Part shown: positions 1-64,000 of the stretch, piece after piece | Layout of the letters: the number at the start of each line of letters is the position of its first letter | How positions within the stretch are numbered: position 1 is the stretch's first letter | IMG/VR virus record: IMGVR_UViG_3300036940_000232 | DNA from: a virus | DNA length: 64,000 nucleotides | Strand: one strand, 5' to 3' | Notes under the pieces: model-generated | What the model was told of the DNA's origin: nothing | The model's input: the letters and a program-made list of their open reading frames with translations, nothing else | Databases searched by the model: none | Program-made: the position numbers and the translations under genes

Positions 1-1030
1 AATTGCCTGTTTTAGTACTAATCGGATATACTTGAGTACTAATAGATTGCCATGCTGCAGATCCTGCGGTTGCTCCAGCTACAAGAATCTTTCCATTATT
101 TGTAGTGCTAGTAGCAGGAACCGCTAAATAACCATCTACTGTATTAAAGTTATCGAGCTTTGTCTTATATCCGTCAGTAAATACATTCGAATCTGTCGCA
201 TCTGCAACAAGCTGACGAATTTCTGTAGCTGTCTGATCCGCAGTTGCATTCGTCTCTATGCCATCTACCTTTGTCTTATATGCATCTGTAAATACATTTG
301 AGTCTGTTGCAGAATCTACAAGTGTACGAATCTCGGCCGCTGACTGATCAGCGGTTGCATACTCTTCAATTCCATTAAGCTTTGTAACTTGAGCACCTGT
401 CATAAGACCTGCATTTCCACCTGCAATAGCATTTGGAATTACATCAGTTCCGCCAGTTACGTGCTGACTTCCGTGAGTCTGTGGATATGCATATCCACTT
501 GCATTAAAGTAAGACGCAAGCTGAGCAATAGTTTTTGATGGAGTATCTGTCCAATATGTTGAACCGATAATTCTATCAATCATTACTCTGGTATTCTTAA
601 GTTCATCTAATAGATTTACTGGGTTTGTAATCAAAGATGTTGGTGTATTTGAGTATGCAAGCTTTGTACTTTGAATACTTGACTGTGTATGCATACTTGC
701 ATCTGTAGTTGTAGTTCTGTGCGTTTCAATAGCAGTTGTAATTGCTGAACTAATTGTTGGTGAGATATCTAATCTTGCAGCATTAATTTGTCCAGTACCA
801 GTTGTGTTGATTAAACTGATAGTTGCATCTGCTGTAAGATTGACATCAGCATCTGTATCGATCGTGTCTAATTTGTCATAAATTGCTTGGAGTACAGAGA
901 CATGATAATCTAAATCATATTTAATATCATCAAAGTCGTCATTCACAGGGTCGTTGTCAATGATTGTACCAGCAATATAGTCTGACCCACCATTTGGGCC
1001 AGGAAATGTTGCGTTGCTAACTGTTGTCAT
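1..1030 (-). CDS. Tail fibre protein, partial (runs off the window start)
   Basis: Not in the ORF track. Manual translation from ATG at 1030 (MTTVSNATFPGPNGGSDY...) is open to position 1. Contains a 37-aa repeat KxDGIExxATADQxAxEIRxLVxxATDSNVFTD typical of tail fibres and follows the baseplate genes. Confidence 0.75.
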   Translation of the reverse strand, partial: MTTVSNATFPGPNGGSDYIAGTIIDNDPVNDDFDDIKYDLDYHVSVLQAIYDKLDTIDTDADVNLTADATISLINTTGTGQINAARLDISPTISSAITTAIETHRTTTTDASMHTQSSIQSTKLAYSNTPTSLITNPVNLLDELKNTRVMIDRIIGSTYWTDTPSKTIAQLASYFNASGYAYPQTHGSQHVTGGTDVIPNAIAGGNAGLMTGAQVTKLNGIEEYATADQSAAEIRTLVDSATDSNVFTDAYKTKVDGIETNATADQTATEIRQLVADATDSNVFTDGYKTKLDNFNTVDGYLAVPATSTTNNGKILVAGATAGSAAWQSISTQVYPISTKTGN

Positions 1031-1034
1031 TTAT

Positions 1035-1508
1035 TTATCTCCATCTGTCATCTGTATCCCATTCAGCATTAGTATCTGCCCAATAGGTTTCCTCATAAAC
1101 TATTTCGTAATATATTCCTGCAGCAATCGCACCAGACAATGCTGCTTCTATTTCATCTTCCCTAGAAAGTAAATCAGAAATTAATTTTATCTGGATATGG
1201 CAAGGTGAAGTTTCAATAACTTGAAAATCATCAGACTCTAAGAGTAAATAATTTTCTAAGTATTCGATAATAGAATCTTTTGTACCTGCACCAGTCTTAA
1301 TAGATATTAATTCTTGAAGTCTTAATCTATAGTTGGTATCAGTCTCTCCATCTAGTCTAGGAGCATTAATGAATCCGCCCAATGTATCTAGATGATTAGC
1401 GCGCGCACTATTAAGTCTATGTGCATCTCTAACTTTAACTGTTTGCTCATACACCTCTTCGAATGCATAAGCAATAGCATCTATTATACGTTCTCTATTA
1501 GATTCCAT
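1035..1508 (-). CDS. Baseplate wedge protein (P2 gpI-like)
   Basis: PRLDGETDTNYRLRL motif; located downstream of baseplate J. Confidence 0.6.
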   Translation of the reverse strand: MESNRERIIDAIAYAFEEVYEQTVKVRDAHRLNSARANHLDTLGGFINAPRLDGETDTNYRLRLQELISIKTGAGTKDSIIEYLENYLLLESDDFQVIETSPCHIQIKLISDLLSREDEIEAALSGAIAAGIYYEIVYEETYWADTNAEWDTDDRWR

Positions 1509-2236
1509 TATAATCTCCTGTAAAACATTGGGAATTGTCTATCTACACGATTTTTAATATTCGTTGTATAATAGGCTTCAATATTACTAATCGATGGTAC
1601 AACAGTTAAAGTGTCTGTTTCAAATTCAACTTTAAATTGAACATACCTATTATCAGCTTCTATTACAGGATGTTTTGTTGTATATGCTACAAATAGATTT
1701 ACTTGATGCTCATCTAATAAATTATCAGATGCAAGCGTAATCATATTTCCATAAACAGATGCATCTGTTGCATAATTAGTATAATCTGAGGCAAGACCTA
1801 CTTGTGCCTCACCAACAATAGCTGAATCAATATATGAGTTACCATATACATCATAACCATCGCGGTAATTATTTTCCTCTAATATAGAAACTAAAATATT
1901 AATATCGTAATCAGTCATTACTCTATAATTAAATAGACTCATACAATTTTCATATCGTATAGCTCCTACTTCAAGCTCAATCCAATCTCCCATATCATCT
2001 GGGTCATCTGACGTCTTATAATAATACGTCAAGTCTGTACCAAATGGTGTAGATATATCCGCAATAAATTCTCCATAATGATGAAAATTTTTAGTAGAGT
2101 CTTTAACTTCTGTAATTAAAGACCCTGTTAATGAATCATCATCTAAAGTGATATTGCCGGTGGAGCTATCGAAAGTGACATTAGTCAATTCGCAATATGA
2201 TAAATCATTTTCTGTCTTCCACTCATGCATTAACAT
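1508..2236 (-). CDS. Putative virion structural protein (baseplate region)
   Basis: Acidic, beta-rich, translationally coupled between baseplate genes; no family recognised. Confidence 0.45.
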   Translation of the reverse strand: MLMHEWKTENDLSYCELTNVTFDSSTGNITLDDDSLTGSLITEVKDSTKNFHHYGEFIADISTPFGTDLTYYYKTSDDPDDMGDWIELEVGAIRYENCMSLFNYRVMTDYDINILVSILEENNYRDGYDVYGNSYIDSAIVGEAQVGLASDYTNYATDASVYGNMITLASDNLLDEHQVNLFVAYTTKHPVIEADNRYVQFKVEFETDTLTVVPSISNIEAYYTTNIKNRVDRQFPMFYRRL

Positions 2237-2240
2237 TTAA

Positions 2241-4091
2241 TCACCTTGTTATTGTAATTGTATTTGCGGCAGGGATTTGAATATTGCTACCTACTAGATA
2301 TTCTTCATGCCCTTGGTCAGTAGCAGTGTCACCATCAAGAGTAAATGTATCTAGTGTCGCAGTATCAATATCATCATGCCCACTAATAGCAATTTGAAGT
2401 ATTTTATTTTTCCATATTTTATCTTCTAATCCAAGTTCATTAATAAACTCAGTAATATCAGTTTCAATTTCATCTTGAACTTCATCTTTCTCTGAATCTG
2501 TTAAATCAGAATCTTCATCCCAAAGCAGTGTTATTGTAACATCAATCTCGGCTTCTGGTATACGATAGAACCATGAATAAGGTGAATCATCATCGCCTTC
2601 TGCATATGAGCTATCTGTATCATAACCAATCGATTGAACTCCTGCTGCACGAGTTGTTTCTATTGTATAAACAATAGTATCTTCTGTATCAGCATCTCCT
2701 ACAACTCCGCCGCTGACGTATATCTTAATTTTACCCTGAGAATCAGTCACTAATGGACTTGCATTCTTATAGTAATATACGACAGTTACATCTTGGTCGG
2801 TAGTAAGTGCTGGACTGAATGTGATTAATCCAGATATCTCATCATAACTATCAACAGTAAGCGCACCATCGGTTGCTCCAGTCACACTAACAATAGAATC
2901 AATTGGTGTGTCTGTTACTGTTACAGTTGTTGATCCAGATGTGACAGTTGAGAATACTTCAGTGTCATATGTTGTATTATAATTTTCACAGTAGTAAACA
3001 ACAGTAACATCCTGATCTGTAGTTAGCGCCGGGCTGAATGTTATCTCACCTGTGAAATCATCAAACTCTGTTACAGTCAGTGCTCCATCTGTTGCCCCAG
3101 TTACACTTGTGACTGTATAGATTGGTGTATCATATACTGTAACACTTGTTGATCCAGATGCCACTGATGAAAATACTTCAGTATCTTCAACTGCATAGAA
3201 ATCTTGAACGATAACATTTGTTACACCAGTAACATTTCTAATCTTATACTCAATAGCTTCAGCGGTAGCGTTACCAATTGCATTGGCTGTCTGTTGAATT
3301 CTTTGTCTATAGAAGTAATCAGATTCTTGGTCATCTCCTCCTGTCAGAGCAGTTTCATTTTGGACTGAATGTATAAATGTAATATCTGAAACTAAAATAT
3401 TTACTGCGCCTATGATTGCATTCCCTTCAGATCCAGGTTCGGATGCTTGCACAGGAATTGTAATACTAATCGGATAATAATCGATTGTAAGTTCGACACC
3501 TGCAGGAACTTGAGTTGCAGTTGTTATTTCACGACCATTATATGTTGCGCCAGATGTATAATCATTTAAATCATCACCAGTGATTGATTCTATACCACCA
3601 ATAATATTTTCTACGGAAAATATTGTGAATGGAGATTCTTGCGCTGCATATGTTTCATCTGTAATCCTTTGCGCATAATATCCTGTTTCTGTAGTGACAT
3701 AATATGCAGGATATGCATCAGATGTTGAGACAATTGTTCCAGATGGAATAACACGAGTCTGTGTGGTTGTCAATGGTGTTGTACGTTTAAATGTAACTTC
3801 ACCTGTTGCGACAGTTCCACTAAGTCTATCTACACTTAAAAGCGCACCAATTTCATCAAGTGACTGCCCATATGCTGTCTCAATAAATCCAGACTTGTAT
3901 GTTTCCTCTAACTGTGTCCATAATCTAACTAGTTCAACCGTGAATAAATCTGTTATATTCTTAATTGGACTGCCCGGTGTCAAATCGATATCGTCACCGA
4001 ATAAATGCTGCAACCTAGTATTAATATCTGTACGTATTGCTGCATAATCTTTTTTAACAAACCCCGTTTCTGTGACTCCATAATCAGCCAT
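2241..4091 (-). CDS. Baseplate J-like wedge protein with inserted duplicated beta domains
   Basis: N-terminal YGVTETGFVKK...DLTPGSP, A.G.SLD.IG, GxxGN and GGxDxESD..YR.R motifs of the baseplate J family. Confidence 0.9.
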   Translation of the reverse strand: MADYGVTETGFVKKDYAAIRTDINTRLQHLFGDDIDLTPGSPIKNITDLFTVELVRLWTQLEETYKSGFIETAYGQSLDEIGALLSVDRLSGTVATGEVTFKRTTPLTTTQTRVIPSGTIVSTSDAYPAYYVTTETGYYAQRITDETYAAQESPFTIFSVENIIGGIESITGDDLNDYTSGATYNGREITTATQVPAGVELTIDYYPISITIPVQASEPGSEGNAIIGAVNILVSDITFIHSVQNETALTGGDDQESDYFYRQRIQQTANAIGNATAEAIEYKIRNVTGVTNVIVQDFYAVEDTEVFSSVASGSTSVTVYDTPIYTVTSVTGATDGALTVTEFDDFTGEITFSPALTTDQDVTVVYYCENYNTTYDTEVFSTVTSGSTTVTVTDTPIDSIVSVTGATDGALTVDSYDEISGLITFSPALTTDQDVTVVYYYKNASPLVTDSQGKIKIYVSGGVVGDADTEDTIVYTIETTRAAGVQSIGYDTDSSYAEGDDDSPYSWFYRIPEAEIDVTITLLWDEDSDLTDSEKDEVQDEIETDITEFINELGLEDKIWKNKILQIAISGHDDIDTATLDTFTLDGDTATDQGHEEYLVGSNIQIPAANTITITR

Positions 4092-4449
4092 TTATCTCAC
4101 CTGTAATTTGTAATAATTCTCCAGAAGTTGCTATCTTTACTGTTGCAGAAATACTTACAGACTTTCCAGATTGCCTAACAACCTTAATATCTGTGACTTC
4201 CTTATATCTGGAATCTTTCAATATTGCTTGTTTAACTGTATATTTAATAAAGTTAGGAGAAGGATTGTATCCTAATATATCCTGTAATCTTGTCCCAAAT
4301 GTTGGGTACAATTTATTCTCGCCAACAAATGTATTTAAAATGATTTGGATATTTTGTTCCAGATTTTCCTCTCCATGTAGTATTTCAATATTCTTTGTAT
4401 CTGGGTTATAATTAAAATCAAAATCATCTGTTAATAAGATTGACATCAC
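4084..4449 (-). CDS. Baseplate wedge subunit (gp25/W/DUF2634-like)
   Basis: 121 aa with L.Q.I...L.T..GE...P.FG pattern, directly upstream of baseplate J. Confidence 0.8.
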   Translation of the reverse strand: MMSILLTDDFDFNYNPDTKNIEILHGEENLEQNIQIILNTFVGENKLYPTFGTRLQDILGYNPSPNFIKYTVKQAILKDSRYKEVTDIKVVRQSGKSVSISATVKIATSGELLQITGEING

Positions 4450-4937
4450 ATTGCTCCTATATCATCGCTTGTTAGGTCTTCACCTTCAGCAGTTATTGTA
4501 TCTCCAGTCATAATAATATCGCCGCCGGCAATAGTTATAACTCCCTCTGAATCTATACTTATACTCGATCCGCCGTTTTGAATTCTGATTGTATCACTCT
4601 GTAAATTAATAACTTCAGATGGCGCTCTTACTTGTCCTAAAATAATAGGATTTTTTAATTTAAAGCTATTACATGTAATAATAACTCTATCTCCTACATT
4701 AAAAGTTGGCATGATATATGAGCTATCACTTAAACATGGCGTCATAACACGACAATTCTCAAGTGTTAAATCATTTAAACTTGGTACAGAAACGCTTATT
4801 ACTGCAGATTCTTCATTAATAGTTTCAATAACAGCTTCATATGTTCCAAAGAATTCATTATTGAACACTTTACGAATCATCGACTGTATAGATTTTTTAA
4901 TATCTGTAACGACTGCTTCTTTACTTCTTGGTTTCAT
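4446..4937 (-). CDS. Baseplate spike protein (gpV/Gp138-like)
   Basis: N-terminal OB-fold pattern (P...VGDRV.I) plus C-terminal beta-repeat; expected synteny. Confidence 0.75.
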   Translation of the reverse strand: MKPRSKEAVVTDIKKSIQSMIRKVFNNEFFGTYEAVIETINEESAVISVSVPSLNDLTLENCRVMTPCLSDSSYIMPTFNVGDRVIITCNSFKLKNPIILGQVRAPSEVINLQSDTIRIQNGGSSISIDSEGVITIAGGDIIMTGDTITAEGEDLTSDDIGAM

Positions 4938-5851
4938 GCCTCTTCCTCTGATACAGGTATAGCTCTATAAGCTAAAACTTTCATCTCGTATCCGCTTGAT
5001 ATAGTTATTTCATGTGTAACTTCTTCGACTTTATATACTTCTTCATCAAATCGAATAAGACCGCCGGCCTCAACCTTAGGTGTTCCAAATATTTCAAAGT
5101 ATATATAATATAATTGCCCTTCTATTTTAGATGTAGAATCTTTAAACTTAAAAACTTCATCAGTTACGAATGTATTTACATATACATCTTCTTGAATAAA
5201 ATCCTCATCAGCAGAATAAAATATCAAATTCTGTTGGTTCTGTATTCTCATACGAATAGGTTTAGATGTCTCATCTTTTATTAGCTCGATAATTTCATCC
5301 GCCACTTCATATGCGGTTTTACCTTCTGTTGTGATAAAGTTACTGAACTCTGTATCTGCAGTATATTCTGGAATTTGACAGTATACATCTGTAAATCCGT
5401 ATGTTGAAACTAACGCAAAATAATCAGATAATGATCCTATCTTTTTATAATCAGGATTAGTAATTTTAGATTTAGTAAATAAATATCTTTCTAAACGGTC
5501 ACCTTTGAGTTCCCATTTAGTATTCATCCCATCGATTGTATATGATACATCATTTATTCGTACATATTGCCAACCTGACCATAATGTAGAATCACCAGAC
5601 CATCCAAAATTATACTGTAAATAATCTCCTTCGACTATTACAGTATTATCTGGTAGATTCCACAATGTGAGTGTAAAAGTATCAGTTGAAGAGTCAATAT
5701 GGTCATATAACTTTAACTCGATATCTACAACTTCATTATCGATTTTTAAAGTTTGGTATTGGTCTACTTGTGGTGGCTCATCAACTGATGTAACTTCCTC
5801 GATTATATCGTGAATAATTTCTACTTTAATCTCACAAAAATCCAATACCAT
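4934..5851 (-). CDS. Baseplate hub protein
   Basis: 305 aa upstream of the spike; TFTLTLWNLP and G.P....GG.I...YKVEEVTH patterns. Confidence 0.65.
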   Translation of the reverse strand: MVLDFCEIKVEIIHDIIEEVTSVDEPPQVDQYQTLKIDNEVVDIELKLYDHIDSSTDTFTLTLWNLPDNTVIVEGDYLQYNFGWSGDSTLWSGWQYVRINDVSYTIDGMNTKWELKGDRLERYLFTKSKITNPDYKKIGSLSDYFALVSTYGFTDVYCQIPEYTADTEFSNFITTEGKTAYEVADEIIELIKDETSKPIRMRIQNQQNLIFYSADEDFIQEDVYVNTFVTDEVFKFKDSTSKIEGQLYYIYFEIFGTPKVEAGGLIRFDEEVYKVEEVTHEITISSGYEMKVLAYRAIPVSEEEA

Positions 5852-5853
5852 AT

Positions 5854-7485
5854 TTAAGCTCCTGCTGTGTTTACAATCTTACGCTGATTTCCTAACATAT
5901 CTCTTGAGAATGCAAATATCTTCATGTATCCACCGAGCATCCATCCTGCAATAAATACATTTACTTTAGTTGTTGGATCTGAAAATCCCCAAGCATCTTT
6001 AACGTCCTCAGTTCTATTTTCTTTTCCTCTTCCAGTAAAGTCAGCATCAAAATCTGGATGGATATTTAATCTTCCAATAAAGAATTCATAATCACCAGAT
6101 ACAGGTACAGATGTAATTAGTTGTTTCCCACCATTAATATTAGCGTATACTTTAACAGAATACATATCTGCTAAATTACGTGCCCATACATGTGAGGAAA
6201 CTGCATCCTGTGACACTTGATAGTTTCCGCTCCTTAAACTTGGTTCTGGATCAGTGTGACTGAACCAATCTTTATTTCCAGATCGTACTTCTGATAATAC
6301 TTCTTTTTTCTTAATATATTCAGTTACAGAATTTGTAATATCCATTTCATACTGATACCATACATTATATAATGAAGATACTAATGAGATATCATTATCA
6401 GGGTCGACATCTGTGAATAATGGAACGCCAGTAAAGTTAAATTGAGGTTTCCATTCAACGTTATCGTGTTGAGTGACTTCAACATTTATAGTTGGGAATG
6501 ACACAGTGTACCATAGTGGATCGCCATTTGCATCTACACTTTCATCGTAATTCCCGTAGTATGCAGACCAAAATCTAAATCCAATAGTACTTGTGCCAGG
6601 CATCGTTAATGAAATAACGTCTGTATCTTCAATATAGTCAGCGTGGTCTTCGTGAAGATTGCTTGATTTCTTTTCATAATCTTCTATGTATTTTCTGAAT
6701 AATACACCGAAACTATTTTCAGGCCCAATCGTTTTAGTTAATATTCTAGCTCCACTACTTAATATATTATCATTAAATCTAATCTGACCATCAGTTTGCA
6801 CACTGTCATACCATAATGTAGTATCAGTATCATCAGTAGCTTCTGATGTGAATGATAATCCTGCAAGCTCAGTCGAATCTATAATATCCCAACCAATATC
6901 TGAGAACTTAACGATTTTCGCTTGAATTGAACAATTGACAATTTCTCTACTATCTTTATCATGCGATAGTGATAAATTAGTCATCGCTAAATTATCTAAA
7001 TATGTATCGAGCGGGCTGGATGTTGTTAATGTAAATATACGATTATTATTTTTAATATATTCAAGTGCTTGAATAAATTGCTCTATTGTAAAGCTCGTTC
7101 CATTACCTTCAACAAATTCTGAAATATCAACTGTATCAGATTCTGCCACTTGGGTAGCTTCTTCAGTTGTTAATCTTCTGACAACAATTTCATTACCAAC
7201 AATTAATTCTTCAAGTCCATTGAATAAATTCTCATTCATTTTAATATCGAATGATATTGATGCAGGAGATATATTTCCAAATTGTGAACGCGATTCTCCT
7301 CTAATAGTATTACGACTTGTGACTGTTCTTTTCTGCGAAAATTGAATATTTTGAACTGTTGGTATAGTAAACCTATGTAGATCGCCATCTTCATCTTCGT
7401 AGGAAAGTTCAGTAATGGCTGGGCCGCCATTACGCTGAATCTTATGTAATACATTATCATCGTCGTTATAATATATTGAATTCAT
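5854..7485 (-). CDS. Tail tube initiator/baseplate-proximal protein
   Basis: Follows the tape measure gene; N-terminal half resembles tube-initiator folds; mainly synteny. Confidence 0.45.
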   Translation of the reverse strand: MNSIYYNDDDNVLHKIQRNGGPAITELSYEDEDGDLHRFTIPTVQNIQFSQKRTVTSRNTIRGESRSQFGNISPASISFDIKMNENLFNGLEELIVGNEIVVRRLTTEEATQVAESDTVDISEFVEGNGTSFTIEQFIQALEYIKNNNRIFTLTTSSPLDTYLDNLAMTNLSLSHDKDSREIVNCSIQAKIVKFSDIGWDIIDSTELAGLSFTSEATDDTDTTLWYDSVQTDGQIRFNDNILSSGARILTKTIGPENSFGVLFRKYIEDYEKKSSNLHEDHADYIEDTDVISLTMPGTSTIGFRFWSAYYGNYDESVDANGDPLWYTVSFPTINVEVTQHDNVEWKPQFNFTGVPLFTDVDPDNDISLVSSLYNVWYQYEMDITNSVTEYIKKKEVLSEVRSGNKDWFSHTDPEPSLRSGNYQVSQDAVSSHVWARNLADMYSVKVYANINGGKQLITSVPVSGDYEFFIGRLNIHPDFDADFTGRGKENRTEDVKDAWGFSDPTTKVNVFIAGWMLGGYMKIFAFSRDMLGNQRKIVNTAGA

Positions 7486-9731
7486 TAAACTTCTCCTGAG
7501 AATCTCTCTACCATCAATGTTCCAAGTTCATCATCAGATTCTATTAGAACATCTCCGACATAAATATTTGTTAATCCAGAACTTCCTGCAGTTGTCATAC
7601 GACCTGCAGCAGCTTCTGCATTGTTTTCCATTCTCGCTCTATTAATTGTAGAGCCTCCGTATGCAGCTACACCACCAAATGCGGCAAGACCTGCTCCGGC
7701 TCCTAAGTAGCTTCCAGCTTTAAGTGCTGTAAATCCACCAAGTCCACTAAATACTTGTAGACCTACGAGTGCTGCTGTAAGTAAGGTGACAGCATATGCA
7801 AGTTCATACGCATCTTCTCTTGCTAACTTACTAATATATGAGAATCCCATCATAGCAGTCATAGCAACTCCCATACCAACTGCCATCGCTTTAGCCGATT
7901 TATTAATCGCGGCATTTGATGCTGCTAGAGCTTCATTCTTTGCTGTAAGACCATCAGTGCTCATACCTGCTTGTCTAAGTACTGCTGAATGTCCAGTGAG
8001 CACCATCTTAAATTCAATAAATGTATTGATAAGAGCCTGTGTTGATATCTTCAGATTAAACTCTTCGCTAGCAAATAATTGAGTTGCTCCCTGCATGACA
8101 GCCATTAAACTTACAAGTGTTACTAGTGTCATACCAAGTGCGGTTAATGCTCCGGCTAATACTACTGCGGCCCCAAGCGCCATTTTAAATATACCAGGCA
8201 TATTAGTTAGTCCTGTTGAAACGGCACCAAGCACATTTGCAATTAGTTTAAGTACAGGAGCAAATGCTCCACCGATCTGCGCATAGAATGATTGAATCGT
8301 ATTCTGTATCCGCTCAATTGAATGTGCAGCATTATCTGTCGCATTTTTATATAACTCAGTTGTGACTCCAGTTTCATCCACTGCGATCTGCAGTCTGTTC
8401 CAAAGCGCTGGTTGAGCTAACAATAGCTGCTGCAGGGCTTGCATTGCATTAACTTTACCACCAAGCATTTGGGTAAGTTCTTCTGCGGCTGCACTTGCGT
8501 TATTAGAATTCTGGACATAACCACGCATAGTCTCAATGACTTTATTCATATCACGGAAATCTTCATTTGCAAATCCAAATTTGGTTGCAAACTTCTCACG
8601 GATATCAGCCTTCTGGAATTGTACCAGGAACTGACGGAATGAAGTACCTACATTCTTAAGACCTGCTGATGAAAGTATACCGAGGTATGCAGATAGGTCA
8701 CGAACTTCAAGACCTGCTTGATATGCTGAACCTGCGGCAAACTCGAACCAATCCACCATATCTTCTAATTCAGCAGTAGATGCGTTTGCGGCTGCTGTCA
8801 TAGAGTCTACAATCATTGTAGATTTATTGACATTTAAGTGGAACGCTTCCATCGTTTTAATAACGGCGTTTGAAGCATCTTTATAATCAATCTGAGCTAC
8901 AGTTGCTAATTGAAGTACATCTGTTACAGCTTTTGTGTTCTTTGTAACATCAATACCAGAAGCACTGAAACGCTCCATTGAGGATGCTACATCATTAATT
9001 CCATAAACATTTCCAGCTTGTAACGCAAAGATATCTGAACGACTTAATGTTGATGCGAAATCTGTTGACTTAGCAATATAGTCAGCATAGTACTTATCGA
9101 ATTCTGCAAACTCTGAAATAGTTTGTTTCATTATCATCTGGATTTGATTAAGAAATGGACTTACGAATTGAGTGATGATGTGTAAACTGAATGCTGCGCT
9201 GAATGCGTTCTTAATAGTTTGTGAACTCTTTTTAGCATTTGCTGCCATACGGTCTTGCTCTTTCTTGACCATATTGGTTTGATGCTTTGCTGCGTCTTCA
9301 GCATAATTGCTCATCCGTTTATTACTTGCAACAAACGAGCGTTCATATTGTTTCTGCTTAGCTTCCATACCGCTAAACATATTGTCAGCAGCCTTCATGC
9401 TATTTTCCATTGAGGCTTTTGACATAACATTCGATTCCATGCCTTTCATAGCAGCACCGAATCCTCGCATTCCTTGTACGTTCCACTGTCCTACTTGCGC
9501 TCTATCAACTACCCTTTGCTCTCTTAAATTCTGAGCAGCACGACCTACATCTAAGCCCTGCTGCATTACATCGCGAAAAGCTTTGGATCTTTTTGTTACG
9601 CGTCTACCTGGGCCAGCTTCACGCTTTTGTAAACCTGACATGGCAGTATTTACTTGTCTCACCGCTTTGTTGAGAGCCACGCCATTGACTATAGTTGTAA
9701 CATCAAGAATAGTCTCTAATTTATTTACCAT
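7485..9731 (-). CDS. Tail tape measure protein
   Basis: 748 aa, Ala-rich helical, TP901-type core (A..S.A....L..M...AG..A...G), hydrophobic C-terminal region. Confidence 0.9.
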   Translation of the reverse strand: MVNKLETILDVTTIVNGVALNKAVRQVNTAMSGLQKREAGPGRRVTKRSKAFRDVMQQGLDVGRAAQNLREQRVVDRAQVGQWNVQGMRGFGAAMKGMESNVMSKASMENSMKAADNMFSGMEAKQKQYERSFVASNKRMSNYAEDAAKHQTNMVKKEQDRMAANAKKSSQTIKNAFSAAFSLHIITQFVSPFLNQIQMIMKQTISEFAEFDKYYADYIAKSTDFASTLSRSDIFALQAGNVYGINDVASSMERFSASGIDVTKNTKAVTDVLQLATVAQIDYKDASNAVIKTMEAFHLNVNKSTMIVDSMTAAANASTAELEDMVDWFEFAAGSAYQAGLEVRDLSAYLGILSSAGLKNVGTSFRQFLVQFQKADIREKFATKFGFANEDFRDMNKVIETMRGYVQNSNNASAAAEELTQMLGGKVNAMQALQQLLLAQPALWNRLQIAVDETGVTTELYKNATDNAAHSIERIQNTIQSFYAQIGGAFAPVLKLIANVLGAVSTGLTNMPGIFKMALGAAVVLAGALTALGMTLVTLVSLMAVMQGATQLFASEEFNLKISTQALINTFIEFKMVLTGHSAVLRQAGMSTDGLTAKNEALAASNAAINKSAKAMAVGMGVAMTAMMGFSYISKLAREDAYELAYAVTLLTAALVGLQVFSGLGGFTALKAGSYLGAGAGLAAFGGVAAYGGSTINRARMENNAEAAAGRMTTAGSSGLTNIYVGDVLIESDDELGTLMVERFSGEV

Positions 9732-9990
9732 ATAAACCCTTCATTAAAGTAATCTTCCTTTTCATCTGCTCAGGAGTATCTGTAGCAGTAATAGATAAAG
9801 GATTAGTTTTCGCGGGATTATCGTTCCGCATCTTGTCTATTTCGGCCTTATAATTTTCTGCACAAGCTACAAGGAAAAGAATCTGTAATGGAGTAAGGTC
9901 AGAAGGCCCATCTGTCAATTTATAGTGCGACCTTTCTCCATTTAATATAAAGTCTAACTGTTTACCGCGTGGACTACTCGCGAAAGTCTT
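9721..9990 (-). CDS. Tail assembly chaperone C-terminal extension (T frame; probably made by frameshift)
   Basis: Frame is open from 9990 to 9721 and overlaps the end of the upstream chaperone; only a weak TTG start at 9918. Confidence 0.6.
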   Translation of the reverse strand, partial: KTFASSPRGKQLDFILNGERSHYKLTDGPSDLTPLQILFLVACAENYKAEIDKMRNDNPAKTNPLSITATDTPEQMKRKITLMKGLYGK

Positions 9991-10396
9991 CTACCAATTC
10001 TTTTGAATCTGGTGAAGCTCCACTAATCTCACGTACAAAATCTGCAAGTGCGGTAATGCCAGATAACTGTTTGACCTGTTCTACCGTAAGGCCAACGTCT
10101 GTAAAGTCTTCCATTGCCTTGCATACAATATACGCATTGACTTCTGTTGAAGCTTTAAGGATTTCTCCCATCATGACACCTTCTGGAAGATCATCTTCAG
10201 AAGTTGACTCACCCATGTGCATCATATATTTCTTTGTGACTGGATCGGTAATTGCATCAAATGCAAGTGCGTCTGCTTCATTAAGTTCTAAGTCTGTAAG
10301 CGGTCTAACGTATACTGTTCCTGCAGGAAGTTCATATTCCTTTACAACAGATTTTCCTTTCTGAATTAATTCGTTAATGTTAAAATAAGTTTTCAT
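9974..10396 (-). CDS. Tail assembly chaperone (G-like)
   Basis: Acidic 140 aa between the tube and tape measure genes. Confidence 0.75.
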   Translation of the reverse strand: MKTYFNINELIQKGKSVVKEYELPAGTVYVRPLTDLELNEADALAFDAITDPVTKKYMMHMGESTSEDDLPEGVMMGEILKASTEVNAYIVCKAMEDFTDVGLTVEQVKQLSGITALADFVREISGASPDSKELVEDFRE

Positions 10397-10438
10397 AATG
10401 TTTCCTCCAAAAATTATTTAAAAAAAAGGTGAGTAAGC

Positions 10439-10906
10439 TTACTCGCTTACTGCAGCCTTTGAATCGATTGTGTCACTACCAAGGTTGGTTGCAACAGTCT
10501 TAAGTGCTATTCCACTGAATGACATTGTAGCTACGCCACCTTCATTCGTGATGTCTACAGGTGTTGCATTTGTAAAGTAACAATCTTCCCATGCTACCTC
10601 ATCAAATGTCCACTGATCCAGATCTGGCTTTGAGTTAACGATTCCAATTGAGAATCTTCCTCTGTTAATTGCAGTTGCATACATCTCGCGCATTACATCT
10701 GCATTAACTCCCTTAACGGTAAAGTCAAATGTAAATCTTTCGTTCTGAGCTGCGACACCAATGTTCGCTTCTTCTATTGAGTCAATAATCTCGAATGGTA
10801 AATCAGATGTAGGTGAGAAATTCTCAATCGGTGTGATTGGCATTTCATCGCCATCTACAGTTCTGAATCTAACTCCAAGTCTTGTTGTAACTTCGTAATC
10901 AACCAT
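10439..10906 (-). CDS. Tail tube protein
   Basis: 155 aa beta-rich protein directly after the sheath gene. Confidence 0.75.
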   Translation of the reverse strand: MVDYEVTTRLGVRFRTVDGDEMPITPIENFSPTSDLPFEIIDSIEEANIGVAAQNERFTFDFTVKGVNADVMREMYATAINRGRFSIGIVNSKPDLDQWTFDEVAWEDCYFTNATPVDITNEGGVATMSFSGIALKTVATNLGSDTIDSKAAVSE

Positions 10907-10916
10907 TTATATCACC

Positions 10917-11996
10917 TTATGCTGTAAACTTAAGATCAACATCGATTGAGTGGATTGAACCTGCATATTCTACGCTGATTGATACATCAACATTTCTTGT
11001 AGTTCTTGCTGTCGTAATCAGTGTGTCTTCTGCCGCGCTTCTTGATGCTGCGTCTTTTGCCAGTGCATTTGCTACTGGAATACTGATTGTGAATGATTCA
11101 AACTCGCCAGCATTTACTGCAACCTGTAAGATACCTGAGATCTTATTAATCAGTGATGCCATACCGACTCTGTTAATCTGTAACCCACCAATTACTGTAG
11201 GTGATGTTAAGTTTGCTTTAAGTTTGTATACTATGTCATCGATAGTTCTACGCACGTCAAGGAAATAAATTCCGTCTGCTACAGCTCCCATTGTATATGC
11301 TGACTCAAGTGCAAGACCTGAACCTGCCAGATACAGTGGATCAATCACTGGATTAAGATGTGCTGCTACGAGCGCTGTTCTCTGTGCTGTTGTGAATTCT
11401 GCTGTCTGTGTGATACCAGAAATTCCTCTGAGGATTGGTGACTGCCATGGATTGATAGACACGATAAGTCCTGCAACTGCTGCTGCGACATCGTTGTCTG
11501 AGTTATGTGCAATACCGAATACTCTGTCTTCAGATGCAGTCAGAAGTCCAGTTACTGCTGATGGTGCTGTTGAAGCGTCTTCTCCGCTGTCAAGCATGAA
11601 TACACCAATACGTTCTGTGACTGCTGCATTTACGTGATCCAGAAGTTCTTCTGAAACGTATGCGTCTGTATCTGTCTCTACTGTGTTTGCTACAACGACG
11701 ACCTGAATATCTTTTTCTGCTAACAGACCAAGCCCAGTTCCAACTGTTGTAGTTGTCTTTGTGTCTCCTATATCAACGATCCAAACCTTTGCTGCGCCGT
11801 TCTGGAATGCCAGTTTTGCTGCGAGTGAAAGGTCACAATCAGTTGCGTATAATGCATCTACTTCAGCAGGTGAGCCTACGAGTAAGGCTTCAGTCATAGC
11901 TGATGTACCTACACCAACAATTCCGACTGTACCAGTGTCTCTAATTGAAACGCCAGCGAGTTCAGATACGTCGACTGTTACATTAACAAATGCCAT
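10917..11996 (-). CDS. Contractile tail sheath protein (compact)
   Basis: TGTVGIVG, AKLAFQNGA.KVW, HLNPV and C-terminal L.VRRTID.I motifs of sheath proteins. Confidence 0.85.
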   Translation of the reverse strand: MAFVNVTVDVSELAGVSIRDTGTVGIVGVGTSAMTEALLVGSPAEVDALYATDCDLSLAAKLAFQNGAAKVWIVDIGDTKTTTTVGTGLGLLAEKDIQVVVVANTVETDTDAYVSEELLDHVNAAVTERIGVFMLDSGEDASTAPSAVTGLLTASEDRVFGIAHNSDNDVAAAVAGLIVSINPWQSPILRGISGITQTAEFTTAQRTALVAAHLNPVIDPLYLAGSGLALESAYTMGAVADGIYFLDVRRTIDDIVYKLKANLTSPTVIGGLQINRVGMASLINKISGILQVAVNAGEFESFTISIPVANALAKDAASRSAAEDTLITTARTTRNVDVSISVEYAGSIHSIDVDLKFTA

Positions 11997-12009
11997 TTCT
12001 TATTCTCCA

Positions 12010-12783
12010 TTAATTTATTGTAATTGAAATATCTTCTAAGTCAACATCTACTGATTCAAGTGGTGCACTTGCTTCACCCATGTTAACTTGCCAAGTGTCA
12101 GGATAAACTAATCCAATACTAAACGCCTTAATAACTACGACATCTTCGCCAATTAACGTGGAGAGATCAGTTATATCCGTACGTCTTGGAATCGAAATAT
12201 CATAATCCATCATCGTAGCTTCTAAATTAGCTTTTACCCATGTATTAAGATCTTTTAAGACTTTACCAACTGTCCAGTTCGCTCGTCTAATCGCTACATA
12301 AGTAACTGTAAATTCTGTGTCATCATCAGGCGTATCAACACCTAACCAATTAATGTCTATTCCATTGGAAGCGACTTCGTAGTCAGTGTCTTCTACAAAT
12401 GTAGTTGTGCCGTCTGTGATTGTAATTGTTCCGGTAACTGGTTCAGTAAGTCTATAAGTTGCTGTGCCATCTTCATATGTAAATGTGTCGACCATTGTGT
12501 CTTCTTCATCTTCAGCACCAACGACTAATCTTAGAGTTGCCTCTAGATATTCCTTATAGTCTATTGTGTTATCGGTTGCATTGTATTCACCATAATCGTC
12601 AATTGACCTAAAGTATGGTGTGTTGAAATCCAAGAACTGTACTGCTACAGTAACTCCTGGATATTTATTAGTTTCGTAAACGTTATTTAATTTAGTCGCA
12701 GTGACTGTTCCATCAATAAATGTATTTGGAATCAAGTCAAATATAGTATATTGGATATCCGGATCTAACATTAACTCACCCAC
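12010..12783 (-). CDS. Tail terminator-like protein with inserted beta domain
   Basis: Directly upstream of the sheath gene; YPG..V motif; internal DTDY..beta insertion. Confidence 0.55.
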   Translation of the reverse strand: MGELMLDPDIQYTIFDLIPNTFIDGTVTATKLNNVYETNKYPGVTVAVQFLDFNTPYFRSIDDYGEYNATDNTIDYKEYLEATLRLVVGAEDEEDTMVDTFTYEDGTATYRLTEPVTGTITITDGTTTFVEDTDYEVASNGIDINWLGVDTPDDDTEFTVTYVAIRRANWTVGKVLKDLNTWVKANLEATMMDYDISIPRRTDITDLSTLIGEDVVVIKAFSIGLVYPDTWQVNMGEASAPLESVDVDLEDISITIN

Positions 12784-13433
12784 TGAAACTCAAAGTGAGT
12801 TCCGTTTTGAATAATCTTTCCTTTTTTATTTTCCGTTAAGGTATTATTCTTACCTCTTCGAATACCTTGTTCTAATGCATTTGGTGTAATACCGGCGTTC
12901 TCTCTTCTAGTAATACCTTGAGGCGAGAACCCTTGGGCTAAATGCACCTTTGCTTCTTGAAATGTTTTATTGAATATCCTATGTTCTCTATAACCAATCT
13001 TAGTCATTGATTGATAGAAGAACGGACGTGCTGGTACACCTATACCATATTCGTGCATAGCAGCTATTTCAGCTACTGATTTTGATGTTCTATTTTCTAC
13101 TTCATCTTCAAATCCAACTACAATTGTATGATACTTTGTCATTGGATCCACATGTATTTCGAACACTAACGATTGTAACATCAATCCTGTTTCTGCAAGT
13201 GGTGTACTATAATTTAAAGCATTAGGATTTGCGGCCCGCCTATCTTTCGTTGCATCTGATAGAGCTTCAAGATTGAACTCTCCATTCATGATACCATCGA
13301 TGATAATCTGCGCCCACTCTTCAACTAGCGCCATAGAATATTCCCGGGCATAGTTGGAGGCGACGACACCAGCTAATTCACTGATGCCTTCTGCAAATTG
13401 TCCTAAAAACTTTTTAACATTATCTTGTGCCAA
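12771..13433 (-). CDS. Neck/tail completion protein (HK97 gp10-like)
   Basis: PL..TG.ML.S and A..HEYG..VPARPF motifs. Confidence 0.75.
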   Translation of the reverse strand: MAQDNVKKFLGQFAEGISELAGVVASNYAREYSMALVEEWAQIIIDGIMNGEFNLEALSDATKDRRAANPNALNYSTPLAETGLMLQSLVFEIHVDPMTKYHTIVVGFEDEVENRTSKSVAEIAAMHEYGIGVPARPFFYQSMTKIGYREHRIFNKTFQEAKVHLAQGFSPQGITRRENAGITPNALEQGIRRGKNNTLTENKKGKIIQNGTHFEFQWVS

Positions 13434-13779
13434 CGCTTACTTCCTCCAGTACATATTTCATATATGCACCTTCGTCTGACCAATTTTCTACTTGAGTAAC
13501 AATCATTCTTTTACTACCTGAAGTAATAACATCGTGATGTGTTAATATAATTTCAGATATTGGTACATATAGTTTCCACTTTCCACTTATATCGTATCCT
13601 ACAGGCATATGAACTAAGTCTTTATTGCTCATAGGCTGTAATGATCCTTGGAAGGGTGTTAGGGTCGGGGAGCTTCTAACGGGATTGCCACGGGCATCTA
13701 TAGCCTCCGTAGAAGCCGCTGAGACGAGATTTAGTTCCTTACTAATAGCAAGAATCGCCGCAGTCATATCCTGTATCAT
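13420..13779 (-). CDS. Head closure (stopper) protein
   Basis: GSLQP...D...P.G pattern, 119 aa, expected synteny. Confidence 0.65.
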   Translation of the reverse strand: MIQDMTAAILAISKELNLVSAASTEAIDARGNPVRSSPTLTPFQGSLQPMSNKDLVHMPVGYDISGKWKLYVPISEIILTHHDVITSGSKRMIVTQVENWSDEGAYMKYVLEEVSVGTR

Positions 13780-13783
13780 TTAA

Positions 13784-14623
13784 TCACCTCACCCTGTAGA
13801 ATCCTTTCTTAAAATTGGCAACTAATTTCTGGTAGCGAGCATTTGCTTTAACCGCTACATCTTTGGTTTTTGCGTAGGTTCCAGATGTGGCACCAGATGA
13901 TACCTTGATATCTCCTATTTCTATTGAATCGCCGCTTGTAGATGTTGAGAGTGCGTTAAGTTGGTCTGCGTAATGCAGTGCAGCGATTTTAGCCCCTAAC
14001 AACAGATATAAATGTGATGCTTTAACTTCACGACCTGTATAATAATAATTAAGATACAGTGCTTCTGATGTAGATAGCTGTGCGTCAAATTCTAAGTATC
14101 TTTGTGATGTATTAATTACCAATGGAACTTTTTCAACTTGTTCTGTAAATTCATATGTTGGAATTTCCATTGTGTAAATATCAATGTCATATTTTGATAC
14201 TGCGCCTGAGCAGTTCTGGTCAAATATGTATTTATTTGGAAGTTTATAATATGCGTCTTGAATCCAGCTAAGCTGCTCTGCATATACACGAATGCATATG
14301 TCTAGCATAATTTCATCTTTTGCTACCGGAAGCAAGGCATCAATTCTTGCATCTGAAATTTCTGTTGATGCAATGTTTTCTACATTACGCATGTGTGAAA
14401 TAAGTTTCTGCTCAAATGTATCAACGTCTTCTTTATCAGTTTCGTCAACACCATCTGTAAATGAAACTCTAATGGTAAGGGAGACATCTAAGTCTTCATC
14501 TTGCCAATCAATTTCGTATGAAGGGATTGTGTCAACTAAAGTTTCAGTTGCTCCATCCCATGTGTAAATGTTAGCCTCGGTCATACCATCTGGTACTTCC
14601 GGTAATAGTATGACTGCGCTCAT
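13784..14623 (-). CDS. Head-tail adaptor protein
   Basis: C-terminal S.xIGDIKVS motif typical of adaptors; synteny. Confidence 0.6.
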   Translation of the reverse strand: MSAVILLPEVPDGMTEANIYTWDGATETLVDTIPSYEIDWQDEDLDVSLTIRVSFTDGVDETDKEDVDTFEQKLISHMRNVENIASTEISDARIDALLPVAKDEIMLDICIRVYAEQLSWIQDAYYKLPNKYIFDQNCSGAVSKYDIDIYTMEIPTYEFTEQVEKVPLVINTSQRYLEFDAQLSTSEALYLNYYYTGREVKASHLYLLLGAKIAALHYADQLNALSTSTSGDSIEIGDIKVSSGATSGTYAKTKDVAVKANARYQKLVANFKKGFYRVR

Positions 14624-14628
14624 ATTAC

Positions 14629-14829
14629 TTAATCCCTTGAATATTTAACTAAGTCTTTGAAGACATCATATGCTTCTTCTGGTGTAAGTCCACCTTCGAC
14701 TGCACCAAGAATCTTGTCTTCAAGTGCTCCCTTCTCTTCCTTTGATATGTTCTTTGCTCTACGCTCTAAAGCTGCCCAAATAATACCTGCTACTGTTGTA
14801 GCTGCTAATGTAATTGTTGCTGGATCCAT
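14629..14829 (-). CDS. Small protein with N-terminal hydrophobic helix
   Basis: Coupled to the glycosyltransferase gene; one predicted membrane segment. Confidence 0.5.
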   Translation of the reverse strand: MDPATITLAATTVAGIIWAALERRAKNISKEEKGALEDKILGAVEGGLTPEEAYDVFKDLVKYSRD

Positions 14830-15783
14830 TTATAATTCTCCTAATAATTTTGTCCATTTTGGTTGCACTACTTCATGAGTATAGTTCTTTGCATATTCAA
14901 GAGCTTTCTCGCTGAGTTCGCCTCTCTGTTTGAGGGCCATTTCAATTCCAGAAGTAACTCCTTCTTTGCTGACTATTGCCCATGCTGTGCCATTATTCAT
15001 TTCTTCTAATCCTTCAACTGGTATCATAATACCTGAGTCTTGGATTAGTTCAATTTGACCACCGTAATTTGTAGCTACGCATGGAACCCCACATGCCATA
15101 GCTCTCATTGCTGCAATATTAAACATATCTGCTCTGTTCGTTGTAACAAAGACATCCATTGCATTAAATATATCTGAGCTACCAGGGCCGCCAACCAACA
15201 TGACTTTATCGCCAATATCCATATTTGCTACCAAAGGGATAAGTGGAAAATCAGCTTGTGGAGATTCCATTTGAGTGTTCAACATAAGAACTGGATTCTC
15301 AACTAAGTCTTTATCTACGAACTCTTTGAACCCAAATAACAGGGGCATTAAATTTGTCCTGATATCTTGTGGGCCGGAATATCCGATGACTACTGCGTCA
15401 TCGAGTTCGAATTCATCCACATACTCCTCCATTTCTTCAGCATTAAATGGTTTAAATATTTCTGGATCATATGAGAATGGAATTGGTTCTGAGATATTTT
15501 CAATACCTGCTTGTTCAAGTACCTTCTTTCCAAACTCTGTCATAGGCACAAAGATATCTGCCTTAAGTTCTGCAATGTTCTTGTCTAGTGGAGCCGCATC
15601 AATTGGGCACACATAAACTAACTTCTGACTGTCTGTAAGTTTGTACTCCTTTACTACTAAAGGATGTTTGAACGCTATAACGACATCTGCTTCCTCGATA
15701 GAATCAACGACTTCATATGTCTTGCTGATTTCTTCAACGGTCGCATCTGCCATACCATTATCATGATCTACGAATACTTTCAT
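14830..15783 (-). CDS. Glycosyltransferase, GT4/GT-B family
   Basis: FNAMDVFV...F..AAMRAMACGVPCVATNYGG..E motif. Confidence 0.85.
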   Translation of the reverse strand: MKVFVDHDNGMADATVEEISKTYEVVDSIEEADVVIAFKHPLVVKEYKLTDSQKLVYVCPIDAAPLDKNIAELKADIFVPMTEFGKKVLEQAGIENISEPIPFSYDPEIFKPFNAEEMEEYVDEFELDDAVVIGYSGPQDIRTNLMPLLFGFKEFVDKDLVENPVLMLNTQMESPQADFPLIPLVANMDIGDKVMLVGGPGSSDIFNAMDVFVTTNRADMFNIAAMRAMACGVPCVATNYGGQIELIQDSGIMIPVEGLEEMNNGTAWAIVSKEGVTSGIEMALKQRGELSEKALEYAKNYTHEVVQPKWTKLLGEL

Positions 15784-15814
15784 TTAATTGCCTCCGAAGA
15801 CATTGCTGCCTTCT

Positions 15815-15866
15815 ACTATATATATGTTTCTCTATGTTGCTGCTAGTATATAAAGGTTGTGCCGCA
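15815..15866 (-). promoter_or_regulatory. Late-type archaeal promoter
   Basis: Minus strand ACAACC-TTTATATA-CTA with ATATATATAG about 25 nt downstream, then GGAGG and ATG of 15783. Confidence 0.7.
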
Positions 15867-15867
15867 A

Positions 15868-16218
15868 CTATTTTAAGAGTACCCACTGCTCTCGATAACA
15901 CTCATATTTACCTGTTGAGTTATCAATGTGTGGATATAGTGTAATTTTCTTTGCGTCAACTGCAGCGTGTGGGATAACATACCATTGATCCTCTGGCTCA
16001 ATATATCCAATGATATAATCAATTGAACCTTGTTCATATGCTGTTCTATCGCATCCATTCACTGCTTCGAGTTTATAACGACGTCCTTCCGACATCGTCC
16101 TTGTTGATTTAACTTGGAGTCTTGTTAACCGACCGTTCCAGTCTGCAATTAAATCATATGGTAACGTATCGATTACTGGTTGACTTACTGCAAAATTCAT
16201 CTCTGTAAGTTTAATCAT
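15868..16218 (-). CDS. PD-(D/E)XK homing-type endonuclease (PDDEXK_5-like)
   Basis: YDLIAD...LQVKS motif; the conserved N-terminal helix continues upstream of the annotated ATG. Confidence 0.8.
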   Translation of the reverse strand: MIKLTEMNFAVSQPVIDTLPYDLIADWNGRLTRLQVKSTRTMSEGRRYKLEAVNGCDRTAYEQGSIDYIIGYIEPEDQWYVIPHAAVDAKKITLYPHIDNSTGKYECYREQWVLLK

Positions 16219-16826
16219 AGCTTGGAGTTCTGCAACTCCTCCTGCAATTCTTGGTTGAATAATTTCGCCTCCGTGTAATGTTCAGATATAAGATACAGTA
16301 ATGCTACCACATTAATCTCATCCATACCTTGTCCGGTAATACTATTATGGTAAATCGAATTATGTAATTCTTTTGGAATAAAAATTCCAATATCCGAATC
16401 ATTATTTAAATGTAAATGATGAAATTCAGAATTATCAAATCGTGTATTTAATGGATTGAATCCATATCCACGACGTTTGTGTGCGTCACGAGCTTTAACT
16501 AATTTACCAGCATCAGTTTTTCTATATGCGGCAACCTTTGTACATATATCATCTTTATGTTCAATATAATAAGATTTATCATACTCGCGCTTTTGTAATT
16601 TTATTTTATCAGCATTTTCTTCTAAGTATATTTTACGCTTGTCTTTATTATTTTCGTAATAAGATTTATTCCAAGCTTTACACTTATCAGGATTATCATC
16701 TCTAAACTTTTTATCAAGTTCTCTGCGACAATCTTTACATTGTGTACGTAGGCCATCTTTATGTGTTTTATCTTTATGAAAATTAGACTCATCTAATTCT
16801 CTATTACACCTACTACATACTTTCAT
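16215..16826 (-). CDS. HNH-type endonuclease with N-terminal Zn finger
   Basis: CxxC...CxxC N-terminus and FHHLH...IPKELHN C-terminus. Confidence 0.7.
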   Translation of the reverse strand: MKVCSRCNRELDESNFHKDKTHKDGLRTQCKDCRRELDKKFRDDNPDKCKAWNKSYYENNKDKRKIYLEENADKIKLQKREYDKSYYIEHKDDICTKVAAYRKTDAGKLVKARDAHKRRGYGFNPLNTRFDNSEFHHLHLNNDSDIGIFIPKELHNSIYHNSITGQGMDEINVVALLYLISEHYTEAKLFNQELQEELQNSKL

Positions 16827-17278
16827 ATAATCACTTTATGATATTCCCAATCCTCTGGAGGAAGGAAGTATTTTCCAGTCTGCGGCTCAAGTAGGTACAC
16901 AACAGAATCTTCTCCTACGAAAAGATTCAGCGAATGAACCCCTCCGCTTTCGCCAGGCTTACGGTCTACCTTCACTCTACCAAGTGCGTGACCCTGCCGT
17001 AGCATTGTAAAGTTAGCTTTCATCACGACAGAAAATCCGTCACAATCAAAAACTTCCTTTTCATATTTCATTTCTGGCACATAACTTGCGCCTACAAATT
17101 TTTCTAAGAACTCAAGATTGACAAGCATATAACTTGCATCTTCGCGTTCATAATCAACTTTAATATCAAGTGTCCCTTTAATCAGTGTATCCAATTCTTT
17201 AGCCATTACGTCAATTTGAGTTGTCTGACGCGGCATTAGTTCATATAAGAACTTAATTGCTTTGTTGATTAAATCCAT
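16823..17278 (-). CDS. Putative papain/transglutaminase-like cysteine peptidase
   Basis: FDCDGF (Cys) and HSLN (His-Asn) motifs; start moved to MDLINK at 17278. Confidence 0.55.
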   Translation of the reverse strand: MDLINKAIKFLYELMPRQTTQIDVMAKELDTLIKGTLDIKVDYEREDASYMLVNLEFLEKFVGASYVPEMKYEKEVFDCDGFSVVMKANFTMLRQGHALGRVKVDRKPGESGGVHSLNLFVGEDSVVYLLEPQTGKYFLPPEDWEYHKVII

Positions 17279-17747
17279 GTAATCTTTCCTGTGATAGATA
17301 TAATAATGCAATAATATTTATTTCATCCATACCTTGCCAACTAATACTGTTGTGAAAGATAATATTATGTAATTCTGCTGGCATATAAATACCAATACCA
17401 TGATCATCATCTATATGTAAATGATGAAAGTGACATCCTTCGAATGGTTCATTTAAAGGTTCGCATCCAAAGTTGCGTCTTTTGCTACAACTACGCGCTC
17501 TATACTCAGCCGCTTTATCTGGATTATTAAGTATCCATTCTCTATGTTTAGCATAATACACTTCTTGATTAGCTTTATAGTTTCTAGCATGCCTTTCTTT
17601 TGTATGAGTTTTATTTCTTTCATAATATGATTGCCCGCCTTTACGCTGACAATCTTTACACTGGGTTTGATATCCACGAGTTTTATGTTTATAAAAATTG
17701 GATTCATCTAACAATCGTCCACATTTATGGCATAACTTCATCATCAA
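17253..17747 (-). CDS. HNH-type endonuclease, paralog of 16215-16826
   Basis: Same Zn-finger N-terminus and near-identical C-terminus GMDEINxxALLYL. Confidence 0.7.
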   Translation of the reverse strand: MMMKLCHKCGRLLDESNFYKHKTRGYQTQCKDCQRKGGQSYYERNKTHTKERHARNYKANQEVYYAKHREWILNNPDKAAEYRARSCSKRRNFGCEPLNEPFEGCHFHHLHIDDDHGIGIYMPAELHNIIFHNSISWQGMDEINIIALLYLSQERLHGFNQQSN

Positions 17748-17767
17748 ACTCCTAATTATTTATTGAA

Positions 17768-17840
17768 TGTACGAGGTGTGATTCGAACACACAGCCATCT
17801 CCGTGCAAGGGAGGCGCTCTTCCATTGGAGCTACACGCAC
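17768..17840 (-). tRNA. tRNA-Ala(TGC)
   Basis: Full cloverleaf; CT-TGC-AC loop; G3:U70 alanine identity pair; A73. Confidence 0.9.
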
Positions 17841-17906
17841 ACACTGAAGGCTAGGCGGAGGCAACCATCATAGCCTTTCATATGTTTAAATGGTAGATAA
17901 ATGTAA

Positions 17907-18230
17907 TTAAATAAATATTGCTATAATTGCTACGATCATACATATAAGTGCGACAATCCAAGAGTAGATTTCGCGGTTTCCTGTATGTTTAGCGTCTTCG
18001 GTCTTTAGTTTACCAATGTCGCGCTCCACGACTGATAAACGGCCATTCACATCCGCTAGATTGTTCTTAAACTCTCTGCGAATAGATGCGTCGGTTTCTC
18101 TGACCTCAGTTTTAATCTCCCCCATTTCTCTTGCTATCTCTTTAAAACTGGTGTCAAACATGTTGTGTAAACTTTTCACTCGTTCGTCCAACCTGATAAT
18201 AAGATCACGGGTAGTACCGTCGCTATCCAT
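17907..18230 (-). CDS. Coiled-coil protein with C-terminal membrane helix (holin/XhlA-like)
   Basis: Heptad region followed by WIVALICMIVAIIAIFI. Confidence 0.5.
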   Translation of the reverse strand: MDSDGTTRDLIIRLDERVKSLHNMFDTSFKEIAREMGEIKTEVRETDASIRREFKNNLADVNGRLSVVERDIGKLKTEDAKHTGNREIYSWIVALICMIVAIIAIFI

Positions 18231-18244
18231 AGGCTATCACCTGT

Positions 18245-18272
18245 AAAAATCGAAAAAAAATTAAAAAAAAAG
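18245..18272 (-). terminator. Poly-T terminator after the major capsid gene
   Basis: Several T runs of 5-9 nt on the minus strand just after the stop. Confidence 0.55.
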
Positions 18273-18281
18273 GTGTTAGGC

Positions 18282-19280
18282 TTATGCGCCAACACCAGTT
18301 ACAAGTCCTACAATAGCACCAGAGTTGAGTCTAGCTGCCTTGTACATTGTAGTAGCATAGATGTAGTGCTTTCTTTGCTGTGGCTTGTATTCAGTTTCGA
18401 TTGTGACAGGTCTCTTAACAGCGAGTGCTGCTGCAGCAGACTTGTCGATGAGGATTGCGAGGTATCCAGTTTCTCCTGTTCCAATTCCTACGCTTGGTAC
18501 GTGGAGGGACTCAACAATGTCGATTCCGTAGAGTCTTGTGATTACACCATTCTCACGGAACTGTGTTGCACCAGCCTTGCTTGCATCGATGAACATGTCA
18601 TCCTTTAAGAGTGATGCTGTCTGTCTTGGGTGGACAAAGAGTGTGTCTGCCTTGAATCCGCTTTCCTGCATTGTGACCATACCTTCTGCGATGAGTGGCA
18701 TGTCAAGTACATCATTTGTTGCGACTCCAGCGATGTCTGCTCCTGCGTATGCGACGTCATAATCTGCTGCTACATATGTAGTTGCTGATGCGTCTGCTTC
18801 GAGGACAGTGATTGGGTCTGTGTCTGATGCTGCTGTGATAGCTGCGACAATGTCCTGGTCTTCCTTGATTGCAATTCCTTCTGCGAGCTGCATCTTAAGG
18901 TTGTCAAGCATTGAAATCATAACTTCATCGATTGCCTGCTTTGTGACGGATGTTGCCATACCGACCTCTGTTGGCTCGATTGTTACTGTGTCGAAAGACA
19001 GTTCAGTGTTGATTGGTACATCAGTAAGGTCATTTGCAATGTCCTGTGCACTGTATGTAGTGTAGTCGATGTATGCTCTCTTAGGCAGTTTGATAGTAGA
19101 ACCAGACTTTCCTACAAGGTCAGTATTGACTGTAACGAAGTTTCTGAATACTCTAACAGCTTCTGCTGCCTTCTCGATCTCTGCTCCCCATACTTCTGGA
19201 ATACGTGCTGTAACGTCATCGTGTGAAATTTCGTCACCGTCAGCAAGGGTCATGTTCTGTAAATCTTCAATTGAACTCAT
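18282..19280 (-). CDS. Major capsid protein (HK97 fold)
   Basis: IPEVW..EI, G.TIKLP, LA..IA..ED, LFVHP...A.L, G.I..LYGI.IVES and IET.....RK.YI motifs; start at MSSIEDL. Confidence 0.9.
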   Translation of the reverse strand: MSSIEDLQNMTLADGDEISHDDVTARIPEVWGAEIEKAAEAVRVFRNFVTVNTDLVGKSGSTIKLPKRAYIDYTTYSAQDIANDLTDVPINTELSFDTVTIEPTEVGMATSVTKQAIDEVMISMLDNLKMQLAEGIAIKEDQDIVAAITAASDTDPITVLEADASATTYVAADYDVAYAGADIAGVATNDVLDMPLIAEGMVTMQESGFKADTLFVHPRQTASLLKDDMFIDASKAGATQFRENGVITRLYGIDIVESLHVPSVGIGTGETGYLAILIDKSAAAALAVKRPVTIETEYKPQQRKHYIYATTMYKAARLNSGAIVGLVTGVGA

Positions 19281-19321
19281 ATAAATTCTCTCCAATTCGG
19301 TTAATGTTGTTTAATAAATGT

Positions 19322-20728
19322 TTATTGTGATTTGCTCATAAAGTCAATAAATGCTTTAGTAGCGTCTCTGCCAGTTAACTCTTTCTTTGCTACTTCAATT
19401 GTCTCTTCGACGTCTGGAGCTGAAAGTTCAACTGTAGATTCTTTCTTTACGGATTTGCGCTTTGCACCAACTGTTGGAGTCTTAAGTCTCTCAACTGTCT
19501 CGATGTATGCACCGAGTTGTGCTATTCCCATATCAGCCAGGAATTCCTGATCTGCATTTGGATCTGCTGACATTGCTACTCCTAAGAGTCTGTCATGCTC
19601 CGCGTTAATCATTGTTTCGTTCTCTGCCTTAAGTACAGATACTTCAGCGCTTAATGCGGCCTTCTCAACCTGTAATGCTTCAATCTTTGCATTTGCGTCG
19701 TCAATAAGACCCTTAAGCTCAGCGATTGCGTCGTCGTGGCTTGAAGCTTCGACTTCTACTTCTTCAACTGTCTCTGCTGATGCTTCAACTTCAACTTCCT
19801 CTGCAACCTCTTCTACAACTTCTTCTGTAGATGCTTCGACCTCTGTCTCCTCGACTTCTACTTCCTCAGTAGATGCCTCAACTTCTTCGACCTCTTCAGT
19901 TACTTCCTCTGTTGATGCTTCGACTTCAACGTCTTCAACAATCTCTTCTGATGCAGCCTCAACCTCTTCAACGGTTTCCTCTACAACTTCCTCAGTAGAT
20001 GCTTCGATTTCTACTTCAACTTCGACTTCTGCTACCTCTGATGATGCTGCGATTTCTGTAACCTCAGGCTCTTCGGTAACTTCAATATTCTCTTTTGTGC
20101 TCATTTCTGTTTCACCCTTTTCAAATAAAGAATTCCACTCCTCTTGAGCCTTCCTGAAAGATTCGATAGCTGCAACAAACTTCTGGCATGCATCGTATTT
20201 CTCTGCATCATCGCTGTATTGTTCGCAATCAACTTCAGGGTTCTCAATTATATTCTCGGACATGCTAGTTTCTCCTTCTTTGAAATCCTTGTCAAGCATG
20301 CAAGTCCTGCAAGCAGGGTTACGTACTAAACTGATTTCCTTTGGAGAAAAGATTTCTGTAGCAACACGTCTAACTACATCAAGTCTTACAAGTGCGCCAA
20401 TACTTAATCCACGCTTCTCGCCTGACTTAACAGCTTCAATTGACGCTGGGTGTCTTAATACACCTTTAGTAACCATGAACCCAAGTTCTGTTTCGGCAGT
20501 ACTTAATATAGTACCGACAGTACCAAGTTTATGTTCACATAAAATGTCAACACCTTCAAATGCTTTAGCAGCGGCACGTATTACCTCTCTTGGGTAGAAA
20601 GCTATATTGCCGTTTGCGTCTGTCCAGACACCTTCTTCTAATGCTGCACCTGAGAAATATAAAAGGCCGTCTTTCTCCTCATATGAAGAGAACTGAATTC
20701 CCATTATTATTTCATCATTTGATGTCAT
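19322..20728 (-). CDS. Prohead protease fused to acidic scaffold
   Basis: N-terminal HK97-like protease (EH, GLSIG, EISLV..PA) followed by Glu-rich repeats. Confidence 0.85.
   Translation of the reverse strand: MTSNDEIIMGIQFSSYEEKDGLLYFSGAALEEGVWTDANGNIAFYPREVIRAAAKAFEGVDILCEHKLGTVGTILSTAETELGFMVTKGVLRHPASIEAVKSGEKRGLSIGALVRLDVVRRVATEIFSPKEISLVRNPACRTCMLDKDFKEGETSMSENIIENPEVDCEQYSDDAEKYDACQKFVAAIESFRKAQEEWNSLFEKGETEMSTKENIEVTEEPEVTEIAASSEVAEVEVEVEIEASTEEVVEETVEEVEAASEEIVEDVEVEASTEEVTEEVEEVEASTEEVEVEETEVEASTEEVVEEVAEEVEVEASAETVEEVEVEASSHDDAIAELKGLIDDANAKIEALQVEKAALSAEVSVLKAENETMINAEHDRLLGVAMSADPNADQEFLADMGIAQLGAYIETVERLKTPTVGAKRKSVKKESTVELSAPDVEETIEVAKKELTGRDATKAFIDFMSKSQ
19730..20080 (-). 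repeat. Tandem EVEA(S/A)xEEV peptide repeats in the scaffold
   Basis: About 7-8 imperfect copies in the translation. Confidence 0.85.
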
Positions 20729-20818
20729 ATTAATACCCTTATTCTATGTAAGGACGTTGGTCTAGTGAAAGACGAATTCCTCGTCTATAAATTGGATTTG
20801 CCATGGGCATCCTCTCTA

Positions 20819-20866
20819 CTATATATATCTTGTGCTATGTAACCTATAGTATATAAATCTTTCGGT
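20819..20866 (-). promoter_or_regulatory. Late-type archaeal promoter
   Basis: CCGAAAGA-TTTATATA-CTA followed by ATATATATAG; upstream of the protease gene. Confidence 0.75.
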
Positions 20867-20923
20867 GATTGGAGCACATATTTGCCCCAAATCCGAAATA
20901 AATCGATATATTGAGGTGCGCGA

Positions 20924-21166
20924 CTAATAATCTTCCTTTTTAGTTTCGTATAATCGTTTAATGTAAAATGCTTGTATTTCTACACTCTGGCGTGTTTTGA
21001 ATCTATCCTTTGGCAGCAAACAAAATACTGCGACATATGATCCGCCCTCCAAAGGTTGTCCTACCGTCACCTGAAATCCGTCAACTTGTACAGCTTTAAA
21101 ATTGGTGAGAGAAGAGTAATCCATTAAGGATACTCTCCAAAAGTTAGGTAGTTCAGTAATCTTCAT
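20924..21166 (-). CDS. Hypothetical protein
   Basis: Coupled to the portal stop with a GAGG RBS. Confidence 0.5.
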   Translation of the reverse strand: MKITELPNFWRVSLMDYSSLTNFKAVQVDGFQVTVGQPLEGGSYVAVFCLLPKDRFKTRQSVEIQAFYIKRLYETKKEDY

Positions 21167-21168
21167 TC

Positions 21169-22443
21169 TTATTCCTCAAATATTTCTGATGGGAAAACTT
21201 CTGATTGGATAAGTGCATTCTTTGCAATCTCTGGTGTGAATACATCTGACTGCGTTGCAAATCCAATGTTATTAAGTAATGTGCTCTTGCTTAATGGTTC
21301 TGGGTCATTGAACTTCATTGTGACCTTTCCTTCACAGAATGTTGGGAAAATTTGCTTCTCAAATACATCTGCTACAATCTTCTGCTTTACCTTCAAACTC
21401 TGCAGCCACTCATTATATCTTGGTTCGAAATCATCAATACGGAATGTAGCTGTCGCACTGACAAGTTCAATAGGCATACTATATGCTGCAGCGATTTCTG
21501 CTATGTTTGGTTCAAGATAAGAAGCCACATTGATTGACGATGTTGCATTACCAAGGGACTTGATATTATATCTCTCAGATGTTACATATGCAGATTCAGA
21601 TGTAAAGTTCTGGCTAAGTTCGTCAGAGACAAGAAGAATATCATCTGCAGAGGCACCGTCAATAGATACATGCATTACGTTAAGTGAACGTGAGAATGCT
21701 TCCGCGCTGGTACTTCTAATAAGACCTGCTTGTGTAGCTGGCTGCATTGCTGCTTGAATTGAAGAGATACCTACATCTGAACCGCCAAGGCTCAGGAACT
21801 TAAGCATACCAATTTCATTTGCATCCCACTTAGCAACTTCTTCACTTCCTCTTGTCTGAACATATCCTACAAGGAATCCATCCTTATCATACATAATGTT
21901 ATTTTCTGAGTCTCTCTGGAAATCCATTTCTGCTGGAGGAATCTCTGCAAGACATAATCCATCCGGCCCGTCAAATGGCTCAAGATATGATGCACCATAG
22001 ACATAAGCATCTAGTACAAAGTTGTGCAGTAATGTATCAAAAGAGACATTCTCCATTAACTGATCGATTGCTTTCTGGTCGCTTGCTTTTTCCGGAGTAA
22101 TAGTATATCCGTTTCTTATAATACCATTAGTTGATTCATTGATAGCACGATGGACGTGTCCATTAACAAGATACATATATTCCTTTGTACTGTCCTTCAT
22201 CAGATTTACAGTACCTGTAAGTTTTCCTGCTGAATCTGACTTCTTCTTTCCGGCGCCTTTAATCTGACCGGCTAATGAAACTACTGCTTCTTTTATTCTA
22301 GCAAATGTTGGTTCGGAAGTCTCAACTGCCTCTGGAGTTAAAAGTTCTACCTCCTTTGGTTTAGGCGCTGCGAGCCTTGATAACTTCTTTGGTTCCACTT
22401 TGTGTGAGCTGCTTCCTGCTGAAATACCTTTTCTACCTTTCAT
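21169..22443 (-). CDS. Portal protein
   Basis: 424 aa between terminase and protease; L...V..AYVYG..Y and G.S..SD.GIS patterns. Confidence 0.85.
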   Translation of the reverse strand: MKGRKGISAGSSSHKVEPKKLSRLAAPKPKEVELLTPEAVETSEPTFARIKEAVVSLAGQIKGAGKKKSDSAGKLTGTVNLMKDSTKEYMYLVNGHVHRAINESTNGIIRNGYTITPEKASDQKAIDQLMENVSFDTLLHNFVLDAYVYGASYLEPFDGPDGLCLAEIPPAEMDFQRDSENNIMYDKDGFLVGYVQTRGSEEVAKWDANEIGMLKFLSLGGSDVGISSIQAAMQPATQAGLIRSTSAEAFSRSLNVMHVSIDGASADDILLVSDELSQNFTSESAYVTSERYNIKSLGNATSSINVASYLEPNIAEIAAAYSMPIELVSATATFRIDDFEPRYNEWLQSLKVKQKIVADVFEKQIFPTFCEGKVTMKFNDPEPLSKSTLLNNIGFATQSDVFTPEIAKNALIQSEVFPSEIFEE

Positions 22444-22454
22444 TTAATCTCTCC

Positions 22455-23858
22455 TTAAACTAATGCGATTCTATTACGGCGTGATGTATAATGTCCATTA
22501 CGTTCTTCGAATCCTACCTTCTTTCTCTTCGTCGCTATTGCGATAGCACCAGCACCAAACGATACACCTGCAGCCTCTATTGCAAGGGCTATACTCATAG
22601 GAATATCATCGTGTCCATTACCGGCCGCTTTAATCTGCATGTAATGTGTATCTGGATTCTCCTTATATATTAGTGAAGCCAGTTCTCTAAGTACATCATC
22701 ATCTGCTGGCAGACTAAGTTGTCTCTTGTTCATAACAGTAGACATCTTTGTCATAAGTGCTGGCTTTGTCTTTCTATTGAAGTTAAAAGCTTCAACACGA
22801 TACTTAGGATATAAACTCCTAATTTCTCTGATGACACCTTTTCCAGCATTTCCGTCGTCCACCAAAATCTTTGTTGGATTGAAACGTGATGCTTGATCTC
22901 CTACCTTAAATGCAATTTCATCTTCAGTACAATTTGTATATCTCTGAATTTCTACTACAACCATATTCTCTGGGTCTGTATAATCCAGTACTGTCGAAAC
23001 GGTAAAGTCACGAACCATACCGACGTCAAGCCCAATGCAGTATCTGCGGTCTGGGTGACCAACTGATATTTGTTCTGCGTCAGATGCGACGGCTGCTTGA
23101 ATCGCGGCTAACTGGAAGAATGCTCCATCACTATCGGTAAACTCTGCAAGATATTCCTGCCGATACGCCGGGCTGTCTTCTCCACCATTCCTTTGGATTT
23201 CTCTTTCAAGTTCCGCTGGATCTACTAGAGGAGTGCCGTCTTCGAATACAGCATCTTTGTGAGTCATATGCATATGCACATATTCACTATCATCTTGACA
23301 TGCTCTATAGAATTCACCACTTGATAAGCCAGGTGTGCTAATGAGTACCACGGTTCCTTTACAACTTGTGATTGTAGGATACAGTACGTGGAAGAGTTCT
23401 TCTGGTACGAAAGCAGCTTCATCAATTAATACTAGATTGATTGTGAAACCTCTCAGTGCATCCGGATTGCTCCCAGGGAGGGATTGAATCTTTGAGCCGT
23501 TAGTGAACTCAAGCTGTGTCTGTGTTGACCGTGTAATTGATCCTGCGAGCTTTGAACCATTGATAAGTCCGGAAATAGTTTCGAACATCAATGAACTCTG
23601 ACGTTGTGATTTTGATATACAAACAATTCTGGAATTTGGATGTGTGGCTGCATACCAAGCTGCGTATGCAGAGAACACAAATGATTTTCCAAAACGACGG
23701 GCCGCCCTAATAGCTAAGAATCTCGCCCTTGATTGAAGGATCTTTTTCTGTCCTTCATGTAATGTGATGCCAAGAATTATCTCGGCAAACTTCACTGGGT
23801 CATCTCTTAAATCTTTAAGCTTGATCGATCCAGTGGTTTGTTGTTCCTGTGTTTCCAT
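22455..23858 (-). CDS. terL: Terminase large subunit
   Basis: RRFGKS Walker A, LRG..INLVLIDEAA Walker B, ISTP, GLDVG...D nuclease and HDD.P.S.AL. Confidence 0.95.
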   Translation of the reverse strand: METQEQQTTGSIKLKDLRDDPVKFAEIILGITLHEGQKKILQSRARFLAIRAARRFGKSFVFSAYAAWYAATHPNSRIVCISKSQRQSSLMFETISGLINGSKLAGSITRSTQTQLEFTNGSKIQSLPGSNPDALRGFTINLVLIDEAAFVPEELFHVLYPTITSCKGTVVLISTPGLSSGEFYRACQDDSEYVHMHMTHKDAVFEDGTPLVDPAELEREIQRNGGEDSPAYRQEYLAEFTDSDGAFFQLAAIQAAVASDAEQISVGHPDRRYCIGLDVGMVRDFTVSTVLDYTDPENMVVVEIQRYTNCTEDEIAFKVGDQASRFNPTKILVDDGNAGKGVIREIRSLYPKYRVEAFNFNRKTKPALMTKMSTVMNKRQLSLPADDDVLRELASLIYKENPDTHYMQIKAAGNGHDDIPMSIALAIEAAGVSFGAGAIAIATKRKKVGFEERNGHYTSRRNRIALV

Positions 23859-24594
23859 GTGTAACAGTTCCTTCTGTAATTATCATATCATTGGTATATG
23901 AGTCAGGTAATGCATAATCAATACCTGTAACATATTCAATGCCATTTGTATTAGGTACATTAAGGATACTGCGATCGACGATATAGTTATCGTATTCAGC
24001 CCATTCAATATCATAATTCCCATTAGTACGAAGTACTAAATCATTCTCCGGAATAATAACTGTATGTGGATCGTCCATAGCTACAAACTCTACGTCCATT
24101 CTCAATGTGAATCGTCTAAAGTCATCTCTAGCTGAATAGCGAATACCCCATGAGCCATATGCAAATGTTTTCTTTCTACCGAAAATCATACTATCACCAT
24201 ACATCGGTGCCTCGTCATTGATTGCTATATCCTGAACTGAATTCTCATTAGCAGCCATGATAATAGACTCATTTATTAATATGATTCTATCTCGGTCTGC
24301 AAAGTCAACAAACTCATCTGGAATTCCCTCACGTATAAATCTAAGTATATTGTGGGTATGCATCATCTTAAACCCTTTGACACCTACTATTGTGCCAGGT
24401 ACCTTCATCGCATGATACAATGCCGCCATCTTTCCTAATGTCGTCTTGCCCGACTGTCTTATATTAGTATATGCAAGTAAGGGGGTTGTCCCTTTAATAA
24501 ACTCATCAAGCATACGAGCCTGATCACTAGGAATATCCAATCCAAATGTTTTAGCGAACTTCTGAGTTTCGCTGACTAAGCAATTCTTTACCAT
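23815..24594 (-). CDS. Truncated terminase-ATPase paralog without nuclease domain
   Basis: RQSGKT Walker A and IAINDEA Walker-B-like motif; GGAGG RBS before ATG 24594. Confidence 0.6.
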   Translation of the reverse strand: MVKNCLVSETQKFAKTFGLDIPSDQARMLDEFIKGTTPLLAYTNIRQSGKTTLGKMAALYHAMKVPGTIVGVKGFKMMHTHNILRFIREGIPDEFVDFADRDRIILINESIIMAANENSVQDIAINDEAPMYGDSMIFGRKKTFAYGSWGIRYSARDDFRRFTLRMDVEFVAMDDPHTVIIPENDLVLRTNGNYDIEWAEYDNYIVDRSILNVPNTNGIEYVTGIDYALPDSYTNDMIITEGTVTHGNTGTTNHWIDQA

Positions 24595-24595
24595 T

Positions 24596-24904
24596 TTAAT
24601 CCTCCAAATAAATTTCAACGCGAGCTATAGATTTCTGTATATCTGCGTTTGCTGCAATCCAAGCCACATCATAGAGAGGGCTATCTGATTCAGCGGTGAC
24701 GACATGAAGTGATTGTTTGCCGCCATTAAATGTTATTGTATTATGTAGACAGCATGCCTTGTCATGAACAAGTTCTCCTATACTATCTATGATTATCTTC
24801 TGTTCGAATAGGTCAGGAACTACCAGGGCCGTGTTAGCGCCTGGGTTCATACCTCTTACTTGATTCAATATATCTATTAGCATGTCAGTCCTCCTGCTCA
24901 TCAT
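24596..24904 (-). CDS. Hypothetical protein, possibly a degenerate terminase-ATPase fragment
   Basis: ITFNGG..S.HVVTA...YDVAWI loosely echoes the F.NGS.I...D...I segment of TerL. Confidence 0.35.
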   Translation of the reverse strand: MMSRRTDMLIDILNQVRGMNPGANTALVVPDLFEQKIIIDSIGELVHDKACCLHNTITFNGGKQSLHVVTAESDSPLYDVAWIAANADIQKSIARVEIYLED

Positions 24905-25820
24905 GTGAAGAAGGCAGTGCTATTGTAATTTCGCCATCAGTATCTCCGCTTAGGAGAGCCGCTATGTCATTAACATTGGCCAGGCTGCCTGCATTTTCTT
25001 GAGACATACGCGCCTGCCTAGTTACATTTAGACTCTTAAGCCAGTTAAGTAACTTAGTGTCTAATTTATCAACTACGCTGCCGGCGCTGTTAGGCTCGAA
25101 CCAGGTCTCAATTGAGCCGTCGGGCGCTCCTCTGCGACGCTCGACAATTTCGCCGTTTTTGGCCACAAGCTTCTCAGCCCGTTTGAGCCGCAGCATTGCC
25201 ATAGCAAGTCTGTTTAGAACTATCATGTCGGCGGCGCCGTCAAGTTCGTAGCTAGTAGATATATATTCGGTTATTTGATCGTATAATTCTTTTTCAAGAT
25301 AGCAACGACTTTCGCCGTCATCGTCAAAATACATGTTCTGGTAATTGCAACTATCTTTAAACATGTTGCAAGGACAATATAGTATTTGGTTGAATGAGCT
25401 GCCGTTTGTTATTGTAGCGCGCAGCCTCGCCGCCCTATGAGCTGGAGATTGTGTGAATCCTCCGCCATGGCGGGCACAGGTCATATAGCCCGGCACTGCT
25501 ATTTCTTGGCAACGCACTGGTTCAATATCCAGCCCGCCGCATTCGGGACATTCGAGTAGGTGTGTTCCTACTTGATGACTATAGTGAGTTTCGCAGGATG
25601 TGCAAACATATCCACCGCATGCAGCACACTGCCTAGCGGCCTCATCCGTCTTATTATCTTGGTGAAGTATCAATCCTTCGTGTATCCACTCTGGTTGATT
25701 ACCTATTTCCTCAGCCTCTTCAGCGAACATGGCTTTCGACACCTTCCCTACATTATGGCTTGACGGTTTACGTCGGTCGATATGATTGTCACCACCGCTT
25801 CCTCCGTTTGGAAGTGACAT
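24885..25820 (-). CDS. Putative terminase small subunit with Zn-binding motifs
   Basis: Several CxxC and a C..HGG motif; first gene of the late arm. Confidence 0.55.
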   Translation of the reverse strand: MSLPNGGSGGDNHIDRRKPSSHNVGKVSKAMFAEEAEEIGNQPEWIHEGLILHQDNKTDEAARQCAACGGYVCTSCETHYSHQVGTHLLECPECGGLDIEPVRCQEIAVPGYMTCARHGGGFTQSPAHRAARLRATITNGSSFNQILYCPCNMFKDSCNYQNMYFDDDGESRCYLEKELYDQITEYISTSYELDGAADMIVLNRLAMAMLRLKRAEKLVAKNGEIVERRRGAPDGSIETWFEPNSAGSVVDKLDTKLLNWLKSLNVTRQARMSQENAGSLANVNDIAALLSGDTDGEITIALPSSHDEQED

Positions 25821-25837
25821 AATTTTTTACCTCTGGT

Positions 25838-25884
25838 ATATATATGTGCCGGTATGTCAGTTATAGTATATAAAGGTTTCGGAA
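25838..25884 (-). promoter_or_regulatory. Late-arm main promoter
   Basis: CCGAAACC-TTTATATA (BRE-TATA), ATATATA near the expected start site, GAGG RBS. Confidence 0.75.
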
Positions 25885-26113
25885 GTTACGGCAAAATGTG
25901 TGTAACAACTACGACAGCCTAAATTTTTTCTGTGTAAATATATTTAGACAGAGGGGGTTGCAAAGATTTTTAGACTGTTTGATTCCCTTAAAAATTTTTA
26001 AATGTTTATTTCTGGAGACAATTTTTTTTAACAGTTACCTCATATATTGACTTTACAAAGTGGAACGATAGGTTTATATACTATCCTGATATACTATAAG
26101 GTAGTGATTTAAC

Positions 26114-26512
26114 ATGGTAAAAATTGAAACAGTGACTTTGAAAGGAAATAACGATTATCAAACAGACATAAAAACGCTATCAGTCGAAGCTAATATGAAA
26201 CAGTCTAGAATTGTTTGCAAACATTGTAACAGATATGTTAAGCCAATTCGTGACCAGTCAATACAGCGTGAAGATTTTTCAGAAGATGAATGGGAAAAGA
26301 TTAAAGATACCATAGACTTTGAAATAACATGTTCAAAGTGTGGAAATACCGAATACGTGCAATACATTGGCATGAAGCATATTAACCAGAATACAGAACA
26401 TTATAAAGTTATTTGGGCATTTGCAGAACATAGACCAAACGATGTAACTATCGAAACTTTTGAAGAAGCTACTGGACTGACTCATTCTAGTAAGTTCCCA
26501 ATTATAGCTTAA
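26114..26512 (+). CDS. Early hypothetical protein with CxxC...CxxC Zn ribbon
   Basis: Own promoter and poly-T terminator. Confidence 0.7.
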   Translation: MVKIETVTLKGNNDYQTDIKTLSVEANMKQSRIVCKHCNRYVKPIRDQSIQREDFSEDEWEKIKDTIDFEITCSKCGNTEYVQYIGMKHINQNTEHYKVIWAFAEHRPNDVTIETFEEATGLTHSSKFPIIA

Positions 26513-26660
26513 TTTTTTTTTGAATGTCTAACTGTATAAACTTTCCTGGCCAGTTTGATCCGTGGGCAGTCTAAAATTTTGTGTTACGATAAGTATATAT
26601 ACCTTTAAAGCCTACTAGTGTATGCCCAATGAGGCACTACAACAAAAGGATTGATTTAAA

Positions 26661-26963
26661 ATGTACGATGAAAATGCAAAAAATGGATTTACCTTTGAGA
26701 CACTGAACACCAACTTTAAAGCTGATAAAGTTGAAGAATCAAAAGACGTTCCTAACTATGCAGTAGTAGATGATGTTGAGTATGCCGACTGCTACGGAAT
26801 TAGACCATGTGACGTCGAAAACCACATTGCAGTAAGGTATCAAGCAAGCATTAGAGGTATGGCAGTAAAAGTCTATTGTCAAAAAACTCTTAGCCAGTGT
26901 GACTCTGTTGCAGCAATGGAACATGTACAATTTATTAAGGAAGTCTTCGGACTGACTCTTTAA
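26661..26963 (+). CDS. Early hypothetical protein
   Basis: Cassette context. Confidence 0.7.
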   Translation: MYDENAKNGFTFETLNTNFKADKVEESKDVPNYAVVDDVEYADCYGIRPCDVENHIAVRYQASIRGMAVKVYCQKTLSQCDSVAAMEHVQFIKEVFGLTL

Positions 26964-27200
26964 TTTTTTTTTGGCTTATCTAACTGTATAAACTTTCCTG
27001 GCCCGTTCCTGTTTTTATGTTCTTATTATCCTTACTGTAATTTAGCTTTAAAGCACCCATATATCCATTTTAAGCGTATTATATGCTATTATCGTATAAC
27101 TGTAAGTATTGAACTATGAAGTGCTTAAAACATTCATTATACAATTTTTTAGATTGTCTACCGTTATCTATATATACTATACAGTCCTTTACTGTATTGT

Positions 27201-27350
27201 ATGACTACTAATAACTACTATGAACCTAAACAAAAATTGTTTAGGACTATGGACTCTGTAAAGGAATTAATCAATGATGGTCAATTGACTGCCGCAAAAA
27301 ATTTGTTAGCTTCATGTATTTTGTTAGCGGAGGACATTGAGCCTTTGTAA
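27201..27350 (+). CDS. Early small protein (49 aa; not in ORF track)
   Basis: MTTNNYYEPK...EPL, lying between a TATA box and a poly-T tract. Confidence 0.6.
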   Translation: MTTNNYYEPKQKLFRTMDSVKELINDGQLTAAKNLLASCILLAEDIEPL

Positions 27351-27429
27351 ATTTTTTTGACTGTATGAGTATATAAAGTTATCGCTCGACCATTAAGTTT
27401 ATATACTATACATGCATTTACTGTAATGT

Positions 27430-27621
27430 ATGTTATCAACTAAAACACCTTACAGAACATTTAATAACGAGAATGGAAGTATAGCAATTTTTAGTTTTCT
27501 TAACTATGACGTAGTATCGTGGAAACTTAGACATGAGGATACATATCACATAGTAAAATCAAGACAATATCGAACTGTTAATGCTTTATTTAATTTAATT
27601 AAAGAGCGATTAACTCAATAA
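27430..27621 (+). CDS. Early hypothetical protein
   Basis: Cassette context. Confidence 0.65.
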   Translation: MLSTKTPYRTFNNENGSIAIFSFLNYDVVSWKLRHEDTYHIVKSRQYRTVNALFNLIKERLTQ

Positions 27622-27679
27622 TTTTTTTTTGACTGTCCAACTGTCTAAATTTTTGTCGGCCAGGGCCAGGAATTTTAGA

Positions 27680-27799
27680 CTGTTTGTAGTATCTTTTAGG
27701 GAAACTGTCTAAAGTTTTTTTCGGAGTGGTGAAGTATCTTTTAGGTAGAACTTCCTAAATTAATTGGGATTTTTGATATGCAGATTGCAGTATCTTTTA
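27680..27799 (+). repeat. 120-bp direct repeat, copy 1 (iteron-like GTATCTTTTAGG units)
   Basis: Identical to 29630-29748 except for one T in a T run. Confidence 0.9.
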
Positions 27800-28015
27800 A
27801 GGATTGACTGTTGAAATTTTTTGACTCTTTATATTAATGGCAAATTTATTTCTAAAGTTCAAAGGAATATAAGGTAATCTTGAATTTGTCATGATTAATC
27901 ATTTATTACCAATTATGTATCCGACAGGTTTATATACCATGCTGTATATAGTAAGGTTTGCTTCAATATGAGTTGAAGCACGACAACATTTAAAAATTTA
28001 GGATGTGAATAAGCA

Positions 28016-28609
28016 ATGACTACAATAACAGTAAGAACACCAGTAAAGACCGATGAAACTATATATCCAACTATGGCAACCGATTCCGATTTTGCCATTC
28101 TTGTAGAGCATGGTAACAGATACGATGAAAGCGTAAATAAAGCACTTGCAGATAAGAGACTTAAAACTGCAAAAACAAACCTACTGCATCGTATTCCTGA
28201 AGTGTTCGCACTCCGTGAATGTCAAAAACGTATAAGGTATTATGAAAACCAACAATCAAACCTAGATGCAGGTGAACTTCCTACAAAAATTTTGTCACAC
28301 CCAAAATCCCGTAAGGATGATTTGCTAAGAGAATACAGAGAAGGCAATCAGCTTGTACTAGATGCATTGAAGGAACAAGAGAAGAAACTTAGGAAAATTG
28401 CAGATTCAGTTCCAGAAGCCGCCGAACTGGAAATTGAAATTGCAATGCTTCAAAAATCCATAGACCAACATCGGCAAACTAGAAAAAATGTTGCAAGATA
28501 TTTGAGACAGGTACGAAACGTTGGAAAAACTGGAATCGCATACTGGAATCCAGACAGGACAAAAATGTTTTCAATGAGGATTTATCCAGAATCCTCTTCC
28601 AACAATTAA
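28016..28609 (+). CDS. Early hypothetical coiled-coil protein
   Basis: Cassette context. Confidence 0.7.
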   Translation: MTTITVRTPVKTDETIYPTMATDSDFAILVEHGNRYDESVNKALADKRLKTAKTNLLHRIPEVFALRECQKRIRYYENQQSNLDAGELPTKILSHPKSRKDDLLREYREGNQLVLDALKEQEKKLRKIADSVPEAAELEIEIAMLQKSIDQHRQTRKNVARYLRQVRNVGKTGIAYWNPDRTKMFSMRIYPESSSNN

Positions 28610-28717
28610 TTTTTTTGAGAAGTGCTCCTCCTAGCACTTCTCTTTTTTTTTGAATGTCTAACTGTATAAATTTTTGATATACGATAAGTATATATACTAT
28701 ACATACCTATTAGTAGT

Positions 28718-28960
28718 ATGGATAAATACATAAGAATGTTAGCAGGTGAAGGTATAGAACTAACAGTCATTGAAGATTTAGACTGTTGGGATGGACGTGT
28801 AATGTTAGCAAAAAGCAATACAAATAAATTTAGTGTGTTGGGTGAACAATACTTTATGGTACACTCAAAAATCTTTGACAATGAAGAACAGGCAAAAGAA
28901 TTTTATGATGAAGTTGTCGAAGCATTGGAAGGTGACATCTTCCAACTTTTTAAGGAGTGA
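28718..28960 (+). CDS. Early hypothetical protein
   Basis: Cassette context. Confidence 0.7.
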   Translation: MDKYIRMLAGEGIELTVIEDLDCWDGRVMLAKSNTNKFSVLGEQYFMVHSKIFDNEEQAKEFYDEVVEALEGDIFQLFKE

Positions 28961-29183
28961 GCAATCACTCTTTTTTTTTACTTGTCTGACTGTATAAATT
29001 TTTAGCATCTGTCCTCTGTCTTCCTTCCTGTCTGTCTTTATGTGTATGTACTGTTTATTCTGTCTGTAATCGTGTGTATGAGTATTTTATCTATGTAGTA
29101 GTATGTTTGTATCTGTCTATCTGTAAACGTCTTAAATCAGCGTTTTTGTTTAACCAACAGGTTTATATATCAATCATGCCTTT

Positions 29184-29381
29184 ATGTATGTGAGGTATAA
29201 CATTATGATTAAAAACATGGGTATAAGAATTTGTATGTGTCACTGTACAGTCGAAAGAATGTTAGTATGTAATTGCGATGTAACCATCTATGCTAAACGT
29301 GTTAGCACTCATGAAAAATTTATAAAATCTTATCATCGAACTATCGAAGGTATGAGTATGAGGTATGAATTTTCTCTTTAA
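29184..29381 (+). CDS. Early hypothetical protein
   Basis: Cassette context; true start may be the downstream ATG. Confidence 0.55.
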   Translation: MYVRYNIMIKNMGIRICMCHCTVERMLVCNCDVTIYAKRVSTHEKFIKSYHRTIEGMSMRYEFSL

Positions 29382-29499
29382 TTTTTTTTGACTGTCTAAC
29401 TGTCTAAATTTCTTTGGCCAGGGATCTTTAGGAAGTGAAGCACCGTCAGGTTTATATGCATGAACTGACCGCTAGCGTTTTTGTTCAACAGTCGGTTAT

Positions 29500-29748
29500 C
29501 TATCTTTTAGGCAAACGTTGTAAACTTTTTTAGCCAGTTGTCCTATGTATTTTTTACGCGCGCGCGATCGGGAAATTTTTTTAGGAAGTCCGGAGTATCT
29601 TTTAGGTAAACGTTCGAAAGTTTTTTAGGCTGTTTGTAGTATCTTTTAGGGAAACTGTCTAAAGTTTTTTCGGAGTGGTGAAGTATCTTTTAGGTAGAAC
29701 TTCCTAAATTAATTGGGATTTTTGATATGCAGATTGCAGTATCTTTTA
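29500..29748 (+). repeat. Iteron-like array including copy 2 of the 120-bp repeat
   Basis: (G)TATCTTTTAG at 29501, 29595, 29639, 29683 and 29739. Confidence 0.85.
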
Positions 29749-29949
29749 GTAATAATTCGGATTAATATATTTCAGAAGTGATAAAATATATATATCCTAT
29801 TAGTGCAACTTGTAAAATTCCTTTATACAGATCCTCCCGATGCTTTAATAAACTTTTGAACTGTTGAAAGAAAGTATTTTCTAATGTTTCCGCTGCTATC
29901 GAAAAAACCAAAAGGTTTATATATTTGACACTCGCACGATTAAGGGTGT

Positions 29950-30460
29950 TCTGTTTTTTTCCGTTTCCTTTGTGGTGCGGTGATACGGGCTTTGAATTAA
30001 AGCAAGTATCCACTTTATACCGCCTACAATACGGATGGAATAAGCATGAATCGGCACGACCATACTGTGTCGTTAGTCATGAAGCACGGGCAAGCTAATA
30101 CTGCTCTCAACCGTGAAGGTTGCGGCAAATGCCAGTATGTGTAACAGCATACGTGTGGCTGGAGTTGAGATACCGGCAGGTAATAGCGAAATCCAAGTAA
30201 AACGTGTGGATAGTATGGTACTGCAAGAAGTCGGCAGTCATAGCCTCGTTAAAACTGAGATGGCATCAAGGGCGAGGGATACGGCGGTAGCTATCGCTGT
30301 TTCAGGTCGGTAGGCGACATTGAATAGGCATAGCGTGGGGTGAAATCCATTAACGCTGAACGTATCAACACCTGAGCACACAGGTGAGTGTAATAAGGCA
30401 CATATAGTATAGACTTCCCGTATGGGAAAAACACCACGACTTAATAATTCACAGGAGTGA
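29950..30460 (+). ncRNA. Candidate long structured RNA or leader
   Basis: TATA at about 29915; GC-richer with several stems; no convincing ORF; family not recognised. Confidence 0.4.
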
Positions 30461-30467
30461 TGTAGAT

Positions 30468-31190
30468 ATGGATATTTTTTCATTAACAACAAAAGAGGTC
30501 GGCGAGTTCGTCGAATCTCAGTGTGCAGACAAACAGACAAAAGAACTTATGAGCTGGCTTGATGCTCTTAAGACCGACAAAAAGGTCGAGCTTGACCTGA
30601 CAGTTGCAAAACTGAATGTCGGAAAGGAGATTTCAAGTGGTGAGTTCACACGCCTTAAGGAAGGCAGAGAAGGGTTCGTCAAAGACAACAAATTTGTCGA
30701 GATAACCACTGTCAAGAAGGTAATTGACGGCGATGGTAACATCGTTGATAAGCCTGTAAAGACTTATGTTCTCAAGAACCTTCCTTCAGAGGAGTTTTTC
30801 CTCCCAGACGTATCAGAGGCAGTTGCCCTCAGATATTGCCAACTGGAAGATGAAGATGCAATGGCTCTGGCGGAAGCTGAAGCTAAGGCAGAAAAGTCCG
30901 ACAAGAAGGCAGACTTGCAGGCTCTCGAAGCCCTGAAGTCAGAACTCGCAGACAAGTATCAGGTTGCAAAGAACCTGTTCATCACCAGAACTGCGATGCG
31001 TGAGAGTGCCGACTCTAAGAGGCTTCTCAAACTTCTGCGTTGCGAGGCAGCTCGTAACTTCAAGAGGTGGAAAATATCCAGCATTCAGGCAGTCATTCAG
31101 GCTCGCACAACTAAGAAGGTTGTAGAGGAGCAGGATGCAATCAGCACCAGATGGATGACTGAAGATGCAAAGAAGGAGTTGGGGCTTTAA
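30468..31190 (+). CDS. Hypothetical charged helical protein
   Basis: GGAGTGA RBS; consistent codon usage. Confidence 0.75.
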   Translation: MDIFSLTTKEVGEFVESQCADKQTKELMSWLDALKTDKKVELDLTVAKLNVGKEISSGEFTRLKEGREGFVKDNKFVEITTVKKVIDGDGNIVDKPVKTYVLKNLPSEEFFLPDVSEAVALRYCQLEDEDAMALAEAEAKAEKSDKKADLQALEALKSELADKYQVAKNLFITRTAMRESADSKRLLKLLRCEAARNFKRWKISSIQAVIQARTTKKVVEEQDAISTRWMTEDAKKELGL

Positions 31191-31227
31191 AACCCCAGAC
31201 TCTATAAAGTATAGGAGTTGATAATCA

Positions 31228-31722
31228 ATGGCGAAAGGATGGCAAAAAGCTAAGAAGGATTCCCGTAAGCGCGGGGCTGCTGAAGACAAAAGAATACGCA
31301 GAGATGCGTCTAAAGTCGGCGGCATTCCATATAGCAAGCGTGCTGACAAAGTTTACACCAACGCAATGATAGATAAACGAATTGCTCAAATGCGTGCCGG
31401 TGCTGAGCTTTGCACACAAGCAATCCCTAGCCTTGAGATTCCAGAGGATGAGAAAGTTTGGAAACAGATGAATAACCTCATGCCTCAAGGGAAAGGCGGC
31501 AACATGGCTGCTTTCCCACTCCTTACTACTGAAAGCATTGTGCATAAAGCGGTCAATCGTTTGATGCCTCCACATGAGGAAGCTAACTATAATATAACGA
31601 TGGCGGCATACTATGCAAAGAAGCCGAAAGGCAACCCAAAGCCGCTCAATTCCAAAGCACAGAAGGCTGCAAGAGAAGAAAGGCAGAAGAGATATGGAAC
31701 TGGAAGCGGTACTTCCCATTAA
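31228..31722 (+). CDS. Basic hypothetical protein (possible nucleic-acid binder)
   Basis: AGGAG RBS; Lys/Arg-rich termini. Confidence 0.7.
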   Translation: MAKGWQKAKKDSRKRGAAEDKRIRRDASKVGGIPYSKRADKVYTNAMIDKRIAQMRAGAELCTQAIPSLEIPEDEKVWKQMNNLMPQGKGGNMAAFPLLTTESIVHKAVNRLMPPHEEANYNITMAAYYAKKPKGNPKPLNSKAQKAAREERQKRYGTGSGTSH

Positions 31723-31839
31723 AGATGGGAGATGAAAGACACAAACCTCAAGAGGTTTTTAATCTAATGGGCTAAAGCCCCCCAATATACTAATACGTTG
31801 CTAAGATATATAAATCTTGCGGCGGGCAGGTGATTCACA

Positions 31840-32013
31840 ATGACAGGCAAAAACAGTTGGAAGAATGCACGTAAAGACCCATTTCTCAAGATGCAAGGGA
31901 TTGTTGGCGGTCAGAACATCGTGAGAGATGACGCGCATTTGCCTTCCAGATTCGCACATAATCCGGCACTCAGGCGCGTTAGAGACCGTGCGCAGGACAT
32001 CCCTGAGGATTGA
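31840..32013 (+). CDS. Small basic protein (57 aa; not in ORF track)
   Basis: GGTGA RBS; MTGKNSWKNARKDP...IPED. Confidence 0.6.
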   Translation: MTGKNSWKNARKDPFLKMQGIVGGQNIVRDDAHLPSRFAHNPALRRVRDRAQDIPED

Positions 32014-32774
32014 CGAGGATGCCCATAGCGAGCATTTCTTTATGCAAGCGTACATTAGGATCGAAAGCTCGTTAGAACGTATAATATACCCATTGTTGCC
32101 GAGTGTCCGATTTACAAAAAATCCTTTGTTGTCGTAACGTTCCTCACAGTAATGACGGCACTCACGCGGTAACGCAAACCAAAAAAAAGGTGCTAGCAAG
32201 CCTAAACTCACTAACACCTAAAATTTTTCGCTACCTATGGCAAAAAAAGAATCAATGCAATCCAAACATTGCAACTAACTCTTACAACCTATGCTTATTA
32301 AAGCGCAGATAAACATAAGTTTTCTAAGCTTATAAACCTGCATTTGCTTCAATAAGCAAAAACAACGTACACTTCATTAACTCATTTGAAACTTGCGAAT
32401 AAACACTGTTTTCAATTAGACGAAGTATGAATTGCGTCTTATACATGTACAATCGAACACAATTTTCAATTCTTACGAATATGAATTTATGTTCATTTCG
32501 TACAATAGCAACAAATCCCAAGACGCAAATAAAACAATTGAGTATTTATCTTTAGGATTCTGTTACTTGTACAATTGTACAAGTTTAAGAGTAAAAGTGC
32601 TCAACAGCCCCGAAAATTCTCGGAGAAAAGACATAGCTACCGCTGTTGGCTTAAGACGAAACATCTGTAGAAATCGACTAACATGTTAGATTTCGCGCGT
32701 TTGAGATGTTTCACTCTACCCTACATATGAATTGCTATAAAGCACATACTATATAAAGGTTTCGGAGGAATACA

Positions 32775-33017
32775 ATGAAAATCCCAGAAGAATTGCTGAA
32801 ATTAACCGTGACTAAAAAAAGCGGCGTGTTTAGATACATTGCAAGCCAAGTCTCATTAGAGGATGGCGTCTTTGTAATTGCCAGTGCAGATGGCAAGCGC
32901 GCAAAATATATTCCACATACCGCATATGAGAACATTGATGTGGACTTACTGGAAGGTACAGAATACGACAGTGTAGTTGAAAAACTCAAGGCGGTGTTTG
33001 ATAATGGCAGTGATTGA
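32775..33017 (+). CDS. Hypothetical protein
   Basis: GGAGG RBS. Confidence 0.65.
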   Translation: MKIPEELLKLTVTKKSGVFRYIASQVSLEDGVFVIASADGKRAKYIPHTAYENIDVDLLEGTEYDSVVEKLKAVFDNGSD

Positions 33018-33315
33018 AAATCCTGTTGAGGACTCGGAGCGCGAGATTCAGGTAGTTATGGACAAGACAGAGGACATAGTGCCGCAGGTTGTCGCACTTC
33101 TAAAGAGCTTCTATAAGAAGTATAATGCCATTGGTTACTACTGCACTGGAGTCAAATATGCGGCGCCGGAAATGGTAATTTGGCATCTTGTCTTCTCTAA
33201 GAAAGTCACAGACGATATGACGGAAGAGATAAGACAATCTCTTGTTGAAATTGATTCAAAATTCGGATACGGCGGAGCACCCAGTGGCTCTCCGGTATCA
33301 TGTCCATGCAGGTGA
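32977..33315 (+). CDS. Hypothetical protein
   Basis: Operon context; true start probably MAVIEN. Confidence 0.6.
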   Translation: MKNSRRCLIMAVIENPVEDSEREIQVVMDKTEDIVPQVVALLKSFYKKYNAIGYYCTGVKYAAPEMVIWHLVFSKKVTDDMTEEIRQSLVEIDSKFGYGGAPSGSPVSCPCR

Positions 33316-33319
33316 GAGA

Positions 33320-33592
33320 ATGAGCAGTTGGGACAGACCGGCACCTGATGCCGAAGACGTTGGTACAGAAGCATGTGAGGATTACCTAGAATCGTGTGGA
33401 TGCGTTGTATTTTCCGATGATAAGGTCGGGGAACTTGTTGATAGGCTTGTTGCCTATGTACAATTGAATGACAGATTCAGATGGAAGCAGCAGCGATATG
33501 GCAGACAGGCCGAGCTAGAAGAATTACTCGAAGGGTACTTCGGTTTCTCAAAACAGAGGATTGAAGAAATAAAAAGAGAGGCACTAAAATGA
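33320..33592 (+). CDS. Hypothetical protein
   Basis: GGTGAG RBS before MSSWDRP. Confidence 0.6.
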   Translation: MSSWDRPAPDAEDVGTEACEDYLESCGCVVFSDDKVGELVDRLVAYVQLNDRFRWKQQRYGRQAELEELLEGYFGFSKQRIEEIKREALK

Positions 33593-33900
33593 TACTCCTG
33601 AATGCCACCTCTAATACGCCAGCGACAAACAAAATCACGGACATGCCGGAAGAAATCAAAGCAGACATGATTCGGCTGTTCGATATGTCTGACAGCCCCG
33701 ACGATCTTTTACAGGGCATTAGAGTGATGCTGATTGCTAACATGATAGAGTCAGCATTCATCGATTTCCACGACCGTGGACAGGTCATCATAAACGGCGA
33801 CCATCCATACTCGATTGCGCTGATGGCAGTGCTAACTTCAAAAGGTATTGGAGCGCTCACAGCAACACAAGTGCCGCAGGACATGTGGCAGGAGACATAA
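33589..33900 (+). CDS. Hypothetical protein
   Basis: Coupled start/stop. Confidence 0.6.
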   Translation: MILLNATSNTPATNKITDMPEEIKADMIRLFDMSDSPDDLLQGIRVMLIANMIESAFIDFHDRGQVIINGDHPYSIALMAVLTSKGIGALTATQVPQDMWQET

Positions 33901-33901
33901 T

Positions 33902-34483
33902 ATGTATATAGCAAACGGATACGACATGGAAGTTCTTGATGGGATAGTTCATCTAAACAAAGTGCCTGTTTCAGATTTACGTCTGGTAAGCAACCTCCTC
34001 ACTGGCGCACAGAACACAGTTGGCGCTGGCATTTTCACAACAGAACATAGCAGTTCATTCAGATTCAATAATCAAGACTGCCGTGCTGTATTCGGTTGCC
34101 CTATTTCTTGGTATGATGATTTACATACCGATAGGGAAAGGATGTATTTCATTGCGGACAGAGTTGACGCAGTACGTCACGCTTATGAAGCCCGCTTACA
34201 TCGTACAATTTATTGGCGTGGCAATAAGATAACACTCAGCCAGTTTGGTTTACATTTACAGAATCCATTACAACTCACACACAAGCTAACAAAGGTCGAG
34301 GCTTGTACTGAAGACGGGATATTTAGTTCCGGAATCAGTGTTACATACGCTGTAGGTGAGCATAGACAGTGTATAGAATACGCTCCGATAGGCAATTGTT
34401 TCGGAAGCGATGAAGCAATTAAGGAAGAGTTAGAACGCAGGATGTATGAAGTACAGGCGTTCTCAAGTCAATACAGAAACTGA
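33902..34483 (+). CDS. Hypothetical protein, paralog of 34493-35119
   Basis: GxGIFT..S..F and GIFSS repeats; AGGAG RBS. Confidence 0.65.
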   Translation: MYIANGYDMEVLDGIVHLNKVPVSDLRLVSNLLTGAQNTVGAGIFTTEHSSSFRFNNQDCRAVFGCPISWYDDLHTDRERMYFIADRVDAVRHAYEARLHRTIYWRGNKITLSQFGLHLQNPLQLTHKLTKVEACTEDGIFSSGISVTYAVGEHRQCIEYAPIGNCFGSDEAIKEELERRMYEVQAFSSQYRN

Positions 34484-34492
34484 GGCAAGAAA

Positions 34493-35119
34493 ATGATACA
34501 GATAGGTAACAATACATTTGCATTTGGGAAGCACGGAATTGTAATGAACGGACAGGTAACATCTGAACAACATGCAAGTTTTGCAATTACCGGATGTCCT
34601 AGTATCGGCACAGGGATTTTCACACCACAGGAAAGTGCAGCTTTCAAAACTCCAAATTCGTTTTGTAAGGTTTACTTCGGAAGGGCAGTGAACTATAAAA
34701 AGCTTACGTCAGAAGACGAAATTGTCAAATTCATCAGGCGTAGAGTTCAAACACTCCAGAAAGTTGCAGGTCTTAAAACCGTAGACAACTTCGAATTCCA
34801 CGGACATAAGGTAAGTGTTTACAGGAAGAGCCTGAATGTAATAGGAGCTGCAGCAATCACGGAAGCTCTCACTGGAGCTGAATTTGTCGATGGTCATGGA
34901 ATCTTCTCATCCGACAGATTCGTAACCGTAGAAGCCTTTGGTGAGAGAAAGGAATTTGATTTCCCAATTATCGGACTTGCACTCGGTGAAGCCGACGAGA
35001 TCAAATACATGCTTGAGAATAGGCTCAAACTTGTAAGAGATTGGGTCGAATCAGTCAGGCCCGCGCCAGAGCAAGAATTGTATCAGAAAACAATTGTAAT
35101 TAATATCATGGAGGTCTAA
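34493..35119 (+). CDS. Hypothetical protein, paralog of 33902-34483
   Basis: Same motif pair. Confidence 0.65.
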   Translation: MIQIGNNTFAFGKHGIVMNGQVTSEQHASFAITGCPSIGTGIFTPQESAAFKTPNSFCKVYFGRAVNYKKLTSEDEIVKFIRRRVQTLQKVAGLKTVDNFEFHGHKVSVYRKSLNVIGAAAITEALTGAEFVDGHGIFSSDRFVTVEAFGERKEFDFPIIGLALGEADEIKYMLENRLKLVRDWVESVRPAPEQELYQKTIVINIMEV

Positions 35120-35120
35120 T

Positions 35121-35399
35121 ATGAGAGACACAGAATCTGCAAATCCTAGGCATCACGTACAGCTTGAAAAAATTCCGGATGAGAACGATGATCTATATAG
35201 GGTGTCAAGAATTGTAGATGCCCCGCTCAGTTCAAAGGTAAGTATGGATCCAGTTACGCCTGAAAGTGTAGCTAAATGGGCAGATGGGATGTTAAGAATC
35301 AAGGCAGCCCAGGCTAATCATGAAGATTACCAGTCACCTTATCCGCAGGGTCGTCCTCTCAGAGAAATACTCCAACATCAAGGACGGTTCCATCTATGA
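35121..35399 (+). CDS. Hypothetical protein
   Basis: GGAGG RBS. Confidence 0.6.
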   Translation: MRDTESANPRHHVQLEKIPDENDDLYRVSRIVDAPLSSKVSMDPVTPESVAKWADGMLRIKAAQANHEDYQSPYPQGRPLREILQHQGRFHL

Positions 35400-35696
35400 G
35401 CGGAGAAACGACATCAGCTATATATGCCTGTATCAGTTTCATTCTTGCGGTTCTCTGTGCATTTGTATATTGGCCGCTTGCATTCCTTTTCGGATTCTTC
35501 TTCCAGATGTTTCTGATGGAATCTATTGCGTACTGGGTAGCAAAGAAAGTGATGGCTGATGGATGATCTAAAGGGAGTCATGTTAATAGGGCTTATCATG
35601 ATGATAACCCCGATTTACCCAATCAACGGACTTGGTGGAATCATACTATTCGCCAGTGCACTCTGGTGGATAATTACAAAATGGTTTGGTGATTAA

Positions 35697-35957
35697 ATGC
35701 AGGACTATGCAAACGTTTTGCTTCATGCAAAACAAATGATGAGGGCGCTTAAAACCGTTCATCCAGAAGCGACATTCGAACAATCTTTATTACTCCCATC
35801 CGAAGTAAAATTCGAGATGCGTAAGACAGATTTTACAGTCAGCATTTTCATTCCAGAGGATGCGAACACAGCAAACTATTCCTATACACAAGACGTATAT
35901 GGTGTCCTATTTGACGCAGATAGTAGAATGATGTCATTAACTTCAGAGGTATACTAA
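35697..35957 (+). CDS. Hypothetical protein
   Basis: GGTGA RBS. Confidence 0.6.
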   Translation: MQDYANVLLHAKQMMRALKTVHPEATFEQSLLLPSEVKFEMRKTDFTVSIFIPEDANTANYSYTQDVYGVLFDADSRMMSLTSEVY

Positions 35958-36406
35958 TGATAGACGATGCAGAGAAATATGCAGCTCAACTTTTACGCTT
36001 GATTGTTCAGGCGAGAACAAACAAAGAAGCTCTTACTCATGGAGTTTGCCAGTGTAGCGATGGCAAGTTCCTTGAAATGACATTGACAATGGCTAACATG
36101 TCAATAGTCAACGGCAACTCATACACCCCGCTCAAATCAGAAAAGCCGAGTCTGTGGGGAGAAGAACTTGTTGTGGCAATCATGTACACAGCAGGAGAAT
36201 TTGCTCTTCAAATGCTTCCGTGGAGCAGTCTTATATTACGCTTTGAGACAAATGAAATCCCAAGAACGCTTCTAATAGAGAATATTATTGATGGAATTGC
36301 AGAAGTTACTCTCGTTAATTGTGATGACATTAACGTAGATGAGCTTGGAGAAGATTTTAGTAGGCTAGATGATGGATCCATCAATGTTGTAATAGTGGAT
36401 GAATAA
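35957..36406 (+). CDS. Hypothetical protein
   Basis: GAGGT RBS; coupled. Confidence 0.6.
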   Translation: MIDDAEKYAAQLLRLIVQARTNKEALTHGVCQCSDGKFLEMTLTMANMSIVNGNSYTPLKSEKPSLWGEELVVAIMYTAGEFALQMLPWSSLILRFETNEIPRTLLIENIIDGIAEVTLVNCDDINVDELGEDFSRLDDGSINVVIVDE

Positions 36407-36630
36407 ACATGGCAAACGATAACGCAACACTTGTCAACCTTTTGCACTCTCTTTCAATCGCTGAAGGGAATATAGACGAATTGGGAAAGCGAAAAGAGTT
36501 CGATAGGTTGCGTGCATTGTTTAGAGAACTCAAAGCCGAAACTAAAGAGTTATCACAAGAAAGGTGGTTCAATTAATGGGCGGTCGCATAAAAATAAATC
36601 CAAAGAAAGTACAGGAACAGATACGCAAAG

Positions 36631-36861
36631 ATGAAGTTGACTATACACATTGGAGTAGTGGACGAGCACCATCACAACATACAAGGAGGAAATGAAATGG
36701 TAGAAGTATCGGATGACTTTATGAAAGCCGTGAACGGCTTAGTAGAAACAGCATATGAGACAATCGGACAGCTCGCCAGTATTCAGGATTGTCCCGAAGA
36801 CATTGCAATGCTTGCTAATGCTGTAGATCGTGTTAAAGCACATAGTCCTGTAACGGAGTGA
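36631..36861 (+). CDS. Hypothetical protein
   Basis: Operon context; the start may be downstream. Confidence 0.5.
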   Translation: MKLTIHIGVVDEHHHNIQGGNEMVEVSDDFMKAVNGLVETAYETIGQLASIQDCPEDIAMLANAVDRVKAHSPVTE

Positions 36862-37091
36862 GTAAGATGCAACAGACAAAGAACGCAGACGGCACATTTG
36901 ATTTCACGAATGTAGATCCTGAAGTGGCGTTCTGGATGGCGTATTGTATGAAGTACTATGCCAGAAATGGTGCCGAATCAAACGCATACTCGTTCAAACG
37001 TGCCATTGAAATTGTCAATGAGAAGATTGAGACAGGTGAAGTTCCGGATGAGTACTTCAAGAGTTCAACAACTGTATCGGAGGCTCTATGA
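36858..37091 (+). CDS. Hypothetical protein
   Basis: Coupled. Confidence 0.55.
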   Translation: MSKMQQTKNADGTFDFTNVDPEVAFWMAYCMKYYARNGAESNAYSFKRAIEIVNEKIETGEVPDEYFKSSTTVSEAL

Positions 37092-37492
37092 AATTGACGG
37101 ATAGTGCCGAAATAAACGATAGGCTGATGAGTCAGCTTCTCGTAAAATATCCCGATGTTAAATGGAGTTTGCGGACAAGGTTCGACGTACTTAGATGGAC
37201 GTACGAAGTCACAGCGAAGTGGGAAGACGGCCCATCAGTCGATGACCTAATGAATGTACTCAAAGAGGTTAAGAAGACATTGCCAACTGATAAAGCTGTC
37301 TTTGTAACATCTGAAAGAGACTATAGTACAGAGGTTTTACTCAATGAGGCGCGCGCAGTTGCCAAGAATGAGTGGATACTTCACGACATAAATCAGATAA
37401 ATATCCGGTATATTGAGGTGCGAGGAGTCACTTTGGAGCGCTTTGCAAGGGATAATTTACACTTTAAGACAATTAGCGGTGCTAAAACATAG
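37088..37492 (+). CDS. LPD29-like domain protein
   Basis: WS.R....V..KWEDGPS...R.YS motif. Confidence 0.55.
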   Translation: MKLTDSAEINDRLMSQLLVKYPDVKWSLRTRFDVLRWTYEVTAKWEDGPSVDDLMNVLKEVKKTLPTDKAVFVTSERDYSTEVLLNEARAVAKNEWILHDINQINIRYIEVRGVTLERFARDNLHFKTISGAKT

Positions 37493-37503
37493 TTGCGCAC
37501 CGC

Positions 37504-37540
37504 AACCTTTATATAACTTGAACACATATAGTATATTACC
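37504..37540 (+). promoter_or_regulatory. Promoter of the tRNA/ncRNA cluster
   Basis: CAACC-TTTATATA just upstream of the first tRNA-like RNA. Confidence 0.7.
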
Positions 37541-37548
37541 AACAAATT

Positions 37549-37678
37549 GTGCCGGTAGCTCAGTCAGGCAGAGCGCTAAAATTTCCGTATACGCCTGTTC
37601 AAACCAAACGGTTTGTGTAGTACACGGTTACTTCGTCTTGTAAACGAGAGGTCAGTGGTTCAAATCCACTCCGGCACG
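37549..37678 (+). ncRNA. tRNA-Thr(TGT)-like RNA with a Y-like stem inserted in the anticodon arm
   Basis: Intact acceptor, D and T arms; CT-TGT-AA loop kept; about 55-nt hairpin insert carrying TGTAG-N7-TTACTTC. Confidence 0.8.
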
Positions 37679-37681
37679 TTA

Positions 37682-37753
37682 GAGGTGTGTGCAGAATGCG
37701 GTTACTTCAGAAATGGTTTGAAATGCACAACCGCATTCGTCTATTCACACCTC
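37682..37753 (+). ncRNA. Y-like hairpin RNA 1
   Basis: Two stems with an internal loop; TGCAG-N7-TTACTTC. Confidence 0.75.
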
Positions 37754-37760
37754 GTAGCAT

Positions 37761-37896
37761 GTGGGAATAGCTCAACAGGCAGAGCGTCAGCACCAATAAA
37801 GCCCGCTATCGCCAATTGAAAGCGTAAGCTTTCCGTAGATTGCGGATACTTCATGAACCGAGCTGAAGGTTAGCAGTTCGAGTCTGCTTTCCCACT
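37761..37896 (+). ncRNA. tRNA-scaffold RNA with a Y-like stem replacing the anticodon loop
   Basis: GTGGGAA/TTCCCAC acceptor, D and T arms, TCAGC/GCTGA stem; CGTAG-N7-ATACTTC. Confidence 0.8.
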
Positions 37897-37899
37897 TAC

Positions 37900-37971
37900 G
37901 CAGTGTGTAGCGAGCAGATACTTCAATGATATGCAGATATGACAACCGTTCTGCTTGCGTCGATTCACTGC
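37900..37971 (+). ncRNA. Y-like hairpin RNA 2
   Basis: TGTAG-N7-ATACTTC with a complementary 3' strand. Confidence 0.75.
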
Positions 37972-38010
37972 TAATACGAACACAAATAGAAGCATATAAA
38001 GAATAAACCA

Positions 38011-38084
38011 TTGGGAGTGTGTAGGTGACGGTTACTTCATTGAAACTGAAACCGATAACACCGTCATCGCTTGTTCACTCCCAA
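38011..38084 (+). ncRNA. Y-like hairpin RNA 3
   Basis: TGTAG-N7-TTACTTC; TTGGGAGTG/CACTCCCAA closing stem. Confidence 0.75.
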
Positions 38085-38096
38085 TACCAATCATTT

Positions 38097-38225
38097 GCGG
38101 AGGTTGCCCAGCCAGGCAAGGCGCCAGCATAATAGTGCGCTCTCGCCTTTCCCATGTTTTGCATGGTGTAGATAGCGCTTACTTCAGGGAGCTGGATTTC
38201 GGCGGTTCAAATCCGCCCCTCTGCA
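38097..38225 (+). ncRNA. tRNA-scaffold RNA with a Y-like stem replacing the anticodon loop
   Basis: GCGGAGG/CCTCTGC acceptor, CCAGC/GCTGG stem; TGTAG-N7-TTACTTC. Confidence 0.8.
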
Positions 38226-38247
38226 CTAAATATAATGGAGGATTAAT

Positions 38248-38703
38248 ATGGTTAAGAACTGTTTACTAACACCAAGAATTCACAAGTATTGGAAAAGTGC
38301 TGACAGTGATTGTGCTATATTAACTCCAATACCTATCAAGATGGGAGTTATCGATGTACCTTGGGCACTCATTCATGTAATAAGTGGCAATAGGTATTAT
38401 CAACCGATGGAATACGAAATGCTTGAAGCTAAAATGCTTTATCCAAATACACGTTTTGAAACAGATTACGGTTGGGAAAAATGTAATTTGCATGATATAA
38501 TGGAAGATTGTGTAGAAAGAAGCTCAGAAGTACGTGGGTTCACATTCAGACATAACAATGAAACTATTATGCAAGTAACTGTTGATTCATGGATCCGTGG
38601 TTTATTATCACTTGAGCGTGCTCAATATATAGATATACATCAGTTATCTCCAGCTCAAAACTTTGAGTGGGATATTTACAGACAACGTGCTCTCATGAGT
38701 TAG
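38248..38703 (+). CDS. Hypothetical protein
   Basis: GGAGG RBS; 3' end overlaps tRNA-Pro. Confidence 0.6.
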   Translation: MVKNCLLTPRIHKYWKSADSDCAILTPIPIKMGVIDVPWALIHVISGNRYYQPMEYEMLEAKMLYPNTRFETDYGWEKCNLHDIMEDCVERSSEVRGFTFRHNNETIMQVTVDSWIRGLLSLERAQYIDIHQLSPAQNFEWDIYRQRALMS

Positions 38704-38760
38704 AGGTCATGCCTCGGCGTTTGGAACGCCGATACTCCAGTTCGATTCTGGATGGGAGCA
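38689..38760 (+). tRNA. tRNA-Pro(TGG)
   Basis: Cloverleaf; CGGCG-TT-TGG-AA-CGCCG. Confidence 0.8.
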
Positions 38761-38762
38761 TT

Positions 38763-38961
38763 AGGGCGATTGCCCTGACCAATACATCTATGGTCGTTAA
38801 AAATGTAGATGTATATACTGACTTGGTAAATGGTCGGACTAAACTCGCGACGAATGGCATCGTGCCGAACACATCCTATAAATGGCTTTAGGTGGTGAGC
38901 GATACCAAGTTTCTGTGAGAATCAGACGTGGCAGGGAGCACTTGTACGATACGTTGCTCCC
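38763..38961 (+). ncRNA. Candidate multi-stem structured RNA
   Basis: Four clear stems (5, 9, 8 and 7 bp); unassigned. Confidence 0.5.
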
Positions 38962-38991
38962 ACTAATATTCATTCAATGGAGGCAAATTAA

Positions 38992-39627
38992 ATGGAAACT
39001 GGAAAGATAACCTTAACTCGTGCATTGACAGAGAAGAAACTCTTAGACGATAGAATCACGAAGGCAATCAACGCAAGTGTGTTCTATGGTTTTGTAGTTG
39101 GTGACAAACGTGCACCAAAATCCCCTCGTTTCAAGACAGAGGATGATGTTAAAACAGCAATCATTGCGAGCGATTCCAAGGTTAATGATCTGATATCCCG
39201 GAGAAATGCACTTGCCAGTGCAATTATCGCATCTAACGCCAGCACTAAAGTGAAAATTGGCGGAGTTGAGATGACAGTTGCGGAAGCGATTGAGATGAAG
39301 GGTTCTATCAAATATCTTGAAGCTCAGCGCGATGCAGTTGCAAATGCTCTTGCGATGATGAATCGTGAGGCAGAACACAATGAAAGCGACCTGCAATTAC
39401 AAGTCGACATTCTTGCCGAGGCAGCATTCGGCTCAGATAAGGAGAAAGACCCAACGGTTATCCAGAACATTTCAGACAGCCTTGTAAAAGAACGCAAGTT
39501 CCATGCTGTCGACCCTTTGCATCTTGCTGAAAAGCTTGAGAAGTTGGATGAGCAGATTGATAACTTTAATTCCGAAGTCGATTTCGTGCTCTCCGAATCC
39601 AATGCAATCACTATGCTCACTCTTTGA
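38992..39627 (+). CDS. Coiled-coil protein, DIP1984-like
   Basis: TLTRAL.E.K.LDDRI.K, MTVAEAI and F.SEVDFVLSESNA motifs. Confidence 0.55.
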   Translation: METGKITLTRALTEKKLLDDRITKAINASVFYGFVVGDKRAPKSPRFKTEDDVKTAIIASDSKVNDLISRRNALASAIIASNASTKVKIGGVEMTVAEAIEMKGSIKYLEAQRDAVANALAMMNREAEHNESDLQLQVDILAEAAFGSDKEKDPTVIQNISDSLVKERKFHAVDPLHLAEKLEKLDEQIDNFNSEVDFVLSESNAITMLTL

Positions 39628-39641
39628 GTGATGCATTGATA

Positions 39642-39912
39642 GGTATGCAGCCGAACATTTCAAATATTGGACATCTACGCCGGATGAAGTAGGCGATGAC
39701 ACAAAGAAACAAATGGTTGTTTGAAACCAATCGATCCGTGAGGATAAAGAACCTAAAAGTTCAAAGTTCAAAGGATAAAGTTTAAGTTTCAAATTTCAGA
39801 GCAACCAAAGTTTAAGTGTTAAGATTTAGGATTCAAGATTCATTAAATCCTAGAGCAATGTTTATAATAGTTTCCAATGACTAGGAAATGTACACTAGGC
39901 TGGCTGTATGCC
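39642..39912 (+). ncRNA. Structured RNA with 11-bp closing stem and repetitive A/U-rich interior
   Basis: GGTATGCAGCC pairs with GGCTGTATGCC; interior AAAGTTCAAAG-type repeats. Confidence 0.6.
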
Positions 39913-39924
39913 AACCTTCATTAT

Positions 39925-40116
39925 GGATAGGTAGCAAAGCTTGGCCCATGCAATATGATCGCGAGGCGGTTGGTATCTATGGCGCACATGATACCCATGC
40001 GAGTATATGGATTTTGAAAGCTAACGACTGCATGCGTTAGTGAGTACCATATGCTAGTGTGTTATTCAAGATGCATGCAGCATTTTGCGGCAGTTCAAAT
40101 CTGCCCCTATCCACCA
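39925..40116 (+). ncRNA. Oversized tRNA-like RNA (192 nt, encoded CCA)
   Basis: GGATAGG/CCTATCC acceptor plus A-CCA; D and T arms; large structured insert; anticodon unclear. Confidence 0.7.
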
Positions 40117-40125
40117 ATCAACGAC

Positions 40126-40187
40126 TCCGAGACCATGACGAGGGCACAGTAATAGCGCTGTGAGTCGGTTAAATTCCGGCCTCGGAA
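40126..40187 (+). ncRNA. Minimal degenerate tRNA-like element
   Basis: TCCGAG/CTCGGA, CACAG/CTGTG and GTCGG-TTAAATT-CCGGC stems. Confidence 0.4.
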
Positions 40188-40192
40188 ACCGT

Positions 40193-40265
40193 GCTCGTAT
40201 AGCTCAAGTAGTAGAGCGAGGCACTTGTAATGCCTAGGTTCCGGATGCAATTTCCGGTACGAGCT
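40193..40265 (+). tRNA. tRNA-Thr(TGT)
   Basis: Cloverleaf; T-loop TGCAATT. Confidence 0.9.
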
Positions 40266-40404
40266 TAAATAACAAGAGGTGAATCTGAATGAAGATGATG
40301 ACCGAGCTTGAGATTTATTAACGAAGATTAATAAGATTTATATAAAATAATAAGATCAATAGGTTTGCCGGCGCCCTTAATTCGCCGGAATCTAAATACA
40401 TTGT

Positions 40405-40574
40405 GCTCACGTAGCATTATAAGGCAAATGCAAGTGCATAATTGGATAATTGTTCGACATGATAAAGTTGCGGCCGCAACAAAAGTGCAGCGAGATTATT
40501 CATGGCACTGTCACCGTAGGATTTGCTAGCAAGATTCTACGATGCGAAGGTTCGATTCCTTTCCGTGAGCACCA
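40405..40574 (+). ncRNA. Oversized tRNA-like RNA (170 nt, encoded CCA)
   Basis: GCTCACG/CGTGAGC plus A-CCA; AGTGC/GCACT stem with an expanded loop; long variable arm. Confidence 0.7.
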
Positions 40575-40582
40575 AATCATTT

Positions 40583-40655
40583 GGGGATATCTCATAGCGG
40601 CTATTGTCTTCGGCTCCAGACCGGATGCTCGTCGGTTCGAGTCCGACTATTCCCA
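40583..40655 (+). tRNA. tRNA-Trp(CCA), intronless
   Basis: CT-CCA-GA loop; cloverleaf. Confidence 0.85.
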
Positions 40656-40702
40656 CATCAATATGTACTCGTATCAGAATTGGTATATGAGCTCGGCTGT
40701 TA

Positions 40703-41102
40703 AATTAGGTGAAATAATGTTTAGTGATTTAAAAAATTCGAAAAGGCAAGGTAATGTAGGAATTGGACATGCAATTGCTTACTTTACTACACAAGGTTAT
40801 ACAGTTAGTATTCCATTAACAGATAGTCAGGAATATGATTTAATTGTTGATATTAATGGAGAACTAAAGACTATCCAAGTCAAAACCACACAATCAATAG
40901 ATAAAAGTGGAGCATACCGAGTTGAATTAAGAACAATCACAAAATATTTAACTACAACAACAGAGAAGAAACCACTCTCTAAAGTAGATTTCCTATTTGT
41001 TTTAACAGAAACAAGTAATACGTATTTAATTCCTGGTAATTTAGTAGAGGGCAAATCTGGTATTTGCTTAGGCGCTAAATATAATACGTACCTAGTATAG
41101 TA
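40703..41102 (+). mobile_element. Endonuclease-encoding archaeal-type tRNA intron
   Basis: BHB boundaries enclose a complete ORF with its own AGGTGA RBS. Confidence 0.85.
40717..41100 (+). CDS. Intron-encoded PD-(D/E)XK endonuclease (PDDEXK_5/I-Ssp6803I-like), 127 aa
   Basis: K.QG..G...AIAYF, YDLIVD and IQVKT; true start is ATG 40717, not 40450. Confidence 0.9.
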   Translation: MFSDLKNSKRQGNVGIGHAIAYFTTQGYTVSIPLTDSQEYDLIVDINGELKTIQVKTTQSIDKSGAYRVELRTITKYLTTTTEKKPLSKVDFLFVLTETSNTYLIPGNLVEGKSGICLGAKYNTYLV

Positions 41103-41234
41103 CCCGAGTATTTGGAGGTTCGAGCCCTCCCGAGTACGTATGCATCCACGGATGCAGAATTTTGGCCAAGACCGCTGCTTATGGCGGTATATAAACTTAC
41201 TGCAGTATAGATGCGGTTACATAAGCTCAATTGA

Positions 41235-41307
41235 TGGCGTATAGTTCAGGCAGTAGAACGGTTCGTTTACACCGAACAGGTCGCAGGTGCAATTCCTGCT
41301 GCGCCAA
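41235..41307 (+). tRNA. tRNA-Val(TAC)
   Basis: Cloverleaf; T-loop TGCAATT. Confidence 0.9.
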
Positions 41308-41330
41308 TCGCATCTGACGATGCACACATT

Positions 41331-41402
41331 GTGGCCGTAGTGTAATGGTTATCATGCCGGCTTGTCACGCCGGTAATCCGGATTCGATTTCCGGCACCCA
41401 CG
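41331..41402 (+). tRNA. tRNA-Asp(GTC), two acceptor mismatches
   Basis: CCGGC-TT-GTC-AC-GCCGG. Confidence 0.8.
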
Positions 41403-41496
41403 TAGGACATAGGAGTAGGTATGTCCTGAATAATACGGACATGATTAAGTGGTAGCTGTCCTACCCAGCTATCCTCAGTCTAAAGGAGTGAATCAA

Positions 41497-41730
41497 ATGA
41501 CAATGTTTATAAGCGAAGACAATCTAAACGTTCCGACACCTAATGGTATGATTTCTGCGACAGTAGTTCTCACAGGCGGAACGCTTGCAGAGCATGGAAT
41601 ACACGGAGACTTAGCCGCATACGTTGGAGTAGGAAATATTCCTTGGATCATGAAGAACGGTCGTAAGCTTTCATTCGCGGAAGCAAAAGCACATTTCCCA
41701 ACACTCGAAGAAGCTGATTATAGGAAGTGA
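41497..41730 (+). CDS. Hypothetical protein
   Basis: GGAGTGA RBS before MTMFISE. Confidence 0.6.
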   Translation: MTMFISEDNLNVPTPNGMISATVVLTGGTLAEHGIHGDLAAYVGVGNIPWIMKNGRKLSFAEAKAHFPTLEEADYRK

Positions 41731-41731
41731 A

Positions 41732-41935
41732 GTGATGAATAGACTACATTCAGAAAATCCAATAGTGGGGCATGATTGTATGTTTCCAGTATATCCAGAC
41801 CATCCTGTAAGAACTACATCTATAGACAACGAAGTCATGGAAGTAGCGTCAAGGATAAATGAAATAGCTAATCGAAACGGATTACTTCCCAGTGAAGTAT
41901 TAGGTTTGGTAAGCAATAAAATCAATGGGCAGTAA
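41732..41935 (+). CDS. Hypothetical protein
   Basis: Coupled. Confidence 0.5.
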   Translation: MMNRLHSENPIVGHDCMFPVYPDHPVRTTSIDNEVMEVASRINEIANRNGLLPSEVLGLVSNKINGQ

Positions 41936-42001
41936 CTCAGTCATGGTTAGAGAGCCGTTCTTATAAAGCGGAAATCATGCGTTCAAATCGCATCTGCCCG
42001 A
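41926..42001 (+). tRNA. tRNA-Ile(TAT)
   Basis: CCGTT-CT-TAT-AA-AGCGG; cloverleaf. Confidence 0.85.
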
Positions 42002-42009
42002 TACTTATT

Positions 42010-42083
42010 GCTGACTTAGGACAGTTAGGGAGTCCGCCAGCCTGAAGAGTTGGTTGCCGCAAGTTCGAGCCTTGCAGTCAGCA
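42010..42083 (+). tRNA. tRNA-Phe(GAA)
   Basis: Cloverleaf. Confidence 0.9.
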
Positions 42084-42086
42084 TCT

Positions 42087-42159
42087 GCCCGTTTCGTATA
42101 ACGGTTTATTATTCGGCGTTGCCAACGCTGAGATCGGTGTTCGATTCACCGGGCGGGCA
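42087..42159 (+). tRNA. tRNA-Gly(GCC)
   Basis: Cloverleaf. Confidence 0.85.
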
Positions 42160-42244
42160 TACCGTAGTGAACAAGCGGTACTATCTTGGGCCAGCGTGTT
42201 AAAGAAGTGAAAGGCCAAGTAGCTTCCCCAAGATTTGTTCAATT

Positions 42245-42316
42245 TGCCGGCTTAGTGTAGTGGCTATCATATGGGTTTTCATCCCGGTAACCTGGGTTCA
42301 AATCCCAGCGGCACCA
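42245..42316 (+). tRNA. tRNA-Glu(TTC), irregular acceptor stem, encoded CCA
   Basis: TT-TTC-AT loop; T arm intact; acceptor has a bulge. Confidence 0.7.
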
Positions 42317-42333
42317 TACAAATAGGAGGAACT

Positions 42334-42492
42334 ATGATACGCTTAATAACATTAGCGCTTGCATTAATATTTCTTAAGTTCATGTGGGCAGTAATGTCAC
42401 CGCAAGGTGTCTCATTCTACGACTTTTGTTTCTTCCCGACATTACAAGTTGGGTTCTTCGTAGGATTAATCTGGTTTCCACCAATCAAATAA
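42334..42492 (+). CDS. Small membrane protein
   Basis: GGAGGA RBS; hydrophobic. Confidence 0.5.
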   Translation: MIRLITLALALIFLKFMWAVMSPQGVSFYDFCFFPTLQVGFFVGLIWFPPIK

Positions 42493-42564
42493 CTGGCAGT
42501 GGCACAGAGGCTCTGCGCTAGGCTGTAGACTTAGTTCACGTCGGTTCGATTCCGGCCTGTCAGA
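42493..42564 (+). tRNA. tRNA-Tyr(GTA), archaeal type, intronless
   Basis: C1:G72, short variable loop, A73. Confidence 0.9.
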
Positions 42565-42645
42565 TTCGTGCGGAGAATTTATAGTTCAGTAACCTCCTTT
42601 AATGTTGTTTATTCTCCGCACTACAACTAATAATGGAGTGATAAA

Positions 42646-42849
42646 ATGGGCATGCTTACAACAATAGTAGTGATAATACTTGCATTTATATTTAGTACAA
42701 TATCAGTTTTCATATCAGATGTTTGGTTTGATTATATGTATGACCATGATATATATGGTCGTGTATATACAGCAGCAATGACATTAGTAACGCTCGCACT
42801 TATATCCGCAGGTATAATTCTAAAAATAGTAATCCTTTTGGACGTATAG
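42646..42849 (+). CDS. Small two-helix membrane protein
   Basis: GGAGTGA RBS. Confidence 0.55.
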   Translation: MGMLTTIVVIILAFIFSTISVFISDVWFDYMYDHDIYGRVYTAAMTLVTLALISAGIILKIVILLDV

Positions 42850-42914
42850 CTCAGTCAGGTTAGAGTCCTCGCCTTTTAAGCGAGTTTGCGCCGGTTCAAA
42901 TCCGGCTACGTTCG
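42840..42914 (+). tRNA. tRNA-Lys(TTT)
   Basis: Cloverleaf. Confidence 0.9.
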
Positions 42915-42941
42915 TATGTTGCATAAAAAAGATTTAGGTAC

Positions 42942-43340
42942 ATGGGAGAACTTCATGTAGCTAAACTATTAATAGAAAACGGATACTCCGTATTTCAATC
43001 ATTTGGAGATAATTCTAAAATAGATTTAATTGTAGTTGATGATGACTATAATACACATAGATTACAGGTCAAGGTATTTTCACGAGACAGTAGAGACACA
43101 AATGTAACATCTGTTAAGTTCGGAAAATCTGGACCAGGATACACATTTACATACACATCAAATATGTTCGATTGGTTCGTAATAGTCGATGTAGTTACAA
43201 CTGACGTTGCATGGATTCCAGTATCAATATTTGAATCATCAAATGCAATTAAGCCTAGTATAACATTAAGACATGTTATGCCTAAAAATAGACAAGACAA
43301 TGTACACATGTTTTCTGACTATACAAATATTCCATTTTAA
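42942..43340 (+). CDS. Free-standing PD-(D/E)XK endonuclease
   Basis: GEL.VAK.L, IDLIVVD and LQVK motifs. Confidence 0.8.
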   Translation: MGELHVAKLLIENGYSVFQSFGDNSKIDLIVVDDDYNTHRLQVKVFSRDSRDTNVTSVKFGKSGPGYTFTYTSNMFDWFVIVDVVTTDVAWIPVSIFESSNAIKPSITLRHVMPKNRQDNVHMFSDYTNIPF

Positions 43341-43352
43341 TTTATTCATTTT

Positions 43353-43438
43353 GTGGACGTTAGTGTAATCCGGAAGCACGCTCAAGCGCAGGATACCATG
43401 TATACCGGAGTAGTTCCGTTCAAATCGGAGCGTCCACA
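43353..43438 (+). ncRNA. tRNA-like RNA with aberrant anticodon arm
   Basis: Acceptor, D and T arms intact; anticodon arm expanded. Confidence 0.6.
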
Positions 43439-43445
43439 TCAATAA

Positions 43446-43520
43446 TACGCCGTAGTGTAGTAGGTCTATCATCCTAGCCTCATAAGCTAGGGATCGTCAG
43501 TTCGAATCTGACCGGCGTAA
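43446..43520 (+). tRNA. tRNA-Met(CAT) (elongator or Ile2; no initiator GGG/CCC stem)
   Basis: CTAGC-CT-CAT-AA-GCTAG. Confidence 0.85.
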
Positions 43521-43522
43521 TT

Positions 43523-43600
43523 TGGGGAGTTCGTAATAGAGGCCTAATACGATGAAGTAGCTGCAGCTCTGCTCATAGACTTCAGTTCGAATCTGCCCCA
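43523..43600 (+). ncRNA. Degenerate tRNA-like element
   Basis: D-like stem and TTCGAAT loop; other arms incomplete. Confidence 0.35.
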
Positions 43601-43612
43601 GCTCACTCAATT

Positions 43613-43718
43613 TGCCAGATGCCCGGGAGGCTGAATGCAGTGCACAGTAATATAATAAACCCTTAAAGTATGTCGCCTCGCACTGGTTCACGGGAAGTTC
43701 GACTCTTCCCTTTGGCAT
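43613..43718 (+). ncRNA. tRNA-like RNA with expanded anticodon loop
   Basis: TGCCAGA/TTTGGCA acceptor, CAGTGC/GCACTG stem, GGGAAG-TTCGACT-CTTCCC. Confidence 0.6.
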
Positions 43719-43977
43719 AGGTTTATGCCTAATCTTACGAATAAGGGTCAACAGTAGTGCGATAGAATCAGTGACCCCGCGAGACCCGAGTGGCTTATGC
43801 CACGGTGAAGCTGATAACTATCGTGATAAAGGAGGACAAATATGTTAGTATTCAGAATAGCAAATGCAGTTATGGCTTATGCGCAACGTAAGAAAGAACC
43901 AAATGCAATTCAAAAGATTGAAGCTGAACTGAAAGGTATGGGCTTCAGAACGAAAAAGCCGTAAGGCATTTCATTTT

Positions 43978-44063
43978 GCCTGCGTCGCATAGTTGGTATT
44001 GCGCTAGTCTTGAAAACTAGTGACTCTTTACGGGTCATGCCCGTTCGAATCGGGTCGCAGGCG
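43978..44063 (+). tRNA. tRNA-Ser(TGA)
   Basis: Cloverleaf with long variable arm; G73. Confidence 0.9.
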
Positions 44064-44079
44064 TAATTAAGGTGATAAA

Positions 44080-44550
44080 ATGGGAGAACTATGTAATGGT
44101 AGAATATCATATGTTATAAGCAATGAATGTTGGATTTGCACATCACATGCTCCACTAAAGAATAGAATTAGATTAGATGAGTATGGGTACTATACTATAT
44201 CTATTAATAATAAAACAGAATATATGCATAGATATGTATATAGGTTTTATAACGGAGATATTCCAAATGGATATGTAGTCAGACATACATGTGATAATCC
44301 ATTATGTATTAATCCTAATCATTTAATAATCGGAACACCAGCCGATAATGTAAACGATATGGTAATGCGAAATAGAAGTTGTATTGGTAGTTCTAACGGT
44401 AGATCCAAATTATCAGAAGAGCAAGTTATTAATATATTTTATAATACTAATTCTATTAAATCTATTGCAGATACATATAATGTAGACCCAAAGACAATTC
44501 GCAAAATTAAAAATAAAGAAATGTGGATTAACATAACGCGAGATTTATAA
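44080..44550 (+). CDS. HNH homing endonuclease (I-HmuI-like with C-terminal HTH)
   Basis: HR.VY...V.HTCDNPLCINPNHL..GT..DN.ND motif. Confidence 0.9.
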   Translation: MGELCNGRISYVISNECWICTSHAPLKNRIRLDEYGYYTISINNKTEYMHRYVYRFYNGDIPNGYVVRHTCDNPLCINPNHLIIGTPADNVNDMVMRNRSCIGSSNGRSKLSEEQVINIFYNTNSIKSIADTYNVDPKTIRKIKNKEMWINITRDL

Positions 44551-44556
44551 CTAAGT

Positions 44557-44645
44557 GCCCGTGTCGCTTAGCGGTCATATAGCGCCAGGTTGCTAACCTG
44601 GTCGGTGTTAATTCGCCATCGCCGGTTCAAATCCGGCCACGGGCG
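44557..44645 (+). tRNA. tRNA-Ser(GCT)
   Basis: Cloverleaf with long variable arm; G73. Confidence 0.9.
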
Positions 44646-44652
44646 CTAACTT

Positions 44653-44931
44653 TTGGAGGTAATAATGGGATTAAAGGAAGTTATTTCATATCCACTAGAT
44701 ATGAATGGACGTAGTACAAGATACTTTGCAGCGTTCACAATCAACGATATTTGTAGCGCAAAAACTGTAATTCACCCTTTAAATAAAGCCACAAATGATG
44801 ATGAAGCTTTACTCGAAGCTTTCCAGTGGCGCGAGACAATGGATGAAGATAGTTCAGATATTGACTTTGAAGTAATCAGAGTATTTGTGGAGGGAGCAAA
44901 TGGAGCCGACAACAAGAATAGGATTTTGTGA
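44653..44931 (+). CDS. Hypothetical protein
   Basis: GGAGG RBS; probable start MGLKE. Confidence 0.55.
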   Translation: MEVIMGLKEVISYPLDMNGRSTRYFAAFTINDICSAKTVIHPLNKATNDDEALLEAFQWRETMDEDSSDIDFEVIRVFVEGANGADNKNRIL

Positions 44932-45106
44932 TCAAGTATATGTTTGCACAAAATGCGGACATGAAGTTCACGCAAATCTTTATGGCAAATCCCCGACCTG
45001 TGAGGGATGCCTAATGATAATGGTTCCAAAGGATATTGAGCCGCTTCTGCGTAAAACGCAAGAACACATTGAGCGAATAACAGGTCAGCGAGTTGGTATG
45101 GCATGA
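44885..45106 (+). CDS. Small Zn-ribbon protein
   Basis: CxxC...CxxC. Confidence 0.45.
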   Translation: MWREQMEPTTRIGFCDQVYVCTKCGHEVHANLYGKSPTCEGCLMIMVPKDIEPLLRKTQEHIERITGQRVGMA

Positions 45107-45333
45107 AACATGCACAACTTGTAATACTCGATTGTATTCCTAATAACGCGAAATTCATGGCTATATTCCACGAATGGTTTGTAAGCTCCAATGGATTCAC
45201 AGTTGTTACTTTGGATGCAGAGACAGAAGATCAGGCGCTCCTTGAGTGTTATAAAATAAAAGAGGAGAAATCGCGCGGCAATAACCGTGTCGATTTCAAA
45301 CTCATACAATTATTTGTGGAGGCACGGTCTTAA
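45103..45333 (+). CDS. Hypothetical protein
   Basis: Coupled. Confidence 0.5.
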   Translation: MKHAQLVILDCIPNNAKFMAIFHEWFVSSNGFTVVTLDAETEDQALLECYKIKEEKSRGNNRVDFKLIQLFVEARS

Positions 45334-45348
45334 AGACCGATTCATTTT

Positions 45349-45430
45349 ACCGACTGGGCGGGGCGGTTACGCAGCAGACTTAAAATCTGTGCTCGTAGGA
45401 GCAAGGCAGGTTCGATTCCTGCAGTCGGTA
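45349..45430 (+). tRNA. tRNA-Leu(TAA)
   Basis: Cloverleaf with variable arm GCTC-GTAG-GAGC. Confidence 0.9.
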
Positions 45431-45455
45431 TACTTATAATCATGGAGGAATATAA

Positions 45456-45831
45456 ATGTTAGCAAAGGTAATAGCAATAGCAGCATTAGCACACAGCGGA
45501 AGGAAAGATAAATCTGGACACCCAGAAATTCTTCACCCAATGAGAGTTGGAATGAAGTTTTATGAGATGGGTGAAAAAGATGCCGTTGTGTATGCAGGAT
45601 TCCTACATGATGTCGTAGAAGACACCAATGTTTTACGTTGCAATACTGACGCATGATCCAGGAGTTCCATATGAGGAATATATTTCTGTAGTTGCAGGGA
45701 ATGACGCGACTCGCAGAATAAAAAGTGTGGACATTGAAGACAATGAAACGCGTGACCACACTGGAATTGCCGATGAGGATATGGTGCGGATTCTCTGCAA
45801 ATATAAAACAGCGAAAGAAATCTTGAGGTGA
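45456..45831 (+). pseudogene. SpoT/MESH1-like HD hydrolase split by deletion and frameshift
   Basis: AH.G..DK.G.P...HP..V and LHDVVEDT in one frame; LT....YEEYI...K..D..DN in the next. Confidence 0.7.
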
Positions 45832-46364
45832 GAATTATTTGGCCGTTTAATAAAAAAGAAGACACGTCTCTTCTTAAGAAAAACAAAGAAATATTAGGCG
45901 ACTTTTATGCTTTAGTTGAGAATGACGTAACGCAATTGAAGGAACAGTTACTCGAGTTATTCGATGCGAGTGTCGTTGTCGAAGTATCTATTGATCATAG
46001 ATATGTTAGTTCATATGAAATGACAAGAGAACGTCTATCTGAAATAATAGGTTATTGTGATATTTATATCAAGTGGACAGATGGCCCGTCTAAAATTACA
46101 ATCGAACCGCAGATCCAAGATGTAATCGATTCATATCAGAGTAGAATCTGTACACAATCACCTTTCAAAGATATCAGTATTGATTTGTGTATGTACAGGG
46201 ATTATTCAAGACAGACAATACTCGAAGCCGCGAAACGATTCAACATGTCTATTCCAAAGCCATTTATAATTGAACTCAACCCGTGTAACATTAGTTACTT
46301 GAGATATGAAGAGTATCCGTTGAGAGATTGGGCAGAATGGGATTTAGAATGTAAAGATTTGTGA
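45828..46364 (+). CDS. LPD29-like domain protein
   Basis: I.IKWTDGPS...R.YS motif. Confidence 0.55.
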   Translation: MRIIWPFNKKEDTSLLKKNKEILGDFYALVENDVTQLKEQLLELFDASVVVEVSIDHRYVSSYEMTRERLSEIIGYCDIYIKWTDGPSKITIEPQIQDVIDSYQSRICTQSPFKDISIDLCMYRDYSRQTILEAAKRFNMSIPKPFIIELNPCNISYLRYEEYPLRDWAEWDLECKDL

Positions 46365-46383
46365 GTAACACTCACATCATTTT

Positions 46384-46457
46384 GCACGTATAGCTAAGCC
46401 TGGTAAAGCAGATGGTTGCAGACCATCGATTCCTCAGTTCAAATCTGGGTACGTGCT
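46384..46457 (+). tRNA. tRNA-Cys(GCA)
   Basis: Cloverleaf; U73. Confidence 0.9.
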
Positions 46458-46472
46458 TAAAGGAGGTCAAAT

Positions 46473-46787
46473 ATGGTAGACGTACAAGAAAGTACAGGAT
46501 TCATGCAAGAAAAAATGAGAGCGCATATAAAACACATTGCAAATCTTTATGGATATAAAATTGTGCGCGATTGTTCTGAGTACGGGTGCCAATTTGATAT
46601 AAAGGATAATACATTCTGGAGCTTCTTACGCAGAAGACATGGGTATTATGATATATTATGGGCCGGCCGTGGCGCAGATTATAAACCTACTGGATTCGAA
46701 ATTTATGGCGACTATGAAAAATTATCTACACTTGCACATCATCTTGAGAATGATGGATACATTGTTAAGTTTGTGAAAGACAGGTGA
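46473..46787 (+). CDS. Hypothetical protein
   Basis: AAGGAGGT RBS. Confidence 0.65.
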   Translation: MVDVQESTGFMQEKMRAHIKHIANLYGYKIVRDCSEYGCQFDIKDNTFWSFLRRRHGYYDILWAGRGADYKPTGFEIYGDYEKLSTLAHHLENDGYIVKFVKDR

Positions 46788-46860
46788 GCGGGACTAGCCA
46801 AATGGATAAGGCGTCGGTCTACGAAACCGAAGATTCTGGGTTCGACTCCTAGGTTCCGCG
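46788..46860 (+). tRNA. tRNA-Arg(ACG)
   Basis: TCGGT-CT-ACG-AA-ACCGA; cloverleaf. Confidence 0.9.
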
Positions 46861-46875
46861 TAACACTTCGTGTTT

Positions 46876-46947
46876 GTCCGCGTAGTCTAATGGATAGGCG
46901 CTGGTCTTCTAAACCAGCTCATGCGAGTTCGAATCTTGCCGTGGACG
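46876..46947 (+). tRNA. tRNA-Arg(TCT)
   Basis: Cloverleaf. Confidence 0.9.
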
Positions 46948-46949
46948 CT

Positions 46950-47021
46950 GTGGCTGAAGCAGAATAGCGATGCGTCGGGTTGTGATCCCGGAGGTAGCGG
47001 TTGCAAATACCGCCAGCCACC
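46950..47021 (+). tRNA. tRNA-His(GTG)
   Basis: Cloverleaf; C73; T-loop TGCAAAT. Confidence 0.85.
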
Positions 47022-47022
47022 T

Positions 47023-47175
47023 ATGTCTGTTGTAAAACAATTTCTTTTATATCTTTTTGCAATTATTGGTGTCGTTGCAGCCGCAGCGGTTGCCATCGTG
47101 CATTTAGTTGCAGCACATCCAGTGTTCTTTATCTTAGCGATATGCGCACTGGCACTTCTATTAGTATACGGATAA
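47023..47175 (+). CDS. Small membrane protein
   Basis: Hydrophobic; start moved downstream of tRNA-His. Confidence 0.45.
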   Translation: MSVVKQFLLYLFAIIGVVAAAAVAIVHLVAAHPVFFILAICALALLLVYG

Positions 47176-47297
47176 CTTTGGAGGAGAAATGCTTTCGAGA
47201 ATTCAAAAGCTAATACTTTTCCTGTAGCATTATACGGAGCAGTGGCGACAGTTGGATTAATTCCAGTATGCGGTTACGTTCTTAAGGAGAAACAACA

Positions 47298-47594
47298 ATG
47301 AATCTGTATGAGAAAATAAAAGAAGCAATACCAAATGCAAATGTTGAATTGAGTACTGTAACAGATAGGAAAGACCTTCCATTTGTAACCATCAATGATT
47401 CAGGGTCATATGGTGTATTTGTCTCTAGTCTCCCTGACACTTATGCAGAATGGGTTGAAGAACTTGAAAGTATAAAGGGAGATTTACAATGCGCCATGGT
47501 TGCATACGATGGCGAATCATCTGACGAACAGGAATGTTTCGAGGAAACAAAAGAGCTGGGCGGTAGTGTTCTGCTACTAGTCCAAGAAATATAA
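47298..47594 (+). CDS. Hypothetical acidic protein
   Basis: AGGAG RBS. Confidence 0.6.
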   Translation: MNLYEKIKEAIPNANVELSTVTDRKDLPFVTINDSGSYGVFVSSLPDTYAEWVEELESIKGDLQCAMVAYDGESSDEQECFEETKELGGSVLLLVQEI

Positions 47595-47608
47595 AGGAGG
47601 AAACCAAT

Positions 47609-47926
47609 ATGGGAGAAGGAACAAACGTAGGAATTCCATTCTTAGGAATTGCAGCAGCATTTGCATTCTTCATTTACGGTGGAATGGCTGGTGTATTCGG
47701 CATAATTATCTACACATTCCTAGTAGGACTTGTAGCAATCCTTGTCGGACTCATTCCGGGAATAGGATTTGTCTTTGCATACCTCATTAACACTGCAGTT
47801 GTAGTGCCGTGGGTGTTTGCATATACAGGAATAGCAGCGAGTTGGCTTACCACACTTATCCTTGTGATATATAGTGCAATAAGTTTATTCGTAAGTCTAT
47901 ATATCTTCAAAGAAGTTTGGGGCTAA
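47609..47926 (+). CDS. Multi-pass membrane protein
   Basis: AAGGAGG RBS; 3-4 hydrophobic segments. Confidence 0.65.
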   Translation: MGEGTNVGIPFLGIAAAFAFFIYGGMAGVFGIIIYTFLVGLVAILVGLIPGIGFVFAYLINTAVVVPWVFAYTGIAASWLTTLILVIYSAISLFVSLYIFKEVWG

Positions 47927-48261
47927 TGTGGCCTTCGGCCTCCCCAATATAGTATATGTCTCTAAGATATATAAACCTTTGGGTGGGCACAATTTTATTT
48001 ATCGAGGTGAATAAATGTTAGTAGAAATATTTTGCGGAATGATATTCCTAGGAATGTGTTGGGTATGCGCAGGAGAGCCTGATGCAAAGGATACACCAAA
48101 AGCATTCTATGATGGCGTTTCCGGCTTTGTAAAGAATGACATATTTGGTGCGTTCTCACAGAAGGAATAGACATGGATCCACTTTCAATAGGTTTAGCAT
48201 TTGCACTTGGCTTTGCAACGCTATTCCTTATATTTTGGTTATTTTTTACAGGAGATGGTAA

Positions 48262-48477
48262 GTGATGGAGCGTAAAGTCAAAGATAGACGTATTGTAAAA
48301 TGTCAGTGTACAAAATGTCCGAACGATTTAATGTATGTTGTAATGCACAATGGTGAAACTACATATACAAAATGGTACTTAGCGCAGTGTTCGGAATGTA
48401 ATTCAATGTTTGAAATTGAGGAAACAATCACACCAAAGGAACATCTGGAAAAACTAGCAAAGGTATGGTGTAAATAA
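48262..48477 (+). CDS. Small Zn-ribbon protein
   Basis: Cys clusters. Confidence 0.5.
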   Translation: MMERKVKDRRIVKCQCTKCPNDLMYVVMHNGETTYTKWYLAQCSECNSMFEIEETITPKEHLEKLAKVWCK

Positions 48478-48576
48478 TGCAAGAGAAACCTAAAGTTAAA
48501 TGTAGAAAATGTGGCGACAAGTTCGTACCTAGAAGATTACTTGACAGATATTGTGACATATGTCTGAGACAGATGA

Positions 48577-48813
48577 ATGAATAGACCTTTTAAAGATTGG
48601 AATTCATCTTACAACCAAGTGCTTCGTGAAACACTTATTCAAAAATACACACCTGATCCATTACTTACGCTGGTTGCAGTTCTGATAATTTTACTAGGTA
48701 CATTATTCATAGTATGTATGCTAATACTGGGTTTCAAAGCTGTGTTTGCAGCGACCATAGTTGGTATATGTATAACAGTAATCACGGCTCCAATCTTATG
48801 GTACATGGATTAA
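48577..48813 (+). CDS. Small membrane protein
   Basis: Two hydrophobic segments. Confidence 0.5.
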   Translation: MNRPFKDWNSSYNQVLRETLIQKYTPDPLLTLVAVLIILLGTLFIVCMLILGFKAVFAATIVGICITVITAPILWYMD

Positions 48814-48834
48814 AATTTAATTTTTGGTAAGAGC

Positions 48835-49344
48835 ATGGAAAGAGAAAATAAATATGTATGGGTTACATTAGAAGACGGTACACATAATGTCGAACATAGA
48901 GTTATAATGGAAGCTCATTTAGGGCGTAAGTTAGATACTGATGAAATCGTACATCACAAAAATCATATCAAGTGGGATAATAGAATTGAAAATTTAGAAG
49001 TCATGGATAGAGCTGAACATTCTAGAATGCATAGACCAGACGCAGAAATAGAAATTCTAATATGCGATTGGTGTGGCGAAGAAGTTGAAAAACTCGCTGC
49101 AGAAATGCGCTATGCTAGAAATCATGGTACTGATAAATTTTTCTGTAATAAAAGTTGCGCAGGTAAATTTAAATATTATATATTAGGATGCCAACCTCCG
49201 AGTCAAGCGACTCGTTCTGCTGATATAGATGACGCAATTATTCTACAAGAGTTAGCAAATGGGCTAACAGGATATAAAATATCACAAAAGTATGACTGGA
49301 ATAAAACTACAGTTTATACGCATATTAAGAAGCTTACACAGTAG
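48835..49344 (+). CDS. HNH endonuclease (HNH_3-like) with Zn finger and HTH
   Basis: EHR.IME.HLGR.L...EIVHH.N..K.DNRIENL. Confidence 0.9.
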
Positions 49345-49419
49345 TGCCGTAGGCTAGCATAGGTCAATGCCACCAGACTTTGAATCTGGTATTCGTCGGT
49401 TCGAATCCGTCCGGCACTA
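49343..49419 (+). tRNA. tRNA-Gln(TTG)
   Basis: CCAGA-CT-TTG-AA-TCTGG; cloverleaf. Confidence 0.85.
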
Positions 49420-49584
49420 TTCAACTTTTTTAAGAAGCAAATAATTTTACACATGGAGAGCGGTAGCTATGGTCTTTTTATCGAAGTCACTATAATCATG
49501 TAAATGCGTATGACGAATCTAAGGTGAACTCAATTTTCAGAGGCACCGAAATCAAATCAATAAAAGAACTAAAGGTGATATAAA

Positions 49585-50241
49585 ATGGTGAAAGCATTAA
49601 CAGCAATCGTAGCAAAGTGGAACGCATGGAAAGACAAGAATGTTAACGTCGAGGAAATCCTGGAGCTTGACAAAGCAAAGTACAAGCAGAAGATTTCAGA
49701 CGCAAAGAGCAAGGTAATCAAGCTTGTTTCCGAGAAGGATTCCCTGATTACTACACACAAGGAATTCGAAGGCAGAATCTACAAGGCAAAAGACCTTGCT
49801 AAGAAGGCAGCCAAGAAGGGTGACGAAGCTGAAGCCAAGAAGTATCTTGTAAAGGCAGCTAAGCTTGAAGCAACTGCTAAGGATATGGCAGCGACAATCG
49901 CAGACCTTGAGAAGAAGGAAGAAATCCTGAAGCAGAGAGTCGGGGATATGGAAGAAGCACTTGAGATGCTCGATGCAAACAACATCTATATCAAGGCACA
50001 GCTCAGTGCAGCAGAAGTCAGCAAGGACGCTGCAGAAATGCTCACTGGAATGGGCGAGGATGACACTGACCTCAATGAAGTCCGTGACCTGGCCAAGGAG
50101 CGCACAAAGAAGCTCGAAAGCAGCGCTAAGGCAATGACCGATCTTGCAGATGAAGGATTCCTCAAGCCTCGTGTAGTTGTCGATACAGATGTCGACATGG
50201 ATGAGGTTGAGAAAGAACTCAAGAAGCTTATGAAAGAGTGA
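49585..50241 (+). CDS. PspA/IM30-like protein
   Basis: 218 aa long coiled coil with A.KA...GDE.EAK.YL pattern. Confidence 0.6.
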   Translation: MVKALTAIVAKWNAWKDKNVNVEEILELDKAKYKQKISDAKSKVIKLVSEKDSLITTHKEFEGRIYKAKDLAKKAAKKGDEAEAKKYLVKAAKLEATAKDMAATIADLEKKEEILKQRVGDMEEALEMLDANNIYIKAQLSAAEVSKDAAEMLTGMGEDDTDLNEVRDLAKERTKKLESSAKAMTDLADEGFLKPRVVVDTDVDMDEVEKELKKLMKE

Positions 50242-50245
50242 TTCC

Positions 50246-50539
50246 ATGCGCAGCCGCTGGAATTCTATAGAGAATAGAGCGGTAAGATCAGCGCTTAAAA
50301 GAGAGCTGGCAGCTAAGACCAGCTTTCTCAAATGGCGCCCAAATTTAAGACGGATAACCATCGATGATTGGATGGAGTTCTGGCTTAATGCAATGATGAC
50401 TTTGATGATAGGATTCTTATTCCTGTTATTAATAGTCATGATAATAGCAATGAAATGGGTAGGTATAATTGTAGCACTATTTGTGTTCCCAATTTTCCCA
50501 CTATTGCTATCTATATTAAAGGATATGTGGTTTGATTAA
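50246..50539 (+). CDS. Membrane protein
   Basis: Two hydrophobic segments. Confidence 0.55.
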   Translation: MRSRWNSIENRAVRSALKRELAAKTSFLKWRPNLRRITIDDWMEFWLNAMMTLMIGFLFLLLIVMIIAMKWVGIIVALFVFPIFPLLLSILKDMWFD

Positions 50540-50786
50540 CATGAAGTCATATAAGCAAAGATACTATGAAGTACTAGTGAAAGCAATCATTCGAGAAATC
50601 AAAGATGCAGTCACAAGTATTGATTATGTCGAGCTTATACTCAAAGGAGTAATACTTATCTACGCAATTGTTGTAGTAAGTGCGCTGATGAGTATGATAA
50701 TCGGCACAAAAGTTTTTGCGATGCTACCGCTCGCTGTATCGTCTATAATCATAATTGGAATAATTTCAATCATAAAAATTAAATAA
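50532..50786 (+). CDS. Membrane protein
   Basis: Two hydrophobic segments. Confidence 0.55.
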   Translation: MINMKSYKQRYYEVLVKAIIREIKDAVTSIDYVELILKGVILIYAIVVVSALMSMIIGTKVFAMLPLAVSSIIIIGIISIIKIK

Positions 50787-50799
50787 GGAGGAATTTTAC

Positions 50800-52353
50800 T
50801 TGGGTAAATTTAATAAAAAAGCAACATTAGAACAGTCAATGGCTAGGCATCCAGATGCAATAGTCAATCATGAAGGTGCCCTTGCGTATTCGATGTCTGA
50901 AAAGACAAAGCTGATGACCATTGCAGTTACGTGTCTGATTGGTGAATCAAAATTCTATGAGTCACCAGGCGCAGCAGATGCTAACCTCAGCAATGCAGTC
51001 GATGCAGTCCTTCGAACAGATCCAGAATTTGTATTAAAGTTAGCAGCTTTCTGCAGAAATCAGATGTATCTTAGATCACTTCCGATTTACCTGCTTGTGA
51101 AGTATGCAAACTATACCGGCCCACGAGTAGAAGTTCCCAATGCATCAGCATATGTGCCACAGATCGTAAGGCGCGCTGATGAACTGACAGAAGTAGTAGC
51201 AGCTCAGATGAACATGTATCCTAAAAAACGCAGGAAGTCTGGCGGAGTTCAGCTCCCAAGGATACTTAAAAACGGACTTGCTGAAGCTCTCAATAACTTC
51301 TCAGAATATAATCTCGCTAAGTATGACAGACCTGGCGATGTGAAAATCAAGGACGTTCTGTTCCTGACACATCCAAAACCAAAAGATGCAGCTCAGCAGG
51401 AAATCTTCGACAAGATTGCAGCAGGTATGCTTGACACACCTGAAACTTGGGAAGTCCTGTTGTCAGATTGGCAGTCAAAGTTCCCATCCAAGAGGGATGC
51501 ATGGATATATATCATTGATAATGTATTCAACAAAGATGGAAAGGTCAACAACTACATGGCGATGTTGAGGAACCTGAACAATATTCTGGAAGAAGATGTT
51601 CCTCCAAAATATATAGACAAAGTAGCAGAGATGTTACAGGATCCACAAGCGGTAAAGGCTTCAAAGCAATTCCCATACAGGTTCTTATCTGCATACAACA
51701 CAATCAAGTTTGCAAACAGAAGCAGAACAGAAGTAGATAAACTTAAGTCTGCTATTGAAAGAGCGCTCGATATTTCTGTCGAGAATGTTCCACAGTTACC
51801 AGGCAGCACACTTGTACTGATTGATGTATCTAGCTCAATGCAGGGTTGTACAGTCAGTAGGAAATCCGTTGTGAGATGTGCAGACATCGCATGTGTTTTC
51901 GGTGTAATGACTCCAAGAATCGTTGAGAAACTTCCAACAGTAGTTGCATTCGGAACTGATTACAGACAGATTCAGATTGCAGACAGCGACAGAATGCTTG
52001 AGACAGCCAATAAGATAATGAACCTTTCAATTGGTATGGGCACAAATCTTGCAGGCCCGCTTCAAGAAGTAACTAGAAAAGGTATTGTCTATGACAGAAT
52101 AATTATTTTGTCAGATATGCAGTGCCACAGGTACGGAGCGGAAGCGCTTGAGCAGTATCGCAGACAGGTCAATCCTAATGCATACATTTATTCTGTAGAC
52201 CTCTACGGATATGGAAGTGCATTGATGCCAGAAAATTCAAAGAATCTATGCCTAATGGGTGGATACAGTGATAAGATATTCAACTTCATCACTTCATTCG
52301 AAGCAAACCCAGCCACCATGGTTGAAAGGGTGGATGCATGGACGACGAACTGA
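50800..52353 (+). CDS. Ro60/Rsr RNA-binding protein (TROVE + vWA)
   Basis: N.EG..AY, R...YLRS.P, L.KY, TWE, Y.AMLRNL, QFPYRF.SAY and vWA DVSSSM...SDMQ; TTG start with AGGAGG RBS. Confidence 0.95.
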   Translation: MGKFNKKATLEQSMARHPDAIVNHEGALAYSMSEKTKLMTIAVTCLIGESKFYESPGAADANLSNAVDAVLRTDPEFVLKLAAFCRNQMYLRSLPIYLLVKYANYTGPRVEVPNASAYVPQIVRRADELTEVVAAQMNMYPKKRRKSGGVQLPRILKNGLAEALNNFSEYNLAKYDRPGDVKIKDVLFLTHPKPKDAAQQEIFDKIAAGMLDTPETWEVLLSDWQSKFPSKRDAWIYIIDNVFNKDGKVNNYMAMLRNLNNILEEDVPPKYIDKVAEMLQDPQAVKASKQFPYRFLSAYNTIKFANRSRTEVDKLKSAIERALDISVENVPQLPGSTLVLIDVSSSMQGCTVSRKSVVRCADIACVFGVMTPRIVEKLPTVVAFGTDYRQIQIADSDRMLETANKIMNLSIGMGTNLAGPLQEVTRKGIVYDRIIILSDMQCHRYGAEALEQYRRQVNPNAYIYSVDLYGYGSALMPENSKNLCLMGGYSDKIFNFITSFEANPATMVERVDAWTTN

Positions 52354-52610
52354 AAAAAGAATTCGTAAAAGTACTTTGGGCCGAATCAAACTACCATGAA
52401 GATGAGGTTGCACAGGACATTAGATTCCTAGCGACATCCGTCAAGAATAACATGGAAGTATTCGGACTAATGCTGAAATTAAGAAATGTTGGTCGTGGTC
52501 AACCACACACATTTCTTTTGGACGCAGTTGAGGCAACGTTTAAAAAAGATGATGAGCGTGCCAAATCATTGATCAAAAAATGGAAGGAGATGAGAAAGTA
52601 TGGAAATTGA
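52338..52610 (+). CDS. Hypothetical protein
   Basis: Overlapping start. Confidence 0.55.
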   Translation: MDDELKKEFVKVLWAESNYHEDEVAQDIRFLATSVKNNMEVFGLMLKLRNVGRGQPHTFLLDAVEATFKKDDERAKSLIKKWKEMRKYGN

Positions 52611-52959
52611 AGTAGGAGCAGCAATCGGGCCAGATGGTTTCCTAGCAAACAAGATAACAATAAAGTCAGGTGGCTTTAAGAAACTCGAATTACCAGAGGA
52701 ATATCTCAGAGGAGATTGTTTCTGGGTGAAGAAGGGTAAGAACGCAGCATTCATTCTGCGCTCAAGAGTCAACCCACTGACACAAGAGAAAACAGAAACC
52801 AGAAAGACAATCAAGATCCCGCTCGACAGAACGTTCACTGATGCACAGGTTGAGAGACTTGTAGCATTCATGCGTGAAGCCGGTGCTCGCCTTGTAAACA
52901 TCAGGACACTTATGGAATCAGGATTGCTTGAAACCGAACCAATAGTTGTCGAAATCTAA
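52600..52959 (+). CDS. Hypothetical protein, similar to 55756-56169
   Basis: Shared LP..Y...AG.RL..I pattern. Confidence 0.6.
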   Translation: MEIEVGAAIGPDGFLANKITIKSGGFKKLELPEEYLRGDCFWVKKGKNAAFILRSRVNPLTQEKTETRKTIKIPLDRTFTDAQVERLVAFMREAGARLVNIRTLMESGLLETEPIVVEI

Positions 52960-52968
52960 GGTGACAAC

Positions 52969-53229
52969 ATGAAGTTCAAATGGTACTTTTATGGTATCAT
53001 TTGTCTTTCTTATTTAATAATTCTACTTAAGATATTTTTAACAGGTATATTTATATCTGCATTCATAACAGAATGGATAGTCACAATTAGCGCAGTAATT
53101 GCCATATACGCAGGCATTGGAATAGCCATGTGGTTATGTCATCAATTAATGTTTGGTAAACTACATTACTGGATTCGAGATATCATGGAGGCGGACATAT
53201 CATGGAAGAAGAAAGACCAGAAGGATTAG
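52969..53229 (+). CDS. Membrane protein
   Basis: GGTGA RBS; hydrophobic. Confidence 0.55.
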   Translation: MKFKWYFYGIICLSYLIILLKIFLTGIFISAFITEWIVTISAVIAIYAGIGIAMWLCHQLMFGKLHYWIRDIMEADISWKKKDQKD

Positions 53230-53501
53230 TCATCGGTGACTTAGTTATACTAGCCACAATCCTTGTATTAGAAGTAATACAGATTAAGATTACATTCTTC
53301 GGATTCGTATTGTTCGGGCCAATTATAACTTTCTTATTCACATGTATTGTTGGCGGATTCACCTTACTAATCTTGGGATTAATTGCGCTGATTCTATTAG
53401 ATGAATGTTGCAAATGGATTGCTAAGAAGTATTGCGAATATATAAAACCAAAGGCGCGGGCTATCTGGTATTCAGAAGTAGAATGGAGAAAGACAGAGTA
53501 A
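53202..53501 (+). CDS. Membrane protein
   Basis: Hydrophobic. Confidence 0.5.
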   Translation: MEEERPEGLVIGDLVILATILVLEVIQIKITFFGFVLFGPIITFLFTCIVGGFTLLILGLIALILLDECCKWIAKKYCEYIKPKARAIWYSEVEWRKTE

Positions 53502-53539
53502 GTAATTTTTGAACAAAGATATTAAACTTAGGTGATGCA

Positions 53540-53800
53540 ATGATTCATAAAAAGTGTATGGCATGTCAGGAACCAAACGAATATCCTGATTATATAGATG
53601 AAACCTTTCTCACATCGTACACAGCGTCACTGAAAAAAGTTGGCGGCGATGAGTATGCAGAATCTATACTATCGCTGTATTTAATTTATTGTGAGATTGG
53701 TAAACTATGTTTATGCGTTCATTGTGCTAGGAAATTCCTACGCGAAAGAGAAGAATTGATAGGAAAATACGGAGGAGAAATGCGTGAGTTGCGATTGTGA
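53540..53800 (+). CDS. Hypothetical CxxC protein
   Basis: GGTGA RBS. Confidence 0.55.
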   Translation: MIHKKCMACQEPNEYPDYIDETFLTSYTASLKKVGGDEYAESILSLYLIYCEIGKLCLCVHCARKFLREREELIGKYGGEMRELRL

Positions 53801-54173
53801 ATATTGCTTTGATAATGGTGCATTTTACAGGTGCTCACTTACTCGCGAAGTAATAACAAAAGATTGTGATTTAAATGAATGCAAAGAGCTTGAACTTGCT
53901 CGCCTTAATAAAGGTATAAGGTTTAAACCAACAGTAGTTGGGTATAACGAGAACTTACATTATACAGAAAGAAATTCTACAGAAGTAATGATAGGGAGCT
54001 ATACATTTGAAGAGATAGCAAATAGCGCAGGATTTTATGAGAGATATGGTTGGATAATGTGTGTAGATGGAGAAGAAGTAAACCCTGAAGTGCGCCCACA
54101 TAAAAAATTCTATGAGTTACATATTTACGGCAGTTACATTTATATACATGGTTACAGGAGAGGCTACGAATGA
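53784..54173 (+). CDS. Hypothetical Cys-rich protein
   Basis: Operon context. Confidence 0.45.
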   Translation: MSCDCEYCFDNGAFYRCSLTREVITKDCDLNECKELELARLNKGIRFKPTVVGYNENLHYTERNSTEVMIGSYTFEEIANSAGFYERYGWIMCVDGEEVNPEVRPHKKFYELHIYGSYIYIHGYRRGYE

Positions 54174-54297
54174 ACCAATTACAAAAGAGTGTACACCTGG
54201 CGAAGGTCATGTGTATAAATATTCAACGATATCTCGTACAACATCAATGATTATGTTACGAGATTTCCCAAGACAAATATTCGAAGGAGGAAAATAA

Positions 54298-55749
54298 ATG
54301 GACGAATACAACCCAATACTGTATGCCGATGCATACAAAATTAGTCACCCAAAACAGTATCCAGGGAATCTGATGTATTTGAATTCCTATCTTGAAGCCC
54401 GCGTGCCAAATATAAACACCGTGTTCTTCGGTATGCAAATGCTGCTTCAAAGATATATGTCTACACCAATCACCAAAGAAATGGTTGATGAGGCAGAAAA
54501 GTTTTGGACTGACTATGGAATAGATTTCAGCCGCGAAGGTTGGGATATCATTGTGAATGAATACGAAGGCAAGCTACCTCTACATATTCAAGCTGTTCCA
54601 GAAGGAACTCGTGTTCCAACAGGAAATGTATTGGTGCAAGTGACTAACACTGACTCAAGACTCCCATGGCTTGTCAACTTTGTTGAGACAATGCTTATGA
54701 GCAATCTTTGGTATCCAACTACAGTTGCAACAGTCTCATTCGGCATTAAGTGTCTTATTAAAGATGCACTCGACCAAACCGGATGTGAAATAACAGACAT
54801 CATACTTCCATATAAGCTGAATGACTTTGGCTTTAGAGGAGTTTCATCAAAAGATTCTGCAGGAATTGGCGGAGCTGCGCACCTTACTAGCTTCGATAGT
54901 TCAGACAATGCAGAAGGTCTTATCTATGCGATGAAGTACTACAATGCTTCAATCAAGAATCTTTCAATCAACGCAGCCGAGCACTCTACAATTGGTGCAT
55001 GGGGCGAAGATGGAGAGATAGATGCATATCAGAATATGATTGACGCATTCTTTGGAGAAGGTAAGATTGTCGCGTGTGTAAGTGACACATATAATCTGTG
55101 GAATGCCATAGATATGTGGGGCACAGAACTGAAGGATCAGATAATCGAATCTGGCGCATGTCTTGTAGTCCGCCCAGATTCAGGTGACCCAGTAGAAATT
55201 TCACTGCTAACTATCAAATCACTAGCGGTTCATTTCGGGTATACCACAAATGAAAAGGGATACAAGGTTCTACCAGATTGCATTCGCGTAATCTATGGAG
55301 ATGGAATCAACATGACATCAATCGCCGCTATCATTAACAATATTATTAATGATGGATGGGCCGCAGAAAACATCACATTCGGAATGGGCGGCGCACTTCT
55401 GCAGCAGGTAAATCGTGACACCTTCGGTTTCACATACAAAGCATGCGAAGGTATTTATGATACAATAGAAGGAGAAGTTGCGTTCGATATCTATAAAGAT
55501 CCAATAACATCTGGTGGTTCAAAGACATCAAAGCGTGGCAGACTTGCACTCATCATTAATGAGGAAGGTAAGTATGAGACAATTCGTGAAGATGAGATGG
55601 AATCTCCGGAGCAAAATATCCTAGAAGATGTATATCTTGATGGTGAAATTGTAAAGGAAGTTACATTCGATGCGATTCGCGAGACAATAAACAAGGAAGT
55701 AGATGCACAGATAGCCCTGCTAAGACAGGCATTTATCAATAAGGAGTGA
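54298..55749 (+). CDS. nadV: Nicotinamide phosphoribosyltransferase
   Basis: DAYK.SH..QYP, DFG.RG, AAEHS, VSDTY, VRPDSGDP, GDG and FGMGG.LLQ.VNRDT. Confidence 0.95.
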   Translation: MDEYNPILYADAYKISHPKQYPGNLMYLNSYLEARVPNINTVFFGMQMLLQRYMSTPITKEMVDEAEKFWTDYGIDFSREGWDIIVNEYEGKLPLHIQAVPEGTRVPTGNVLVQVTNTDSRLPWLVNFVETMLMSNLWYPTTVATVSFGIKCLIKDALDQTGCEITDIILPYKLNDFGFRGVSSKDSAGIGGAAHLTSFDSSDNAEGLIYAMKYYNASIKNLSINAAEHSTIGAWGEDGEIDAYQNMIDAFFGEGKIVACVSDTYNLWNAIDMWGTELKDQIIESGACLVVRPDSGDPVEISLLTIKSLAVHFGYTTNEKGYKVLPDCIRVIYGDGINMTSIAAIINNIINDGWAAENITFGMGGALLQQVNRDTFGFTYKACEGIYDTIEGEVAFDIYKDPITSGGSKTSKRGRLALIINEEGKYETIREDEMESPEQNILEDVYLDGEIVKEVTFDAIRETINKEVDAQIALLRQAFINKE

Positions 55750-55755
55750 GTAAGT

Positions 55756-56169
55756 ATGGCAAAGGTAGTATTAGTATTCAAACAGGTAATTGACAAGGAA
55801 AACGGATTCAAGAAAATGGTAAAGCTCGAAAGCGTGGAGAACATTGTCTCCAGTGAGGACTTACCAGATGCGTATACACAAGAAGGTATCAACATCGACT
55901 ATGACGAAGCGACGCAAACTCTTGCTATCATGAATGGCACAGAGCTTGTAGCTGACTTTGAAATCGGTGAGATTGTTACGCCTGAGTGCATGGTTGAAAT
56001 CCAGCAGCTTTGTGAGAGAGCAGGTAAGAGGCTCGACATAATTCTTGAAGAACTTCGCGATGCCCAGAAGAATTGGGAAGGTCGTGTAGTTGAGTACGTT
56101 GTCAATGCAGAAGAGGAAGTGACCGGTATAATTGCTCAGATTAAGAAATTTCTTGGGATTGACGCCTAA
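55756..56169 (+). CDS. Hypothetical protein, similar to 52600-52959
   Basis: LP..Y...AG.RL..I. Confidence 0.6.
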   Translation: MAKVVLVFKQVIDKENGFKKMVKLESVENIVSSEDLPDAYTQEGINIDYDEATQTLAIMNGTELVADFEIGEIVTPECMVEIQQLCERAGKRLDIILEELRDAQKNWEGRVVEYVVNAEEEVTGIIAQIKKFLGIDA

Positions 56170-56221
56170 ATTTTGGGCGAATCTTGGTGAAGTAAATAAC
56201 TTCATACCTGGCGAAGAGCCA

Positions 56222-56425
56222 ATGGAGTATAATACACCAAGAACGCTAATGGTTGTAAACCCCGGTAGCATCGGAGTGGACGTTGAATTCATACATGGGA
56301 TGACTTATAGAAAGGCATTATCCAGATATTCAATAGTTCCATATCGAGATTTAATGCCCACCAATATTGGACCAGTACACCCTGATGAAACAATACACGA
56401 GGATGTAACATTCCTTGTGCTTTAA
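56222..56425 (+). CDS. Ubl-like beta-grasp paralog lacking the C-terminal conjugation tail
   Basis: Gap-free alignment to the repeats of 60087-60959 (GSxGxxVE, TYR, M, GxVxPD, VTxLVL), then a stop; exact start uncertain. Confidence 0.75.
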   Translation: MEYNTPRTLMVVNPGSIGVDVEFIHGMTYRKALSRYSIVPYRDLMPTNIGPVHPDETIHEDVTFLVL

Positions 56426-56979
56426 TGGAGGTAAGTATGAAAAGAGGACTATACATTGGAAGGTTTCAGCCCTTTCATCTTGGGCACTTTAATACGCTGA
56501 AAGAAATTGAAGCGATGGAGTTAGTAGATGAACTGATAATTGCAGTGGGTAGCTCGCTCACATCTTATACTCCACGTAATCCTTTTAGCGGCGGCGAACG
56601 TCTCGATATGATAAGGCCGGCGGTTGAAGGTAAATTTGATTTCGGAACATATATTACTGGTATCTCAGACATTGAATACAATCATATATGGGTAGGGCAC
56701 ATGGTTGCTCAGCTCCCGAAATTTGATATGATATTTACTAATAATCCGCTAGTCGGAAAACTTTTCACAGACTTTAATTTTAAAGTAGTGAATACATCTA
56801 TGACTGATAGAGGTAGATATAGTAGCACAGCTATCAGAAATAGTATGTCATCTGGCGACCCAACGTGGAAATACAAAGTCGCTCCGAGTACAGTTAAGTA
56901 TATCGAAGAGTATGATCTTGTGGAAAGAGTTAGAATAGTCAATCAGACAGATGCAGTAATTCCGGTGGCGAATCAATGA
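56425..56979 (+). CDS. nadM: NMN adenylyltransferase (NadM type)
   Basis: IGRFQPFHLGH, NPFSGGER and S.T.IR motifs. Confidence 0.95.
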   Translation: MEVSMKRGLYIGRFQPFHLGHFNTLKEIEAMELVDELIIAVGSSLTSYTPRNPFSGGERLDMIRPAVEGKFDFGTYITGISDIEYNHIWVGHMVAQLPKFDMIFTNNPLVGKLFTDFNFKVVNTSMTDRGRYSSTAIRNSMSSGDPTWKYKVAPSTVKYIEEYDLVERVRIVNQTDAVIPVANQ

Positions 56980-57227
56980 CAGTAGAAGACATTCTTATTA
57001 ATGAAATAGTAAAGAATCCTTTCATAGCAACAGAAGAGTACCTTAAGGAAACAGTTACTATTGATGAGATTGTTAAACCAATTTACAATCTCAAGGATGC
57101 ATAATGCCAGAACTTACAGATATATGTATTTGTGGGCATACATATAAATGTCATATTGGATTGCAAAATGAAGAATGTTTTTTTAATTATAATTGCGAAT
57201 GCAAACAATTCATAGAGAGGAAAGATA

Positions 57228-57305
57228 ATGATCGATAGGTTTACTGGAGAAAATCATCTCGGAAAACTGCTAATGTTAATACGAAAGGAATTGCAAGGAG
57301 ATTAA
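57228..57305 (+). pseudogene. NADAR/YbiA relic (N- and C-termini fused after internal deletion)
   Basis: 25-aa ORF MIDRFTGE-NHLGKLLMLIRKEL; GxNxLGxxLMxxR is the NADAR C-terminal motif. Confidence 0.55.
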
Positions 57306-57307
57306 AT

Positions 57308-58585
57308 ATGGTAACACTAAACGAAGTTTTGGAACGTGTAAATGGATATATAGTTGGCGGTGCAGTAAGAGATAAACTTCTCGGACTTAAGCCAAAAGAT
57401 TATGATGTCTGTACACATATTCTACCTGAAGCAGTATGGCAAATGTTTACCGGACATTGTTATATAGTTGGTGAGAAGTTCGGAACTGTCGGAGTGCATA
57501 CTACAGATGTTGGTGATGTTGAAATCACAACGATGCGTAAAGAGGTAATTCCAGGTCGTAAACCAGTAGTCAAGTGGACAACTAATCTTGAAGAGGATTT
57601 GTCTCGCAGAGATTATACAATCAATGCAATGGCGCTCGATATAGATGGTAATCTGATTGATCCATTTGGCGGCGCTGATGATTTGTTTGCAGGGATACTT
57701 AGAGCGGTCGGTGATGCCAATGAGCGTATAAGGGAAGACCCGCTTAGAATCATGCGTGGAGTAAGGTTTATTGTTAAATATAACCTGCAACCTCAGCGCG
57801 ATTTAACAGAGGCTCTTTGTTACAATACACTTGGCGGACTGAGCAAGGAACGGATCAGAGACGAATTCATGAAAATTCTTGAAGTCAATCCTGTTTACGG
57901 ACTCAAGTGGCTCAAATATATTGGTGTCATAAAAGAGATATCTCCTACGATAGATTCATATTCTCACTATGACCAGAATCCCATATTCCATCCAGAGCTT
58001 GATGTATGGAATCATACACTTCTTGGTATTGAAGATGGATTCAGTAAAGGATTCCCAGTACTTTCACTATTGGCGCACTTGTTGCACGATTGTGGAAAGC
58101 CACAAGCATGGGATGGCTGCCATTATAATGGGCATGAGAATATCGGCGGCGATTATGCAGAAGAATGGATGAGGCATTTCTGTTTCTCAAATGCAGAAAT
58201 AGATGCAGTTAAGTTTGCAGTTAAGAATCATATGAAAGTTTGCAAGTGGAATGAGATGCGAACGTCTAAGAAAATTACAATCGCTCAAAACCCTAATTTG
58301 ACAACGCTCTTGCATGTTCATGAAATGGATTCTGTGGGCCGTCCACTAAAGGAATGTTCAGTAGATAGCATCTTGGAATTCAAAAGTAACATAAAAGAAA
58401 AAGTAAACTGCTACTTGAATGGATTTGAAATCATGGCACAGCTAGAGCTGCCGCCAGGCCCAGGAGTCGGCTATATACTCAATCACTTGATTGAATTGCA
58501 AGTCGAAGGAAAAATCAATGATAGAGATGAAGCTATCAAGTATCTAGCGACAGAGTTCGATTGGAAGGTTACGAATGACATTTAA
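57308..58585 (+). CDS. cca: Class II tRNA nucleotidyltransferase (CCA/polyA polymerase family) with HD domain
   Basis: VGGAVRD.LLG..P.DYD, EDL.RRD.TINAMA, EDPLR.MRG.RF, ERI..E and H...LHD.GK. Confidence 0.9.
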   Translation: MVTLNEVLERVNGYIVGGAVRDKLLGLKPKDYDVCTHILPEAVWQMFTGHCYIVGEKFGTVGVHTTDVGDVEITTMRKEVIPGRKPVVKWTTNLEEDLSRRDYTINAMALDIDGNLIDPFGGADDLFAGILRAVGDANERIREDPLRIMRGVRFIVKYNLQPQRDLTEALCYNTLGGLSKERIRDEFMKILEVNPVYGLKWLKYIGVIKEISPTIDSYSHYDQNPIFHPELDVWNHTLLGIEDGFSKGFPVLSLLAHLLHDCGKPQAWDGCHYNGHENIGGDYAEEWMRHFCFSNAEIDAVKFAVKNHMKVCKWNEMRTSKKITIAQNPNLTTLLHVHEMDSVGRPLKECSVDSILEFKSNIKEKVNCYLNGFEIMAQLELPPGPGVGYILNHLIELQVEGKINDRDEAIKYLATEFDWKVTNDI

Positions 58586-58943
58586 ACTTGTTTATACTGA
58601 AGGCGGCAAATATGTTGCCGACCATAAGGTATTAAGTACAGCACAAACGCAGATTGAATTTTTTAAACGCGGATTTAGTACACAATTCCGGACAGGGCAA
58701 TACATACTCATTGATATGATAATTGCATATGCATTAGTCGACCCAGACTTTGATGTAACTTTACTTGACGTTAGATATATGGGTAAATCATATCCAGTAA
58801 AAGAAGATGGTCGCTGCGAATTCTTATGTGAAGCGAAAGGTTCACCTAAGCATAAACTACTAGATGCACAAATGAAATTCATGCGGGATCAAATTGAATA
58901 TAGAAAGAAATGGAGATGGTCAAGAAGTGATAGAACTGATTAA
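58575..58943 (+). CDS. Hypothetical protein
   Basis: Coupled. Confidence 0.6.
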   Translation: MTFKLVYTEGGKYVADHKVLSTAQTQIEFFKRGFSTQFRTGQYILIDMIIAYALVDPDFDVTLLDVRYMGKSYPVKEDGRCEFLCEAKGSPKHKLLDAQMKFMRDQIEYRKKWRWSRSDRTD

Positions 58944-59023
58944 TTTTGCGGTATATCAATACATATCATTTAACCTTTTTTCTTTTCATATTTTTCAGAT
59001 AGAAAACATGTGGAGGTTAATAT

Positions 59024-59347
59024 ATGGTAAGATTCAACATTGAAATGCTAGCAGAAAGAGACTTAGATGAGCCTGTTAGTTTTATGGGAGTATCATTTAT
59101 ATCAGAAGATGAGCTAGAGGCAACAATTGAGTACTGCGATGAAAATATACGTGCATACTATACGAAATCTTTTCAATCATGCGTATCAGTAGCTCGCACT
59201 GGGATAGGATACATTGAGACAGGGTATGACGAAGAGGATTATGAAACAGATTTCGAGTATTATTATTGCGCAGAATGTGGCGCTGATATAGGAGAGGCAG
59301 ATTATGTAATAGAGCATTGTAGAGACCATGTAAGAGGTGACATATAA
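59024..59347 (+). CDS. Acidic Zn-finger protein
   Basis: GGAGGT RBS; CxxC...H..H. Confidence 0.6.
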   Translation: MVRFNIEMLAERDLDEPVSFMGVSFISEDELEATIEYCDENIRAYYTKSFQSCVSVARTGIGYIETGYDEEDYETDFEYYYCAECGADIGEADYVIEHCRDHVRGDI

Positions 59348-59476
59348 TGTCACTAACAAATTTACTCCGTAAAAAAGTGGAGGATTAATATGATATATAT
59401 AACGATGGTATAAAAGTGTTGGATGAGCAGGAGAATTTCTTATTACGCAAATTCAAAATACAAGAAAAATTGAGGA

Positions 59477-59749
59477 ATGATGGACACAAGGACGCTTCTT
59501 CGCTTCGAGGAAGAAATAAAGAACATATATAATACTGTATCATTTGATACAATATTTGTAGCAAAAGACATAGGTGCAAATGGAAACATCTTAAGAAAGA
59601 TGTGGCAGGAAGGAGTGCTTATTCGAGTCGGCAAGTCCGGCAAATCGATGACATATAAATTGTCAAGTCGTTTGCGTCCACAAGTAGAGGTGATTGTACA
59701 TGGTGAAATTAATTCAGACAGTAACAACAATTCAGAGGAAACGAGCTAA
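59477..59749 (+). CDS. Possible winged-helix protein
   Basis: A.DIG...L.KM..EG.L.RVG pattern. Confidence 0.45.
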   Translation: MMDTRTLLRFEEEIKNIYNTVSFDTIFVAKDIGANGNILRKMWQEGVLIRVGKSGKSMTYKLSSRLRPQVEVIVHGEINSDSNNNSEETS

Positions 59750-60035
59750 GGCCGAAGCGCTAATTGCGTTAATTGAAAGACATATACATGTATATGTTAC
59801 TTCATATGAACTTCAAACTATTGAAGTATATTGGTGTGATCCCGATGATGAGTATAATATTAGTGATATAGAATATTATCACGATGATTACGTTGAAACT
59901 ATTGAAAGTGAAAGGACAGGTTATCATTGCTCTATATGTAATAGAGAAATTGATGACCCAATAGAGCACATGGAAGAGTTTCATAGTGATAAGTTAAATG
60001 AAGAAATCAAAGTGAAACTTCGTCAGTTAAAATAA
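59694..60035 (+). CDS. Acidic Zn-finger protein
   Basis: CxxC...HxxxxH. Confidence 0.55.
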   Translation: MYMVKLIQTVTTIQRKRAKAEALIALIERHIHVYVTSYELQTIEVYWCDPDDEYNISDIEYYHDDYVETIESERTGYHCSICNREIDDPIEHMEEFHSDKLNEEIKVKLRQLK

Positions 60036-60086
60036 TCTGGCAAGTTTATAAGTAAAAAATCGAAAACAATTTGGAGGAATTATTAA

Positions 60087-60959
60087 ATGGTAAGAAAAAT
60101 TTCAGTATCAAAGATGGGTAGCGCAGGAACAGAAGTAGAGATCACAGGGAAGCCAACATACAGGCAGATTGTTGCAGCCGCAGGATTCAGCACATTCAAG
60201 GCAATCATGGCCAACACACTTGGTTATGTAAACCCTGATCACGAAGTTGACGATTCAGTCACCATGCTTGTCCTTGCAGCACCTAAGTTCGATGCAGGAT
60301 ATGGGGCAATCCCATCCATTGAGGTTGAGGATGATGACGGAAACGTTTATACTCTCACTCCATCAGAACCAGTACCTGCAGAGCCAGAGCCAACTGCAAC
60401 AGCAGTAGCTGCAGCTCCAGCAACTAGAACAATCTCTGTATCAAAGATGGGAAGTTCCGGAACAACCGTAACAATCACATCAACAACAACATACAGACAG
60501 GCAGTTGCAATGGCTGGCTTCGAAACATTCAAGGCAATCATGTCCAATACCGGCGGATATGTAAACCCTGATGACGAAGTAGACCCAAGTGTAACAATGC
60601 TTGTACTTGCAGCACCTAAGTTCGACGCCGGCTACGGCGCCATTCCTTCCATCGAAGTCGAAGATGACGATGGGAATGTGTACACACTTACACCACAGGA
60701 GCCAGTTGCAACAGCAACAGCAACAGTAGCTGCACCTGCAGCAACCAGAACAATTTCCGTTTCAAAGATGGGAAGCTCTGGAACAACTGTCACAATTACA
60801 GCGACAACTACTTACAGGCAGGCAGTTGCGCTCGCAGGATTTGAGACATTCAAAGCAATCATGTCAAACACTGGCGGATACGTTAACCCAGACGATGAGG
60901 TTGACCCAAGTGTAACCATGCTTGTTCTTGCTGCACCAAAGTTCGACGCAGGAAACTAA
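60087..60959 (+). CDS. Tri-repeat ubiquitin-like (beta-grasp) precursor
   Basis: Three ~70-aa repeats, each ending LVLAAPKFDAG; two shared linkers; C-terminus DAG-N. Confidence 0.85.
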   Translation: MVRKISVSKMGSAGTEVEITGKPTYRQIVAAAGFSTFKAIMANTLGYVNPDHEVDDSVTMLVLAAPKFDAGYGAIPSIEVEDDDGNVYTLTPSEPVPAEPEPTATAVAAAPATRTISVSKMGSSGTTVTITSTTTYRQAVAMAGFETFKAIMSNTGGYVNPDDEVDPSVTMLVLAAPKFDAGYGAIPSIEVEDDDGNVYTLTPQEPVATATATVAAPAATRTISVSKMGSSGTTVTITATTTYRQAVALAGFETFKAIMSNTGGYVNPDDEVDPSVTMLVLAAPKFDAGN

Positions 60960-60992
60960 GTGAGCCGGAAGCCCCGCTCACTCTTTTATTTA
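60960..60992 (+). terminator. Hairpin plus T-rich tract between the Ubl and E2 genes
   Basis: GTGAGC...GCTCAC stem followed by TCTTTTATTT. Confidence 0.5.
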
Positions 60993-61004
60993 TAGGAGGT
61001 AAAT

Positions 61005-61712
61005 ATGCAAGCGCTTGAAGAACATATACAGACAGTAGAATCTGCAAACTCAGACAATTCTGCTGCAATACGAGAATACAAAATTATAGAATCAAGTCCA
61101 CACTTCCACGATGTAAAGATTGTGGAAGATAAAATAATCTTTACAACAGTGCCTATTCATCTGAATAGTCCAGCAGGAGATTCGCAGACAGTCAATCTTG
61201 GTCGCCTTGAGATTCACATTTATAAGAATGGAAATTACAGGGTATACAGAGATAGAACTTCAGATAGAGATCAAGATCTACCAAGGTCAGGAATTCATCC
61301 GCACGTTGGGTCTGGAAATTCAATATGTCAAGGTAATGCAAATGAGATGTCTCAACTTGCAACGGATAGACAACTTGCAATGCTTGCCACCTTTATCTAT
61401 GAGTTCCTACACCACTATAACATCAGCTCTCCATACTGGAAGCCATACTTCGCAGTGCCATGTATATCATGCGAACACAGAAATACCGCCAGATGCAATT
61501 TCTGCATATGCAATAACTGTGGCAACAGAAGAGGAGACAAGTGTATTGGATGCACTCAGAAGGGAATGACAACTGCAAATACTGCACACAGATATCTTGT
61601 AAGTATCCTTGAGAACAAGCGTTCAGAAGTAGATGAGGATGATTACATTGACTTTGCAGACAGACTTGCAGCATATATTAACAACAGAATGGAGGAGATC
61701 GATAATGTTTAG
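61005..61712 (+). CDS. Prokaryotic E2/UBC-like protein with C-terminal 8-Cys Zn domain
   Basis: HPHV.....ICQGN active-site motif; L..YN..SPY. Confidence 0.75.
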   Translation: MQALEEHIQTVESANSDNSAAIREYKIIESSPHFHDVKIVEDKIIFTTVPIHLNSPAGDSQTVNLGRLEIHIYKNGNYRVYRDRTSDRDQDLPRSGIHPHVGSGNSICQGNANEMSQLATDRQLAMLATFIYEFLHHYNISSPYWKPYFAVPCISCEHRNTARCNFCICNNCGNRRGDKCIGCTQKGMTTANTAHRYLVSILENKRSEVDEDDYIDFADRLAAYINNRMEEIDNV

Positions 61713-62556
61713 AATTTTTGTATTAGCTGAAGCATACGGTAAGATGCTCAGAATGCTTGACTTGATGGATAAAGAAATAGGTGCGCTCATGCTTGGACGC
61801 ATTCACAACGGTGACGCATATGTAGAGGATGTAGTTATCACAAAGCAAGGTGTAACTGGCGCATCCGTCGAGTTTGATGAGGAAGGAATTGACCTTGCAA
61901 CTATGAGAGCAATGGAACAGGGAAAGGTTGTAATTGGATGGTTCCACTCACACGTAAATATGAAGGCATTCTGGTCTGGAACAGATATGAAAACAATCAA
62001 TGACCTGATTGCTCATACTGAAGATTACCTAGTTTCAATCGTATCAAATAAGAAATACGAACATGTAGGGAGAATCGATTACTACGGACAGTCCACATTT
62101 GGAAGAGAGCGCCAGTTTGTAGACAATATCCCAGTAATCCCAGTACTCAATGATCCAGCTGAGTATGATGCCGAAATCAAAGCTGCAATTGCAGAGAATG
62201 TAACAGAAAAGTATATATACTACTCAAAAGGTAAGTATGGAAAGAATAAGGGTAGTAAAACTCATACAGTTATTCATGGCAATCAGTCAGTGTTTGACGA
62301 TAACGGTAAGTACAGAGGATACAGGAAAGATGAGTATGTTGACGACGAAGATGAATTAGGAGTCACATATCAGTTAACTGATGAAGAAATGGATGATATA
62401 CTTGAAGAGCTTAAACAGGAACAGCTAGAAGCTAAAATGGACAAGACAGCTATGCAATTCACAGAAGATGACGCTGAAGTTGCATGGAAAGAGATTGACA
62501 GACTCATGCTCTTAGGAATGTCAGAAGAACAAGCAAAAGCACTAGTACTTGGGTGA
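61705..62556 (+). CDS. JAB/MPN+ (JAMM) metallopeptidase
   Basis: E(IG)...HSH-x7-S-x2-D; start moved to MFRIF at 61705. Confidence 0.9.
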   Translation: MFRIFVLAEAYGKMLRMLDLMDKEIGALMLGRIHNGDAYVEDVVITKQGVTGASVEFDEEGIDLATMRAMEQGKVVIGWFHSHVNMKAFWSGTDMKTINDLIAHTEDYLVSIVSNKKYEHVGRIDYYGQSTFGRERQFVDNIPVIPVLNDPAEYDAEIKAAIAENVTEKYIYYSKGKYGKNKGSKTHTVIHGNQSVFDDNGKYRGYRKDEYVDDEDELGVTYQLTDEEMDDILEELKQEQLEAKMDKTAMQFTEDDAEVAWKEIDRLMLLGMSEEQAKALVLG

Positions 62557-62561
62557 TATAA

Positions 62562-63083
62562 ATGGAAATGGGATTTGACGACTTTGTTACATTCTACAAT
62601 GCATACAAAGGCGACGCAGCACAAACAAATGCAATAAGAGCAATCGACACTATTATTCCGGATGCCATAAATGATATGGTACATTACGTGGCATACAAGC
62701 AGTACGATGTACCGTTGAATCCCGAATGGGCAGATCTTTGTGATGAGTCCATATATAATAGTCAGAGCGCTAGACTTAGAATAGGCCCATTTCTCATGAC
62801 TGTTTGGTCTGAAAGCGCGGCTTATGTCGAGTATTTGCCAGATAATGCAATGATGCAGGAAAGACTTGCACTTGGAGAAGACGATGAGTTCTATAGAGCT
62901 GATAGCGGATTCATGCCGGTATCATGGGACAGCAGGATTGTCATCACATCATTTGGTGAAGTAATACCAAGAGGCGTCGCAGGAGATGAATACATCAATG
63001 CACTTCGCGAAGGTAGACTGAACGATGCAGTGATGCAGATGTTGACAATCATGAGAAAAGAAGTAATCGATTGGAGTAGATAA
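62562..63083 (+). CDS. Hypothetical protein inside the Ubl operon
   Basis: GGTGA RBS; lies between JAB and E1. Confidence 0.7.
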   Translation: MEMGFDDFVTFYNAYKGDAAQTNAIRAIDTIIPDAINDMVHYVAYKQYDVPLNPEWADLCDESIYNSQSARLRIGPFLMTVWSESAAYVEYLPDNAMMQERLALGEDDEFYRADSGFMPVSWDSRIVITSFGEVIPRGVAGDEYINALREGRLNDAVMQMLTIMRKEVIDWSR

Positions 63084-63085
63084 TA

Positions 63086-63793
63086 ATGGCAGATGAAGAG
63101 ATTGAGGTTAATTACCTCAGACAATTAGATTGGTTTAATCCAACTACAATGGAAGCACCTACCGTTCATATTATTGGTTGTGGAGGAATCAATTCCTTTA
63201 CAGCTTTTTATCTTGCGCAGATGGGAATAAAGAAGCTTGTGCTTTGGGACTACGATGAAGTCGAAGAGCATAACATTCCAAACCAGAATTTCCTTTTGGA
63301 ACATATTGGAATGAAGAAGACGACCGCACTTGCAAAACTTATCAAAGATAAAGTAGGCATTGAAGTTAAAGTTAAGGATAGATTCTTCAGTGAAGATTCA
63401 AAAATTACTGACGACAATGCTATTGTGATTGTTGGTACCGATAACATCTCATCCAGAAAAACAGTGTATGAACACTGCAAAGGTAATGAGAAAGTAAAAA
63501 TGTTCATAGATGGTCGTCTAGGCGGACTTGCATTCAATATATTTACAATCAATCCGCACGAAGAATCTGACCAAGAACTCTACGAAGAAAACTTGTTCGA
63601 AGAAGGTGAATCAGACGGTCTTCCATGCACAGCGAAATCAATCATATTCGTTGGTGCTCACATTGGTGCACTTATTTGTCAGCAAGTATTTGCTATAATG
63701 ACTGAGCGCCCAGTTACGAAGAACGCATGTTATGATCACCTGAACAATCTTATTGATATAGATGGTAAGGCGATTATGTATGGTACAGCATAA
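63086..63793 (+). CDS. ThiF/E1-like adenylyltransferase
   Basis: RQ, IIGCGG, DYD.V..HN..NQ, K, GTDN..SR, DGR.G and candidate catalytic PCT. Confidence 0.9.
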   Translation: MADEEIEVNYLRQLDWFNPTTMEAPTVHIIGCGGINSFTAFYLAQMGIKKLVLWDYDEVEEHNIPNQNFLLEHIGMKKTTALAKLIKDKVGIEVKVKDRFFSEDSKITDDNAIVIVGTDNISSRKTVYEHCKGNEKVKMFIDGRLGGLAFNIFTINPHEESDQELYEENLFEEGESDGLPCTAKSIIFVGAHIGALICQQVFAIMTERPVTKNACYDHLNNLIDIDGKAIMYGTA

Positions 63794-64000
63794 ATTCTTA
63801 AAGATTAAAACCCACGGTGATAAAGCCAACCACGGCATCACCGTTGGTGAATGTGAGGTCACAGAAAAACTTGACGGAGCAAACTTCTCATTTGATATTG
63901 ATGATGAGACAGGCGAACTCCATTTCTATTCACGAAACAATGAATTATGTGGCGGGCTTGAGAATGGCAAGTCATGGGTACGTGCGACCGAATCAATTAG
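63780..64000 (+). CDS. ATP-dependent RNA ligase (Rnl2-like), partial
   Basis: Not in the ORF track: MVQHKF...VTEKLDGANFSF...SRN; open to the window end. Confidence 0.75.
   Translation, partial: MVQHKFLKIKTHGDKANHGITVGECEVTEKLDGANFSFDIDDETGELHFYSRNNELCGGLENGKSWVRATESI

What the first reader, a model, noticed from the sequence alone, without database searches (positions are those of the whole stretch)
37549..38225. Six-member covarying RNA family, three copies grafted into tRNA scaffolds (candidate Ro60 partner RNAs)
All six share YGYAG-N7-WTACTTC with an exactly 7-nt spacer that differs in each copy (TACACGG, AATGCGG, ATTGCGG, CGAGCAG, GTGACGG, ATAGCGC). Each spacer is largely matched by a compensating strand followed by a G-Y-Y..T-T loop. 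Three are free hairpins. In three the hairpin is circularly permuted and replaces or invades the anticodon arm of a tRNA with native 5'/3' acceptor ends. Established: bacterial YrlA Y RNAs join a Ro-binding stem to a tRNA-like module with the acceptor end closed. Inference: these are Y-like ligands of the Ro60 gene at 50800, with inverted topology that leaves them open to RNase P/Z processing and CCA addition. The classical GNCGAA-type Ro motif is not visible, so the assignment is tentative.
Basis: partly seen in the sequence, partly recalled or inferred. Interest (0 to 1): 0.85.

Follow-up and report, generated by a model that had tools for sequence, protein, structure and literature searches.

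The report
Viral Y RNAs, three with tRNA ends
The six repeats are real small-RNA genes of the known family of Y RNAs that partner the Ro60 protein, and three of them are an undescribed rearranged form that keeps the free ends of a normal tRNA.

Summary
Six same-strand copies of YGYAG-N7-WUACUUC lie in 37549-38225, behind one promoter-like site. Each N7 pairs with a partner strand that is followed by CGYYNNUY.

The same "handle" (outer stem P1, asymmetric internal loop, 7-bp stem P2, UUACUUC) is found in 68 of 80 viral and 55 of 80 cellular Ro60 loci chosen by protein alone. All 289 matches are on the Ro60 strand. It was absent from 84 control phage loci.

The handle is the Ro60-binding end of the published YrlA/YrlB Y RNAs. 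Relatives carry the literal published GNCGAAG motif at the YGYAG position, and UUAC is the published YUAY.

The three hairpins are YrlB-like. The three tRNA-shaped copies are circular permutations of YrlA, with the acceptor stem open and the handle closed. A model built only from eight such copies beside other Ro60 genes scores them 99, 61 and 50 bits.

This open form recurs in about 10% of Ro60 loci, including crAss001 and HGTV-1, where it is annotated as "tRNA-Asp + intron". I found no description of it in print.

This is a known kind of RNA in a new variant. Binding, transcription and end processing are untested. Earlier reports of this scan noted similar Ro60-linked RNA arrays on other DNA.

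The parts
37492..37533 (+). Promoter-like block with a TATA-box-like TTTATATA at 37508-37515, about 33 nt upstream of copy 1.
   Evidence: The only part of the region conserved in the nearest held virus record, G001 (88% over 42 nt). TTTATATA recurs 20 times in the window, mostly in intergenic spacers ahead of genes. That it acts as a promoter is inferred.
37549..37678 (+). Copy 1: acceptor-open, tRNA-shaped Y RNA. Acceptor 37549-55 / 37671-77, D arm 37558-74, P2 3' strand 37585-91, loop CGCCUGUU 37592-99, closed P1 37600-15, UGUAG 37616-20, P2 5' strand 37621-27, UUAC 37628-31, anticodon-like arm 37632-48 (loop CUUGUAA), AGGUC 37649-53, T arm 37654-70.
   Evidence: R2, a model built without any window sequence, scores it 99.4 bits, E 6e-23, full length. 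MFE fold z = -3.3. Coordinates.
37679..37760 (+). Copy 2: free hairpin Y RNA (YrlB-like). P1 37682-89 / 37746-53, UGCAG 37690-94, P2 37695-701 / 37731-37, UUAC 37702-05, inner hairpin 37706-22, loop CGUCUAUU 37738-45.
   Evidence: R1 57.0 bits, E 1e-13. MFE fold z = -4.6. The outer limits are inferred from the ends of the neighbouring tRNA-like copies.
37761..37896 (+). Copy 3: acceptor-open Y RNA. Acceptor 37761-67 / 37889-95, D arm 37770-85, P2 3' strand 37803-09, CGCCAAUU 37810-17, closed P1 37818-33, CGUAG 37834-38, P2 5' strand 37839-45, AUAC 37846-49, 5-bp arm with 10-nt loop 37849-68, T arm 37872-88.
   Evidence: R2 60.7 bits, E 2e-13. Two compensatory double changes in P1 among metagenome relatives.
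37897..37975 (+). Copy 4: free hairpin Y RNA. P1 37900-05 / 37966-71, UGUAG 37906-10, P2 37911-17 / 37951-57, AUAC 37918-21, CGUCGAUU 37958-65.
   Evidence: R1 53.3 bits, E 1e-12. One relative (run X5) lacks 37925-37984, so this copy is dispensable there.
38008..38090 (+). Copy 5: free hairpin Y RNA. P1 38010-19 / 38076-85, UGUAG 38020-24, P2 38025-31 / 38061-67, UUAC 38032-35, inner hairpin 38036-50, CGCUUGUU 38068-75.
   Evidence: R1 64.1 bits, E 1e-15. MFE fold z = -4.3.
38097..38225 (+). Copy 6: acceptor-open Y RNA. Acceptor 38097-103 / 38218-24, discriminator A 38225, D arm 38105-23, P2 3' strand 38137-43, CGCCUUUC 38144-51, closed P1 38152-66, UGUAG 38167-71, P2 5' strand 38172-78, UUAC 38179-82, arm with GGAG tetraloop 38183-96, T arm 38201-17.
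   Evidence: R2 49.6 bits, E 1e-10. The single-sequence MFE fold is not distinctive (z = -0.6), so support comes from the family model and alignment A3.
50800..52353 (+). Ro60 gene (TROVE ring plus Ro60-type vWA domain), the presumed protein partner. It lies 12.6 kb downstream on the same strand.
   Evidence: Pfam TROVE E 9.5e-23 and vWA_Ro60 E 1e-13. No handle copy lies next to it.
57308..58585 (+). Virus-encoded tRNA nucleotidyltransferase (CCA-adding type). It could tail the acceptor-open copies, none of which encodes CCA.
   Evidence: Pfam PolyA_pol head E 1e-28 and tRNA_NucTran2_2 E 2e-6. The link to these RNAs is inferred.

Best explanation
The array is a small-RNA operon that encodes the virus's Y RNAs, the RNA partners of its Ro60 protein. 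All six copies share one handle: an outer stem P1, an asymmetric internal loop (5' YGYAG, 3' CGYYNNUY), a 7-bp stem P2 and the turn UUAC-UUC. By homology this handle is the Ro60-binding end of bacterial and phage YrlA/YrlB RNAs.

Copies 2, 4 and 5 carry only a short anticodon-arm-like hairpin on the handle, so they are YrlB-like. Copies 1, 3 and 6 carry a full tRNA-like body, as YrlA does, but circularly permuted. The handle is a closed hairpin inserted between the D arm and the anticodon-arm equivalent. The acceptor stem is formed by the RNA's own 5' and 3' ends.

Inferred steps: one transcript starts about 10 nt before copy 1. RNase P and RNase Z cut at the ends of the tRNA-shaped copies. 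The same cuts free the hairpin copies packed between them (gaps of 3 to 11 nt, apart from a 38-nt spacer between copies 4 and 5). The open copies then receive CCA, possibly from the virus's own nucleotidyltransferase. Ro60 binds the handle, and the tRNA-like body recruits tRNA-recognising factors or protects the RNA, within the virus's RNA repair and quality-control kit.
For: Shown by computation:
- Six copies lie on one strand within 680 nt, behind a promoter-like block that is conserved in a relative.
- P1 and P2 covary. In the hairpin alignment 14 of 15 pairs show double changes and 0 of 500 shuffles reach the observed pairing. In the acceptor-open alignment the acceptor is 99% paired, the D arm 98%, P2 91% and the T arm 100%, each with 0 of 500 shuffles.
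- R1 finds the handle in 68 of 80 viral and 55 of 80 cellular Ro60 loci chosen by protein only. All 289 hits are on the Ro60 strand. 84 of 100 control phage loci have no hit.
- Seven arrays found by a TROVE-blind DNA pattern scan sit directly upstream of ORFs that Pfam calls TROVE.
- Named phages carry the handle beside Ro60: MET23-P3, crAss001, CcrColossus, Mvi-JY20, GiJojo and phiLo.
- At the YGYAG position relatives carry GGCGAAG, the literal published GNCGAAG, along with GGUGAAG, GGCGUAG and GCCGUAG.
- R2, built without window sequences, scores copies 1, 3 and 6 at 99, 61 and 50 bits. Resident tRNAs score at most 42.
- In other loci the open copies abut hairpin copies with gaps of 1 to 28 nt. 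Examples are L186 (28-96, 100-224, 226-302), L152 (1441-1515, 1520-1646, 1653-1721) and L139 (6493-6596, 6598-6723).

From papers:
- The GNCGAAN0-1G motif overlaps nucleotides important for Rsr binding in D. radiodurans Yrn1.
- YUAY is conserved in YrlA RNAs.
- YrlA and YrlB are cut from one precursor.
- M. smegmatis YrlA is cut by RNase P and gains CCA in vivo (all PMC4201824).
Against: - There is no transcript, end-mapping or binding data. No RNA run holds the locus.
- The array is 12.6 kb from Ro60, whereas almost all other arrays abut the gene.
- R1 does not match the YrlA-type element beside the Ro gene of mycobacteriophage Myrna, which carries the published GNCGAAN0-1G and YUAY motifs, so that handle is divergent. 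Rfam holds no YrlA model to test against.
- Copy 6 does not fold distinctively on its own.
- The window's copies lack the bulged U and the GG/CC pairs that most relatives have next to the loop.
- None of the three open copies encodes CCA.
Confidence: 0.85

Rival explanations
1. Copies 1, 3 and 6 are ordinary tRNA genes that carry introns. The insert is spliced out to give working tRNAs, and the hairpins are leftovers or mobile copies of the intron.
For: HGTV-1 carries a homologous 132-nt element that its depositors annotated as 'tRNA Asp (gtc) + Intron'. The host may be an archaeon, which would have a splicing endonuclease. Copy 1 keeps a correct 7-nt anticodon loop, CUUGUAA.
Against: - The insert lies between position 26 and the anticodon stem, and I could draw no bulge-helix-bulge at its borders.
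- Copies 3 and 6 have 10-nt and 4-nt loops and cannot decode.
- The same insert sequence is conserved in phages of bacteria, which lack the splicing endonuclease: crAss001 and several IMG/VR contigs.
- The same handle occurs open-ended with a closed acceptor, and as bare hairpins, always beside Ro60.
- ARAGORN calls none of the three. Rfam tRNA scores only part of copy 1, at 23.7 bits, below its threshold of 29.
Confidence: 0.04
2. The RNAs belong to the Y RNA family by descent, but in this virus they act without Ro60. They could, for example, be decoys or sponges for host tRNA-cutting defence nucleases or for tRNA-modifying enzymes, using the tRNA-like body and the anticodon-like hairpins.
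For: The array is unlinked from Ro60 and sits at the head of a 20-gene tRNA region. Every copy, including the short ones, keeps an anticodon-arm-like hairpin. Many relatives have a loop of the form CUGNUAA.
Against: The handle, not the tRNA part, is the most conserved feature. It is kept intact in all six copies, and a Ro60 gene is present on the same strand. No locus was seen where the handle family persists in a complete genome without TROVE. The two TROVE-less records are fragments, 13% and 16% complete.
Confidence: 0.08
3. The elements are cis-acting DNA or RNA repeats, such as terminators, attenuators or recombination or packaging sites, and not stable RNAs.
For: They are tandem, hairpin-forming and intergenic.
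Against: Compensatory changes preserve RNA pairing, including G-U pairs, on one strand only. The unpaired loop nucleotides are the most conserved part. Family members are spread over phages of at least six bacterial phyla, archaeal viruses and bacterial chromosomes, always co-oriented with Ro60.
Confidence: 0.02

Closest known systems
YrlA (Y RNA-like A) of Salmonella Typhimurium, Mycobacterium smegmatis and mycobacteriophages (Chen et al. 2014, PMC4201824; Wang et al. 2018, 10.1101/312249)
   Same: It has a Ro60-binding stem with a conserved 5'-strand motif (GNCGAAN0-1G, here YGYAG, with literal GGCGAAG in relatives). A conserved YUAY follows (here UUAC/AUAC). It also has D and T arms with tRNA consensus nucleotides and is linked to Ro60 genes in bacteria and phages.
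   Different: Published YrlA has the order handle, T arm, closed acceptor stem-loop, D arm, handle, and 'lacks a free CCA end'. Copies 1, 3 and 6 have the order acceptor, D arm, closed handle, anticodon-like arm, T arm, acceptor, as one piece with free ends. They also lie 12.6 kb from Ro60, outside the 4-kb limit used in the published search.
RNase P-cleaved, CCA-tailed M. smegmatis YrlA (PMC4201824)
   Same: It is a Y RNA whose tRNA-like module ends in an open 7-bp acceptor stem with a CCA tail while still bound to Rsr.
   Different: There the open acceptor arises after transcription by cutting a closed loop, which gives a two-piece RNA. Here it is written in the gene, which gives a one-piece RNA.
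YrlB (S. Typhimurium, M. smegmatis)
   Same: It is a short second Y RNA encoded next to YrlA. It carries the same 5' motif and is cut from the same precursor. Copies 2, 4 and 5 have this place and size.
   Different: No sequence-level comparison with published YrlB was possible here. The window's copies carry an anticodon-arm-like hairpin.
Circularly permuted tRNA genes (Cyanidioschyzon merolae, Soma et al. 2007, as cited in 10.1101/312249)
   Same: Gene order is permuted relative to the tRNA cloverleaf. YrlA has been likened to these pre-tRNAs.
   Different: Those are matured into working tRNAs. Here the unpermuted order is the unusual one for the family, and two of the three copies cannot decode.
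tRNA-like processing signals (MALAT1 mascRNA; tRNA punctuation of mitochondrial transcripts)
   Same: In the proposed mechanism, RNase P/Z cuts at tRNA-shaped units define the ends of neighbouring RNAs.
   Different: This is proposed here only from the tight spacing. It has not been shown.

Membership tests
Ro60-linked Y RNA handle family (YrlA/YrlB kind) | Helix formed with a conserved 5'-strand motif GNCGAAN0-1G. | tested here: inconclusive
   The literal motif is absent: the window has UGUAG, UGCAG and CGUAG. The same position in relatives shows a continuous spectrum: CGUAG 53, UGAAG 26, UGUAG 22, CGAAG 19 (GGCGAAG 11) in viral loci, and GCCGUAG 63, GUCGUAG 38 in cellular loci.
Ro60-linked Y RNA handle family (YrlA/YrlB kind) | Conserved YUAY after the stem strand. 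| tested here: met
   UUAC or AUAC in all six copies, exactly 7 nt after the loop motif. UUACUUC or AUACUUC in 124 of 144 viral copies.
Ro60-linked Y RNA handle family (YrlA/YrlB kind) | Encoded next to (within 4 kb of) a Ro60/TROVE gene and on the same strand. | tested here: not met
   The strand is the same, but the array is 12.6 kb upstream. The family as a whole meets the criterion: 68 of 80 viral and 55 of 80 cellular Ro60 loci, with all hits on the Ro60 strand. HGTV-1 also has two copies 3 kb away.
Ro60-linked Y RNA handle family (YrlA/YrlB kind) | Match to a family covariance model built from members beside Ro60 genes. | tested here: met
   R2 contains no window sequence and scores the open copies 99.4, 60.7 and 49.6 bits. 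R1 scores the hairpins 53 to 64 bits, but it includes them in its seed. R1 finds hundreds of independent members.
Ro60-linked Y RNA handle family (YrlA/YrlB kind) | Physical binding to Ro60. | not testable with these tools
   No RNA-protein test is available, and no RNA runs hold the locus.
Canonical YrlA | tRNA-like D and T arms with tRNA consensus nucleotides. | tested here: met
   D arm GCUCAG..GG.AGAGC and T arm GGUUCRAWUCC. Both covary across 11 copies.
Canonical YrlA | [quoted passage not shown] | tested here: not met
   In copies 1, 3 and 6 the acceptor stem is formed by the two ends and the handle is closed. Canonical closed-acceptor copies exist in other loci, for example L121:3786-3923.
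Canonical or intron-bearing tRNA | Called by tRNA finders, with a 7-nt anticodon loop and an intron with a bulge-helix-bulge or at position 37/38. | tested here: not met
   ARAGORN calls none of the three. Rfam tRNA scores 23.7 bits on a part of copy 1, below its threshold of 29. The loops are 7, 10 and 4 nt. The insert lies after position 26 and has no bulge-helix-bulge.

The most novel reading that the evidence does not exclude
A distinct class of one-piece Y RNAs with genuine tRNA ends exists in viruses of bacteria and archaea, and probably in some bacteria. These RNAs would be matured by RNase P and RNase Z and tailed with CCA like tRNAs. They would also act as punctuation that releases the hairpin Y RNAs packed between them. 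Through their free acceptor end they would couple Ro60 to the tRNA repair, CCA-adding or even aminoacylation machinery during infection.
Probability: 0.35. Interest if true: 0.7.

Novelty: new variant of a known kind. Interest (0 to 1): 0.5.

Why it matters
Y RNAs are the obligate partners of Ro60, but what their tRNA-like module does is unknown. The published view is that bacterial YrlA RNAs lack free tRNA ends, with one exception made by RNase P cleavage in M. smegmatis.

A recurrent, gene-encoded form with native tRNA ends would show that access to RNase P, RNase Z and the CCA-adding enzyme is selected for rather than accidental. It is present here in three copies, and also in crAss001, HGTV-1 and about a tenth of the Ro60 loci examined.

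It also gives simple constructs for testing what the tRNA module recruits. It explains some database entries annotated as 'tRNA with intron' and some unannotated gaps beside phage Ro60 genes. It extends Ro60/Y RNA particles to a virus that probably infects archaea. A public covariance model for the handle would annotate hundreds of such RNAs.

Tried and rejected
- Rfam gave no family at gathering score. At E up to 10 there was only a partial tRNA hit and a weak SpF41_sRNA match at 21.7 bits.
- Rfam also finds nothing on the Myrna YrlA-type element, so it holds no YrlA model and its silence means nothing.
- blastn of the region against 50,697 phage records gave no match.
- The nearest held virus record, G001, shares only the promoter block and has no array.
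- The raw pattern scan of IMG/VR returned mostly chance hits. One recurrent false positive is a coding motif, GTGTAG-TTGATGC-ATACTTC, which was removed by requiring the partner strand.
- My first regex screen for closed-handle copies picked up junctions between adjacent open-handle copies. These were removed by requiring an acceptor pairing. R2 hits of 50 to 63 bits in arrays are mostly such junctions.
- R1 does not detect Myrna's YrlA-type element. It detects HGTV-1 copies only weakly, at 15.6 and 12.1 bits; those copies were read by eye.
- The RNAalifold consensus used for R2 mis-drew P2, so R2 scores rest on sequence plus the acceptor, D and T pairs.
- Copy 1 as a recent graft into the resident tRNA-Thr(UGU) is rejected: the acceptor and T arm differ.
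- No RNA sequencing run holds the locus.
- The Annual Review on bacterial Ro60 (PMC10870794) and a paper I looked for under PMC5062991 are not held. I therefore cannot exclude that the open form is mentioned there.
- Complex prediction was not used, because it does not take RNA.
Full report
**1. Observation**

The stretch 37549-38225 is non-coding and lies between two small ORFs (37088-37492 and 38248-38703). With one mismatch allowed the window has 8 matches against 1.96 expected, and no shuffle in 100 reaches 8.

Each spacer has a complementary 7-mer (6 or 7 of 7 pairs) followed by CGYYNNUY. Three copies are hairpins: 5' flank (P1), YGYAG, P2, WUAC, a small inner hairpin starting UUC, P2', CGYYNNUY, 3' flank (P1'). 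Three copies have the same parts in permuted order inside a cloverleaf: acceptor 5' strand, D arm, linker, P2', CGYYNNUY, P1 closed by a 4-5 nt loop, YGYAG, P2, WUAC, anticodon-arm-like hairpin, variable loop, T arm, acceptor 3' strand.

ARAGORN calls none of the three. Rfam's tRNA model reaches only 23.7 bits on part of copy 1. Single-sequence folds recover the drawn structure for copies 1, 2, 4 and 5, with z from -2.7 to -4.6. The fold is not distinctive for copy 6.

**2. The same RNA elsewhere**

A TROVE-blind scan of IMG/VR with a 14-base version of the motif was followed by a filter for the partner strand. It recovered arrays of 2-5 copies in other viral contigs. In seven of these contigs the next ORF downstream is a TROVE protein by Pfam. 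In six more, TROVE lies elsewhere in the record.

An alignment of 17 hairpin copies from 12 sources (A1) gives 88% pairing against 59% in shuffles. Fourteen of 15 pairs have changes on both sides, and slid controls give 39-48%. The covariance model R1 built from A1 was then run on several sets of loci.
- **Viral Ro60 loci.** On 80 viral contigs chosen only for encoding a Ro60 relative, it finds 193 hits in 68 contigs, all on the Ro60 strand. Nearly all lie within a few hundred bases of the gene, with up to nine copies per array.
- **Cellular Ro60 loci.** On 80 cellular loci (Bacteroidota, Clostridia) it finds 96 hits in 55 loci, all on the Ro60 strand.
- **Control phage loci.** On 100 phage loci from the raw pattern scan, only 16 are hit, and 84 loci have none.
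- **Named phages.** Hits lie beside Ro60 in Xanthomonas phage MET23-P3 (4 hits; a divergent fifth copy scores 12.6 bits), Caulobacter phage CcrColossus (9), Microcystis phage Mvi-JY20, Streptomyces phage GiJojo, Thermus phage phiLo and Bacteroides phage crAss001.

**3. What it is**

The arrays mix short hairpins with long copies. In the long copies the P2 loop holds a T arm, a closed 7-8 bp acceptor-like stem-loop and a D arm, in that order. An example is L121:3786-3923. That is the published YrlA architecture (PMC4201824; 10.1101/312249).

The published conserved elements are GNCGAAN0-1G near the 5' end and YUAY. In this family the 7-mer before P2 runs through GGCGAAG, GGUGAAG, GGCGUAG, GGUGUAG and GGCGCAG in viruses, and GCCGUAG and GUCGUAG in bacteria. 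It is followed after 7 nt by UUAC or AUAC. So the window's YGYAG is a natural variant of the published Ro60-contact motif, and UUAC is the YUAY.

Rfam has no YrlA model. It finds nothing on the YrlA-type element beside the Ro gene of mycobacteriophage Myrna, which I read by eye (GCCGAACG ... UUAUCC, T arm, closed stem, D arm). R1 does not reach that actinophage element either, so the family is broad and its handle diverges between lineages.

**4. The acceptor-open form**

Copy 1 has the same modules as MET23-P3 copy 5, including the linker G-CUAAAAUYU after the D arm and the AGGUC loop before the T arm. It is opened at the acceptor instead of at P1.

A structure-aware screen found the same open form beside Ro60 in other contigs (L126, L127, L139, L185, L186, L190, L195) and in crAss001. 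Aligned with the window's three copies (A3), the acceptor is 99% paired with all 7 pairs covarying. The D arm is 98% paired, P2 91% (7 of 7 covarying) and the T arm 100%, each with 0 of 500 shuffles.

Model R2 was built only from the eight non-window copies. It scores copies 1, 3 and 6 at 99.4, 60.7 and 49.6 bits over its full length, while the window's real tRNAs reach at most 42. R2 finds two further clear members, L152:1520-1646 and L190:3953-4077.

In haloarchaeal virus HGTV-1, R2 gives 43 bits to a 132-nt element annotated 'tRNA Asp (gtc) + Intron'. By eye this element has the closed handle and UUACUUC. HGTV-1 also has two hairpin copies with GACGACG and GCGAG loops, one of them directly upstream of its Ro60. 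Possible open copies occur in bacterial chromosomes (Hymenobacter fodinae, L296), but these are less clear.

The open form is therefore recurrent, in about a tenth of loci. The published search discarded hits that overlapped tandem tRNAs and reported only hits within 4 kb of Ro60 (PMC4201824), which would have missed these. I found no description of the open form in the papers I could read.

**5. How it probably works**

*Shown:* the anatomy, the covariation and the genomic linkage.

*From the literature:*
- Ro60 contacts the 5' strand of the Y RNA stem at the motif position.
- YrlA and YrlB are cut from one precursor.
- YrlA is modified by TruB and DusA.
- M. smegmatis YrlA is cut by RNase P and gains CCA while bound to Rsr (all PMC4201824).

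*Inferred for this locus:*
- Transcription starts about 10 nt before copy 1, from the TTTATATA box at 37508. This block is the only part conserved in relative G001.
- RNase P and RNase Z cut at the tRNA-shaped copies. The gaps to the hairpin copies are 3, 7, 4 and 11 nt, so the same cuts release the hairpins.
- The same tight alternation of hairpin and open copy is seen in L186, L152, L139, L185 and L190.
- CCA is not encoded in the window's copies. The virus encodes its own CCA-type nucleotidyltransferase.
- Ro60 binds the handle. The role of the tRNA body is open: protection from exonucleases, recruitment of tRNA-recognising enzymes, or a tether to repair factors.
- In crAss001 the TROVE gene is in the early operon, expressed 0-10 min after infection (PMC8375218). 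This fits an early role.

**6. Natural variation**

Contigs from oil-field, subsurface, wastewater and bioreactor metagenomes hold the locus or close relatives. Their differences include two fully compensatory double substitutions in the closed P1 of copy 3. G-C to G-U changes occur in the acceptor of copy 1 and in P2 of copy 4. Other changes fall at the degenerate loop positions. One relative has a 60-nt deletion that removes the 3' part of copy 4.

**7. Host**

The evidence for an archaeal host:
- Ro60's best E-value, and the terminase's second-ranked record, in the phage collection are both to HGTV-1.
- TTTATATA boxes sit ahead of many genes.
- The habitats are rich in methanogens.
- A first-stage note reports a bulge-helix-bulge intron in a tRNA, which I did not test.

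Together these suggest an archaeal virus. Against this, the nearest cellular Ro60 proteins are bacterial. I treat the host as unsettled.

**8. Verdict**

The family is the known Y RNA (YrlA/YrlB) kind, not a new one. The three tRNA-ended copies represent a recurrent, apparently undescribed topological variant. All functional steps remain to be shown. Earlier reports of this scan had already noted Ro60-linked arrays of 'handle' RNAs that carry tRNAs or rearranged tRNA look-alikes on other DNA. My tests here were made independently of them.

Noticed in passing
L124:16971-17102 (HGTV-1, NC_021328 70440-70571); also L124:16899-16958 and 19838-19925: The HGTV-1 gene annotated 'tRNA Asp (gtc) + Intron' looks like an acceptor-open Y RNA. 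Two unannotated hairpin Y RNAs lie nearby, each behind a TTTAAGTA box. One is directly upstream of the Ro60 gene, and the others are next to RtcB.
   Followed up: partly
L122:5290-5900 (crAss001, gap between gp96 TROVE and gp95): The 900-nt unannotated gap after the TROVE gene holds at least four family copies, two of them acceptor-open (5477-5622 and about 5733-5872). The 5' loop is more divergent there (GUGUA).
   Followed up: partly
L011:8956-9085: A third topology. This handle copy has a complete normal-order tRNA in its P2 loop (anticodon CAU, Rfam tRNA 53 bits), joined through its acceptor stem.
   Followed up: partly
L206:1216-2411 (Caulobacter phage CcrColossus): Nine handle copies lie upstream of the TROVE gene. 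The annotated tRNA-Gln (1628-1695) lies inside one of them.
   Followed up: no
window, 20 sites, e.g. 26073, 27398, 29162, 37508, and 25874, 20857, 15854 on the - strand: TTTATATA boxes are preceded by A/G-rich or 'aacc' words and lie 30-45 nt ahead of start codons. They look like archaeal BRE/TATA promoters, which bears on the host.
   Followed up: partly
window 37925-37984: One wastewater relative (run X5) has a clean 60-nt deletion that removes the 3' half of hairpin copy 4. Copy number in the array is therefore variable.
   Followed up: no
window 37605-37713 and 38156-38258: There are weak full-length matches (21.7 and 18.9 bits, not significant) to Rfam SpF41_sRNA of Streptococcus. Its consensus also has GUAG...UUAC followed by a hairpin and a T arm, so it may be a distant relative of the Y RNA family.
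   Followed up: no
L121:3815-3830, L035, L011:8681-8695, L175, L160 and others: The hairpin after UUAC often has a 7-nt loop CUGNUAA (U33-like, A37/A38-like), even in short copies. An anticodon-arm mimic therefore seems to be a family feature.
   Followed up: no
window 40193-40265 and 41235-41307: The resident tRNA-Thr and tRNA-Val have unusual T loops (UGCAAUU), whereas the three Y RNA copies keep the canonical GGUUCRAAUCC.
   Followed up: no
window 60087-63793: A first-stage note reports a ubiquitin-like conjugation operon 8 kb downstream of Ro60. Earlier reports of this scan describe Ro60 plus handle RNAs beside Ubl/E1 genes in other genomes. I did not examine this.
   Followed up: no

What the first reader, a model, noticed from the sequence alone, without database searches (positions are those of the whole stretch)
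39925..40574. Two oversized tRNA-like RNAs with encoded CCA
39925-40116 (192 nt) and 40405-40574 (170 nt) have perfect acceptor stems with A-CCA, GCA/TGC D stems and T arms. Both also have multi-hairpin anticodon regions and very long variable arms. No 7-nt anticodon loop or canonical BHB could be drawn. Inference: a second class of tRNA mimics that may be chargeable but non-decoding.
Basis: partly seen in the sequence, partly recalled or inferred. Interest (0 to 1): 0.6.

Follow-up and report, generated by a model that had tools for sequence, protein, structure and literature searches.

The report
Oversized tRNA-shaped RNAs in archaeal virus
A tailed virus that probably infects methane-producing archaea carries two genes for RNAs that keep the ends and elbow of a tRNA but have a large folded domain where the anticodon loop should be, so they look like non-decoding tRNA mimics of unknown job, not tRNAs with ordinary introns.

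Summary
Both elements are real and sit at the stated coordinates. E1 (39925-40116) and E2 (40405-40574) each have a 7-bp Watson-Crick acceptor stem, A73-CCA, a D arm with GG and a T arm. A scan for this combination finds only these two in 64 kb and none in 100 shuffles.

- **Not ordinary tRNAs.** ARAGORN and the Rfam tRNA model do not call them.
- **No intron motif.** Neither has a bulge-helix-bulge motif, although the same scanner recovers the neighbouring tRNA-Asn intron.
- **Supernumerary.** Ordinary tRNAs for all 20 amino acids are already present.

E1 is a conserved structured RNA. A virus whose neighbouring protein is 54% identical carries a 193-nt homologue (CM 60.8 bits). It shows 12-15 compensatory pairs across the tRNA helices and the insert helices, plus a conserved loop-loop or pseudoknot pairing. 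That homologue lacks CCA, and some strains have lost E1.

E2 is invariant in all strains seen and has no homologue. Its body resembles a tRNA-Asn that sits at the syntenic site in the relative. Its T stem carries an extra U.

Neither matches the six-member Y-RNA-like family upstream. My best reading is tRNA-scaffolded, non-decoding RNAs. Charging and function are untested. The scan noted a related oddity on other DNA, a phage tRNA-Asn with an unexplained insert.

The parts
39861..39868 (+). TATA-box-like TTTATAAT 64 nt upstream of E1. It would head an E1 plus tRNA-Thr transcription unit.
   Evidence: Only 28 such motifs lie on the + strand of the 64 kb. Within 120 nt upstream of the RNA genes listed, they occur before T1, E1, E2 and, at -119, tRNA-Ser (GCU). 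The promoter role is inferred.
39925..40116 (+). E1: a 192-nt tRNA-shaped RNA gene ending in A-CCA.
   Evidence: CM R1 gives 255.9 bits on itself and 60.8 bits on the homologue L170:4093-4288. The sequence is identical in L163-L169.
39925..39951 (+). E1 acceptor 5' strand (39925-31), U8-A9, and D arm (39934-51, loop AAGCUUGGCCCA).
   Evidence: for coordinates. The acceptor has 2 compensatory pairs and the D stem has 1, compared with L170.
39953..39957 (+). E1 5' strand of the anticodon-stem equivalent (AUAUG). Its partner is either 40058-62 or 40081-85.
   Evidence: Manual comparison with L170 and my reading. The placement of the 3' strand is ambiguous.
39958..39970 (+). E1 hairpin D: AUCG-CGAGG-CGGU. 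It lies within the conserved string AUGAYCGCGARG(A)CGGUUG.
   Evidence: helix 3 is 100% paired.
39972..39995 (+). E1 hairpin A, with a conserved GCGC at its apex.
   Evidence: helix 4 has 2 compensatory pairs.
40002..40055 (+). E1 stem B (40002-10 with 40047-55). It encloses GAAAG, hairpin C (40021-40) and UGAGUA (40041-46).
   Evidence: Stem B has 3-4 compensatory pairs and hairpin C has 1. GAAAG and AGUGAGUA are conserved in L170.
40028..40035 (+). Loop of hairpin C (CUGCAUGC). It is complementary to 40073-40080.
   Evidence: Read from the sequence. L170 has CUGCAA with UUGCAG, which gives one compensatory pair.
40067..40087 (+). E1 variable-arm-like hairpin just 5' of the T arm. Its loop AUGCA pairs with loop C as a kissing loop. 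Alternatively, 40073-80 forms an H-type pseudoknot.
   Evidence: The MFE folds of E1 and of the L170 homologue both place a hairpin here. This is inferred.
40089..40116 (+). E1 T arm (40089-105), acceptor 3' strand (40106-12), A73 and CCA.
   Evidence: The T stem has 3 compensatory pairs.
40337..40344 (+). TATA-box-like TTTATATA 68 nt upstream of E2.
   Evidence: The promoter role is inferred.
40405..40574 (+). E2: a 170-nt tRNA-shaped RNA gene ending in A-CCA.
   Evidence: It is identical in L163 and L171 and lies within the 100%-identical matches to L164, L166 and L167. Relatives' contigs over 40273-40608 show 0-1 differences. CM R3 finds no homologue.
40405..40431 (+). E2 acceptor 5' strand and D arm (GCAU-UAUAAGGCAA-AUGC).
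40433..40509 (+). E2 anticodon-stem equivalent AGUGC/GCACU. It encloses a 5x2 internal loop and a 60-nt irregular hairpin (40443-40502, apex GUUGC-GGCC-GCAAC).
   Evidence: the MFE fold equals the centroid fold. Rests on a single sequence only.
40515..40541 (+). E2 long variable-arm hairpin (about a 10-bp stem with a 7-nt loop).
40546..40574 (+). E2 T arm with one extra nucleotide, acceptor 3' strand, A73 and CCA.
   Evidence: The CM alignment to the relative's tRNA-Asn shows a one-column gap in the T stem.

Best explanation
E1 and E2 are expressed viral genes for tRNA-scaffolded, non-decoding structured RNAs.

- **What is kept.** Each keeps the parts of a tRNA that processing enzymes read: the acceptor/T minihelix, the D/T elbow and a 3' NCCA.
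- **How the ends would be made (inferred).** RNase P and 3'-end or CCA enzymes, including the virus's own CCA-adding enzyme, would cut them out of the E1-tRNA-Thr and E2-tRNA-Trp transcripts and stabilise them.
- **What replaces the anticodon loop.** In E1 it is a roughly 100-125-nt four-helix domain locked by a loop-loop or pseudoknot contact. In E2 it is a 60-nt irregular hairpin plus a long variable-arm hairpin.
- **Where the function lies (inferred).** The inserted domain is the working part, binding a protein or ligand. The tRNA part either delivers that domain to tRNA-binding partners or occupies those partners as a decoy, within the virus's RNA-repair and counter-defence repertoire.

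Shown here: anatomy, conservation and covariation of E1, absence of a BHB motif, and distinctness from the T/H family. Inferred: expression, processing and function.
For: - **The tRNA ends are far beyond chance.** Two hits in the window against 0 in 100 shuffles.
- **All 20 amino acids are already served.** Ordinary tRNAs cover them, including Glu at 42246 and His at 46950, so E1 and E2 are extra.
- **No anticodon loop and no BHB**, with a positive control.
- **E1 has a homologue.** L170:4093-4288 scores 60.8 bits, E 5.5e-17. It is identical in three more metagenome contigs, with a partial hit in a fourth that is cut by the contig end.
- **E1 covaries.** On the model-fitted alignment 94.9% of cells pair. 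Twelve pairs changed on both sides, against 6.0+-1.7 in shuffles (0/500) and 1-2 when the partners are slid. My manual table gives 15 compensatory pairs of 50, including insert helices and the loop C contact.
- **The conserved region is not coding.** A 1-nt indel lies inside the conserved string.
- **Promoter-like boxes.** TATA-like boxes precede E1 and E2, but not the tRNAs that follow them.
- **E2's T stem has an extra nucleotide** relative to the tRNA-Asn it most resembles. This fits release from elongator-tRNA constraints.
- **The virus encodes Ro60 and a class II CCA-adding enzyme**.
Against: - There is no RNA evidence at all.
- E1's structure rests on only two distinct sequences and a structure-fitted or manual alignment.
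- E2 has no comparative support. It could be a scarred tRNA gene.
- E1 is truncated after nt 31 and replaced by 134 unrelated nt in strains L171, L172 and X23, so it is dispensable.
- CCA is not conserved in the E1 homologue.
- No partner or ligand is identified. Rfam finds no family for the inserts.
Confidence: 0.5

Rival explanations
1. They are precursor tRNAs with unconventional (non-BHB) introns, comparable to the 'enigmatic introns' of Lak megaphage tRNAs. They would be spliced to decoding tRNAs by an unknown route, perhaps using the viral RNA ligase.
For: - The virus does use introns, as in tRNA-Asn at 40703-41102.
I did not check it.
- Phage tRNAs with unexplained inserts are on record (PMC6784885), and I saw nested tRNA-in-tRNA genes in distant relatives.
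- Removing 39955-40075 from E1 would leave the loop AUUGCAG (anticodon UGC).
Against: - There is no BHB at any junction.
- The putative E1 loop is not reproduced in the L170 homologue.
- In E2, every single excision leaves U37, and the T stem has an extra nucleotide.
- All 20 amino acids are already covered.
- E1's insert is under structural selection of its own, unlike a passive intron.
Confidence: 0.12
2. They are further partner RNAs of the viral Ro60 protein (50800-52353). That would make them non-permuted Y-RNA analogues whose insert binds Ro60 and whose tRNA part binds an effector.
For: - Ro60 (TROVE + vWA) is encoded on the same strand.
- Bacterial YrlA RNAs combine a Ro60 site with a tRNA-like module and can receive CCA (PMC4201824).
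- E1's T arm and acceptor are most similar to T3 of the upstream family.
- E1 and T3 share a UAG-N-UUAYUUCA-like stretch.
- There are near matches to GNCGAAN0-1G in E1 hairpin D: CGCGAAG in L170 and CGCGAGG in E1.
Against: - The model of the T/H module does not hit E1 or E2 with filters off.
- The order is D arm before T arm with open ends, not the YrlA permutation.
- The genes lie 10.2-10.9 kb from Ro60, not within 4 kb.
- The motif matches are inexact and short.
Confidence: 0.15
3. They are decaying or insertion-scarred tRNA genes with no function of their own. This applies mainly to E2.
For: - E2 has no homologue.
- Its body resembles the tRNA-Asn at the syntenic site of the relative, but with an indel in the T stem.
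- E1 is lost in some strains.
- The region is a recombination and mobile-element hot spot, with HNH and PD-(D/E)XK endonucleases and IS605 in L171.
Against: - E1's insert helices covary.
- E2 is invariant in every strain sampled, while flanking DNA differs by about 1%. The test is weak.
- Both keep perfect acceptor stems, CCA and their own TATA-like boxes.
- Both fold more stably than shuffles.
Confidence: 0.15

Closest known systems
YrlA (tRNA-like bacterial and phage Y RNAs; Chen et al. 2014, PMC4201824)
   Same: A small RNA that joins a tRNA-like module (D arm, T arm, acceptor stem) to a second, non-tRNA module. It is encoded in genomes with Ro60 and is a substrate of tRNA enzymes.
   Different: - YrlA is circularly permuted: the T arm comes before the D arm, the acceptor is closed by a loop, and the ends lie in the Ro60-binding stem.
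- It carries GNCGAAN0-1G.
- It lies within 4 kb of rsr.
- E1 and E2 have normal tRNA order and free NCCA ends, lack an exact motif, and lie more than 10 kb from Ro60.
T1-T3/H1-H3 family of the same virus (37549-38225)
   Same: T1-T3 are also tRNA bodies with a 50-60-nt insert in or next to the anticodon arm. E1's T arm and acceptor resemble T3's.
   Different: - The T/H module (NUCGCC ... UGUAG ... UUACUUCA) is not detected in E1 or E2 by its covariance model.
- T1-T3 lack CCA and long variable arms.
'Enigmatic introns' of Lak megaphage tRNAs (Devoto et al. 2019, PMC6784885)
   Same: Virus-encoded tRNA genes interrupted in the anticodon region by conserved inserts that have no known splicing signal.
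   Different: Lak inserts, and the nested tRNA-in-tRNA genes I saw in loci L003, L016 and L086, leave a normal anticodon loop when removed. E1 and E2 do not. The host here is probably archaeal.
tmRNA
   Same: A tRNA-like acceptor/T domain with CCA, joined to a pseudoknotted body. It is charged but does not decode by an anticodon.
   Different: - E1 and E2 have no G3-U70.
- They have no conserved tag frame; the only frame in E1 is broken by a 1-nt indel in the homologue.
- They have a full D stem and are half the size.
- ARAGORN's tmRNA search is negative.
- From my own knowledge, tmRNA is unknown in archaea.
Archaeal multi-intron tRNAs with BHB introns
   Same: An archaeal-virus setting. The neighbouring tRNA-Asn has a textbook hBHBh' intron.
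   Different: No BHB at any junction of E1 or E2.
tRNA-scaffolded viral or cellular small RNAs (MHV68 TMERs, mascRNA; from my own knowledge)
   Same: A tRNA-like fold used to recruit RNase P/Z and CCA addition for a non-decoding RNA.
   Different: Those are eukaryotic. Their tRNA-like unit is a separate 5' module, not a scaffold with a domain inserted in the anticodon arm.

Membership tests
Canonical elongator tRNA | 7-bp acceptor stem, D arm with G18G19, T arm with UUCRANY | tested here: met
   E2's T stem carries one extra nucleotide.
Canonical elongator tRNA | 5-bp anticodon stem closing a 7-nt loop with U33 and a purine at 37 | tested here: not met
   E1 encloses about 100-125 nt and E2 encloses 67 nt. 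All 7-nt loops obtainable from E2 by one excision have U37.
Canonical elongator tRNA | Detected by ARAGORN, or by Rfam RF00005 at its gathering score | tested here: not met
   No call by ARAGORN in default mode. No RF00005 hit even at E<=10. ARAGORN with introns forces Thr(agt) and Asp(gtc) with poor stems.
Archaeal BHB-intron pre-tRNA | hBHBh' (3-nt bulge, 4-bp helix, 3-nt bulge) at the exon-intron junctions | tested here: not met
   The scanner recovers the Asn intron 40703-41102. For E1 it gives only a weak candidate (40045-40068, h' 2 bp) that clashes with the conserved hairpin C. For E2 it gives nothing. No position is shared with L170.
YrlA / bacterial Y RNA | Permuted order (T arm, closed acceptor stem-loop, D arm) with termini in the Ro60-binding stem | tested here: not met
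   E1 and E2 have D before T and open acceptor ends. The definition comes from PMC4201824.
YrlA / bacterial Y RNA | GNCGAAN0-1G motif near the 5' end | tested here: not met
   Only near matches: E1 CGCGAGG, L170 CGCGAAG, E2 GUUCGAC.
YrlA / bacterial Y RNA | Encoded within about 4 kb of Ro60 on the same strand | tested here: not met
   Same strand, but 10.2-10.9 kb upstream of 50800.
YrlA / bacterial Y RNA | Bound by Ro60 | not testable with these tools
   Needs a pull-down or gel shift.
T/H family of this virus | Module matched by covariance model R2 (T1-T3 plus L170 copies) | tested here: not met
   With filters off, known members score 43-62 bits and H copies 17-24. E1 and E2 are absent at E<=10.
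tmRNA | G3-U70 alanine identity, a resume codon with a tag frame, and detection by ARAGORN | tested here: not met
   The pairs are A3-U70 (E1) and U3-A70 (E2). The frame is not conserved. ARAGORN finds no tmRNA.
Group I intron in tRNA | Match to Rfam Intron_gpI; size of about 200 nt or more | tested here: not met
   No hit at E<=10. The inserts are about 64-125 nt.
E1 family (proposed here) | Homologue with the same helices kept by compensatory change | tested here: met
   L170:4093-4288 and identical copies in L201-L203. Only two distinct sequences are known.

The most novel reading that the evidence does not exclude
E1 and E2 are aminoacylated in the host. All three known sequences combine A73 with a long variable arm. 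From memory, this is the archaeal leucine identity set, which does not need the anticodon. They would then act as charged, non-decoding tRNA mimics. Examples would be a synthetase or elongation-factor sponge, or an aminoacyl donor. This would be a virus-made functional cousin of tmRNA in a domain of life that has none.
Probability: 0.1. Interest if true: 0.85.

Novelty: new variant of a known kind. Interest (0 to 1): 0.55.

Why it matters
tRNA mimicry by small RNAs is known from bacterial Y RNAs, tmRNA and some eukaryotic viral RNAs. A natural tRNA scaffold with normal ends, whose anticodon loop is replaced by a conserved pseudoknotted domain, has not to my knowledge been described. I also know of none for archaeal viruses.

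Together with the six T/H RNAs, this virus devotes at least eight genes to tRNA-shaped non-tRNAs. They sit beside Ro60, a CCA-adding enzyme and an RNA ligase. That points to an unexplored layer of virus-host conflict around tRNA handling.

E1 also gives a compact new RNA fold, about 120 nt with a loop-loop contact, that is ready for structure probing.

Tried and rejected
- **Sequencing runs:** no RNA holder listed, so expression could not be examined.
- **Read laying:** its table of variant letters was cut off before E1 and E2. Only piece-level difference counts were usable.
- **Nearest held virus record G001:** no match to the region.
- **INPHARED phages:** no match.
- **Exact 28-nt E1 pattern in IMG/VR:** none.
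- **Degenerate conserved E1 pattern:** 26 loci, all chance.
- **Relatives of the neighbouring 211-aa protein in IMG/VR and metagenomes:** at most 40% identical and without E1 or E2. That protein is a phrog 'tail fiber' family and not RNA-related.
- **Ro60 as a query for related viral loci:** nothing.
- **The 191-aa ORF upstream of E2 in L171:** only near-identical relatives.
- **BLAST and nhmmer of E1, E2 and the spacers against all loci:** nothing beyond T-arm words.

Ideas dropped:
- **C/D-box sRNA:** no D box.
- **K-turn or sarcin-ricin motif at GAAAG/UGAGUA:** the strand spacing does not fit in both sequences.
- **5S-like or known ribozyme or riboswitch:** no Rfam hit.
- **Small ORF in E1:** the frame is not conserved.
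- **tRNA-Sec or tRNA-Pyl:** the arm geometry does not fit.

Full report
**Setting.** The window is part of a tailed virus. It encodes a large terminase, a portal, a tape measure and baseplate J.
- It carries a + strand tRNA cluster from 38.7 to 49.4 kb.
- The same strand carries Ro60 (TROVE + vWA, 50800-52353), NAMPT and a class II CCA-adding enzyme.
- Homing-type endonuclease genes lie among the tRNAs.

An archaeal host is likely, for four reasons.
- tRNA-Asn (40665-41138) has a 400-nt intron with a textbook bulge-helix-bulge motif.
- TATA-box-like motifs precede the RNA units.
- One source names a neighbouring gene in a sister strain as an archaellin family protein.
- The DNA occurs in oil-field, digester, wastewater and subsurface metagenomes.

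Earlier notes of this scan reached the same view of the host. I did not test the host directly.

E1 (39925-40116) and E2 (40405-40574) have perfect 7-bp acceptor stems, A73-CCA, D arms with GG and T arms.
- A scanner for this combination at 100-300 nt finds these two and nothing else in the window. It finds none in 100 shuffles.
- Both fold better than shuffled controls, with z = -3.7 and -3.0.
- ARAGORN does not call them.
- The Rfam tRNA model does not call them either, even at E<=10.

**They are not needed as tRNAs.** ARAGORN tRNAs. The weak Rfam hits at 42246 (Glu, UUC) and 46950 (His, GUG) add two more. Counting the intron-bearing Asn as well, ordinary tRNAs cover all 20 amino acids.

**They are not BHB-spliced.** My scanner recovers the Asn intron (h 6 bp, h' 8 bp).
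- In E1 the only notable candidate is 40045-40068. It has a 2-bp inner helix and uses a pairing that conflicts with a conserved hairpin.
- E2 has no candidate.
- No BHB position is shared between E1 and its homologue.
- For E2, every way of joining the flanks of the AGUGC/GCACU stem into a 7-nt loop leaves U at position 37.

**E1 is a conserved structured RNA.** The neighbouring 211-aa protein has one moderately distant relative, P0002 at 54% identity.
- Its contig (L170) carries a 193-nt tRNA-shaped element at the equivalent place.
- A covariance model made from E1 and my structure scores that element at 60.8 bits, E 5.5e-17.
- The same sequence occurs in three more metagenome contigs, with a partial copy in a fourth that is cut by the contig end.
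- No other member turned up in about 1.7 Mb of related loci.

The model-fitted alignment supports the structure.
- 94.9% of cells pair.
- Twelve of 40 pairs changed on both sides, against 6.0+-1.7 in shuffles (0/500) and 1-2 when partners are slid.
- My manual alignment corrects hairpin C and adds two further contacts. It gives 27 unchanged, 5 one-sided, 15 compensatory and 3 broken pairs of 50.

The caveats are that there are only two distinct sequences and that both alignments lean on the structure.

**Anatomy of E1.** After the D arm comes a short helix in the place of the anticodon stem. Then follow:
- hairpin D, inside the conserved AUGAYCGCGARG(A)CGGUUG;
- hairpin A;
- the 9-10-bp stem B, which encloses GAAAG, hairpin C and UGAGUA;
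- a 3' segment that both MFE folds draw as a hairpin right before the T arm, like a class II variable arm.

The loop of hairpin C (CUGCAUG; CUGCAA in L170) is complementary to that 3' segment (AUGCAG; UUGCAG), with one compensatory change. This could be a kissing loop or an H-type pseudoknot, and I cannot tell which. The placement of the 3' strand of the anticodon-stem equivalent is ambiguous for the same reason. A 1-nt indel inside the conserved string excludes a conserved reading frame. Rfam has no family for the insert.

**Limits on E1.**
- The homologue ends in A-UCA, so the encoded CCA is not a conserved feature.
- In strains L171, L172 and the population in run X23, E1 stops after nt 31. 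It is replaced by 134 unrelated bases up to tRNA-Thr. E1 is therefore accessory.

**E2 stands alone.**
- It is identical in every strain recovered. Relatives' contigs over 40273-40608 show 0-1 differences, while the preceding 1.27 kb shows 11-20. This is only weak evidence of constraint.
- No homologue was found by BLAST, nhmmer or its own covariance model.
- Its acceptor, D and T parts are most similar to a normal tRNA-Asn(GUU). That tRNA occupies the corresponding place in the L170 lineage.
- The likely origin is therefore a tRNA gene whose anticodon loop and variable region were rebuilt.
- Whether the 60-nt hairpin and the variable-arm hairpin are functional cannot be decided from one sequence.

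**Relation to the upstream family.** Three more oversized tRNA-likes (T1-T3) alternate with three 70-nt hairpins (H1-H3) at 37549-38225. They share a module.
- An earlier follow-up read them as Y RNAs. I did not test that.
- A model of the module scores known copies at 43-62 bits and the permuted H copies at 17-24. It does not report E1 or E2 with filters off.
- E1's T arm and acceptor resemble T3's, so the scaffolds may be paralogous, but the inserts are different.
- E1 and E2 do not hit each other's models.

**Reading.** The simplest account is that the virus uses tRNA bodies as scaffolds. They supply precise end formation and stability, and they carry a different working domain in place of the anticodon loop.
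- TATA-like boxes sit 64 and 68 nt upstream of E1 and E2, but not before the tRNAs that follow. This fits E1-Thr and E2-Trp transcripts cut by RNase P.
- What the domains bind is unknown.
- Ro60 partnership, decoy action on tRNA-directed host factors, and charging (A73 plus a long variable arm) all remain open.
- I rank Ro60 partnership and charging as rival or novel readings with low to moderate odds.

**Comparison with what is known.**
- YrlA RNAs combine a tRNA-like module with a Ro60 site, but they are permuted, carry GNCGAAN0-1G and lie within 4 kb of rsr. E1 and E2 fail all three tests.
- Lak megaphage tRNAs have unexplained inserts, one of which is itself a tRNA. I saw the same nested arrangement in distant relatives. 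Those inserts leave a normal anticodon loop, and these do not.
- tmRNA shares the idea of a charged, non-decoding tRNA-like RNA with pseudoknots. It shares none of the defining features.

I therefore file E1 as a new family within the known kind 'tRNA-like non-coding RNAs', and E2 as a probable second, unsupported one.

Noticed in passing
window 37549-38225: An array of three oversized tRNA-likes (T1 37549-37678, T2 37761-37896, T3 38097-38225) alternating with three ~70-nt hairpins (H1-H3). All share a module (NUCGCC ... UGUAG ... UUACUUCA) that is circularly permuted between the two forms. T1 keeps a canonical anticodon arm: UGU here, but GCU in the L170 copy.
   Followed up: partly
window 43353-43438: An 86-nt tRNA-like gene with a perfect acceptor stem and T arm but no recognisable anticodon arm. 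It ends in A-UCA. ARAGORN and Rfam do not call it.
   Followed up: no
window 40657-41233: The whole tRNA-Asn gene, with its endonuclease-bearing intron, is absent from four related populations and from L171. There, 13 other bases stand in its place.
   Followed up: partly
L171:7523-7655 (and L172, run X23): A 134-nt replacement of most of E1. It folds into several hairpins and ends in a T-loop-like GUUCAAAUC. It can close on itself through UGGCCCA/UGGGCCA, using E1's D loop. Its nature is unknown.
   Followed up: partly
L171:10620-12152: An IS605-type pair (Y1 transposase and a TnpB/Cas12f-like gene) is inserted in the tRNA cluster of a sister strain, next to an HNH endonuclease gene.
   Followed up: no
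L003:8270-8421, L016:9426-9576, L021:10125-10275, L086:2268-2428, L009:7323-7470: Distantly related phages carry tRNA genes with encoded CCA. Their anticodon loop is split after position 36 by a ~75-nt insert that is itself tRNA-shaped and ends in NCCA. In L016 the insert is a complete tRNA-Asn. Removing the insert restores loops such as CUUUUAA and CUUAUAA. This is the same kind of insert reported for Lak megaphages.
   Followed up: partly
L170:9078-9128: A further copy of the T-family module (49 bits) lies far from the main array in the related virus.
   Followed up: no
L170:4292-4365: The tRNA-Thr next to the E1 homologue looks degenerate. Its 5' half no longer pairs with the 3' acceptor strand, and ARAGORN does not call it.
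   Followed up: no
window 39735-39860: An A/T-rich intergenic stretch of imperfect short repeats (AAAGTTCAAAGTTCAAAGG, AAGTTTAAGTTTCAAATTTCAG, AAGTTTAAGTG ...) lies between the 211-aa gene and E1.
   Followed up: no
window 42246-42313: tRNA-Glu(UUC) is only 68 nt and scores just above the Rfam threshold (32.4 bits). Apart from E1 and E2, it is the only RNA gene here followed by CCA.
   Followed up: no

What the first reader, a model, noticed from the sequence alone, without database searches (positions are those of the whole stretch)
40665..41138. Homing-endonuclease-encoding BHB intron inside a viral tRNA-Asn gene
The 5' exon ends CTCGG-CT-GTT-A and the 3' exon starts C-CCGAG. CTGT (32-35) pairs with ATAG (41097-41100), the bulges are TAA and TAC, and ATTAGGT pairs with ACCTAGT, giving a textbook BHB at 37/38. 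The 400-nt intron is almost entirely a 127-aa PD-(D/E)XK ORF. Established: archaeal BHB introns with endonucleases are known from rRNA (LAGLIDADG), and this endonuclease family (I-Ssp6803I) is known from a cyanobacterial group I tRNA intron. Inference: a protein-spliced, mobile tRNA intron of this kind in a virus looks undescribed. It also supports an archaeal host.
Basis: partly seen in the sequence, partly recalled or inferred. Interest (0 to 1): 0.9.

Follow-up and report, generated by a model that had tools for sequence, protein, structure and literature searches.

The report
Endonuclease gene inside viral tRNA intron
A tailed virus that most likely infects archaea carries an asparagine tRNA gene split by a 400-base protein-spliced (bulge-helix-bulge) intron that is almost entirely a selfish DNA-cutting enzyme gene, a combination I found described only for archaeal ribosomal RNA genes.

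Summary
tRNA-Asn(GTT) is split into 40665-40702 and 41103-41138 by a 400-nt insert. The ends of the insert and the anticodon arm form a strict hBHBh' motif at the canonical 37/38 site: a 6-bp helix, a 3-nt bulge, a 4-bp helix, a 3-nt bulge and an 8-bp helix. With random intron ends this is expected about 1.5e-5 of the time.

The insert holds a 127-aa ORF (40717-41100) of Pfam PDDEXK_5. Its model matches I-Ssp6803I at TM 0.83. Only 16 nt are non-coding, and no group I core was found.

Independent evidence points to an archaeal host:
- tRNA-Tyr is class I, with C1-G72 and G37.
- tRNA-Trp and tRNA-Gly both have A73.
- No control phage locus of bacterial type shows this set; four other metagenome loci have a class I tRNA-Tyr.

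About 240 homologous loci carry this endonuclease free-standing beside tRNA genes or in bacterial group I introns. Only this copy sits in a BHB intron.

Splicing and homing are inferred, not shown. Close relatives lack the whole gene, so no empty allele was seen. Earlier notes of this scan report similar endonuclease-bearing BHB tRNA introns in cellular archaea, which I did not check. I found no publication describing this. Verdict: a new variant of a known kind.

The parts
40665..40702 (+). 5' exon of tRNA-Asn(GTT), nt 1-37: acceptor GTACTCG, D arm, anticodon stem CTCGG, loop CT-GTT-A
   Evidence: ARAGORN -i; sequence
40703..41102 (+). 400-nt BHB intron. The boundary is ambiguous by 1 nt at the DNA level (A40703 or C41103 as nt 38). 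The BHB geometry predicts cuts after 40702 and after 41102.
41103..41138 (+). 3' exon, nt 38-73: C38, CCGAG, variable loop TATTT, T arm GGAGG-TTCGAGC-CCTCC, acceptor CGAGTAC, discriminator G. No CCA is encoded.
40697..40700 (+). 5' strand of the central 4-bp BHB helix (nt 32-35, CTGT). It pairs with 41097-41100.
41097..41100 (+). 3' strand of the central helix (ATAG). It contains the ORF's TAG stop codon (41098-41100).
40701..40703 (+). 5' three-nt bulge TAA. The predicted cut is between 40702 and 40703.
   Evidence: cut position inferred from established BHB geometry
41101..41103 (+). 3' three-nt bulge TAC. The predicted cut is between 41102 and 41103.
40704..40711 (+). 5' strand of helix h' (ATTAGGTG). 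It overlaps the Shine-Dalgarno-like AGGTGA at 40707-40712, which lies 4 nt before the ATG.
41089..41096 (+). 3' strand of helix h' (TACCTAGT), inside the last codons of the ORF (..Y L V)
40717..41100 (+). 127-aa PD-(D/E)XK homing-endonuclease-like ORF (PDDEXK_5, I-Ssp6803I family). Family-invariant D36, D41 and K56 are present.
42942..43340 (+). Second PDDEXK_5 gene, free-standing between tRNA-Lys and tRNA-Met
15868..16218 (-). Third PDDEXK_5 gene, free-standing. In relative G001 its ortholog lies 60 nt upstream of an intact tRNA-Asn.
15799..15809 (-). Scar where G001's intronless tRNA-Asn is missing in this virus
42493..42564 (+). tRNA-Tyr of archaeal/eukaryal type (72 nt, short variable arm, C1-G72, G37, A73). 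Host evidence.
40583..40655 (+). tRNA-Trp with G1-C72 and discriminator A73 (archaeal/eukaryal type). It ends 9 nt before the tRNA-Asn 5' exon.
42087..42159 (+). tRNA-Gly(GCC) with discriminator A73 (archaeal/eukaryal type)
63762..63998 (+). N-terminus of a virus-encoded RNA ligase (PF09414), cut off by the window end. A possible helper in joining the exons.

Best explanation
The element is a protein-spliced (bulge-helix-bulge) intron at position 37/38 of the only tRNA-Asn gene of a tailed virus of archaea. Its whole body is a gene for an I-Ssp6803I-like PD-(D/E)XK homing endonuclease.

Proposed mechanism:
1. The tRNA array is transcribed.
2. The anticodon arm, the anticodon loop and the two ends of the intron fold into hBHBh'.
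3. The host's tRNA splicing endonuclease EndA cuts after A37 (40702) and after 41102.
4. The host ligase RtcB, or the virus's own RNA ligase, joins the exons to give tRNA-Asn with anticodon loop CUGUUAC, and probably circularises the intron.
5. The endonuclease is translated from the precursor or from the excised intron. Its ribosome-binding site and stop codon lie inside the splice helices, so its expression is coupled to folding and splicing.
6. At the DNA level the enzyme is expected to cut intron-less tRNA-Asn genes at the palindromic anticodon-arm sequence and be copied in by repair.

The most likely origin is a free-standing, tRNA-gene-targeting endonuclease gene of the kind that fills viral tRNA arrays. 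It landed in its own target, and it survived because its 5' leader came to pair with its own 3' end and mimics a BHB.

Shown here: the sequence anatomy, the protein family, the tRNA type, and the distribution of homologs. Inferred: cleavage, ligation, translation, homing and origin.
For: - Split gene and geometry: the split tRNA is real, the hBHBh' lies exactly at 37/38, and the chance estimate is about 1.5e-5. The BHB conformer is within 1.4 kcal/mol of the MFE.
- Product: splicing restores a normal tRNA-Asn. The predicted loop CTGTTAC is also the loop of the intronless tRNA-Asn of haloarchaeal virus HRTV-15.
- Protein: PF11645 at E 5e-20. The family profile hits only 2OST. The AF2 model (pLDDT 85) matches 2OST at TM 0.83. 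Family-invariant residues are kept.
- No room for a ribozyme: only 14 + 2 nt of the intron are non-coding, and an Rfam E-value scan finds no group I intron.
- Archaeal host: tRNA-Tyr is class I with C1-G72 and G37, and tRNA-Trp and tRNA-Gly have A73. All of roughly 45 tRNA-Tyr in the 80 viral-contig control loci are class II, and control tRNA-Gly is U73 in 26 of 31 and control tRNA-Trp is G73 in 23 of 30. Relative G001 has PolB, a primase-small-subunit-like protein and Cas4-like genes. The second-best TerL hit is halovirus HGTV-1.
- EndA: PF01974 is found in all four archaeal control genomes and no bacterial one. It is not found in relative G001, nor in the window ORFs that were scanned.
- Only copy: this is the only tRNA-Asn in the window. 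The intronless tRNA-Asn present in relative G001 has been deleted here, as expected if the split gene works.
- Context: about 240 homologous loci show this endonuclease beside tRNA genes or in group I introns. The nearest homolog (52-53% identity) is free-standing in another virus with archaeal-type tRNAs.
Against: - No RNA data: no run on record as RNA holds the locus, so splicing is unproven.
- No covariation test is possible. The only other copies are identical or nearly so.
- No intron-less allele was seen at this locus. Close relatives replace the whole 577-nt tRNA-Asn unit with 13 nt.
- The host is inferred, not identified.
- Several virus genes are of bacterial flavour (class II CCA enzyme, Ro60/TROVE), and the endonuclease's closest cellular relatives are all bacterial.
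- The MFE fold is not the BHB.
- The middle of the protein (residues ~71-85) departs from the family's GGN motif and is modelled with low confidence, so activity is uncertain.
Confidence: 0.68

Rival explanations
1. Dead gene. A free-standing endonuclease gene inserted into its own cleavage site in the tRNA-Asn anticodon loop and destroyed the gene. The end pairing serves only to hide the ribosome-binding site, and the BHB look is incidental.
For: - Other tRNA genes split by PDDEXK_5 ORFs exist without any BHB or ribozyme: L085 tRNA-Ser(TGA), L031 and L103.
- tRNA genes are dispensable in many viruses, and relatives lack this gene altogether.
- Weak BHB-like motifs are common by chance when they are not anchored.
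Against: - The motif is strict, 18 bp in all, and sits exactly at the two exon ends in the single register that restores the tRNA. The chance estimate is 1.5e-5.
- Both exons are intact, with all stems paired.
- The other tRNA-Asn copy was lost in this lineage.
- Hiding the ribosome-binding site does not need the 4-bp helix with the anticodon loop or two 3-nt bulges.
Confidence: 0.13
2. Bacterial host. The long, nearly continuous helix formed by the anticodon arm and the intron ends is cut by a double-strand RNase such as RNase III, and the halves are healed and sealed by the virus's own CCA/HD enzyme and RNA ligase.
For: - The MFE is a 19-bp helix with two 1x1 mismatches.
- The virus encodes an RNA ligase, a class II CCA-adding enzyme and Ro60.
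- The endonuclease's relatives are mostly in bacteriophages and Clostridia.
Against: - tRNA-Tyr, tRNA-Trp and tRNA-Gly carry archaeal, not bacterial, identity elements, unlike every control phage locus of bacterial type.
- No such splicing route is known.
- RNase III cuts would not give precise 37/38 ends.
- Halovirus HGTV-1 carries the same kind of RNA toolkit.
Confidence: 0.07
3. The intron-encoded PD-(D/E)XK protein is itself the RNA endonuclease that cuts the BHB, a protein-assisted self-contained intron. EndA's catalytic domain has been argued to be related to this fold.
For: - I-Ssp6803I is a tetramer, as are some EndA enzymes (2OST has four chains; the comparison with EndA is from my own knowledge).
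- The element would then be independent of the host.
Against: - Pfam gives no hit to tRNA_int_endo.
- The fold search lists I-Ssp6803I, Hjc resolvases, SPARDA nucleases and restriction enzymes, but no EndA in the top 50.
- Free-standing homologs have no BHB beside them.
Confidence: 0.03
4. A cryptic self-splicing ribozyme (group I or other) overlaps the ORF.
For: The same endonuclease family sits in group I introns of bacterial tRNA genes: L096 has an RF00028 hit, and L132 has a tRNA-Tyr intron with about 190 nt of non-ORF sequence. I-Ssp6803I itself is in such an intron.
Against: - No RF00028 or other ribozyme hit at E <= 1 in 38-50 kb.
- Only 16 nt are non-coding.
- The ORF aligns end to end with free-standing homologs, so there is no extra RNA-only segment.
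Confidence: 0.02

Closest known systems
Homing-endonuclease-bearing BHB introns of archaeal rRNA genes (e.g. the Desulfurococcus mobilis 23S rRNA intron with I-DmoI)
   Same: A protein-spliced BHB intron whose body is a homing endonuclease gene. Splicing depends on host EndA, and the intron is probably circularised. That such introns often contain HEGs is stated in PMC6125680 and PMC3984707.
   Different: Those introns are in rRNA genes of cellular archaea and encode LAGLIDADG enzymes. This one is in a tRNA gene at the canonical 37/38 site, in a virus, and encodes a PD-(D/E)XK enzyme.
I-Ssp6803I in the group I intron of tRNA-fMet of Synechocystis PCC 6803 (PDB 2OST)
   Same: The same protein family by profile (E 6e-11) and by fold (TM 0.83). 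It is also inside the anticodon loop of a tRNA gene, whose stem DNA is a natural palindrome.
   Different: That intron is a self-splicing ribozyme in a bacterium. Here there is no ribozyme, and a BHB motif stands in its place.
Free-standing homing endonuclease genes in viral tRNA arrays (T4 SegB; PDDEXK_5 genes of Bacillus phage BCP78/BCP12, Mycobacterium phage Wilder, Halorubrum virus HRTV-15)
   Same: The same family and the same neighbourhood. BCP12 and HRTV-15 carry it directly beside tRNA-Asn. The window itself has two more free-standing copies.
   Different: Those copies lie between genes and need no splicing. This copy is inside the gene.
Collaborative homing / intron capture by a free-standing endonuclease (cyanophage psbA intron model of Bonocora and Shub; from my own knowledge)
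   Same: It offers a route by which a free-standing endonuclease that targets a gene ends up inside an intron of that gene.
   Different: In that model an ORF-less ribozyme intron exists first. Here no prior intron is needed, only end sequences that imitate a BHB.
Intron-containing tRNA gene of halovirus HGTV-1
   Same: A tRNA intron in a tailed archaeal virus with a large tRNA set, RNA ligases and a CCA enzyme (PMC13532342; PMC8651126).
   Different: No endonuclease gene is reported in that intron.

Membership tests
Archaeal BHB (hBHBh') intron | Two 3-nt bulges on opposite strands separated by a 4-bp helix | tested here: met
   Four of 4 central pairs. The bulges are 40701-40703 and 41101-41103. 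This is the only register within +-3 nt.
Archaeal BHB (hBHBh') intron | Flanking helices h and h' of at least 2-3 bp | tested here: met
   h = 6 bp and h' = 8 bp.
Archaeal BHB (hBHBh') intron | Cuts in the bulges restore a functional RNA | tested here: met
   The joined exons give a standard tRNA-Asn cloverleaf with G73. The C38 loop has a precedent in HRTV-15.
Archaeal BHB (hBHBh') intron | The host has the tRNA splicing endonuclease EndA (archaeon or eukaryote) | tested here: inconclusive
   The host is not identified. The tRNA-Tyr, tRNA-Trp and tRNA-Gly identity elements are archaeal. PF01974 is in all 4 archaeal controls and no bacterial one, and is not found in relative G001 or in the window ORFs that were scanned.
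Archaeal BHB (hBHBh') intron | Helices supported by compensatory changes in related copies | tested here: inconclusive
   The only other copies (L005, runs X1-X3) are identical or nearly so. No homolog above 54% protein identity was found.
Archaeal BHB (hBHBh') intron | Excision and exon ligation observed | not testable with these tools
   No run on record as RNA holds the locus.
PDDEXK_5 / I-Ssp6803I-like homing endonuclease | Sequence match above the family cut-off | tested here: met
   PF11645 scores 72.3 bits against a cut-off of 26.1.
PDDEXK_5 / I-Ssp6803I-like homing endonuclease | I-Ssp6803I fold | tested here: met
   AF2 model with pLDDT 85. The best PDB match is 2OST_A, TM 0.83, E 2e-9.
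PDDEXK_5 / I-Ssp6803I-like homing endonuclease | Conserved active-site acids and lysine | tested here: met
   D36 and D41 are invariant across all 29 aligned sequences and K56 is nearly invariant (at least 90%); Q54-V55-K56 is conserved, and all are present in the query. The catalytic roles are inferred from the family.
PDDEXK_5 / I-Ssp6803I-like homing endonuclease | Cleaves the intron-less allele, and empty alleles exist in the population | tested here: not met
   Relatives in three metagenomes lack the entire tRNA-Asn unit, not the intron alone. Cleavage cannot be tested here. Intron-less tRNA-Asn genes with the identical anticodon arm exist elsewhere (L033).
Group I intron | Conserved ribozyme core (P3-P8) | tested here: not met
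   No RF00028 hit at E <= 1. Only 16 nt are non-coding.
Free-standing homing endonuclease gene of a viral tRNA array | Lies between genes, not inside one | tested here: not met
   This copy is inside the anticodon loop. The window's other two copies do meet this feature.

The most novel reading that the evidence does not exclude
This locus records the birth of an archaeal intron from a selfish gene alone. A free-standing, tRNA-targeting endonuclease gene jumped into its own cut site. It became a spliceable intron without any ribozyme ancestor, simply by evolving a leader that pairs with its own 3' end to imitate a BHB. If so, homing endonucleases, carried by viruses between hosts, would be a general source and vehicle of archaeal (and by descent eukaryotic) 37/38 tRNA introns. 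The many short ORF-less tRNA introns would be their decayed remnants.
Probability: 0.35. Interest if true: 0.85.

Novelty: new variant of a known kind. Interest (0 to 1): 0.7.

Why it matters
How archaeal and eukaryotic tRNA introns arise and spread is an old open question. The usual proposals are decay from group I introns, transposition, or protection against integrating elements.

An endonuclease-bearing BHB intron at the canonical tRNA position gives a concrete DNA-level mobility mechanism. Here it sits in a virus that also holds free-standing sister copies of the same endonuclease beside tRNA genes, which gives a natural before-and-after series to test.

The locus also shows that one endonuclease family uses three different lifestyles, depending on the host's splicing options: free-standing, in a group I intron, and in a BHB intron.

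On the practical side, the domain-specific tRNA features used here assign an uncultured, tRNA-rich virus from oil-field and subsurface samples to an archaeal host.

Tried and rejected
- **Group I or other ribozyme.** An Rfam E-value scan of 38-50 kb gave only tRNAs.
- **Covariation.** Single-protein and profile searches of viral, genome and metagenome collections found no relative above 54% identity, and no second copy of this intron other than an identical contig. No compensatory-change test was possible.
- **Expression and splicing.** No run on record as RNA holds the locus. The one read-laying run showed only DNA contigs.
- **Unanchored BHB scan of the tRNA array.** It gave as many hits as shuffles, so it cannot be used as support or to find further introns. 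ARAGORN's other 'introns' (37548-38226, 39925-40116) are tRNA-like RNAs, not BHB introns.
- **Other nested homologs** (L031, L085, L088, L090, L103). None has a BHB. L088 and L090 look like artefacts of neighbouring tRNA genes.
- **A tRNA-Asn-specific endonuclease clade.** The tree of 194 homologs is poorly resolved, and the nearest rows are mostly tRNA-Tyr neighbours, so I dropped that idea.
- **Host from structural proteins.** The portal has no hit, MCP hits only distant actinophages, and TerL is split between Thermus phages and HGTV-1. This was uninformative.
- **Virus-encoded EndA or RtcB.** Not found among the 50 plus-strand ORFs of 26-63 kb scanned for this purpose, nor among the other window ORFs scanned earlier, and EndA (PF01974) not found in G001, which was not searched for RtcB.
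- **The 137-aa gene call** starting at ATG 40687 inside the 5' exon. Rejected in favour of 40717, which aligns with the family N-terminus and has the ribosome-binding site.
Full report
**1. The observation**

The default tRNA scan finds 19 tRNA genes in the window and no tRNA-Asn. With introns allowed, ARAGORN calls tRNA-Asn(GTT) at 40664-41139 with a 400-nt intron in the anticodon loop. From the sequence:
- The 5' exon is 40665-40702: acceptor GTACTCG, D arm, stem CTCGG, loop CT-GTT-A.
- The 3' exon is 41103-41138: C, CCGAG, TATTT, GGAGG-TTCGAGC-CCTCC, CGAGTAC, discriminator G.

Nothing resembling a second half-tRNA lies beside either exon. The 5' exon starts 9 nt after tRNA-Trp and runs straight into the ORF's leader. 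This is therefore not the artefact of two neighbouring tRNA genes that I saw at some other loci (L088, L090). Joining the exons gives a standard cloverleaf that ARAGORN calls without the intron option.

**2. The BHB**

A script checked the canonical geometry: a 5' bulge made of nt 36, 37 and the first intron nt; a 4-bp helix between nt 32-35 and the intron; a 3' bulge made of the last two intron nt and nt 38.
- All four central pairs form: C-G, U-A, G.U, U-A.
- The exon-side helix is 6 bp and the intron-side helix is 8 bp (40704-40711 with 41089-41096).
- No other register within +-3 nt qualifies.

With the exons fixed and random intron ends of the same composition, 3 of 200,000 trials reach this quality (h' >= 7) and 288 of 200,000 reach h' >= 3.

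Two caveats apply. First, an unanchored search of the 13-kb tRNA region returns about 100 weak BHB-like motifs, no more than shuffles do. The evidence is the coincidence of a strong motif with the two exon ends, not the motif alone. Second, the minimum-energy fold of the precursor is a slipped register with two 1x1 loops. In a 52-nt mini-substrate the BHB conformer is -15.0 kcal/mol against -16.4 for the MFE. I judge that gap small, since nearest-neighbour energy rules penalise 3-nt bulges (my own knowledge; no known BHB substrate was folded as a control).

**3. The ORF**

ORF 40717-41100 encodes 127 aa.
- It matches PF11645 (PDDEXK_5) at E 5e-20.
- A profile of 18 homologs hits a single PDB sequence, I-Ssp6803I (2OST), at E 6e-11.
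- An AlphaFold model (pLDDT 85, pTM 0.80) has 2OST as its best match (TM 0.83). Hjc resolvases, SPARDA nucleases and restriction enzymes follow, and no tRNA splicing endonuclease appears in the top 50.
- Family-invariant residues D36 and D41 and the nearly invariant K56 are present, and the protein aligns end to end with free-standing homologs. The intron therefore has no RNA-only segment.
- Residues ~71-85 depart from the family's GGN motif and are modelled with lower confidence.
- Only 14 nt before the ATG and 2 nt after the stop codon are non-coding.
- An Rfam E-value scan finds only tRNAs in 38-50 kb, so a ribozyme is very unlikely.
- The Shine-Dalgarno-like AGGTGA (40707-40712) lies in helix h'. 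The TAG stop codon lies in the central helix.
- Gene callers extend the ORF to an ATG at 40687 inside the exon (137 aa). The family alignment favours 40717.

**4. Which host?**

The window is a tailed virus.
- Terminase, portal-like, tape-measure and baseplate genes lie on the minus strand at 1-25 kb.
- A tRNA array lies at 37.5-49.4 kb.
- The window also holds Ro60/TROVE, NAMPT, NMNAT, a class II CCA enzyme, a Ubl/JAB/E1 set and the start of an RNA ligase.

Structural proteins give no host. The tRNAs do.
- tRNA-Tyr (42493-42564) is 72 nt with a short variable arm, C1-G72, G37 and A73. That is the archaeal/eukaryal design; bacterial tRNA-Tyr is class II with G1 and A37 (identity rules from established knowledge).
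- tRNA-Trp and tRNA-Gly both have discriminator A73, where bacteria have G73 and U73.

As a control, all of about 45 tRNA-Tyr genes in the 80 viral-contig loci are 79-92 nt and class II. Across all loci fetched, control tRNA-Gly has U73 in 26 of 31 and control tRNA-Trp has G73 in 23 of 30. The only two A73 tRNA-Trp genes belong to L180/L181, which also have a class I tRNA-Tyr.

Other observations agree with an archaeal host:
- The 54-kb relative G001 adds a family B polymerase, a weak match (below the Pfam cut-off) to the archaeo-eukaryotic primase small subunit, a Cas4-like nuclease and a DHH protein.
- The locus occurs in oil-field, aquatic, subsurface, wastewater and bioreactor metagenomes.
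- EndA (PF01974) is found in all four archaeal control genomes and in none of the bacterial ones. It is absent from G001 and from the window ORFs that were scanned.

I put an archaeal host at about 0.9.

**5. Context of the endonuclease family**

I examined about 240 loci with homologs, taken from IMG/VR, GTDB genomes and metagenomes, together with cultured phages.
- Most homologs on viral contigs are free-standing in tRNA arrays, most often next to tRNA-Tyr, Ser or Asn. Most of those in bacterial genomes and gut metagenomes have no tRNA gene within 120 nt (139 of 244 loci).
- Examples directly beside tRNA-Asn are Bacillus phage BCP12 (80 nt downstream), Halorubrum virus HRTV-15 (2 nt downstream) and G001 (60 nt upstream).
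- In bacteria some copies lie with group I introns: L096 has an RF00028 hit, and L132 is a tRNA-Tyr with a 586-nt intron.
- A few bacterial-type loci have the ORF inside a tRNA anticodon loop with neither BHB nor detectable ribozyme (L085 tRNA-Ser). These are unexplained and may be dead genes.
- Viruses with archaeal-type tRNAs (L180/181, L211, L246, HRTV-15) carry it free-standing.
- Only the window's copy is in a BHB intron.
- Its nearest relative (52-53% identity) is the free-standing copy of L180/181.

The window itself has two further free-standing copies: 42942-43340, and 15868-16218 on the minus strand.

**6. Population data**

- A JGI contig (L005) is identical over the locus.
- Contigs from wastewater, bioreactor and subsurface runs are 98-100% identical in the flanks. 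They join tRNA-Trp to tRNA-Val through 13 nt, so the whole 577-nt tRNA-Asn unit is missing. No intron-less allele at this locus was seen.
- Relative G001 has an intact, different tRNA-Asn next to the first endonuclease copy in the structural module. In the window that gene is deleted, leaving an 11-nt scar.

The split gene is therefore the virus's only tRNA-Asn. This fits a working gene but does not prove it.

**7. Mechanism**

Best reading (0.68): the host EndA cuts the two bulges. The host RtcB or the viral ligase joins the exons and circularises the intron. The endonuclease is made from the precursor or from the intron, with its ribosome-binding site masked by h'. At the DNA level it targets the palindromic anticodon-arm sequence of intron-less tRNA-Asn genes.

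The predicted mature loop CUGUUAC (C38) is the loop of HRTV-15's intronless tRNA-Asn. The identical arm with A38 exists in other viral tRNA-Asn genes (L033).

The likely origin is a free-standing copy that entered its own target and acquired a leader complementary to its own 3' end.

Rivals:
- a dead gene (0.13);
- a bacterial host with a different RNA cut-and-seal route (0.07);
- the encoded protein as the RNA nuclease (0.03);
- a hidden ribozyme (0.02).

**8. What is known**

- BHB introns that carry homing endonucleases are established for archaeal rRNA genes, with LAGLIDADG enzymes (PMC6125680; PMC3984707).
- I-Ssp6803I is the founding PD-(D/E)XK homing endonuclease, in a bacterial tRNA group I intron.
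- Two reviews of tRNA introns and tRNA gene diversity contain no mention of homing or ORFs in BHB tRNA introns (PMC4090602; PMC4033280).
- Halovirus HGTV-1 has one intron-bearing tRNA, RNA ligases, RtcB and a CCA enzyme.
- Full-text searches for the combination returned nothing closer.
- Earlier notes of this scan report similar introns in cellular archaea, one with a PD-(D/E)XK enzyme in tRNA-Thr and several with LAGLIDADG enzymes. I could not check them. If they hold, this is the viral member of an unpublished class.

**9. Verdict**

Splicing and homing remain to be shown. I class it as a new variant of a known kind.

Noticed in passing
window 15799-15809 (minus strand) versus L001:1853-1925: Relative G001 has an intact tRNA-Asn between the PDDEXK_5 gene and the glycosyltransferase gene. 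In the window that gene is deleted, leaving an 11-nt scar. The split tRNA-Asn in the array is then the only copy.
   Followed up: yes
window 40657-41233: In wastewater, bioreactor and subsurface relatives the whole 577-nt unit (tRNA-Asn, intron and two downstream hairpins) is replaced by 13 nt (TAAAATTCGAATA). The polymorphism is in the cassette, not in the intron.
   Followed up: partly
window 16215-16826, 17253-17747 (minus strand); 44080-44550, 48835-49344 (plus strand): At least four HNH-type endonuclease genes, besides three PDDEXK_5 genes, sit next to tRNA genes. The tRNA loci are heavily colonised by selfish nucleases.
   Followed up: partly
L085:1132-1605 (IMGVR_UViG_3300010356_000728): A clean tRNA-Ser(TGA) with a long variable arm is split in the anticodon loop by a 385-nt PDDEXK_5 ORF. 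It has no BHB and no Rfam ribozyme hit. It is either a dead gene or an unknown splicing route. L031 and L103 look similar.
   Followed up: partly
L132:326-995 and L154:80-759 (Muribaculaceae MAG contigs): Chromosomal tRNA-Tyr genes carry a 586-596-nt intron: a PDDEXK_5 ORF followed by about 190 nt that looks like a small ribozyme core but gets no RF00028 hit at E <= 0.1.
   Followed up: no
L096:880-1079 and many Clostridia MAG loci (L095-L172): In gut Clostridia the homologs lie about 400 nt downstream of a tRNA-Met gene, with a group I intron (RF00028, 55.7 bits) in between. This is probably the bacterial I-Ssp6803I-like arrangement.
   Followed up: no
window 50800-52353; 39925-40116; 40405-40574: A Ro60/TROVE-vWA protein and two oversized tRNA-like RNAs with encoded CCA (Y-RNA-like) occur in a virus whose tRNAs say the host is archaeal. 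To my knowledge Ro60 systems are described from bacteria and eukaryotes, not from archaea.
   Followed up: no
window 46950-47021 and 42246-42313: Two Rfam tRNA hits that ARAGORN missed. They are a tRNA-His(GTG) with an odd D arm and a weak tRNA-Glu(TTC)-like gene with encoded CCA. With them the virus covers nearly all amino acids.
   Followed up: partly
window 40687-40716: An in-frame ATG inside the 5' exon extends the endonuclease ORF by 10 codons, and gene callers report 137 aa. It could be read only from unspliced RNA and is probably not the real start.
   Followed up: partly
window 26114-26509: A 132-aa ORF has weak, sub-threshold matches to zinc-ribbon families, including RNase P subunit Rpr2/Rpp21 (E 8e-4). 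This may be chance.
   Followed up: no
L180/L181 (Ga0075113_1005147, Ga0208647_1002393): A second virus with archaeal-type tRNAs (class I tRNA-Tyr with C1-G72, tRNA-Trp with A73) has 13 tRNA genes in 1.6 kb. It carries the closest homolog of the intron's endonuclease free-standing 13 nt upstream of tRNA-Tyr, plus an intron-less tRNA-Asn.
   Followed up: partly
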